Under the pieces are notes generated by a model that saw only the letters and a list, made by a program, of their open reading frames with translations, was not told the origin of the DNA and ran no database searches. 29,022 nucleotides of DNA, taken from NCBI GenBank assembly GCA_007128075.1, contig SKYD01000077.1:1-29022 (forward strand), written 5' to 3'. The DNA comes from Thiorhodovibrio sp. Its GTDB lineage: Bacteria; Pseudomonadota; Gammaproteobacteria; Chromatiales; Chromatiaceae. The position numbers and the translations under genes were made by a program. This document shows, in pieces, positions 1 through 29,022 of the stretch (within the stretch, counting starts at the first letter, position 1; the number at the start of each line of letters is the position of its first letter).

Positions 1-150
1 AAACCCACTCGCTCCTTCCTTACGCCTTGTCGAAAGCGGCCACCGCTGGCGTTCACAGTGGCATTTCATGACCTTCCCAACATAGCTCACCACCTGCGTG
101 GATTGCTCGGTCTGCACCCTCGCTGACTCTTTAGAAAACATCAGATATGC

Positions 151-795
151 TTAGAAAAGAGTAGGTTTTAGCGAGGGGCTAACCCCGCGATCTAAACGGG
201 CAAAATAGGTCACCAGCACCACCAGCCCCGCCCCCGAGGTCAAGCCCAGGGCGATTCTTAGCGGCCAGTGTCCCCAGTGCAGTGGCAGGTCAAAGACCAA
301 CAGCACCAACACCGCCGCTCCAGCAAGCCCTGCCAGCAGCGGCATCAAATGATTGTAACGCCGGGTTTGGCGCGGACTCACCAACCGTTTTAGGGTAATT
401 GCCATTGCAAACAACACCCCGCCGACCAGTGCTTGTCCAGCGATCCCTTCACCCTGTGTCCAAATCAGTGCGGCACCGATCAACAGCAGTGGGAATAACA
501 CATCAACGGCCGCCCGCAACAGCCAAGACAGCGGCGCGGCACCAATGCGCGCCGGTGCGGTTTCTGCGTAACTTAGCCGCACCAGTAAAACACTGAGCGT
601 TAAACCAATGATCGCCTGTATCAGCGCGGCATAGGTGGCGCCAGCAAAGGCCAACACCAAACTCAGCAACAGGGTAAAAGCCAGATACATCAGTGCAGCA
701 CGCAGCGGCGAGCGTTCGAGCATCGACAACAGCGCGGTGATGACAAGACCGAGTGATAGCACTGCAATCAGTCCAATGATGCCTGCTGCTAACAT
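151..795 (-). CDS. mnhB: Divergent Mrp/Mnh antiporter subunit B-like protein (DUF4040-like N-half plus MnhB-like C-half)
   Basis: Fully hydrophobic 214 aa. N-half resembles DUF4040 (RAALMYLAFTLLLSLVLAFAGATYAALIQAIIG). Last gene of an overlapping E-F-G-B run. The canonical PGGGF motif is not recognisable. Confidence 0.55.
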   Translation of the reverse strand: MLAAGIIGLIAVLSLGLVITALLSMLERSPLRAALMYLAFTLLLSLVLAFAGATYAALIQAIIGLTLSVLLVRLSYAETAPARIGAAPLSWLLRAAVDVLFPLLLIGAALIWTQGEGIAGQALVGGVLFAMAITLKRLVSPRQTRRYNHLMPLLAGLAGAAVLVLLVFDLPLHWGHWPLRIALGLTSGAGLVVLVTYFARLDRGVSPSLKPTLF

Positions 796-1085
796 GTGGG
801 CGGCTCGTGTTGGGTTGATGATTCAGCGACCAGCGCACTTTGGGTGATCAACGCCAAAATCACCGGCAGCATAATCAGCAGCATCAGCCCCAAGATCACC
901 AATCGATTCCACCACGCCGGCTCAATTAAAATTCCCGCCACCAGCAACACGATGATTGCTGGAAATGCAGTTTTGGTGACCACCTGCAAGCGTGATGGCA
1001 CATCGGGCAACAACCACAGCGCGAGGCTACTGAGAAAAAGACCAGCGGCGGCGATCAGCAACAGACTATCGAAGATCAATCGCAT
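789..1085 (-). CDS. mnhG: Mrp/Mnh Na+/H+ antiporter subunit G-like
   Basis: 98 aa, three hydrophobic segments. LPDVPSRLQVVTKT resembles the MnhG pattern (PD..xRlhaatK), with a Pro in the last helix (MLPV). Follows mnhF. Confidence 0.7.
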   Translation of the reverse strand: MRLIFDSLLLIAAAGLFLSSLALWLLPDVPSRLQVVTKTAFPAIIVLLVAGILIEPAWWNRLVILGLMLLIMLPVILALITQSALVAESSTQHEPPTC

Positions 1086-1345
1086 GATGAGGACCCATGG
1101 GACAATAAAACCAGAACAATCAACGCGACAAAACCCAGCGCGGCCAGTGCCAAGGCCAGATCAAGCACCAGTGCCAGCCCCGACATGGTGGCAAACACCA
1201 CGCAGCCGATGATCACCACCAGCCACACCAAGGCTGCACTGGTTAAACGCTCGTGAGGCTGGCGCGCTCGCCACAGATCAGCCAAACTGAGTAACAGTGC
1301 GCCAGCAATCAACGCCAGCGTCAGACCAGCAAGTGGTGTTGGCAT
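1076..1345 (-). CDS. mnhF: Mrp/Mnh Na+/H+ antiporter subunit F-like
   Basis: 89 aa, three hydrophobic segments. LDLALALAALGFV matches the MnhF C-terminal pattern, and QPHER occupies the GPT..DR position. Lies between mnhE and mnhG. Confidence 0.65.
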   Translation of the reverse strand: MPTPLAGLTLALIAGALLLSLADLWRARQPHERLTSAALVWLVVIIGCVVFATMSGLALVLDLALALAALGFVALIVLVLLSHGSSSCD

Positions 1346-1851
1346 TATCGAACGGCTCCCTGCAATAATCGCTCCCAGGCCAGCAATTGCGCCTGTGCTG
1401 TTTCTGGACTTGCCAGCGGTGGCCGCCCCGAGGGCAGAACATGCACCGTCAGCCGCCCACCGGATAAGGCAACCACCAACAAATTGGGGGTTAAACTCAG
1501 CGCGTAGGCGAGTAGCAGCCGCCCAAGGCGCGATTGTAGCGCGGTATTTAGCTCCATCGACAGACCAGCGCGGGCGATCCGTGGTCTAAAAATCCACAGC
1601 GGCGTGGTCAGTGCCGAGCGCACTAGCATCAGCAACAAACGACCCGTGAACTGTAGCCAACTTAGCAACGCCTGGGGCCGCAACCGCAACCCCGTCAACA
1701 GCCCCAGATGTGCACGAGCTAACACCGTGACTGCCAGCCCCAAGAGCGCGGACAACCCCGCACCCAGTGCTGAAAATGAGGCGGTGAGCAACAACCAAAA
1801 CAAGGTTGCCAACAGCCATCCTAAAAGAAAATGGAGCGGACCTGTGCGCAT
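1345..1851 (-). CDS. mnhE: Mrp/Mnh Na+/H+ antiporter subunit E-like
   Basis: FWLLLTAS N-terminal helix and LLAYALSLTPNLLVV...LTVHVL match the MnhE pattern (LTPGT...vH). Confidence 0.75.
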   Translation of the reverse strand: MRTGPLHFLLGWLLATLFWLLLTASFSALGAGLSALLGLAVTVLARAHLGLLTGLRLRPQALLSWLQFTGRLLLMLVRSALTTPLWIFRPRIARAGLSMELNTALQSRLGRLLLAYALSLTPNLLVVALSGGRLTVHVLPSGRPPLASPETAQAQLLAWERLLQGAVR

Positions 1852-1930
1852 GATAGCTAATCAAGTGAGTGCAACAAAAGGCTATTGTGACACTTTAACA
1901 AAAATACTGCCAGATTCCTGGCATCGATCC

Positions 1931-2125
1931 CAGGGCTAGCGCGTATAAATCCTCATCCAAATAGTACTTTAGCGCGGTAGTCATCATCCTAAAGTGGTCT
2001 TGCGGCGTTTCTTGGACATGCGCAGAAAGGTCGCATCCAAGCGCCAGTGCAGTTGATTTTCGATGCTCCAGTGACCGCGCACGGCTTGGGCGAAGCGTTC
2101 GGCTTGGGCAGGGATGGAAGTTGTC
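1931..2125 (-). mobile_element. ISAs1-family (H-repeat) transposase 3' remnant with one terminal repeat
   Basis: Minus-strand translation TSIPAQAERFAQAVRGHWSIENQLHWRLDATF is the ISAs1 HW.IEN.LHW.LD motif. After an internal deletion and frameshift it reads MSKKRRKTTL / DDDYRAKVLFG*, the ISAs1 C-terminus. CAGGG terminus at 1931-1935. Confidence 0.8.
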
Positions 2126-2218
2126 AATCGCGGAGTGTCGGTGGGGGGGAATGGTGTAGACTTAAAACCTTGTGTCAGTGCCCTCGCCCGAACGGGCAGG
2201 GTTTTTTGGAGAATCCGC

Positions 2219-2443
2219 ATGACGACAATTGCCGATCTGATCTACGAGGAGGCCAAAACCTTGCCCGAGCACCAGGGCGCGGAAGTCTTGGACTTTATTG
2301 ACCACCTTCGCTCCCGCTCCTCTGTCAAGCCTGACTCGGAAAATCCATCGCAGCGGATGGTGGAATTGGAGGAATTCTTCTCCCAATACCCGCGAATTCC
2401 CAAAGACTTTAAGTTCAATCGGGAAGAAGCGAATGAGCGTTGA
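2219..2443 (+). CDS. DUF2281-type antitoxin (VapB-like)
   Basis: ATG at 2219. AKTLPEHQGAEVLDFIDHL resembles DUF2281, and the C-terminal FKFNREEANER is typical of PIN-associated antitoxins. Overlaps the PIN gene start. Confidence 0.7.
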   Translation: MTTIADLIYEEAKTLPEHQGAEVLDFIDHLRSRSSVKPDSENPSQRMVELEEFFSQYPRIPKDFKFNREEANER

Positions 2444-2639
2444 ATTTATCGATACCAATATCGCCCTATACAGCCTTAGCGAGGAACAGCCAAAACGCCG
2501 CATAGCACTTTCCATTCTAAGCCGCCAACCGACTATTTCATTACAGGTTCTCAATGAAGCAGCAAATGTGATGAGGCGAAGACTCGGATTCGATATCCCG
2601 ATAAGCCGATACACCTTGGCTTTGCGCTGCTTGGGGTAG
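2433..2639 (+). pseudogene. vapC: PIN-domain (VapC-like) toxin, 3'-truncated at ~2603
   Basis: FIDTNIALYSL and TISLQVLNEAANVMRRRL are PIN motifs. Homology ends after ~57 aa; the remaining codons are antisense Uma2 sequence. Confidence 0.8.
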
Positions 2640-3031
2640 AGCAAAACATAGTGCTCTACCCCTTCCTCTTGGTAGAGCTGGAACTTGGTCTGCTCATCGC
2701 GGCGTGCAGTTCTGGGCGAGATCACTTCAGCAATCAGCACCGGAGCGCGAGTGATGCGATCACCATCAGGCGGCGAGCAAATCACGATCACATCAGGGCG
2801 AGTGACCGTATCAGTTGAAAACTCGACATCAATTTCATAAATCACTTCACAGTTGGGGCAAGAATCAAGTGCCGTCGCCAGTTGCACGAACAAACGCCCA
2901 CCAATCCGCTGATGGTCAACATTGGGCGAGGGCGACATTGCAAGCGGAACGCCTCGAATCAGCTCCCAGTCCCCTTCCCAATGGCGGTAATCGTCGAGTG
3001 TGTAATATTCAATCGCGGCAACGGTGGACAT
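2603..3031 (-). pseudogene. Uma2/DUF820 family PD-(D/E)xK endonuclease, 3'-truncated
   Basis: ATG at 3031 with a GGAG RBS. WELIRG..LAMSPSP...HQRI, RPDVIV, IAEVISP, KFQLYQEEGVEHYVLLYP are Uma2 motifs. Homology ends at KVYRL (~2603); the frame then runs antisense through the TA genes to 2162. Confidence 0.75.
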
Positions 3032-3334
3032 TGATTTGGCTCCCAATGACAACGGATTGACTGCATATCTGCGATGGCTGATGATCGAGTATAAAGCAGA
3101 GCGCGGGAGGTGGTGGTAGACTGAACCCTGTGCGGTGGCTTGTCGAAAATATGTAATCAAGGTACACAAAAAATGCTTTCACCATCACAAGCTATACGGC
3201 TGCTTGGTTCATTAACAGTAAGTGGTGAACTAGCCCATCTTATCGCCAAAACAGCAAAAACTGGCGGAATCTCGTTTTAGTTCCAAGCTAAGATAGCATC
3301 GAACAAAAAACTTTTTTACTGCGAGGATAGTAAA

Positions 3335-5086
3335 ATGTCAAACATCATTACTGTTAATAAATTTCTTATGGACAAGATGTTTTCTATTCCAACATATCAG
3401 CGTGATTATGCTTGGACTATAACTCAAGTTGACGACTTGATGTCCGACATTCATGACGCTTTAGTCGAAAAATCTACGCACTATCTAGGGACGCTCGTTC
3501 TTGCTTGTATTCGCAACCAATCTTTTGAAATCGTTGATGGTCAGCAAAGGCTTTCAACGCTTACTTTAGTCATACGGGCACTGTTAAATGAGCTTGACCC
3601 TAATGGTAGATATCGAATAGTTAACGAAGATAATCTTCTTGGGGCTAAGCCTAATCTTAGACTTGATTTTGGTAAAAATCAGGGCTTTGTGGATGATATG
3701 TTTTCTGGTAAGCAAGCAATACCCGCAACATTGGGGCAGCGTAAATTGCTGAAAGCGTTTAATTTTGCTACAGAGCGAGCCAGAAACCTTAAACGCCAAG
3801 ACCAAGACGGAGAGCGCTTGGTGAAAGAATGGATTGATACAATAAAATCCTTAGAGATAATCGAATTTGTCGCCACTGATACTGGGCGTGCTATACGGAT
3901 GTTTCAGACAGTCAATGACCGGGGTGTGCCTTTGACATACATAGATAAAGCAAAAGCATTGCTGGTATATTTTTCTAATCGATACTTGAACGGGAAGCTT
4001 GATAGTAAAATTAGCGACGCTTTCGGTCAATGCTTTTCAGCTTTTGACTCTCTAAAAGAGTTTGTTAGCAAAACGGGATACCGCATTGACAATATTGCGC
4101 GGGATACATTCACCGAAGACGATATTTTGCGTTACCACTATCTTGCTTATCATAATGATGATGCACTTAATGTAACAGACTATGATGGTACGGTGCGAAC
4201 GGTGGTATTCGAAGGTTTCCTTAAAGGTACTTTAAAAAGCCTCTGTCAGCAACCTATAAAATTGGAATCATTTATTAATGATTATGTTGATGACCTTAGT
4301 CAATTTGCGCAGGCATTTGAGGGCTTGATTACCGGGGCGGAAAAGAATTCGCGCCTTTATAAGGTTTTTATTGTTCTAGGGCTTTCGGCGCGACTTTACC
4401 CTTTAGTAATTCGACTGTTCCAAAGGGATCTGCTGTTTCATGCTACAGCGCAAAATAATGGGATAGATCTTCTGCATTGCATTGAGGTGTGTGATGTTAG
4501 GATCTACAAAACAAGGGGAACTGACCCGGCTAAAGATATTGGAAGCATTTCCCACGGATCGCAGAAATCCTGTTCCAATGATATTGCCCAGAGAATCAAC
4601 GAATTCACTAAGCGATTTATGCCCGATTCAATTTTTCAAAACAGTCTTTCTCAAGATATGTACCATAATGGTGCTCTTTTGCATATTTTGCTTTGGCACG
4701 ACGAACAAGTAGCGAATTGCGAATATTCACTCGAAAAAATCTTCGATATGACAGTTAACCAAATGACACGGGAACATATACTTTCTCAAACTCCAAATTG
4801 GTCTGTTTGTGAACAAGGTTTTTTAGACGACGCTGATTTTGAAAGTCATTTGCATACTATTGGCAATCTTACGCTACTATCGGGATCCGAAAACTCTAAA
4901 TGCCAAAATCAGCCAGCATATACAAAAATGACTCCAGGGTTCTATGGCAGTTCTATTTATGCGGCAACTCGGCAACTAGCGCACAAATATGGCCCAACTT
5001 CGGAACAATTTGATAAGGATGCGTTAATTAACAGGACTAATGATATTGTTGCTGCTGTAATGAATAGATGGGCAATCTGTAATTAA
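3335..5086 (+). CDS. GmrSD-like / SspE-like DUF262-DUF1524 modification-dependent restriction nuclease
   Basis: N-terminal IPTYQRDYAW, IVDGQQRLSTL and FQTVNDRGVPL (DUF262). C-terminal EHILSQ and IGNLTLLSGSENSKCQN (DUF1524, HNH-like). GAGGA RBS. AT-rich relative to flanks. Confidence 0.85.
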   Translation: MSNIITVNKFLMDKMFSIPTYQRDYAWTITQVDDLMSDIHDALVEKSTHYLGTLVLACIRNQSFEIVDGQQRLSTLTLVIRALLNELDPNGRYRIVNEDNLLGAKPNLRLDFGKNQGFVDDMFSGKQAIPATLGQRKLLKAFNFATERARNLKRQDQDGERLVKEWIDTIKSLEIIEFVATDTGRAIRMFQTVNDRGVPLTYIDKAKALLVYFSNRYLNGKLDSKISDAFGQCFSAFDSLKEFVSKTGYRIDNIARDTFTEDDILRYHYLAYHNDDALNVTDYDGTVRTVVFEGFLKGTLKSLCQQPIKLESFINDYVDDLSQFAQAFEGLITGAEKNSRLYKVFIVLGLSARLYPLVIRLFQRDLLFHATAQNNGIDLLHCIEVCDVRIYKTRGTDPAKDIGSISHGSQKSCSNDIAQRINEFTKRFMPDSIFQNSLSQDMYHNGALLHILLWHDEQVANCEYSLEKIFDMTVNQMTREHILSQTPNWSVCEQGFLDDADFESHLHTIGNLTLLSGSENSKCQNQPAYTKMTPGFYGSSIYAATRQLAHKYGPTSEQFDKDALINRTNDIVAAVMNRWAICN

Positions 5087-5089
5087 AAG

Positions 5090-5965
5090 ATGACCAGCCA
5101 ACAAGACCTTGACATCGACCTCGACCCGATACTGTCTACTCACCCAGGGTTTCAATCCACCAACGGAAACTCAACCCACTATAGCCCACGCATCTTTTCA
5201 TGCTGCATCGGTCTAGGGCAGCAAACCAAGCCGCTACTGACAGCGTTGCGCCAGCATCAGACCGAACGCTTTGCTGTCGATGGTCTGTTTGTCCAATCTG
5301 GCGCAAAACTGTCAGTGTTGGAGGCTTGGTCAAATGGGACGCTGCTTCAAGTGCCTGATTTTGTGGTTGTGGCCATTGATGTGACAGATCCGCACGCTCT
5401 GGAATTAAGCCAATTGTGGGCAGAGATGCTGGCTGATCAACACACGGCTGGCAAAACCTATCGCGTTGCAATGCTCATCGGTGATGCCCCCTCGGCGATC
5501 ATGGCAGCCTTAAACCATGAATTGAGCACGAATTTCGGTTCTGTCATTCACATCCAGCCGCAACGGCGGGTTTTGCAGCACACCACCATAACCCGCCTCA
5601 CCATGGGAATGCTGTTTTTAAATAGCACCCTGATTTGCCATGACATGGGCGATTTACAATCTGTGCTGCGTGCTGGCAAACGAGTCCGCAGTGCCGCGAC
5701 TGTTTGGAACCATCCCGACCGTGAGCAACAGGCATTGGAGCGTTTGCTCACTCAGTTGCAACCGCAACACGCGAAAGGTGTCATCGCCTTGTTCTATCTT
5801 CCTTGGTTCGATAACACCATCGCTGAATATTCGCGCCTCACCGACAGCTTGCGTGATCGCTGGCCACTGTTGGATGAAATACCATTTTTTACCGTCACTT
5901 ATGGCCAAAAAATTTGGCGGAGCGGACGCTGGGTTCTCGTCTTGACTGTGGCAGAGGATGAATAA
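5090..5965 (+). CDS. Degenerate FtsZ/tubulin-fold protein lacking GTP-binding glycine motifs
   Basis: By-eye colinear similarity to FtsZ over the full core: CIGLG~VIGVG, PDFVVVA~ADMVFIA, ELSTNFGSVIHI~ELSKHVDSLITI, LICHDMGDLQSVL~LMNVDFADVRTVM, DREQQA~DRAEEA, AKGVI~ARGVL, IAEYSRLTDSLR~LDEFETVGNTIR. GGGTGTG is absent. Confidence 0.65.
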   Translation: MTSQQDLDIDLDPILSTHPGFQSTNGNSTHYSPRIFSCCIGLGQQTKPLLTALRQHQTERFAVDGLFVQSGAKLSVLEAWSNGTLLQVPDFVVVAIDVTDPHALELSQLWAEMLADQHTAGKTYRVAMLIGDAPSAIMAALNHELSTNFGSVIHIQPQRRVLQHTTITRLTMGMLFLNSTLICHDMGDLQSVLRAGKRVRSAATVWNHPDREQQALERLLTQLQPQHAKGVIALFYLPWFDNTIAEYSRLTDSLRDRWPLLDEIPFFTVTYGQKIWRSGRWVLVLTVAEDE

Positions 5966-6741
5966 TGGCGCAAGAATGTGTATTGGTTCAGCATCGTGGC
6001 TTAGTAACGCGAAACCAACAGGATGCGTTGCTGGTTGCCGATCAAGTGTGGCAGGCGGATGATGTGCCGCCCCGCGCTCATTCTCTCAACCCCAAGCAAG
6101 GATTGTGCGCAGTCGCCGATGGTGTTGCCGCGAGTAACAAACCCCAGAGGGCAAGCCGCGCTTTGCTGGAGATTCTATGCGATGCTCAGGATGACGCATC
6201 GGATCACTTTCAGGACGGCTGGCTTGGCCCACGCGCAGTGCGACGCTGGATTCACCCGCGCTTGTGTCGCCGATTATCAAGCCGACCAACATTGCGCACC
6301 AGTGCCACCACGCTCGCCATGCTGCAATGGCGCGATGGGCATTACAGCGCGCTCAATGTCGGCGATTCGCGGATTTACTGCATTTCCCCCGCTGGCGAAT
6401 GGCAACAGGTCTCGCTGGATCACACCTATTACCAATCGATGATTCAGCGCGGCGAATTACAGCGCGGCGCGAATGTCGGTCAGCTTTATCACGACCTTGA
6501 ACACATGATCAGCGCCGATGACAGCGAAGACGAGTTTGCGATTCATTGGCAGACTGGACAATTACCCGAGGCAGCGACTTGGCTACTGTGTACTGATGGC
6601 TTACACGACAGCCTAAGCCAGACCGAGATGCAAGCGCTGTTCGACCCCAAGGCACCACTCACCGAGATCGCCGAGCGTTACCGCCAAGCGGTGCTGGATG
6701 CAGGCGCACCAGATAATTTATCGTTCATTTTTTTGCGCTGA
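5965..6741 (+). CDS. PP2C/PPM family Ser/Thr protein phosphatase
   Basis: QQD, AVADG, NVGDSR, DH, LCTDGL and DNLS motifs with the metal-binding aspartates present. TAATG stop/start overlap with the upstream gene. Confidence 0.9.
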   Translation: MAQECVLVQHRGLVTRNQQDALLVADQVWQADDVPPRAHSLNPKQGLCAVADGVAASNKPQRASRALLEILCDAQDDASDHFQDGWLGPRAVRRWIHPRLCRRLSSRPTLRTSATTLAMLQWRDGHYSALNVGDSRIYCISPAGEWQQVSLDHTYYQSMIQRGELQRGANVGQLYHDLEHMISADDSEDEFAIHWQTGQLPEAATWLLCTDGLHDSLSQTEMQALFDPKAPLTEIAERYRQAVLDAGAPDNLSFIFLR

Positions 6742-6749
6742 ATCGATTC

Positions 6750-7394
6750 TCAATCCTGTGGTTGCACCTGCCGAAAATCCGCCCCCTGAAAAACCCGCAC
6801 CGCGTTGCCCCGCTCAAGCTGAGTATGCTGCCGCCAGCGCCGATCCTCGGTCGTGCGTTTTGTTGCCTCGGCGCGTTCATTGAGCAGCGTGGCAAGCCGC
6901 GCCAACGCCAACCGTCGGTTCAGGTGCTGCGAGCGTTCTTCTTGACCCAGCACGCTAATCCCTGTCGGCAGGTGGGTGATGCGCACCGCGCTCTCGGTGC
7001 GGTTGACATGCTGACCGCCAGAGCCAGAAGCGCGGAGGGTTTCAATGCGCAATTCGCGCTCGTTCCAAGTCTCGACCCTCGGTTCCGCGAAGGCAGCGAC
7101 ACTGACAAACCAGTTCTTGCGCTTGTGATGCGGTCGATAGGGGCTGGCGCCAATCCACTGAATGGTGCCAAGCCAGTCGGCGACCTGGCTATCCACCTCG
7201 GCACCGCTGACTCGCAGTAACACAGAGCGAGCATCGCCAGGGTGCTGACCGGGCACGCGGTCGATCTCTTCCACATCGAGACCCCGCGCTGGCAGCGCGG
7301 CGATCACACAGGATGCCAGCCGACCCACCACCCATTCGCATTCCGCTGGGCAGCGACCAGCGGAAAGTTGCAGCCACAGGGTTGGCGTGCTCAT
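6750..7394 (-). CDS. prfH: Peptide chain release factor H
   Basis: [13 protein letters not shown]-terminus, [24 protein letters not shown], and [16 protein letters not shown] (GGQ). ATGA overlap with the rtcB stop at 7391-7394. Confidence 0.9.
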
Positions 7395-8584
7395 CGCCGC
7401 CCCCGCTTGGGCTTGCGATCTTGGCGGTGTGAGTGCGTTCCTTGGCGATCTGGGCGACGGATTTTGTAAGTCAGCGCCGGGCGCAGGGTGGCAATGACCT
7501 GGCACAGGCCCGCATCGACCAAATCGGCAACGACGCGATCCACGGCTTTGTAGGCTTCCGGCGCTTCGTCATACAGCAGTTCCTTGTCTTCACACACAAC
7601 CCAACCGCCGAGCGCGGTCTTCTGTAAATCCTCGGGGCGTTGGCGAGCACTCAGACGCGGGCGAGCCTCGCCGCGTTTCCATTTACGCCCAGCGCCGTGG
7701 GCAAGCGAGCGCAAGCTGCTGTCAATCCCGTTGTCTTTTGTCAACAACGGCTTGACCAAATAAGACAGGCTGCCGCGTGAGCCGGGGATGACCACCGGCC
7801 CACGATCCGCCGGAGCAGCACCCTTGCGATGCAGCCACAGCGTCTCGCCCGTCCAGTCAATGGCTTGCACCAAATTGTGCCAGACATCCAGCCGCCGCTC
7901 ACCCTCCGCGCCCAAAGCATCGAGCAGGCGGAGCGCGATCAGCCGCCGATTGGCCTCGGCCCAACGGATGGCGTGATCATGCGCCTGGAGATAATCGCGG
8001 GCGGCAGCGGACGCTGGTTCCAACCCCGTGTGACCGTGCTGGTCGATGACCGTGCGCAAAACCGACTCCCCCAGCCCGCGTGAGCCGCTGTGAACCAGCA
8101 GCAACAGCCGTTCGGGGTCGAGATTGAGTTCAGCAACAGCGCTGGGATCAAACACCTCGGTCAAGCTCTGCACTTCAGCAAAATGATTGCCGCCGCCGAT
8201 GGTGCCAAGCGCCTGATCAAAGGCGGTGGGCGCAAGCCCCTGTTCAGTGCGCCAAGTGTCGAGGTCGCCGTCCCAAGGGCCTTCGAGCGCGGTCAAGCGT
8301 TCAGCAGCGCGTTCGGGCTTGAACTTGCGCACCGCCAGATCGGTCTGCCACAGCCCCATGCCGCAGCCGATGTCATTGCCGACCAGCGCCGGGTAGAGGC
8401 GATCAGCGAGAAACGCCGCGCCGATGGGATAGCCCTTGCCGGGATGAAGATCAGGCAGACCGACGGCGGCGCACATGCCAGGCAGCGCGGCGGTGTGTTC
8501 CAATTGGCGCAGAGCTTCGCCTTCGATCCAGGTCTCCGAGGAGGCGATGAGGTGAACGGGCGTTTTGTCCAAGCTGTTGTCCAT
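7391..8584 (-). CDS. rtcB: PrfH-coupled RtcB-family RNA ligase (RtcB2)
   Basis: [55 protein letters not shown] and EAPEAYK motifs. Likely start is the ATG at 8584 (MDNSLD); the ORF track extends to 8641. Confidence 0.9.
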
Positions 8585-8664
8585 GTCAATGGGTTTTGAA
8601 GACGGGTTGATGACTGAGTGTTTGAAATTTTTTGTTATCAAGCAATCGCCATTAGTTTTGAAGC

Positions 8665-8684
8665 ATTATACTCATTAAATTATA
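8665..8684 (-). promoter_or_regulatory. Two perfect TATAAT hexamers upstream of rtcB (candidate sigma70 -10 elements)
   Basis: ATTATA on the + strand at 8665-8670 and 8679-8684, in an AT-rich gap. No convincing -35 element. Confidence 0.35.
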
Positions 8685-8774
8685 TACTTACTAACCAATG
8701 AACTAAACCGTCTAAATATGATGGCGTAGGTCGGGCATCAAGGCGCGCTCAACGGATCGTTGTTGGACTGGAAA

Positions 8775-9317
8775 TTAACTGCGCTGATTTTTCTGTGGAT
8801 TGCGCAGCAGCACATAGAGTGCGCCAGTGCCGCCATCGTGACGCGGGGTGCTGCAAAACGCCAACACATCATCTTGTTGGCGTAACCAATGGTTGAGTTT
8901 GCCTTTTAACACTGGCTGCTGACCAGGTGAGCGTCCGCCTTTGCCGTGAATGATGCGGACACAACGGATTCTGTGCTCACGGCAATGGTTTAAAAATTCA
9001 CATAGCGTTTCATAAGCATAGGCACTGGTTAGCCCATGCAGGTCTAGCTCAAGCAGGGTGGGGATGCGACCGCGTTGCAGATCATACAACACTCGTTGTT
9101 GTAGCCCAGGGCGGCGATAGAGCAGATATTCAGGGATTTCTCGACCTGTCACATCTTGTTCCCAGGTGCTCTTGTCGCTATCGAGCTGTGGTTGGGGGCG
9201 CGGCTGTGGTGGCAGTTTACGGCGATATGGCTCAACAACATTGGATTGCAGTGGCTCAACATCGGCCATTTCGCTGTGAAAAAGTGCCACATCTGCATCG
9301 GCAAGCGTTTTTTTCAT
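8775..9317 (-). CDS. Smr-domain endonuclease (SmrA/YdaL-like)
   Basis: ELDLHGL, VRIIHGKG, PVLKGKLNHWL and GGTGALYVLL Smr motifs. Divergent from surE. Confidence 0.9.
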   Translation of the reverse strand: MKKTLADADVALFHSEMADVEPLQSNVVEPYRRKLPPQPRPQPQLDSDKSTWEQDVTGREIPEYLLYRRPGLQQRVLYDLQRGRIPTLLELDLHGLTSAYAYETLCEFLNHCREHRIRCVRIIHGKGGRSPGQQPVLKGKLNHWLRQQDDVLAFCSTPRHDGGTGALYVLLRNPQKNQRS

Positions 9318-9361
9318 CCAGCTATGATAAATTATTGGTTTGATAAGTGGCAGGTTGACGC

Positions 9362-10111
9362 ATGAATATTTTACTCACCAACGATGATGGCTATCTTGCC
9401 CCAGGGTTGCGGGTGCTGGCGGCTGAATTAGCCCGCCACGGTGAGGTCACTATTGTGGCACCAGATCGTGACCGCAGCGGTTCCAGCCATTCGTTAACGC
9501 TGAATGTGCCGATTCGTGCCGAGCAGCTTGAGGATCGTCTATATCGGGTTGCGGGAACTCCAACCGATTGTGTGCATTTAGCAATCACTGGCCTGTTGTC
9601 CCAGCCCCCCGATGTCGTGGTCTCTGGTATCAATCACGGGGCGAATCTAGGTGACGATGTACTTTATTCGGGCACTGTTGCCGCTGCCACCGAAGGGCGT
9701 TTTCTCGGCGTGCCAGCGTTGGCGATCTCACAGGTGGCGCATGAGCCGCAGCATCTGGCAACGGCTGCGCACATTGCCGGCTGTTTGGTTGCTGGGCTTG
9801 AGCAGGCCAAGCTAGATGGCGCGTTGATTCTCAATGTCAATGTTCCCGATCTGCCACTCAGCGCAGTGCGCGGTCTGCGTGCCACCCGGCTGGGCAATCG
9901 CCACAAATCAGAGCCAGTGATTGCAACGACTGATCCACGCGGGCGACCGATTTACTGGATCGGGGCAGCCGGTGCCGAACAAGACGCTGGCGATGGCACA
10001 GATTTTCACGCCGTGCGCGAGGGCTTGGTGTCGGTGACGCCATTGCAGGTCGATAGCACCCGCCATCGCGCCCTGGCTCCTCTTGGGCAGTGGCTACAAG
10101 ATTTGTACTAA
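9362..10111 (+). CDS. surE: 5'/3'-nucleotidase SurE
   Basis: [37 protein letters not shown]. Confidence 0.97.
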
Positions 10112-10116
10112 AAAAA

Positions 10117-10785
10117 ATGTGGCTCACGGCGACGAACGACGAAGGCAGCGGCATGACCTCGCAGCGCACCCGCGAGCGCTTGGTGCAACAATTAGCCGCC
10201 GCTGGAATTAAAAACCAGCAGGTGCTGGATGTGATGCGCCGGGTGCCACGCCATCTGTTTATTGATGAGGCACTGGCCAGTCGCGCCTATGATGATTCAG
10301 CGTTGCCGATTGGCCATGGCCAAACCATCTCGCATCCGTTGACGGTGGCGCGGATGACTGAGGCAGTGCTTGAGGGGCATGAGTGCTCGACAATTCTTGA
10401 GGTCGGCACCGGGTCTGGATTTCAAACCGCTGTGCTTGCGGCACTGGTGCGTCGCGTCTATAGCATCGAGCGACTTGAGGTGCTGGCACGCGAGGCCGCT
10501 CTGCGCTTGCGCTCCTTAAAATTGCGCAATGTTCGGCTACGCTATGGCGATGGGCACTATGGCTGGTCAGAATTCGCACCCTATGATGGTATCTTAGTGG
10601 CGGCGGCGGCCAGTGGCGTGCCGCGTCAGCTTGCCGATCAACTGGTTTGTGGTGGGCATTTGGTGTTACCAATTGACAACATCGATCATCAAATTTTGGT
10701 GCGGGTGACGCGCACTAGCAACGGATTTAAGCAGGAGGTGCTCGGGCCGGCCACCTTTGTGCCACTTGTCGGAGGAATTGGCTGA
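10117..10785 (+). CDS. pcm: Protein-L-isoaspartate O-methyltransferase
   Basis: VPRHLF, GQTISHP, LEVGTGSGFQ and YDGILVAAA. Follows surE. Start is 10117 or 10153. Confidence 0.95.
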   Translation: MWLTATNDEGSGMTSQRTRERLVQQLAAAGIKNQQVLDVMRRVPRHLFIDEALASRAYDDSALPIGHGQTISHPLTVARMTEAVLEGHECSTILEVGTGSGFQTAVLAALVRRVYSIERLEVLAREAALRLRSLKLRNVRLRYGDGHYGWSEFAPYDGILVAAAASGVPRQLADQLVCGGHLVLPIDNIDHQILVRVTRTSNGFKQEVLGPATFVPLVGGIG

Positions 10786-11366
10786 TGCGGTTATTTTTAC
10801 CATTCTATCAACGGGTGATGCAGTGGTCGCGGCATCGTCACGCACCCTGGTATCTAGGGGTGCTGAGTTTTGCCGACTCCTCCTTTTTTCCAATCCCGCC
10901 AGATGTGATGCTGGCACCGATGTGCCTGGCGCGCCCACCTCGGGCACTGTTTTTGGCACTGCTGACCACGCTGACCTCGGTGGCAGGCGGGGTGTTTGGC
11001 TATTTGATTGGCGCATTTGCTTTTGACATCATTGCCCCTTGGGTCAGCGACGGCGGCCACTATGCCGAGGCGTTTGAGCAGGCGCGGCTGTGGTTTGAGC
11101 AATGGGGATTGTGGGCGGTGTTGTTGGCGGGTTTTTCGCCGATTCCCTATAAAATTTTCACTGTCAGTGCTGGATTTCTTTCGATGTCGCTGCTGCCGTT
11201 TGTGCTGGCTTCAATCATCGGACGCGGGTCGCGGTTTTTTCTTGTCGCCATTTTGATGGCCTGGGGCGGACCAGCAATGGAAGAGCGGTTGCGGCATTGG
11301 GTCGATGGATTAGGCTGGCTGACGGTGGTGCTAATTGTCGTGCTGGTGGTGATATTGTATCTTTAG
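10785..11366 (+). CDS. yqaA: YqaA/DedA (VTT domain) membrane protein
   Basis: SFADSSFFPIPPDVMLAPM, GFSPIPYKIFT and GRGSRFFL. Confidence 0.9.
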   Translation: MRLFLPFYQRVMQWSRHRHAPWYLGVLSFADSSFFPIPPDVMLAPMCLARPPRALFLALLTTLTSVAGGVFGYLIGAFAFDIIAPWVSDGGHYAEAFEQARLWFEQWGLWAVLLAGFSPIPYKIFTVSAGFLSMSLLPFVLASIIGRGSRFFLVAILMAWGGPAMEERLRHWVDGLGWLTVVLIVVLVVILYL

Positions 11367-11376
11367 GATTGTGCTC

Positions 11377-12195
11377 ATGCGTGTTGGTCACCTGATTATT
11401 TATACTGTGGTGCTGTTATGGCTGGGCGGTTGTGCCGGTGGCTTTGCGCCGGTGGATTCGCGTGATGCTTTAGAACCAGCCCCCCCCGGCTTTCATCGGG
11501 TGCGCCCGGGCGACACGCTCTATGGCATTGCCCGTCGCTATCGAACCAATTGGCAACAACTGGCTGAATTAAACGCACTGCGCTCTCCCGATGCCATCTA
11601 TGCGGGATCCTTATTGCGGATTGATCCCGATGCCCCTGCACCAACGCCGCGCAGACGACCGCAAACCGCCGCCAGCGCCCAGCCGAGTGCCTCCCCGGCG
11701 ACGCGCCCGCAACCGAGCACACCCAGTACGCCACCGTCTCGACCCGCAACCCCAGCACCACCCGATCCACCTGCCACCGCTGCGGGGCGCATCCCTGGCG
11801 ATGTCACGCGCACTGTTGCCAACATTCAATGGCGTTGGCCAGTTGAGGGCACTGTCAGACAAACTTTTCGTGAGGGTGATCGCACCCGCCAAGGGCTGCG
11901 GATTGAGACCAGCGCTGGAACCATGGTGCGGGCAGCAGCAGCAGGGAGCGTGGTGTATAGCGGCAGCGGACTTAAAGGCTATGGCAACCTGATTATTGTC
12001 AAACACAGCAATGATTTTCTCAGTGCCTATGGCTTTAATCGGCGACTGATTGCCACCGAAGGCACCGAGGTCAGCAGCGGCCAGGTGCTTGCTGAGGTCG
12101 GGGAAGATGCCAAGGGGGATTATCTGCTGCATTTTGAGATTCGCCGCGAAGGCGTGGCAGTGGATCCACTGCGTTATCTGCCGGTGTTGCGTTAG
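11377..12195 (+). CDS. nlpD: LysM-M23 lipoprotein, NlpD/YgeR-like
   Basis: Lipobox LGGC, LysM (HRVRPGDTLYGIA), Pro-rich linker, and an M23 domain (WRWPVEG, GYGNLIIVKH, LHFEIRR). Confidence 0.85.
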   Translation: MRVGHLIIYTVVLLWLGGCAGGFAPVDSRDALEPAPPGFHRVRPGDTLYGIARRYRTNWQQLAELNALRSPDAIYAGSLLRIDPDAPAPTPRRRPQTAASAQPSASPATRPQPSTPSTPPSRPATPAPPDPPATAAGRIPGDVTRTVANIQWRWPVEGTVRQTFREGDRTRQGLRIETSAGTMVRAAAAGSVVYSGSGLKGYGNLIIVKHSNDFLSAYGFNRRLIATEGTEVSSGQVLAEVGEDAKGDYLLHFEIRREGVAVDPLRYLPVLR

Positions 12196-12247
12196 TGCGC
12201 GATCCTGCCCATTAGATGATCTGACTCAAGGAACACGAAAAATCAGA

Positions 12248-13519
12248 ATGATGAAATCAATTTCAGAAAATGTGTTATTGGTCGATGATAGCCGTTCACT
12301 CAGTCAATATCTGCAACAGCGCATCCAAGAGGTCACTGGGGTCAATGTGATCTGTGCTAACTCAATGGCGCAGGCACAACAGTTACTTACCGAGCATCCG
12401 GCGCATTTTTTAGTTGCTATCTTGGATTTGAATTTACCTGACGCGCCCAATGGTGAGATCATCGCTGAATTCAAACACACCGATATTCCAGTGATTGTGT
12501 TGACTGGATATCTTAGTGAACAGTTGCGTGAGCAATTATTAACCCAATCGCACATTATTGATTATGTCATTAAAAACAACCCCAGCGAGATTGGCTACAT
12601 TGCCAATCTGGTGCGGCGAATCCATCGCAACCATCAGATTAAAATTTTAATTGTTGATGACTCACGGAGCTTTCGCCTTTATTTGCAAGAATTATTGCAT
12701 ACCCACTGTTATCTGACTGTCGATGCCGCCAATGGCGAAGAAGCGTTGCAACAATTAAATGCCCATCGCGATATTCGTTTGGTGCTAACTGATTTTCACA
12801 TGCCAAAAATGAATGGCCAGGAGCTGATTACTGCCATTCGTCGTCAACATGACCGCAACCAGCTCGCCATTATTGGAATTTCTGATCAAGCAAGCCCGGT
12901 GACCTCAGTTAAACTGCTAAAAGCTGGGGCGAACGATTTTATTGCCAAACCATTTCTGACTGAAGAATTTTTTTGTCGAATTACTCAAAATATTGAAACA
13001 CTTGAATTTATTGACTTTTTCCGTGATTCAGCGATTCGTGATTTTTTAACCCAATTGCACAATCGCCGCTATCTATTTGAAGCCGGTATGGCGCACTACC
13101 AAAAAGCCGACCGAGGTGAGATTAAGCTGGCACTTGCCTTAATTGATATTGATTTTTTTAAAAAGGTCAATGATACGCACGGCCATTTAGCTGGTGATCA
13201 GGTGCTCAAAAAAGTCGCCCAAGCGTTGCACCAGCAGATGCAAGAGCAAGATATTTTAGTGCGTTATGATAGTGAAGAATTCTGTTTGCTGCTGCCAGGA
13301 GATACCCTCACTGAGGCCAAGCTTATGGCGCGACTCAATGCCCTCCGCGAGGCGGTGGCGGCATTGCAGGTGCCGCATCTTGATGGCGTGCTCAAGGTGA
13401 CAATTAGTATTGGGGCAACTTTTAAGCTTTGCGAATCGCTCTCGGCAATGATTGATGTTGCCGATGCCGCGCTGTATCAGGCCAAAGAATCAGGCCGCAA
13501 CTGTGTTCATTTGGGCTAG
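12248..13519 (+). CDS. REC-REC-GGDEF response regulator (PleD-like architecture) with degenerate DSEEF motif
   Basis: Two receiver domains (LLVDDS..ILDLNLP..YVIK; LIVDDS..LTDFHMP..IAKPF). GGDEF domain (DFLTQLHNRR, DIDFFKKVND, RYDSEEF). Start is 12248 or 12251. Confidence 0.9.
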   Translation: MMKSISENVLLVDDSRSLSQYLQQRIQEVTGVNVICANSMAQAQQLLTEHPAHFLVAILDLNLPDAPNGEIIAEFKHTDIPVIVLTGYLSEQLREQLLTQSHIIDYVIKNNPSEIGYIANLVRRIHRNHQIKILIVDDSRSFRLYLQELLHTHCYLTVDAANGEEALQQLNAHRDIRLVLTDFHMPKMNGQELITAIRRQHDRNQLAIIGISDQASPVTSVKLLKAGANDFIAKPFLTEEFFCRITQNIETLEFIDFFRDSAIRDFLTQLHNRRYLFEAGMAHYQKADRGEIKLALALIDIDFFKKVNDTHGHLAGDQVLKKVAQALHQQMQEQDILVRYDSEEFCLLLPGDTLTEAKLMARLNALREAVAALQVPHLDGVLKVTISIGATFKLCESLSAMIDVADAALYQAKESGRNCVHLG

Positions 13520-13554
13520 TGTTAAATACCAAAAATGATTGTTAATTTTAAACC

Positions 13555-14160
13555 ATGATCGGACGCATCCGTGGTGAAATTGTCCTCAAACAGCCGCCGC
13601 TGTTGCTGCTTGAGGTTCAGGGCATCGGCTATGAAATCGAGGCACCCTTATCGGTGTTTTACGATCTGCCGCCTGTCGGCGAGACTGTGACTTTAATCAC
13701 CCATCTGTTGATTCGTGACGATGCCCATGTGCTCTATGGTTTTCTTCACGAACGGGAGCGGGCACTGTTTCGCAATCTGCTGAAAGTCAGTGGTGTGGGA
13801 GCGCGCATGGCGCTGGCAATTCTCTCAGGAATGGATGCTCAGGGTTTTGCGCGCTGTGTTGAGCAAGAAGACTTGACCGCGCTCAAGCGGTTGCCTGGCA
13901 TTGGCCATAAGACCGCGCAGCGGCTGGTGGTGGAGATGCGTGATCGGCTGGCGCAGATTGCATCGAGCACCGGCGCGGTGGCAATCGATGGTCGCGGCAC
14001 TGCGGCACCGCCCGACGCGCTGAGCGAGGCGATCAGTGCTTTGATTGCATTGGGCTACAAACCTGCTGAGGCACAGCGCATGGCACGGTCAGTTGACCAT
14101 GACGGGCACAGCCCCGAGGCAATTATCCGCGCTGCCTTGCAAATCGCGGGGGCGCGCTAA
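13555..14160 (+). CDS. ruvA: Holliday junction branch migration protein RuvA
   Basis: MIGRIRG, VQGIGYEI, LYGF, LLKVSGVGARMAL, PGIGHKTAQRLVVEM and ALIALGY. Confidence 0.96.
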   Translation: MIGRIRGEIVLKQPPLLLLEVQGIGYEIEAPLSVFYDLPPVGETVTLITHLLIRDDAHVLYGFLHERERALFRNLLKVSGVGARMALAILSGMDAQGFARCVEQEDLTALKRLPGIGHKTAQRLVVEMRDRLAQIASSTGAVAIDGRGTAAPPDALSEAISALIALGYKPAEAQRMARSVDHDGHSPEAIIRAALQIAGAR

Positions 14161-14170
14161 GGTGTTGTTG

Positions 14171-14953
14171 ATGGATCAAACACGCAGTCAACAGTATTTG
14201 CAAGCAATCGGTGTGGTGCGCTGGCGGTCACGCTATGCGCCTGTTGCCGCTGTGCTGCCGCCAGTTAATCCCGCACCACTGAAGCCGCCCGCATCGCCTG
14301 AGCCGCCGCCAGCACCTGTCGCGCCCGATTCTCCCGCGCCAGTGCCTGAACTCGAGCCGCCATTGTCTACAGCCTGGGATTGGCCAACGCTACAAGCCAA
14401 GGTTGCTGACTGCCAGGCCTGTGCGCTGCGTGCCGGATGCAGTCAAACCGTGTTTGGAACTGGCAATCGTCAGGCGGAGCTGATGCTCATCGGTGAGGCA
14501 CCAGGGCAGGATGAAGATCGCCAAGGCGAGCCATTTGTCGGACGCGCTGGACAGTTGCTCAACCAGATGCTGGCTGCCATCGGGCATCAACGCGAGCAGG
14601 TGTATATCGGCAATATCATCAAATGTCGCCCGCCAGGCAACCGCGATCCTAAGCCAGAGGAGATCGCCTGTTGTCGGGGGTATATCGAACGGCAGATTGA
14701 GCTAGTGGCGCCCAAGGTGTTGTTGTGCTTAGGGCGCGTGGCAGCGCAGGCGTTATTAGCCAACAATGATCCCGTGGGGCGGCTGCGGGGGCAGTGGTAT
14801 TGTTACGGCGAACACCAGATTCCGCTGCGCGTGACCTATCATCCATCCTACTATCTGCGCACCCCAGCCCACAAGGCATTCGGCTGGCAAGATTTACAAC
14901 AGGTGATGCGCCAACTGCGCACGAAAACAGGCATCGATGTGGCTAAATCCTAA
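14171..14953 (+). CDS. Uracil-DNA glycosylase family 4 (4Fe-4S)
   Basis: [31 protein letters not shown] and TYHPSY. N-terminal peptide plus Pro-rich linker. Start ATG at 14171. Confidence 0.92.
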
Positions 14954-15006
14954 GCCACCACTGTCGATTGAGGCGAGCGCCAACGCCATCATCGTCACTG
15001 CTATGA

Positions 15007-15036
15007 TTGACAGCAAGCGGTGTGACACAACACAAT
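15007..15036 (+). promoter_or_regulatory. Candidate sigma70 promoter for the symporter operon
   Basis: TTGACA at 15007-15012, 18-nt spacer, CACAAT at 15031-15036. Confidence 0.35.
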
Positions 15037-15108
15037 GATCGACCGCCCGTTCAGCGAAGCATCCTAAAAACAGCGGGCGTGGTATTTTCAACGAGAAGGA
15101 GGGACAAC

Positions 15109-15375
15109 ATGAGAGCTGAAATGACACCGGAAAAACGGAAGGAATATTGGAAGTCGAATTTACGGCTTCTCGCCGTTTTGCTGACGATTTGGTTCGTGGT
15201 TTCCTACGGGTTTAGTATTTTACTCGTCGAGCCGCTGAATCAGTTTTACCTTGGCGGTTATCCACTAGGGTTCTGGTTTGCCCAACAGGGGTCAATCTAT
15301 GTTTTTGTCGCGATCATTTTTGTCTATGCGGCAATGATGAACAAGCTCGACGAAAAATTTGATGTCGGCGAATAA
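15109..15375 (+). CDS. DUF4212 putative solute:sodium symporter small subunit
   Basis: YWKSNLRLL, IWFVVSYG and GYPLGFWFAQQGSIYVFV. Strong AAGGAGG RBS before the ATG at 15109. Confidence 0.92.
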   Translation: MRAEMTPEKRKEYWKSNLRLLAVLLTIWFVVSYGFSILLVEPLNQFYLGGYPLGFWFAQQGSIYVFVAIIFVYAAMMNKLDEKFDVGE

Positions 15376-15396
15376 TTTTTTGAGGATTCAACACCT

Positions 15397-17217
15397 ATGA
15401 CCCCACTTGATATCTGGACTTATGTGATCGTCGGCTCGACCTTCGCGCTCTATATTGGCATTGCCATCTGGGCGCGGGCTGGCTCGACAAGTGAATTTTA
15501 TGTCGCCGGTGGCGGCGTGCATCCCGTTGCCAATGGCATGGCAACGGGGGCTGACTGGATGTCAGCCGCTTCCTTTATCTCCATGGCGGGCATGATTGCC
15601 TTCAATGGCTATGGTGGCTCAGTGTTTCTAATGGGCTGGACTGGCGGCTATGTGTTGCTGGCGCTGTTGTTAGCCCCCTATTTGCGCAAATTCGGCAAAT
15701 TCACCGTGCCAGAGTTCATCGGTGATCGTTATTACTCGCAATCAGCGCGGGTGGTGGCCGTCATTTCGCTGCTTGTCGCTTCAATCGTCTATGTCATCGG
15801 TCAGATGACCGGCATTGGGGTGGCATTTGGACGCTTCCTTGGGGTGTCTTATGAGATGGGCATCTTTGCCGGTATGGGCATCGTTGCCGTCTATGCGATT
15901 CTCGGTGGTATGAAAGGCATTACCTACACCCAGATTGCCCAATACATAGTGCTGATTTTAGCCTACACCATCCCTGCCATCTTTATCTCCTTGCAACTGA
16001 CTGGCAACCCACTGCCCCAACTGGGTCTAGGTGCTGAGTATCGCCCCGATGGTGTGCCCAGCGGCATCTCATTGCTAGCAAAAATTGATCAGGTGGTCAC
16101 CGATCTTGGCTTCAAGGAATACACCACCAGCATGATGGGCAGCAAACTCAATATGTTTGCTTACACCATGTCGCTGATGATCGGCACCGCTGGTTTGCCA
16201 CATGTCATCATCCGCTTCTTCACCGTACCTAAGGTTGCTGATGCGCGTTATTCGGCTGGTTGGGCACTGGTGTTTATCGCCATTCTCTACACCACCGCGC
16301 CTGCAGTGGGGGCGATGGCACGGCTGAATCTGATGGAAACCATCCAGATTGGTCCAGTTGGCGAGGAAACGGGCAACCTACTCTATACCGAACGGCCTGA
16401 CTGGTTTGAGCGTTGGGAAGTCACCGGGCTGCTGCGTTTTGAGGACAAAAACAACGACGGACGCATCCAGTACTATGACGATACCAATCCTGAGTTTGCA
16501 GCGCGGGCGGCTGAATGGGGCTGGCAGGGCAACGAAATGGTGAGAGTTGATAACGACATCATGGTACTCGCCAATCCCGAGATTGCCAACCTGCCCAACT
16601 GGGTGATTGCTTTGACGGTTGCCGGTGGTCTGGCGGCTGCACTCTCAACTGCGGCGGGGTTGTTGTTGGCGATCTCGTCAGCGATCTCGCATGATTTGCT
16701 CAAAGGGGTGCTCAAACCGGATATTTCCGAAAAGCAAGAGCTTAATGCTGGACGCTGGTCGATGGTCGCAGCGATTGCACTGGCAGGTTATCTTGGTCTC
16801 CATCCACCAGGCTTTGCGGCGGGAACCGTTGCCTTGGCGTTTGGGTTGGCGGCATCATCGCTATTCCCGGCGTTGATGCTGGGTATCTTTGCCAAGCGGA
16901 TGAACAACACCGGTGCCATTGCCGGGATGATCACTGGTTTGATCATCACCCTGATTTATGTGTTCCAGCATCGGGGCATCATGTTCATTCCGGGCACCGC
17001 GTTCTTAGAGCCGCTGGGGATGTCGCCCAATTGGTTCTTTGGCATCACTCCTGAGGCCTTCGGCATGATTGGTGCGATTGCCAACTTTGCGGTTGCACTG
17101 GTTGTCTCCAAGTTCACGGCACCACCGCCAGAGCACATTCAGCATCTGGTTGAGGATGTCCGCGTTCCCCGTGGCTCAGGGCCAGCACCGCACCTTAGTG
17201 CTGCACTGGAACACTAA
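15397..17217 (+). CDS. Sodium:solute symporter (ActP-like / VC_2705 subfamily)
   Basis: FYVAGGG, NGMATGADWMSAASFISMAG, GWTGGY, APYLRKFGKFTVPEFIGDRY, GTAGLPHVIIRFFTVP and GLAAALSTAAGLLL. Confidence 0.95.
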   Translation: MTPLDIWTYVIVGSTFALYIGIAIWARAGSTSEFYVAGGGVHPVANGMATGADWMSAASFISMAGMIAFNGYGGSVFLMGWTGGYVLLALLLAPYLRKFGKFTVPEFIGDRYYSQSARVVAVISLLVASIVYVIGQMTGIGVAFGRFLGVSYEMGIFAGMGIVAVYAILGGMKGITYTQIAQYIVLILAYTIPAIFISLQLTGNPLPQLGLGAEYRPDGVPSGISLLAKIDQVVTDLGFKEYTTSMMGSKLNMFAYTMSLMIGTAGLPHVIIRFFTVPKVADARYSAGWALVFIAILYTTAPAVGAMARLNLMETIQIGPVGEETGNLLYTERPDWFERWEVTGLLRFEDKNNDGRIQYYDDTNPEFAARAAEWGWQGNEMVRVDNDIMVLANPEIANLPNWVIALTVAGGLAAALSTAAGLLLAISSAISHDLLKGVLKPDISEKQELNAGRWSMVAAIALAGYLGLHPPGFAAGTVALAFGLAASSLFPALMLGIFAKRMNNTGAIAGMITGLIITLIYVFQHRGIMFIPGTAFLEPLGMSPNWFFGITPEAFGMIGAIANFAVALVVSKFTAPPPEHIQHLVEDVRVPRGSGPAPHLSAALEH

Positions 17218-17236
17218 GTCCACTGCTTGAGATCAG

Positions 17237-17266
17237 GCCCCGCCCAGCGCGGGGCTATTTTTTTTT
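17237..17266 (+). terminator. Rho-independent terminator
   Basis: GCCCCGC-ccagc-GCGGGGC stem followed by TA and 9 T, just after the symporter stop. Confidence 0.85.
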
Positions 17267-17277
17267 GGAATATTTCC

Positions 17278-18222
17278 ATGTCCGCCAGTCCATCACCCGA
17301 ATCTCTGCGTGCCGCGCTTGGTCAGGCACTGACCGCCGCTGGCGAGATCATTCTCGGTAAAGAAACTGAATTACGCCTTGCGCTGGCGTGCCTGCTGGCG
17401 CGAGGTCATCTGTTAATTGAGGATGTGCCCGGGGTGGGCAAAACCACCTTGTCACATCTGCTGGCACGGCTGTTGGGGCTTGATTATGCCCGCATTCAAT
17501 TCACCAGCGATCTACTCCCAGCCGATATCATCGGGGCTTCGGTGTATGAGCGTGCCAATGAGCGGTTTCAATTTTATCCAGGGCCAATTTTTGCCCAAGT
17601 GGTGCTCGCCGATGAGATCAACCGCGCCACACCCAAGGCGCAAAGTGCTTTATTAGAGGCGATGGAAGAACGCCAAGTGACCGCAGAAGGCAAAACCCAT
17701 CGCTTACCACAGCCATTTTTTGTGATTGCCACCCAAAACCCGACCTATCAGGTTGGCACCTTTCCGTTGCCTGAATCGCAGTTGGATCGCTTTTTGATGC
17801 GGCTGGAGTTGGGCTATCCTGATGCTGAACAAGAAAAAATTCTACTCGCTGGCGAGGATCGTCGCCATCTGGTTGCCAACCTACAGCCGGCATTGACTCC
17901 CGCCCAACTGCTGGCGCTACAACAGCAGGTTGAAAACATCAGTGTCGCAGCACCCATCATCGACTATCTCTATGCCATCTTGCAGCTCACCCGCACCAGC
18001 AATCGCTTCTTGCACGGACTCTCCCCCCGCGCTGGGCTGGGTCTATTGCGAGCTGCCCGTGCCTGGGCACTGATTGCCGGGCGGGGCTATGTCATCCCTG
18101 AAGATGTGCAAGCTGTGGTGCCACCCTGTGTGCCACATCGACTACTCAGTGGCGAGGATAATGGCCCAGTTGGACATGCTGCCATTGCCGATTTTATCCT
18201 CGATGCTGTGGCGGTGCCTTGA
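17278..18222 (+). CDS. moxR: MoxR-family AAA+ ATPase (MoxR proper)
   Basis: EDVPGVGKT (Walker A), RIQFTSDLLPADI, LADEINRA, ATQNP, LPESQLDRF and SPRA. Confidence 0.93.
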   Translation: MSASPSPESLRAALGQALTAAGEIILGKETELRLALACLLARGHLLIEDVPGVGKTTLSHLLARLLGLDYARIQFTSDLLPADIIGASVYERANERFQFYPGPIFAQVVLADEINRATPKAQSALLEAMEERQVTAEGKTHRLPQPFFVIATQNPTYQVGTFPLPESQLDRFLMRLELGYPDAEQEKILLAGEDRRHLVANLQPALTPAQLLALQQQVENISVAAPIIDYLYAILQLTRTSNRFLHGLSPRAGLGLLRAARAWALIAGRGYVIPEDVQAVVPPCVPHRLLSGEDNGPVGHAAIADFILDAVAVP

Positions 18223-18239
18223 TCCATTGAGTACCAAAA

Positions 18240-19445
18240 ATGACTGATATCCGCGTCCCTTCTCTTCCTGAATCAGTCGCCGAGGCGACGGTGCTTGACT
18301 GGCACAAACAGCCCGGTGATTCAGTCACCGCAGGTGAAACCATCGTCGATCTCGAAACCGACAAAATCGTGCTTGAGGTTCCAGCGCCAGCAACAGGCGT
18401 GCTGACAGAGATTCTTGCCCCTAGCGGCACTGTGGTCTCATCACAAACGCCGTTGGCACGGCTTGACGGTGCCACGCCACCAAAACCTGAACCTGAATCA
18501 AAACCCGCGCCACCACCACAGCCCCCTCAAGCTGAGCCAAGGTTAGCCCCCGCTGCGCGGCGGCTGGTCAAAGCCTTGGATCTCGATCCGCAGACGATAA
18601 CCGGCAGCGGCAAAGATGGGCGGATTCATAAAGCTGATGTCGTTGCCTGGCTCGATGAGCACGAACAGACCCAGCCGCCAGCCGATCCTGACAGCGTGCC
18701 ACTGTTAACACCTGCAGTTCAGCGCGTGCCATCTGCATCGCCTAAGCGTGGTGAACGCCGCCAGCCAATCAGCCGCCTGCGGGCGCGGATTGCCGAGCGG
18801 ATGCTGCAAGCGCAACAGCAGACCGCGACCCTGACCACTTTCACTGATGTCGATATGAGCGCGATCCAAGGACTGCGCGCCCGCTATCAGGACAGTTTTG
18901 AGCGCACTCATGGTGTGCGTCTTGGCTTCATGTCCTTTTTTGTCAAGGCGGCAGTGCATGGCTTGCAGCGGTTCCCGGTGATCAATGCCACACTCGATGA
19001 CCATGAGATTGTTTATTATGATCATGTCGATATCGGGGTCGCGATTGCTGCCGAGCGCGGGCTGGTGGTGCCGATTGTCCGCCACTGTGAACAATTAGAC
19101 CTTGCCAGCGTCGAACGCCAGATTGTTGAGTTGCGTGATAAGGCCAATGCGGGCAGCTTAACCCTCGATGAGCTGACTGGCGGCACTTTTTCGATCACTA
19201 ACGGTGGAGTGTTTGGCTCGCTGTTATCAACCCCATTGCTCAATCCGCCGCAAAGCGCGATCTTAGGGATGCACCGCATTGAAAAACGCCCCGTGGTGCG
19301 CGATGATCAGATCGTCATCCGCCCGATGATGTACCTAGCACTCAGTTATGATCATCGGCTGATTGATGGCCGTGAGGCGGTACAGTTTTTGGCTACAATG
19401 AAGGAGGCGCTTGAGGATCCTGCGCGCCTGTTGTTGCGAATATAA
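18240..19445 (+). CDS. sucB: 2-oxoglutarate dehydrogenase E2 (dihydrolipoyllysine succinyltransferase)
   Basis: Lipoyl domain ([10 protein letters not shown]), E3-binding domain ([13 protein letters not shown]), and catalytic domain ([31 protein letters not shown]). Confidence 0.92.
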
Positions 19446-19457
19446 CGGTATGTTGAT

Positions 19458-20459
19458 ATGAAGGTGCTTATTCGTGTTGATCGTGTCGCCGCCATCTTGG
19501 CAGGGTGCGATTGCTATGGCGATCTGATTGCTGAGATTGATCCTGCTGATTTCAACCTCGATGAGCGCACCGCGCTCGCCAATGCCCCAGAGCAAGATGG
19601 GATCACTGATCTCACCGCGCCCTTTGCCGCGCCTGGCGATTATCCGCGCCCACCAGAAACTGCGATGCCGGATGTCCGCGCCTGGCTGCGTTGGCGGATC
19701 AAATGCGCCAGCCTCCGTGAACGCGCCCTGCGCAAACAGCGTGCCGCCTGGGATGAACAGGCAGAACAATATATCGAGTATTGGTCACAGCAGCCGCTGG
19801 AGCAATTTGTCCGCAAAGATTGGCCAGCGATCTATTACAGTGCCACTCTGCCCAATGTTGCCAGCCAGGGCCCATCCTTGCCCGAGCGCGAGGCCATTGA
19901 TGCCCTCATGCGCATCGAGCAGGCACTTGCCCCCTTGCTAGATCAGGCGCGCGAGCTGGCCGAGGAGCGCAATCAGGCGATTGAACAGCGCAAAGCCCAG
20001 CAGGAAGCCAAGCGACGCGACGCGCAAACCCGCCGTGCTGAGCAGCTTGCCCAGTGGGTCGAGGAGCGCATGGATGAGAATGCGAAGGCACGCTTTAAGC
20101 TCAAATTATTACCCGAAGATGAGATTCTCGACACCATCCGTAGCGATATTTATCGCCCGCTGGACGGGTTCGAGCGTTATCGCAAAATTCGTTTTGATGA
20201 CATTGAACACAGTGATCATTGCACTGGCAGCCAAAGCCTTGATTGCGACACCGACGAGGCCAAGCAATTGAGTGCCGAGCAATTTGACATTTACCGTCAC
20301 ATCGAGCGCGCCGCCCCTGAGGGGGCGCGTCTTAAATCCTTAGTCCATAGCTGTGCCTGCGAAAGCTGCAACGCCGGATTGATCCGGCGCAGTGTGCAGG
20401 TGGTGGTGGCTGTCGGCGAGCTGTTATTTAGCCGCGAATACGCGCTCGACCCCAAATAA
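19458..20459 (+). CDS. Hypothetical protein with coiled-coil middle and Cys/His-rich C-terminus
   Basis: 333-aa ORF in the operon position (12 nt after sucB, TAATG overlap with the next gene). No family recognised. Confidence 0.75.
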   Translation: MKVLIRVDRVAAILAGCDCYGDLIAEIDPADFNLDERTALANAPEQDGITDLTAPFAAPGDYPRPPETAMPDVRAWLRWRIKCASLRERALRKQRAAWDEQAEQYIEYWSQQPLEQFVRKDWPAIYYSATLPNVASQGPSLPEREAIDALMRIEQALAPLLDQARELAEERNQAIEQRKAQQEAKRRDAQTRRAEQLAQWVEERMDENAKARFKLKLLPEDEILDTIRSDIYRPLDGFERYRKIRFDDIEHSDHCTGSQSLDCDTDEAKQLSAEQFDIYRHIERAAPEGARLKSLVHSCACESCNAGLIRRSVQVVVAVGELLFSREYALDPK

Positions 20460-21514
20460 TGGCGCATCTATGGATTGCCATCACCGCGCATGGCTATGGT
20501 CATCTCGCCCAGATTGCCCCGCTGGTTGCAGCACTGCATCAACAACGCCCAAGCGTGCGCATCACCCTACAAAGCACGCTGCCATTGGCGGTCATTCGCT
20601 CGCGGATCAGTGCCCCATTCACCCTCGTTGACCAACCTGCCGATGTCGCCTTGCCGATGGATAACCCGTTGCAGGTGCGCTGGCGCGACGGCTTGGCACT
20701 CTACGAGGCCTTTGAGCGCGACTATCCGCAGCATTTAGCTCGCCAACAGGCACGGCTGGCGGCTGATCCGCCCACTGTGCTGCTGGCTGATGTGCCGTGG
20801 ATGCCGCTGGAGGCGGCGCACAAGATGCAACTGCCAGCAGTCGGACTCTGTTCGCTCAACTGGTATGACATCTTGCTCCACAGCCCCGTTGGCGGCGAGC
20901 TGTCAGCCGCGCTTAGCCAGCGACTTCAGCGCGTCTACCAACAGGCGGATTTGTTTTTGCGCCCCGCGCCCTCGATGCCAATGCCGTGGCTGAACAATGC
21001 GGTGGCAATTGGGCCGCTGGCTGCCCAGCGTCCTCGGCGTGCTGATGATTGGCGCCAACGCTTGGGGATTGCCGCCGAGACGCGGCTGCTGTTGATGCAG
21101 TTTGGCGGCACTGGCCATTTAACACTGAGCGGTGCAGTTCCCGCTGGCTGGCAGATTCTCACCCCCGATGTCAACATCAGTCCGCGCCCAGGCATCCATC
21201 ACATCGCAGCAGACGAGGTGCTCGATGCCTTAGCCTCGGTCGATGCCCTGCTCACCAAGCCCGGCTACGGTGCCTTTGCCGAGGCCGCCTGTCACGGCAT
21301 TCCGGTGATCTATGTGCGCCGCGATGATTGGGCGGAAACCCCGCATCTGGTGACTTGGCTGGCGGCGCAGCAGCCGACCGCAGTGCTGGAAGACTTGACC
21401 ACCGCCGCACTCGAACAGGCACTGACGGCGGTGCTGGCACAGCCGCGGCCGTCACCGCTTGCCCCGACGGGGATTGCTGAAACGCTGGCGTATCTGGAAC
21501 CTTGGCTGGCGTGA
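20459..21514 (+). CDS. GT-B glycosyltransferase-like protein (arabinokinase N-terminal-like family)
   Basis: ITAHGYGH N-terminal loop, LLADVPW, LLTKPGYG..AEA and RDDWAE, typical of the Glyco_trans_1_3/GT28-like group. Confidence 0.75.
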   Translation: MAHLWIAITAHGYGHLAQIAPLVAALHQQRPSVRITLQSTLPLAVIRSRISAPFTLVDQPADVALPMDNPLQVRWRDGLALYEAFERDYPQHLARQQARLAADPPTVLLADVPWMPLEAAHKMQLPAVGLCSLNWYDILLHSPVGGELSAALSQRLQRVYQQADLFLRPAPSMPMPWLNNAVAIGPLAAQRPRRADDWRQRLGIAAETRLLLMQFGGTGHLTLSGAVPAGWQILTPDVNISPRPGIHHIAADEVLDALASVDALLTKPGYGAFAEAACHGIPVIYVRRDDWAETPHLVTWLAAQQPTAVLEDLTTAALEQALTAVLAQPRPSPLAPTGIAETLAYLEPWLA

Positions 21515-21559
21515 AGGTTTCCCAACTGATTTGATCGTAACCGTTTGAGTTTTATTGTT

Positions 21560-22462
21560 ATGACTTTTGATCCAACCCAGCCCCCGCTAATTTTTGGCGA
21601 GGTGCTTTTTGATTTATTTCCTGCCGCCGACGGCACCACCACCCGCGTGCTTGGCGGAGCACCGTTTAATGTCGCCTGGCATCTGCACGCCTTTGGTCAA
21701 CAACCGCTGTTGATCAGCCGTGTTGGCGAAGACGCGCTGGGCGACGCACTATTGGCGGCGATGCGTGACCATGCCATGGCCACCCACGCCATGCAGCGCG
21801 ATCCTAGCCATCCCACCGGCACAGTGCAAGTCACCCTCGATCAGGGCGAGCCAAGCTATGAGATCGTCGCCGAGCGCGCCTATGATTTTATTGATGCCGC
21901 CGAGATGCCGCCCTGTCCATCAGGGGCATTGCTCTATCACGGCAGTCTTGCCTTGCGCCATGCGGCATCACGCCAGGCATTTGAGCATCTGCGCCAGCAC
22001 TCCGCGCCTGCGCGTTTTGTTGATGTCAATCTGCGCGATCCCTGGTGGACGCTGGATGCACTCAACGCACAGTTGGCGGGGGCGCGCTGGCTCAAACTCA
22101 ATGCCGCCGAGCTGGCGCTGCTAGCCCCCAGTGGCACCACGCCAGAACAGCAAGCCCAGGCTCTGCTGGCAGCCCATCATTTGCACACGATCTTTGTCAC
22201 CCAGGGCGCGGCGGGGGCGTTTGCACTCAGCAAAGACAGCGCGCCGGTGCGCGTTGCCCCAACTGAGCGGGTGAGCGTGGTTGATGCCGTCGGCGCTGGC
22301 GATGGCTTTGCAGCAGTGTTGATCTTGGGGCTATTGCGGCACTGGCCGCTGGAGCAAACCCTCAGCCGCGCCCAACAGTTTGCCGCAGCGATTGTTGGTC
22401 AACGCGGTGCCACAGTGCAAAACCCTGAATTTTATAGCAATTTTATGAGTTCATGGGGGTAG
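21560..22462 (+). CDS. PfkB-family carbohydrate kinase (fructokinase-like)
   Basis: IFGEVLFD, GGAPFNVA, SRVGEDALG, DVNLR, LKLNAAE and the DAVGAGDGF signature. Confidence 0.93.
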   Translation: MTFDPTQPPLIFGEVLFDLFPAADGTTTRVLGGAPFNVAWHLHAFGQQPLLISRVGEDALGDALLAAMRDHAMATHAMQRDPSHPTGTVQVTLDQGEPSYEIVAERAYDFIDAAEMPPCPSGALLYHGSLALRHAASRQAFEHLRQHSAPARFVDVNLRDPWWTLDALNAQLAGARWLKLNAAELALLAPSGTTPEQQAQALLAAHHLHTIFVTQGAAGAFALSKDSAPVRVAPTERVSVVDAVGAGDGFAAVLILGLLRHWPLEQTLSRAQQFAAAIVGQRGATVQNPEFYSNFMSSWG

Positions 22463-22492
22463 CCATTCACTCTGTTTTCCAGACATTCAATC

Positions 22493-22520
22493 GTAGGGGC
22501 GGCTCGCGAACCGCCCTTAC
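22493..22520 (+). repeat. GTAG-family REP-like palindrome (single copy in window)
   Basis: GTAGGGGCGG-ctcgcgaa-CCGCCCTTAC: a 10-bp stem with one G-U pair, starting with GTAG. Confidence 0.6.
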
Positions 22521-22593
22521 TTTTACCAATACTGCGGACAAATTTTTAGGTCGATACAGACTGAATAACGACGCGCAGAAAAAAAACAGTTGC

Positions 22594-22621
22594 TTGACTT
22601 CCGTACAGAGCTGTCTATAAT
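22594..22621 (+). promoter_or_regulatory. Near-consensus sigma70 promoter of tnpA
   Basis: TTGACT at 22594-22599, 16-nt spacer, TATAAT at 22616-22621; the ATG is 8 nt downstream. Confidence 0.7.
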
Positions 22622-22629
22622 TATTTAAT

Positions 22630-23259
22630 ATGAGCAAACACTACAGTATTGGAGAATTTGCCAAGCGGATTGGTCGCTCGGTGTCGACCGTGCGGCGCTG
22701 GGAGTGCGAAGGGAAGCTGCAAGCCAAGCGGCTGCCGTCGGGGCACCGGTATTTCGATGAGTCCGATGTTCGCCTGATGCTCGGTGGGGTGCCCCGTGAG
22801 CGGAATGTCGTGGTCTATTGCCGGGTTTCCAGCGCCGGACAGAAAGACGATCTCGCTTTGCAGGTACAAGCGATGGAAACCTACTGCCTGGGCGCGGGAA
22901 TCGCAGTGGATGAGTGGATTCAAGAGATCGGTGGCGGGATGAACTTCAAGCGCAAGCGGTTTCTTGGCTTGGTTGATCGGATTCAGCGCGGTGAAGTGCG
23001 CATGCTGCTCGTGGCGCACAAAGATCGGTTGATGCGCTTTGGGTTTGATCTATTGGCGCACTTGGCTGATGAAAACGGCTGCGAGGTCGTGGTGGTCAAC
23101 CAGGAATCGCTCTCGCCCGAGCAGGAAATGGTCGAGGATTTATTGGCGATTGTGCAGACCTTTTCTTGTCGGCTACACGGGATGGGCAAATACAAACAAT
23201 CCATCAAGGAGGACTTTGCCGAGATGCCCGTTCGCCAGCCCAAGGACGCCTGCGAATGA
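22630..23259 (+). CDS. tnpA: IS607 transposase TnpA (MerR-like HTH plus serine recombinase)
   Basis: YSIGEFAKRIGRSVSTVRRWE, GHRYF, VVYCRVSS (catalytic Ser), EIGGGMNFKR, HKDRLMRFGF, and QEMVEDLLAIV..FSCRLHG. Confidence 0.95.
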   Translation: MSKHYSIGEFAKRIGRSVSTVRRWECEGKLQAKRLPSGHRYFDESDVRLMLGGVPRERNVVVYCRVSSAGQKDDLALQVQAMETYCLGAGIAVDEWIQEIGGGMNFKRKRFLGLVDRIQRGEVRMLLVAHKDRLMRFGFDLLAHLADENGCEVVVVNQESLSPEQEMVEDLLAIVQTFSCRLHGMGKYKQSIKEDFAEMPVRQPKDACE

Positions 23260-23850
23260 AAGTCACGCGGATTTTGCACGCCAAGCGCGAGCACATTCGC
23301 AAGTTCAACCTAGGACGCAAAAAAACTGAACCGACAACTGGATAAAACCCACGCGCAAATTCGCGACATCGTTTTTCAATCTGTTCAGCAGAAGATTTAA
23401 CCGCGCCGATGGCGGGCAAGTCTTTCGGCAAGAATGTCAATCGTCGGCTGGCAAGCTGGACGAAAGGTGTTATTGCCGAAGCACTTGATTGTGTTTCAAG
23501 CCGTCGAGGTTCGACGGTCGTTGTGGTCAATCCTGCTTACACATCGCAAATGGATTCTCGAACTGGATGCCTTGACGGCAAACGGCAAGGGGATCGATTT
23601 TACTGTTCCGACGGGGTTGTGTTGCAGGCAGACCAGAACGCTGCGCGAAATGTGCTGGCGAGATTGTATGACCCTGACATCGAGCGGTTCACGCCGTTCA
23701 AGTAAGGTGAAAGAAATTTTGCTGGAACGGACTCAGCGCCTCCGGTTGGGACTGCTCAACCAGGACTCCAGTTGCTCGCCCTTCGGGGCGCTATCAACGG
23801 AGAGCGAATTACCGAAAAACCATCCTGAGCAACTTTGTTCAGGTTTTTAG
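23256..23850 (+). pseudogene. tnpB: TnpB (RNA-guided nuclease) remnant with large internal deletion and frameshifts
   Basis: ATGA overlap with tnpA. MKVTRILHA joins directly to KREHIRKFNLGRKK; then an extra A in the A7 run, a further shift before AEDLT (RuvC-II), NPAYTSQ, ADQNAARN (RuvC-III), and a 1-nt shift at ~23703 before KVKEILLERT. The RuvC-I region is missing. Confidence 0.85.
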
Positions 23851-23856
23851 GAACAG
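23760..23856 (+). ncRNA. Putative omegaRNA (TnpB guide RNA) scaffold at the IS607 right end; 5' end probably extends further upstream
   Basis: Long stem CTCC-a-GTTG-ct-CGCCC-TTCG-GGGCG-ctat-CAAC-GGAG (23766-23802, UUCG loop) and stem CCTGAGCA-actt-TGTTCAGG (23824-23843), at the position where TnpB omegaRNAs are encoded. Confidence 0.5.
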
Positions 23857-23859
23857 CCA

Positions 23860-25170
23860 ATGAATAAGCGTTTTGTTTTCGGGATTGGGTTATTGCTGTG
23901 TGCGCTGTTTGGTTACAGCATACTGTTGACAGCCTCGGAGCCAGAGCCAGCCAAGCTCCATCATGTCTCGTCTGAGGTTTGTGCCAACTGTCATGCTGAA
24001 ATTTATCGCCAATGGCGCGGCTCGATGCATGCCCAAAGCACCGCGTTGAGCGATCCCATCCACGAGGTTTTTTATCGCCAAGAAGTTGGCGATCCGCGAC
24101 AAGAAGGCATGAAACATCTGCAATCGGGCACCTTCCCGATCTGTTTGCAATGTCACGCCCCTAATGCCGCGATTGACCAAACCACAAAACTCGATGCCCA
24201 CACCGCCTACAGCGAAGGGGTCAACTGTGTTGCTTGTCACACCTTGGCGCGCTTTAAGGGCACCCAAGGTGACGATGGAGAATTGTTGCGGGTCGGGATG
24301 CAGGCCTATGAACGCTCCGAGGTGCTGCAAGGTCCCTTGGGCATGAACAATGCCCTGGCGGATTTGCTCGCCAGCAGCGATGATCTGTTTGGCGGCGCGG
24401 GTCTTGCGGTCAGCGATTCGCAGCGGCCCAATCCGCATCTTGGCGCACCAGTGACACTGGATGGCAAAACCATCCCCGCACTGTCGATGGAAGGCAATCC
24501 ACGGTTAATGAAAAGCTCGGATATCTGCATGGGCTGTCATGATCAGCGCAACAATCCGCACGGTGTGCCGCTGTGTCAAACTGGCGATGAGTTCCGCGCA
24601 AGTGGCTCACAGGTCACTTGTCTATCTTGCCACATGCCAATCAACGCCGGGCTGGCGGATCATTCGATGCCTGGTGGGCATATTCCATCGATGGTGGCAC
24701 GCGGCGTGCTGTTTGATGTCGATGTTGAGCGTGCGGGCGACACACTCCAAACCACGGTGACTTTGAAAAATCCATTGCCGCACGCGATGCCTACCGGTGC
24801 GCCATTTCGCAATGTCTACTTTAAGTTAATGGCGTATGACAGCAGCGGCACTTTGCTGTGGCAAAATGCCGAGGGGCATCCATCGCAAGACGACCCACAG
24901 GCCTATCTATCCTATGCCTTAGCCGATGCTGACGGTCAACCCGCGCCGCCGCCCACTGCCACCCAGCCTGGCGATGACACCCGACTGCAACCGCACGAAG
25001 AGCGCAATCTAGTCTATGAAATTCCAGCATCCGGTGTGGTGCTGGTGCGCGGCGAGCTGTATTACAATCTGCTATGGCCAAGCCTAGTTGAGCGTTTCTC
25101 GCATCTGCCCAAAGAGCTCACTGACCCGATGCAGATTGCTGTCGCCGAGCGGCTGATCACCAGCGAATAA
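23860..25170 (+). CDS. Secreted pentaheme cytochrome c (c554-like domain) with C-terminal beta-rich domain
   Basis: Signal peptide or anchor; five CxxCH motifs (CANCH, CLQCH, CVACH, CMGCH, CLSCH); WRGSMHA after heme 1. Confidence 0.88.
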   Translation: MNKRFVFGIGLLLCALFGYSILLTASEPEPAKLHHVSSEVCANCHAEIYRQWRGSMHAQSTALSDPIHEVFYRQEVGDPRQEGMKHLQSGTFPICLQCHAPNAAIDQTTKLDAHTAYSEGVNCVACHTLARFKGTQGDDGELLRVGMQAYERSEVLQGPLGMNNALADLLASSDDLFGGAGLAVSDSQRPNPHLGAPVTLDGKTIPALSMEGNPRLMKSSDICMGCHDQRNNPHGVPLCQTGDEFRASGSQVTCLSCHMPINAGLADHSMPGGHIPSMVARGVLFDVDVERAGDTLQTTVTLKNPLPHAMPTGAPFRNVYFKLMAYDSSGTLLWQNAEGHPSQDDPQAYLSYALADADGQPAPPPTATQPGDDTRLQPHEERNLVYEIPASGVVLVRGELYYNLLWPSLVERFSHLPKELTDPMQIAVAERLITSE

Positions 25171-25198
25171 CAGTGTTGATTTGGTTACAAGACCTGAC

Positions 25199-25220
25199 AG
25201 CCGGGAAAGACCGGCTTTTT
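25199..25220 (+). terminator. Rho-independent terminator candidate
   Basis: AGCCGG-gaaaga-CCGGCT followed by a T run, after the cytochrome stop. Confidence 0.6.
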
Positions 25221-25273
25221 GAACAGTACTTTGATGCTTTTGTACTGTACTGAGTTTTTTTTGATAAAATATC

Positions 25274-27298
25274 ATGAGTCGATCCACCTCGTCATTGACT
25301 GAAACTGAACGCGCCCAGCACCAAGCGATTTTGCTGCCTCGCTATGCCGCGACTGCCAAAGCCTTTTGTGCGCCGCGGCTGGCGCGATTTTTAGAGCAGA
25401 TTCCCATCACCTTGAACGAATTTGCCGACCGTGCCGGCAATGAGGAGGAGCGGGAAGGCTATCTCCACGCCATCGCCACTATAGAAGCGCAACGGGCGGA
25501 ATTTAGCCGCCGCTTTGATCAAGAACTTGACCGAGGGTTGACCCAATTCCGCCAATCTCTTGCTGAATCCAATGTCTGCGATGGCAGTCTCGCCGCACTC
25601 AATCCCGAAGAATCGCGGGCAGTGGATAATCTCATCGTGCAGAGCAATGCCACCTGTTTTCCAGCCCTCTACGCACTCAGTCAACGCCTGGCAGTGATCG
25701 GTGGCGGCAAAAAGCTCAAAGATTGCGAGATTCCAGCCGGCCCCTATCATCTGGTGCATGCCTTTCGCTATGCTTTGGAAAGCTGGCCGCTGGCGGTGCC
25801 GATTCGGCTGCTGCTCTATGCCTTATTTCATATTCATCTCACCCGAGGTGCGCTCACACTCTATGAAGAACTCAACGACACCCTAAAATCAGCAGGCATT
25901 TTGCCGCGCACCCGCCCGATTCGGCTCAAATCAGGGAGCAATAAGAACCCACCGAGCAGCGAAGACGACAATACGCAAGGGCATAGCGAGACTGAATTGC
26001 TCGATTCCATTTTGGCACTGGTCACTGCGCGCCGAGAGCCGTCCGTTGATGCAGGGCGCGTGACCGGGGTTTCGCAGTCGATGCGCAGTGACCAAGACAG
26101 CCAACCTGGAGAATTTAGCTGCAAACTGGAGCGTCAACTGCTCGATATGATCAGCGCGCTCTTTGAGCAGATGCGCACCCTGCCGATTTTGCCCTATGTG
26201 GTTAAATCGAGTTTAAGCGCGCTGCAAATTCCTTATCTGCGGCTGGCACTGAGCGAACGCAGCTTTGTGGTCAATCAGCACCATCCAGCGCGGCTGTTGT
26301 TTAATGAGATGATCGCCGCAGGCGGGCTGTGGGTCGATGAATCCAATCTCAAGCGCGGTATTTTCCCCGCAATTGAGCAGACGGTCGAACAGCTCATTGC
26401 CGCCCGTCCGCTGGATTCTGCACTTTGCGTGCAATTGCACAGCGATTTTGAACGGCGGGTACGCGAACAGCGGCAGCGTCATCAACACATCGACCAGTCG
26501 CCGCACCCTCTTAGCCCGCAACCCGAGCAACTCAGACAGGCGCGCCAGCAGGCAGCAAGCGAGATTGACGCGCTCATCGAACGCTACCCACTGCCAGAAC
26601 CTGTGCGCGGTCTGCTTGAGGGGGCGTGGCAAGAACGCTTAACTGCGATTGCGCTGCATCCAAGCGATGACGCGCAACGCCAGAGCTGGCTGGAGGCGAC
26701 GACCACCGCGCAGCAGTTGGCAGAATTATTCAATCCTGAACTTAGCACTGCTGTATGGCAAACTCGGCTGCATGAGTTACCACAACTGTGCAAACGACTG
26801 CGCAACGGGGTGACCCGCATGGGCAGTCACAATCAGGCATTGTTAGCCGCTGTGCTGGATATGCTTAGTCATTCGCGCTCATTGCGACATCTGGTGCCCA
26901 GCGAGGATCAACGCCCCGCAGTGTCGCTGGAATCGTTCAGCACCCCAGATCAGCGTGATGAATTGATCGGCATGCGCCCCCTGGTCGAGGAAACCGATTT
27001 GTTGGGCGGCGCCTCAACAGCAACCGTGCGGGCAATGATCGAGCAATTGCGCGACACCAAACAGGGCACCTGGTTTGAGCTTGACGAATGCCAGCGCGAT
27101 GGCAGCCGCAAACGGCGGCGGATTCAGTTGTCGTGGATTAGCCCACTGACCTCGACCTGTCTTGTGATCGATTCAGCCGGTGATAAGGTCGATCTTTCCA
27201 GCTTAGGCGAGCTTGCGCAGGCACTGCTCAACGGACAAGCGCGGGTTGCCAATAGCGATGACAGCACCAGCACCAGCGATTTCACCCGTGAGCTTTAG
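25274..27298 (+). CDS. DUF1631 family protein
   Basis: ALYALSQRLAVI..G, LQIPYLRLAL....F....HPARLLFN, and C-terminal GTWFEL...LSWISP (PilZ-like tail typical of DUF1631). Confidence 0.8.
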   Translation: MSRSTSSLTETERAQHQAILLPRYAATAKAFCAPRLARFLEQIPITLNEFADRAGNEEEREGYLHAIATIEAQRAEFSRRFDQELDRGLTQFRQSLAESNVCDGSLAALNPEESRAVDNLIVQSNATCFPALYALSQRLAVIGGGKKLKDCEIPAGPYHLVHAFRYALESWPLAVPIRLLLYALFHIHLTRGALTLYEELNDTLKSAGILPRTRPIRLKSGSNKNPPSSEDDNTQGHSETELLDSILALVTARREPSVDAGRVTGVSQSMRSDQDSQPGEFSCKLERQLLDMISALFEQMRTLPILPYVVKSSLSALQIPYLRLALSERSFVVNQHHPARLLFNEMIAAGGLWVDESNLKRGIFPAIEQTVEQLIAARPLDSALCVQLHSDFERRVREQRQRHQHIDQSPHPLSPQPEQLRQARQQAASEIDALIERYPLPEPVRGLLEGAWQERLTAIALHPSDDAQRQSWLEATTTAQQLAELFNPELSTAVWQTRLHELPQLCKRLRNGVTRMGSHNQALLAAVLDMLSHSRSLRHLVPSEDQRPAVSLESFSTPDQRDELIGMRPLVEETDLLGGASTATVRAMIEQLRDTKQGTWFELDECQRDGSRKRRRIQLSWISPLTSTCLVIDSAGDKVDLSSLGELAQALLNGQARVANSDDSTSTSDFTREL

Positions 27299-28050
27299 GA
27301 GCGCAGCCTGGGGTTGCTGGCATGTAGATAGCGCAACACCGTGCGAACATAGTTTTGCGTCTCAGCGAACGGCGGAATTTGGCGACCATGACGGATTACC
27401 GCATTTTCCCCTGCATTGTACCCCGCCAGCGCCAGCCGCAAATCACCATCAAATTTATCCAGCAAAAAGCGCAGAAAACGCGCCCCGCCATCAATGTTTT
27501 GCGCTGGATCCCAGATATCAGTGACCCCAAAGCGTTTGGCAGTGGCAGGCATGAGCTGCATCAGCCCCGAAGCACCAGCGTGCGAGAGCGCGTCAGGACG
27601 ATAGGCCGATTCGGCACGAATCACCGCGTGCAATAGCTCAGGTGGCAAGTTGTAACGCTGCGCCGCCTGGTTGATGAGCGAGCGATATTGTTCACGACGC
27701 GCCGCCATCGAGCCACTGGCGCTGGGGCGTGGGCGGCTTTCCACTGGCTTGCTGGTGCCAAACAGGCGTTCCCACACCGCCTCGCGGCGTGCTTCCTGAC
27801 GGGCAAGTGCCAACTGCGCCTGCTGCTGGCGTTGCTGTTGGCTGTGCTGGCGATTATCCTGACTGAGCCGACTGCTGCTGCGCTTCCATTCGAGTTTTAG
27901 CCCTGGTGTGTCGAGCGGCTCATCGGAAAAAATGACCTGTCCTTGGTCATCAACATACTTAAACACCACATCAGCATTGACCGCTGCGGCACCCAACACC
28001 ACAATCAGTGCCGCAAAGCGCCAACGCGGCGGTTGTCGTCTGTTCGCCAT
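27295..28050 (-). CDS. Lytic transglycosylase (SLT domain) with N-terminal DUF4124-like domain
   Basis: Signal peptide, VFKYVDDQGQVIFSDEP, AVIRAES (catalytic Glu), GASGLMQLMPATA, ALAGYNAGE and ETQNYV. Confidence 0.92.
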   Translation of the reverse strand: MANRRQPPRWRFAALIVVLGAAAVNADVVFKYVDDQGQVIFSDEPLDTPGLKLEWKRSSSRLSQDNRQHSQQQRQQQAQLALARQEARREAVWERLFGTSKPVESRPRPSASGSMAARREQYRSLINQAAQRYNLPPELLHAVIRAESAYRPDALSHAGASGLMQLMPATAKRFGVTDIWDPAQNIDGGARFLRFLLDKFDGDLRLALAGYNAGENAVIRHGRQIPPFAETQNYVRTVLRYLHASNPRLRS

Positions 28051-28067
28051 GCAACATGCTCCTCAAC

Positions 28068-28712
28068 TTAAACCCAATAGGCACCGTGGGTCATCATCTT
28101 CGATGCAGCTTTCATCGCCAAAGCCAATGGACGCGGCAACGGTGCGCCGCCGGCGGTTTTGGCAACCTGGGCATGATGAATCTCGTCGGCTTTCATCTGC
28201 CCTAAAATCGAGCGGCTGCGCAGATCCTCTGGCGGCAAGCGGGTGAGGTGGGTATCCAGATGATCTTCCACCTGGCGTTCGGTTTCGACCACAAAGCCCA
28301 GGCTCCAGCGATCTCCCGCCAGCCCAGCGGCGGCTCCCAGCACCAGCGAGCCGGCATACCACAGTGGATTGAGCAAGCTTTTGCGAGCACCAAGCTCTTC
28401 AAGACGACCTTGACACCAGCGCAGATGGTCGCCTTCCTCACGAGCGGATTGTTCAAGCTGTGCCCGCATCTCAACCGAGCGCGCCGTGAGCGCCTGCCCT
28501 TGATAAAGTGCCTGAGCACAGACCTCACCAGCATGATTGACTCGCATCAGCCGCCCAGCGCGAGTACGCGCTGTATTGTCCAGCTCGCTGACGGGAACAT
28601 TTTTGCTAGGCGATTCACGCCCGGTGCCTTGAGGCTGGCCAAACAGCGTGCGCAAAGCCTGATCGAAGTGAATCAGTGTATGATCGACAGAGTTGAGATG
28701 GCGTGTGGTCAT
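28068..28712 (-). CDS. coq7: Demethoxyubiquinone hydroxylase Coq7 (di-iron)
   Basis: LMRVNHAGEVCAQALYQGQ, EEGDHL, SLGFVVETERQVEDHL and MKADEIHH. Confidence 0.95.
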   Translation of the reverse strand: MTTRHLNSVDHTLIHFDQALRTLFGQPQGTGRESPSKNVPVSELDNTARTRAGRLMRVNHAGEVCAQALYQGQALTARSVEMRAQLEQSAREEGDHLRWCQGRLEELGARKSLLNPLWYAGSLVLGAAAGLAGDRWSLGFVVETERQVEDHLDTHLTRLPPEDLRSRSILGQMKADEIHHAQVAKTAGGAPLPRPLALAMKAASKMMTHGAYWV

Positions 28713-28842
28713 AAAATATCCTTTTATAAATCGGCAGTCTGATGGTTTGACTATACTTGAGACCTTGCCCCAAAGTCACGACCAAGTATCGGCAGCAACA
28801 AAAATTTAAATTCGCGCTTGCCATCGCCACCCGCAATAGCAT

Positions 28843-29022
28843 TTAATGTGTGCTGTCATCTTCTATTTGTATCTGATTGTCACGGCGAAACGCATAGGCT
28901 TCTTGGATCAACGCCAGTCGGGCGCGTTCAGGTTGCCAGCGTTTGATGATCTCTGGCGATGGATCAACTTCTTGTTGCCACAGCCGCCACAGCACCAGCG
29001 CGTTGTCCCAATAAGCGCCTGC
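28843..29022 (-). CDS. 3' end of an unidentified CDS truncated by the window edge
   Basis: Open frame AGAYWDNALVLWRLWQQEVDPSPEIIKRWQPERARLALIQEAYAFRRDNQIQIEDDSTH* with the stop at 28843-28845. Confidence 0.55.
   Translation of the reverse strand, partial: AGAYWDNALVLWRLWQQEVDPSPEIIKRWQPERARLALIQEAYAFRRDNQIQIEDDSTH

Follow-up and report, generated by a model that had tools for sequence, protein, structure and literature searches.

A degenerate FtsZ paralogue linked to a PP2C phosphatase and to rtcB-prfH in a mosaic accessory islet of Thiorhodovibrio sp.

The window analysed here is a stretch of 29,022 nucleotides from Thiorhodovibrio sp., a purple sulfur bacterium of the Chromatiaceae from a soda lake. 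Positions 2162-8641 form a mosaic accessory islet, made of separate modules whose composition points to three or more sources, and lying beside the conserved smr/surE-pcm-nlpD block (Table 1). Synteny of this block (smr/surE-pcm-VTT-nlpD) is kept in four of the six relatives compared, and in these four none of the six islet genes, the Uma2 gene included, adjoins smr. The GC content is 39.8% for the GmrSD-type gene, 52.2% for the gene here called X, 56.6% for the PP2C gene and 63-64% for prfH and rtcB, against 54.9% for the window. Every junction is bridged by contigs of three DNA samples, one of them dated 2012, with 0-2 differences, so the arrangement is not an assembly artefact; it is the same in samples of 2012 and 2019. 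In an RNA library from the source sample, contigs, which show presence only, lie on the GmrSD gene and on rtcB/prfH, and none lies on X.

Table 1. Genes of the accessory islet in the window.
Feature	Position	Strand	Basis and remarks
Uma2-family (PD-(D/E)XK-like) putative endonuclease	2162..3169	-	PF05685, E 1.2e-25; left edge of islet
GmrSD-type Type IV restriction enzyme, HEC-06-like	3335..5086	+	PF03235, PF07510, PADLOC HEC-06
X, degenerate FtsZ paralogue, 291 aa	5090..5965	+	Profile homology, AF2 model, Foldseek
PP2C-family Ser/Thr phosphatase, 258 aa	5965..6741	+	PF13672, E 7e-15
prfH (release factor H)	6750..7505	-	TIGR03072, E 7e-72
rtcB2-type RNA ligase of the RtcB-PrfH ribosome-repair pair	7391..8641	-	NF007153, E 1e-152; TIGR03073, E 6.5e-142

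The Uma2 gene also matches the PADLOC candidate PDC-S03 (E 8e-25). The three genes that follow it are co-oriented in the open reading frame list, as the original prediction had stated. The stop codon of the GmrSD gene (TAA, 5084-5086) is separated from the ATG of X (5090) by the three nucleotides AAG, with no Shine-Dalgarno sequence ahead of the X start at this junction, and X and PP2C overlap in a TAATG at 5963-5967, with a GAGGA Shine-Dalgarno sequence preceding the PP2C start. By this overlap and the GAGGA, X and PP2C are translationally coupled. The prfH gene converges on PP2C, the two stops lying 8 bp apart (6739-6752). The accessory or defence-island setting and the identities first assigned to the three genes (GmrSD, pseudo-FtsZ and PP2C) were also borne out.

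The GmrSD protein combines GmrSD_N (PF03235, DUF262; E 1.3e-32) and GmrSD_C (PF07510, DUF1524; E 3.2e-16), both above the cut-off, in one polypeptide; its best PADLOC model is HEC-06 (E 1.4e-45), a family in which defence has been demonstrated with a single gene. Its translation contains DGQQR and EHILS, motifs whose roles are taken from 10.1101/2024.01.29.577857. Like HEC-06, BrxU (HEC-05) and SspE, the protein joins a DUF262 domain with DGQQR to a DUF1524 domain with an EHxxP-type HNH motif, but it stands outside any Hma, BREX or Ssp system. With a GC3 of 35% its gene is a compositional outlier. Homologs of 50-62% identity are found in many phyla with X and PP2C absent nearby, and the closest of them (58-62%) come from other phyla and from three different contexts; the other island GmrSD-like proteins are only about 24% identical to it. 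The window gene is a recent low-GC arrival and appears to be a self-sufficient module, separate from X-PP2C and belonging to a widely transferred single-gene family, and it would act on modified DNA independently of X-PP2C. The caveat originally attached to this AT-rich gene, that it may be a later insertion, thus holds, and the fixed GmrSD, X and PP2C system proposed with it is not supported; the matching HEC-06 family defends alone.

The X protein has no match in Pfam, NCBIfam or PADLOC, and none to the Tubulin/FtsZ GTPase models PF00091 and TIGR00065. A profile of its family (A1) finds FtsZ chains of the PDB with an E-value of 2.9e-5 over the T7 loop and the C-domain, and hhalign of the family against the FtsZ of its own genome gives E 1.9e-5 and a probability of 78%, in the C-terminal half only. 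In 351 of 380 Chromatiaceae genomes the same profile also matches a single ORF, of about 400 aa, which is presumably the housekeeping FtsZ, as verified for the genome of the window. The AF2 model of X (pLDDT 82, pTM 0.81) has the two-domain fold of the FtsZ/tubulin type, with a Rossmann-like N-domain, H7, T7 loop and C-terminal domain; its top 45 Foldseek matches in the PDB are all FtsZ (E about 1e-11, TM 0.5-0.6, about 0.58, over about 310 columns), and its neighbours in AFDB and Atlas are FtsZ or tubulin. The motifs show that the T1 loop is reduced to G41-L42-G43 (G-L-G-Q-Q), that D97-V-T-D100-P takes the place of the tubulin signature GGGTGTG at the T4 position, and that the T7-like loop has lost its Asn and keeps D185 and D188, aligned to both aspartates of the FtsZ T7 loop (NVDFADV), D209 and D212 in E. 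coli numbering. Residues 1-35 are disordered and hold no leader, and an FtsZ_C-like domain covers 198-289. Across the family D97 and D100 are invariant, D185 and D188 near-invariant and GLG conserved, the best-conserved patch being the former nucleotide pocket (GxG and DxxD). Judged from these comparisons, X is a genuine FtsZ paralogue without the glycine-rich GTP-binding loops (T1, T4) and with both T7 aspartates. It shares with FtsZ (TIGR00065, PF00091+PF12327) the fold over its full length, the profile homology across T7 and C-terminal domain and these two catalytic residues, whereas it lacks the GTPase-domain match and differs in its DxxD and GLG, in an N-domain about 50 residues shorter, in having no C-terminal linker or tail and in a gene that is island-borne, multi-copy and often broken.

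The X family counts 18 representatives in 1.84 billion proteins and, in the databases and genomes searched, is confined to genomes of Chromatiaceae and to unplaced contigs of metagenomes; a search of the plasmid collection gave a single match, on the Thiodictyon plasmid pTs485. Three metagenomic homologs (P0005-P0007) lie on contigs too short for the neighbourhood comparison and were left out of it. Another difference from FtsZ is that most X homologs start with a signal-like leader of the twin-arginine type (M-x-R-R-x-F/W-L...AxA), after which comes a linker rich in Pro and Ala. The pattern of RR, h-region and AxA was read by eye; PF10518 is the only Pfam match for four of ten leaders, with E 0.004-0.14 and below its 22.7-bit cut-off, and the Tat model TIGR01409 gives no significant match on full-length X homologs. 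The window copy belongs to a leaderless clade (with L001, L011, G034 and G228) whose own N-terminus is conserved. Pseudogenes and fragments are frequent among the X copies.

The PP2C protein scores 55.6 bits against PF13672 (PP2C_2), with a cut-off of 24 bits, and carries the metal-site motifs RNQQD, ADG, TDGL (DG, DGL) and DN; against the Stp1/IreP model NF033484 it reaches 92.3 bits (E 3e-26), under the 230-bit equivalog cut-off. Its subfamily (at least 50% identity) is present in 29 of the 380 Chromatiaceae genomes. X and PP2C stand side by side in eight or more lineages and in every case of a shared contig, over three clades of the X tree and in four arrangements: X precedes PP2C in the window, X is followed by c22 and then PP2C in L001 and L008, PP2C precedes X in G297 and G298, and the two genes converge in genus g25 and G158. 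The gene c22 of these nearest relatives is absent from the genome of the window; it has no Pfam match, a poor AF2 model (pLDDT 63) and no fold match in the PDB (best E 1.5). Another candidate gene, c17, was dropped, as it looks like a spurious Arg-rich ORF. The original suggestion that pseudo-FtsZ and PP2C may be the conserved core holds. The two genes do not always occur together: 10 or more genomes have the PP2C subfamily but no X, and many X copies stand without PP2C. DUF262 genes of other subfamilies recur beside X or PP2C, most X and PP2C loci are without DUF262, and no kinase was seen nearby. No family of the PADLOC-DB 2.0 system proteins matches X, its homologs or PP2C, and a literature search for a defence link of FtsZ-like, PP2C or RtcB proteins returned nothing relevant. 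That X and PP2C form a functional two-gene conflict module is a reading we consider somewhat more likely than not. PP2C phosphatases acting on or with FtsZ are represented by SpoIIE in Bacillus and by PstP/PknA in mycobacteria; as in the window, a genetic link joins an FtsZ-type protein to the catalytic domain of a PP2C. The window PP2C, however, consists of that domain alone; it has neither membrane nor regulatory domains, and no kinase gene lies close to it.

The window PrfH scores 241 bits against the 167-bit cut-off of TIGR03072, and RtcB scores 473 against 272 bits for TIGR03073 and 508 against 407 for NF007153. Both proteins thus fall within the curated equivalogs for PrfH and for release-factor-associated RtcB, and their genes are adjacent, co-oriented and overlapping, as in the operon-like RtcB2-PrfH rescue and repair module (PMC9304027; PMC9223846; PMC13166195). 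Alignment to island PrfH homologs begins at 7394; the true prfH start is likely near this position, overlapping the rtcB stop, and that of rtcB is likely about 25-28 codons inside the ORF 7391..8641. Experiments have shown that RtcB2-PrfH acts as a repair module against colicin E3 (PMC9304027; PMC9223846). The accessory genes described for RFH-RtcB modules in the main text of PMC6514570 encode TPR, Pol-beta NTase, ZnR and charged-helix proteins; an FtsZ-fold gene or PP2C is not among them there. At least seven of the genomes compared have X directly upstream of rtcB, prfH or both: it is co-oriented with them in G031 (twice), G354, G158, G303 and G306, and it adjoins prfH alone in G313 and on pTs485. 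The window RtcB shares 80% identity with the X-linked RtcB proteins of G031 and G354, and the X homologs of the X-rtcB-prfH arrangements also carry the leader. About 10 of about 27 prfH places adjoin X, and prfH often occurs without it. The rtcB-prfH operon, convergent in the window, is the other recurrent partner of X; neither it nor the Tat-like leader had figured in the original prediction. Island markers near X or PP2C include WYL, PDDEXK_4, McrBC and GmrSD_N, and X and the PP2C subfamily share one island gene pool with rtcB-prfH, with GmrSD-like, PDDEXK_4 and McrBC nucleases, with a double AAA+ ATPase and its small partner, and with a WYL regulator. The anatomy of the locus and the homology of its genes, taken jointly, are very likely as given here.

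It is proposed that X of the leaderless clade would stay in the cytoplasm, where its T7 face would bind host FtsZ at the end that carries the nucleotide. Being itself free of nucleotide, X would act as a cap or poison and pause division while the nucleases and RtcB-PrfH handle an attack, and PP2C would set or reset its activity. Together with the mosaic islet, the X-PP2C conflict module and the independent GmrSD, this is the explanation we favour as a whole, tentatively and at somewhat less than an even chance; the capping of FtsZ by X, taken by itself, is doubtful. The modelled X-FtsZ complex has an ipSAE of 0.42 against 0.00 for the best control. Of 80 solved complexes 58 reached the ipSAE mark, as did 2 of 110 mismatched pairs, and the range up to 0.60 held only 7 of the 80 yet both passing mismatches, so the support for the complex is weak. 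Its interface is of the canonical filament type, with the T1-T6/H7 top of FtsZ facing residues 181-188 (T7) and the C-domain of X, and the model may reproduce FtsZ filaments of known structure. The same weak docking is what speaks for the original proposal that X blocks host division or interferes with PhuZ. If the T7 aspartates are set aside, the residues of X predicted to touch FtsZ are no better conserved than the rest (0.48 against 0.52, permutation p 0.88), and the conservation of the pocket suggests a ligand or self-assembly. Capping is disfavoured as the general role of the family because most homologs carry the Tat-like leader; such proteins, if exported, could not cap FtsZ. Protein inhibitors of FtsZ assembly include SulA, which is co-induced with repair genes, MciZ, CbtA/YeeV and phage Kil. 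The action proposed for X resembles theirs, a substoichiometric block of the filament end or interface that ties a division pause to damage or conflict, and its co-location with rtcB-prfH resembles the repair-gene association of SulA. To our knowledge, however, none of these inhibitors has an FtsZ fold, whereas X, known from sequence and model, would be a defective FtsZ-fold subunit. A wider form of the proposal is distinctly unlikely: X would open a new class of conflict-island effectors or regulators, as an FtsZ-derived, nucleotide-free "dead subunit" that caps host FtsZ filaments or decoys phage division inhibitors, switched by PP2C and coupled to RtcB-PrfH as a SulA-like checkpoint for RNA damage or phage attack, with leader-bearing paralogues exported to the periplasm as a second use.

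Another explanation dispenses with FtsZ binding: X would be a pseudo-enzyme built on the FtsZ scaffold, either exported through Tat or ligand-binding, and would join RtcB-PrfH and PP2C in countering incoming toxins. It might, for instance, catch a colicin-like ribotoxin in the periplasm, or its remodelled GxG/DxxD pocket might detect a small molecule or metal; the window copy would be a leaderless derivative. We regard this as rather unlikely, even though the leader of most homologs, the position of X upstream of rtcB and/or prfH, the anti-colicin activity of RtcB2-PrfH reported in PMC9304027 and PMC9223846, and the highest conservation lying in the former nucleotide pocket and not on the docking face all speak for it, and loss of the GTP loops is expected where GTP is unavailable. 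Against it stand the conserved N-terminus of the leaderless window clade, Tat models below threshold, and both T7 aspartates, whose conservation is difficult to account for unless X makes a longitudinal contact of the tubulin type. We also know of no periplasmic FtsZ-fold protein.

The genes might alternatively share no function, X, PP2C, GmrSD and rtcB-prfH being unrelated cargo of one recombination hotspot and X perhaps decaying. The frequent X pseudogenes, the PP2C and prfH genes without X, the variable gene order and orientation and the lack of RNA contigs over X (presence-only evidence) agree with this, but it sits poorly with the adjacency of X and PP2C in all shared contigs across three clades and four arrangements, their TAATG overlap with its Shine-Dalgarno sequence, the confident fold and invariant motifs of X, and an arrangement unchanged between 2012 and 2019; we consider it improbable. 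Slightly more improbable still is one integrated defence system in which GmrSD, X and PP2C are transcribed and act together. The 3-nt gap without a Shine-Dalgarno sequence suggests coupled translation of GmrSD and X, and GmrSD-like (DUF262) genes of other subfamilies recur beside PP2C and/or X (in the order GmrSD, PP2C, X in G297, and in G158, G031, G081, L068, L072 and, by a weaker match, L071). Yet most loci of X and PP2C contain no DUF262 gene, the gene upstream of X in its nearest relatives is NT5C and not GmrSD, and the deviant composition of the window GmrSD, its low identity to the island GmrSD-like proteins, its close homologs in unrelated phyla without X or PP2C and the protection by HEC-06 alone all speak against it. 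A TubZ-like role of X in the partition or maintenance of a mobile element would fit the tubulin-superfamily fold, the copy on pTs485 and the DnaB_C-like and DnaA/IstB-like ATPases adjoining two X copies. This role is rejected as extremely improbable, for lack of the GTP motifs and partners: X lacks the GTP-binding signature, the window shows neither a centromere-binding partner nor a replication module, the fold search places TubZ far behind FtsZ, and the window locus is chromosomal, between housekeeping genes.

The islet illustrates that defence-island genes only 3 nt apart do not necessarily form one system, GmrSD being an independent insertion here. In the catalogues and papers searched, we found neither a branch of FtsZ without the GTP-binding signature nor the signal-like leader of most of its members, nor its repeated linkage to PP2C and rtcB-prfH. 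If X and PP2C work as proposed, X would be an inhibitor or mimic of FtsZ that itself has the FtsZ fold, the first such protein from a defence island, and the pair would provide the first link between RtcB-PrfH repair of ribosome damage and the control of cell division.

The gene lying between the GmrSD and PP2C genes, here called X, has no match in Pfam, NCBIfam or PADLOC, and its family is tiny, with 2 clusters in a set of 5.8 billion proteins and 18 representatives in one of 1.84 billion. A profile of the family built from 17 members (A1) matched FtsZ chains of the PDB at E 2.9e-5 over the T7 loop and the C-terminal domain, the DxxD of the family aligning with both aspartates of the FtsZ T7 loop, which we take to be D209 and D212 in E. 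coli numbering; hhalign of the family against the genome's own FtsZ gave E 1.9e-5. In 351 of the 380 genomes of the order the same profile picks a single ORF of some 400 aa, taken to be the housekeeping FtsZ. The AF2 model of X is confident (pLDDT 82, pTM 0.81), and FtsZ accounts for all of the 45 top PDB neighbours, at full length with E of about 1e-11, in agreement with the AFDB and ESM Atlas neighbours of X. Reading the model strands against the sequence reveals that D97-V-T-D100-P stands in place of the T4 tubulin signature and T1 is shortened to G-L-G, and that the T7-like loop has two nearly invariant residues, D185 and D188. The assignment of the middle gene as a pseudo-FtsZ in the original prediction is therefore correct, on the evidence of profile, fold and replaced T4 and T1 motifs. 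Judged from these motifs, canonical GTP binding by X seems unlikely; a different ligand or a metal might occupy the conserved GxG/DxxD pocket.

Positions of the islet genes in the window (window GC 54.9%) and of related features in other loci (L, loci; G, genomes, G000 being the window's own; C, contigs)
Feature	Position	Strand	GC	Match or remark
Uma2-family endonuclease	2162-3169	-		PADLOC candidate PDC-S03
GmrSD	3335-5086	+	39.8%	Pfam GmrSD_N plus GmrSD_C; PADLOC HEC-06, E 1.4e-45
X	5090-5965	+	52%	FtsZ-fold, by profile and AF2 model
PP2C	5965-6741	+	57%	Pfam PP2C_2
prfH and rtcB	6750-8641	-	63-64%	both above curated equivalog cut-offs
Leader-bearing X homologs	L009:9064-9996; L053:9791-10783(-); L044:9394-10386(-)			examples
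Broken X genes	G031:C1:419472-419974; G031:C1:2252630-2253189; G354:C1:4652854-4653281; L036; L049; L061			examples
c3 and double AAA+ ATPase	L009:845-3865(-); L084:2356-5070			L084 on G000 contig C169
PDDEXK_4 nuclease and HExxH protein	L054:5704-6459; L053:6942-8327			genus g25, preceding PP2C
Four-gene operon led by X	L010:3567-10484(-); L047:3429-10361(-)			G034 and G228
Tubulin/CetZ_C protein	L066:1504-2685			G000 contig C119
ftsZ-annotated and Sir2-family genes	L064:4013-6024			plasmid pTs485

ORF reading of the window found the three co-oriented genes exactly as originally predicted. The GmrSD stop TAA (5084-5086) is followed by AAG and then the X start ATG, and in the TAATG at 5963-5967 one base is common to the TAA of X and the ATG of PP2C. 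A GAGGA Shine-Dalgarno sequence precedes the PP2C start, and none was seen at the junction ahead of X. Convergent to PP2C, with 8 bp between the PP2C and prfH stops, lies a complete rtcB-prfH operon, absent from the original prediction, with a GC content above the rest of the window. The Uma2-family gene is another stand-alone defence-type gene here. Because contigs of three soda/salt-lake DNA samples, one of them dated 2012, span all junctions with 0-2 differences, the arrangement is not a mis-assembly. The right flank (smr / surE-pcm-VTT-nlpD) keeps its synteny in four of six relatives, where none of the six islet genes was found beside smr; the stretch 2162-8641 is therefore an accessory islet, which bears out the accessory-island setting proposed earlier. 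In the RNA library of the source sample, contigs cover GmrSD and rtcB/prfH and none covers X, which is weak evidence.

GmrSD, X and PP2C had been proposed to form one integrated defence system, with the caveat that GmrSD is more AT-rich than the other two genes and that the conserved core might be pseudo-FtsZ plus PP2C. The base composition is as that caveat stated (Table). In favour of the integrated system, six or seven loci have a DUF262 gene next to PP2C and/or X, among them genome G297 with the order GmrSD, PP2C, X. However, the GmrSD-like genes of other X/PP2C islands share just about 24% identity with the window GmrSD, and the nearest relative of X has an NT5C gene upstream in place of GmrSD. 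The closest GmrSD homologs are full-length and 50-62% identical (Desulfobacteraceae, Methylosarcina, Thermanaeromonas, Bryobacterales, Bacteroidota and others), and the three contexts examined, one of them a Rep3 plasmid, contain no X or PP2C neighbour. Moreover, HEC-06, the best PADLOC placement of the window GmrSD, is protective in E. coli as a lone gene and requires the DGQQR and EHxxP motifs (10.1101/2024.01.29.577857), both kept in the window protein. An integrated three-gene system is improbable, and GmrSD is a module separate from X-PP2C. Given the recurrence of DUF262 genes, a functional link of a looser kind is possible, in which PP2C would have a "nuclease slot" beside it.

The neighbourhoods of X draw repeatedly on one pool of genes. 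It comprises a double AAA+ ATPase (about 750 aa) preceded by its small partner c3, a WYL-WCX regulator, a PDDEXK_4 nuclease, a HExxH protein (c8), c22, GmrSD_N proteins and McrBC, a PP2C subfamily and rtcB-prfH. Homologs of X, for which the original prediction suggested a tally of gene neighbourhoods, do recur with PP2C and defence-type genes, but window-type GmrSD is not a fixed partner. X lies next to PP2C in four arrangements: X then PP2C (the window), X-c22-PP2C (L001 and G031), PP2C then X (G297 and G298) and PP2C convergent with X (genus g25 and G158), and these linkages are spread over three separate clades of the X tree. Since X and PP2C are adjacent wherever they are on one contig, with at most one gene between, the pseudo-FtsZ plus PP2C core is supported. 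The PP2C subfamily (50% identity or more) occurs at 32 places in 29 of 380 genomes, about 13 beside X and the remainder in the same island type without X.

The rtcB-prfH pair adds a third recurrent partner. X precedes rtcB and/or prfH at close range, co-oriented, in G031 (two instances, one with an intervening DnaB_C-like gene), G354, G158, G303 and G306, and adjoins prfH alone in G313; prfH is above cut-off in 22 genomes, with about 10 of some 27 places beside X. RtcB-PrfH is an experimentally characterised ribosome rescue and repair module countering colicin E3 (PMC9304027, PMC9223846, PMC13166195). The accessory genes of RFH-RtcB given in the main text of PMC6514570 include neither an FtsZ-like gene nor a PP2C.

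Other members of the pool form sets of their own. The c3/double AAA+ ATPase pair occurs at many loci, marks nearly all X/PP2C islands and is often accompanied by the WYL-WCX regulator; the AAA domain of the ATPase resembles IetA/TRIP13 models, and the window's own genome carries the pair on another contig, without X. In genus g25 the PDDEXK_4 nuclease and a 251-aa protein with a HExxH metalloprotease-like motif precede PP2C, and the c8/PDDEXK_4/PP2C set recurs in other genomes without X. A leaderless X is first in a tightly overlapping four-gene operon in G034 and G228, followed by a 431-aa protein, a 634-aa protein (weak Tdp-like match) and a 910-aa SNF2 helicase (DrmD/BrxH-like), which looks like a separate candidate system; the double AAA+ ATPase is just upstream in G228, and only a 118-aa remnant of it is left in G034.

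For the leaderless X of the window, binding to the end of an FtsZ filament, with PP2C as regulator, would be the likeliest single action, and a tentative one. In the in silico complex of X residues 30-291 with residues 1-325 of the genome's own FtsZ, ipSAE was 0.42 against 0.00 for the best control. Of 80 solved complexes 58 reached the ipSAE mark, as did 2 of 110 mismatched pairs; only 7 of the 80 but both passing mismatches stand at 0.60 or under, so the predicted complex is weak support for capping. In the model the two proteins meet through the canonical longitudinal interface (the FtsZ T1-T6/H7 nucleotide face against the T7 loop, 181-188, and C-domain of X), which may reproduce that of solved FtsZ filaments. 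Most X homologs bear a twin-arginine signal-like leader, M-x-R-R-x-(F/W/I)-(L/I)...G-A-G...AxA, and a Pro/Ala-rich linker of 30-60 aa ahead of the FtsZ-like core; PF10518 is the only Pfam match in 4 of 10 leaders, below threshold. The window clade lacks the leader and conserves an N-terminus of its own. Conservation of the predicted FtsZ-contact residues does not exceed that of the rest of X (p 0.88), the best-conserved patch being the old nucleotide pocket. These findings argue against capping as the general role of the family, and both the leader and the conserved pocket speak for an exported or ligand-binding protein instead, a reading that is possible for the family, next in rank to capping, which stays our first choice for the window X.

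All genome-level matches to X are from Chromatiaceae. One of them, which also settles the taxonomy, lies on pTs485, a plasmid of Ca. Thiodictyon syntrophicum; the metagenome representatives come without taxonomy. Strong matches occur in about 30 of the 380 genomes, often in multiple copies and frequently as fragments or with stops. The genes are often truncated, frameshifted or split, at times beside an intact PP2C, with 4-6 copies or fragments in several genomes, a sign of rapid turnover. Another contig of the window's own genome encodes a protein of 393 aa that combines a Tubulin GTPase domain with a CetZ_C domain (E 4e-16), an unusual bacterial copy since CetZ is regarded as archaeal. On pTs485, about 6 kb from its X-prfH pair, a Sir2-family gene comes immediately after a gene annotated ftsZ (363 aa), which may be a further gene of tubulin type paired in a defence-like way. 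GmrSD, PP2C and RtcB-PrfH of the islet are ordinary examples of kinds already known. X represents a new, degenerate FtsZ/tubulin-superfamily branch whose genomic association is undescribed, and together with PP2C it probably constitutes a functional conflict module.
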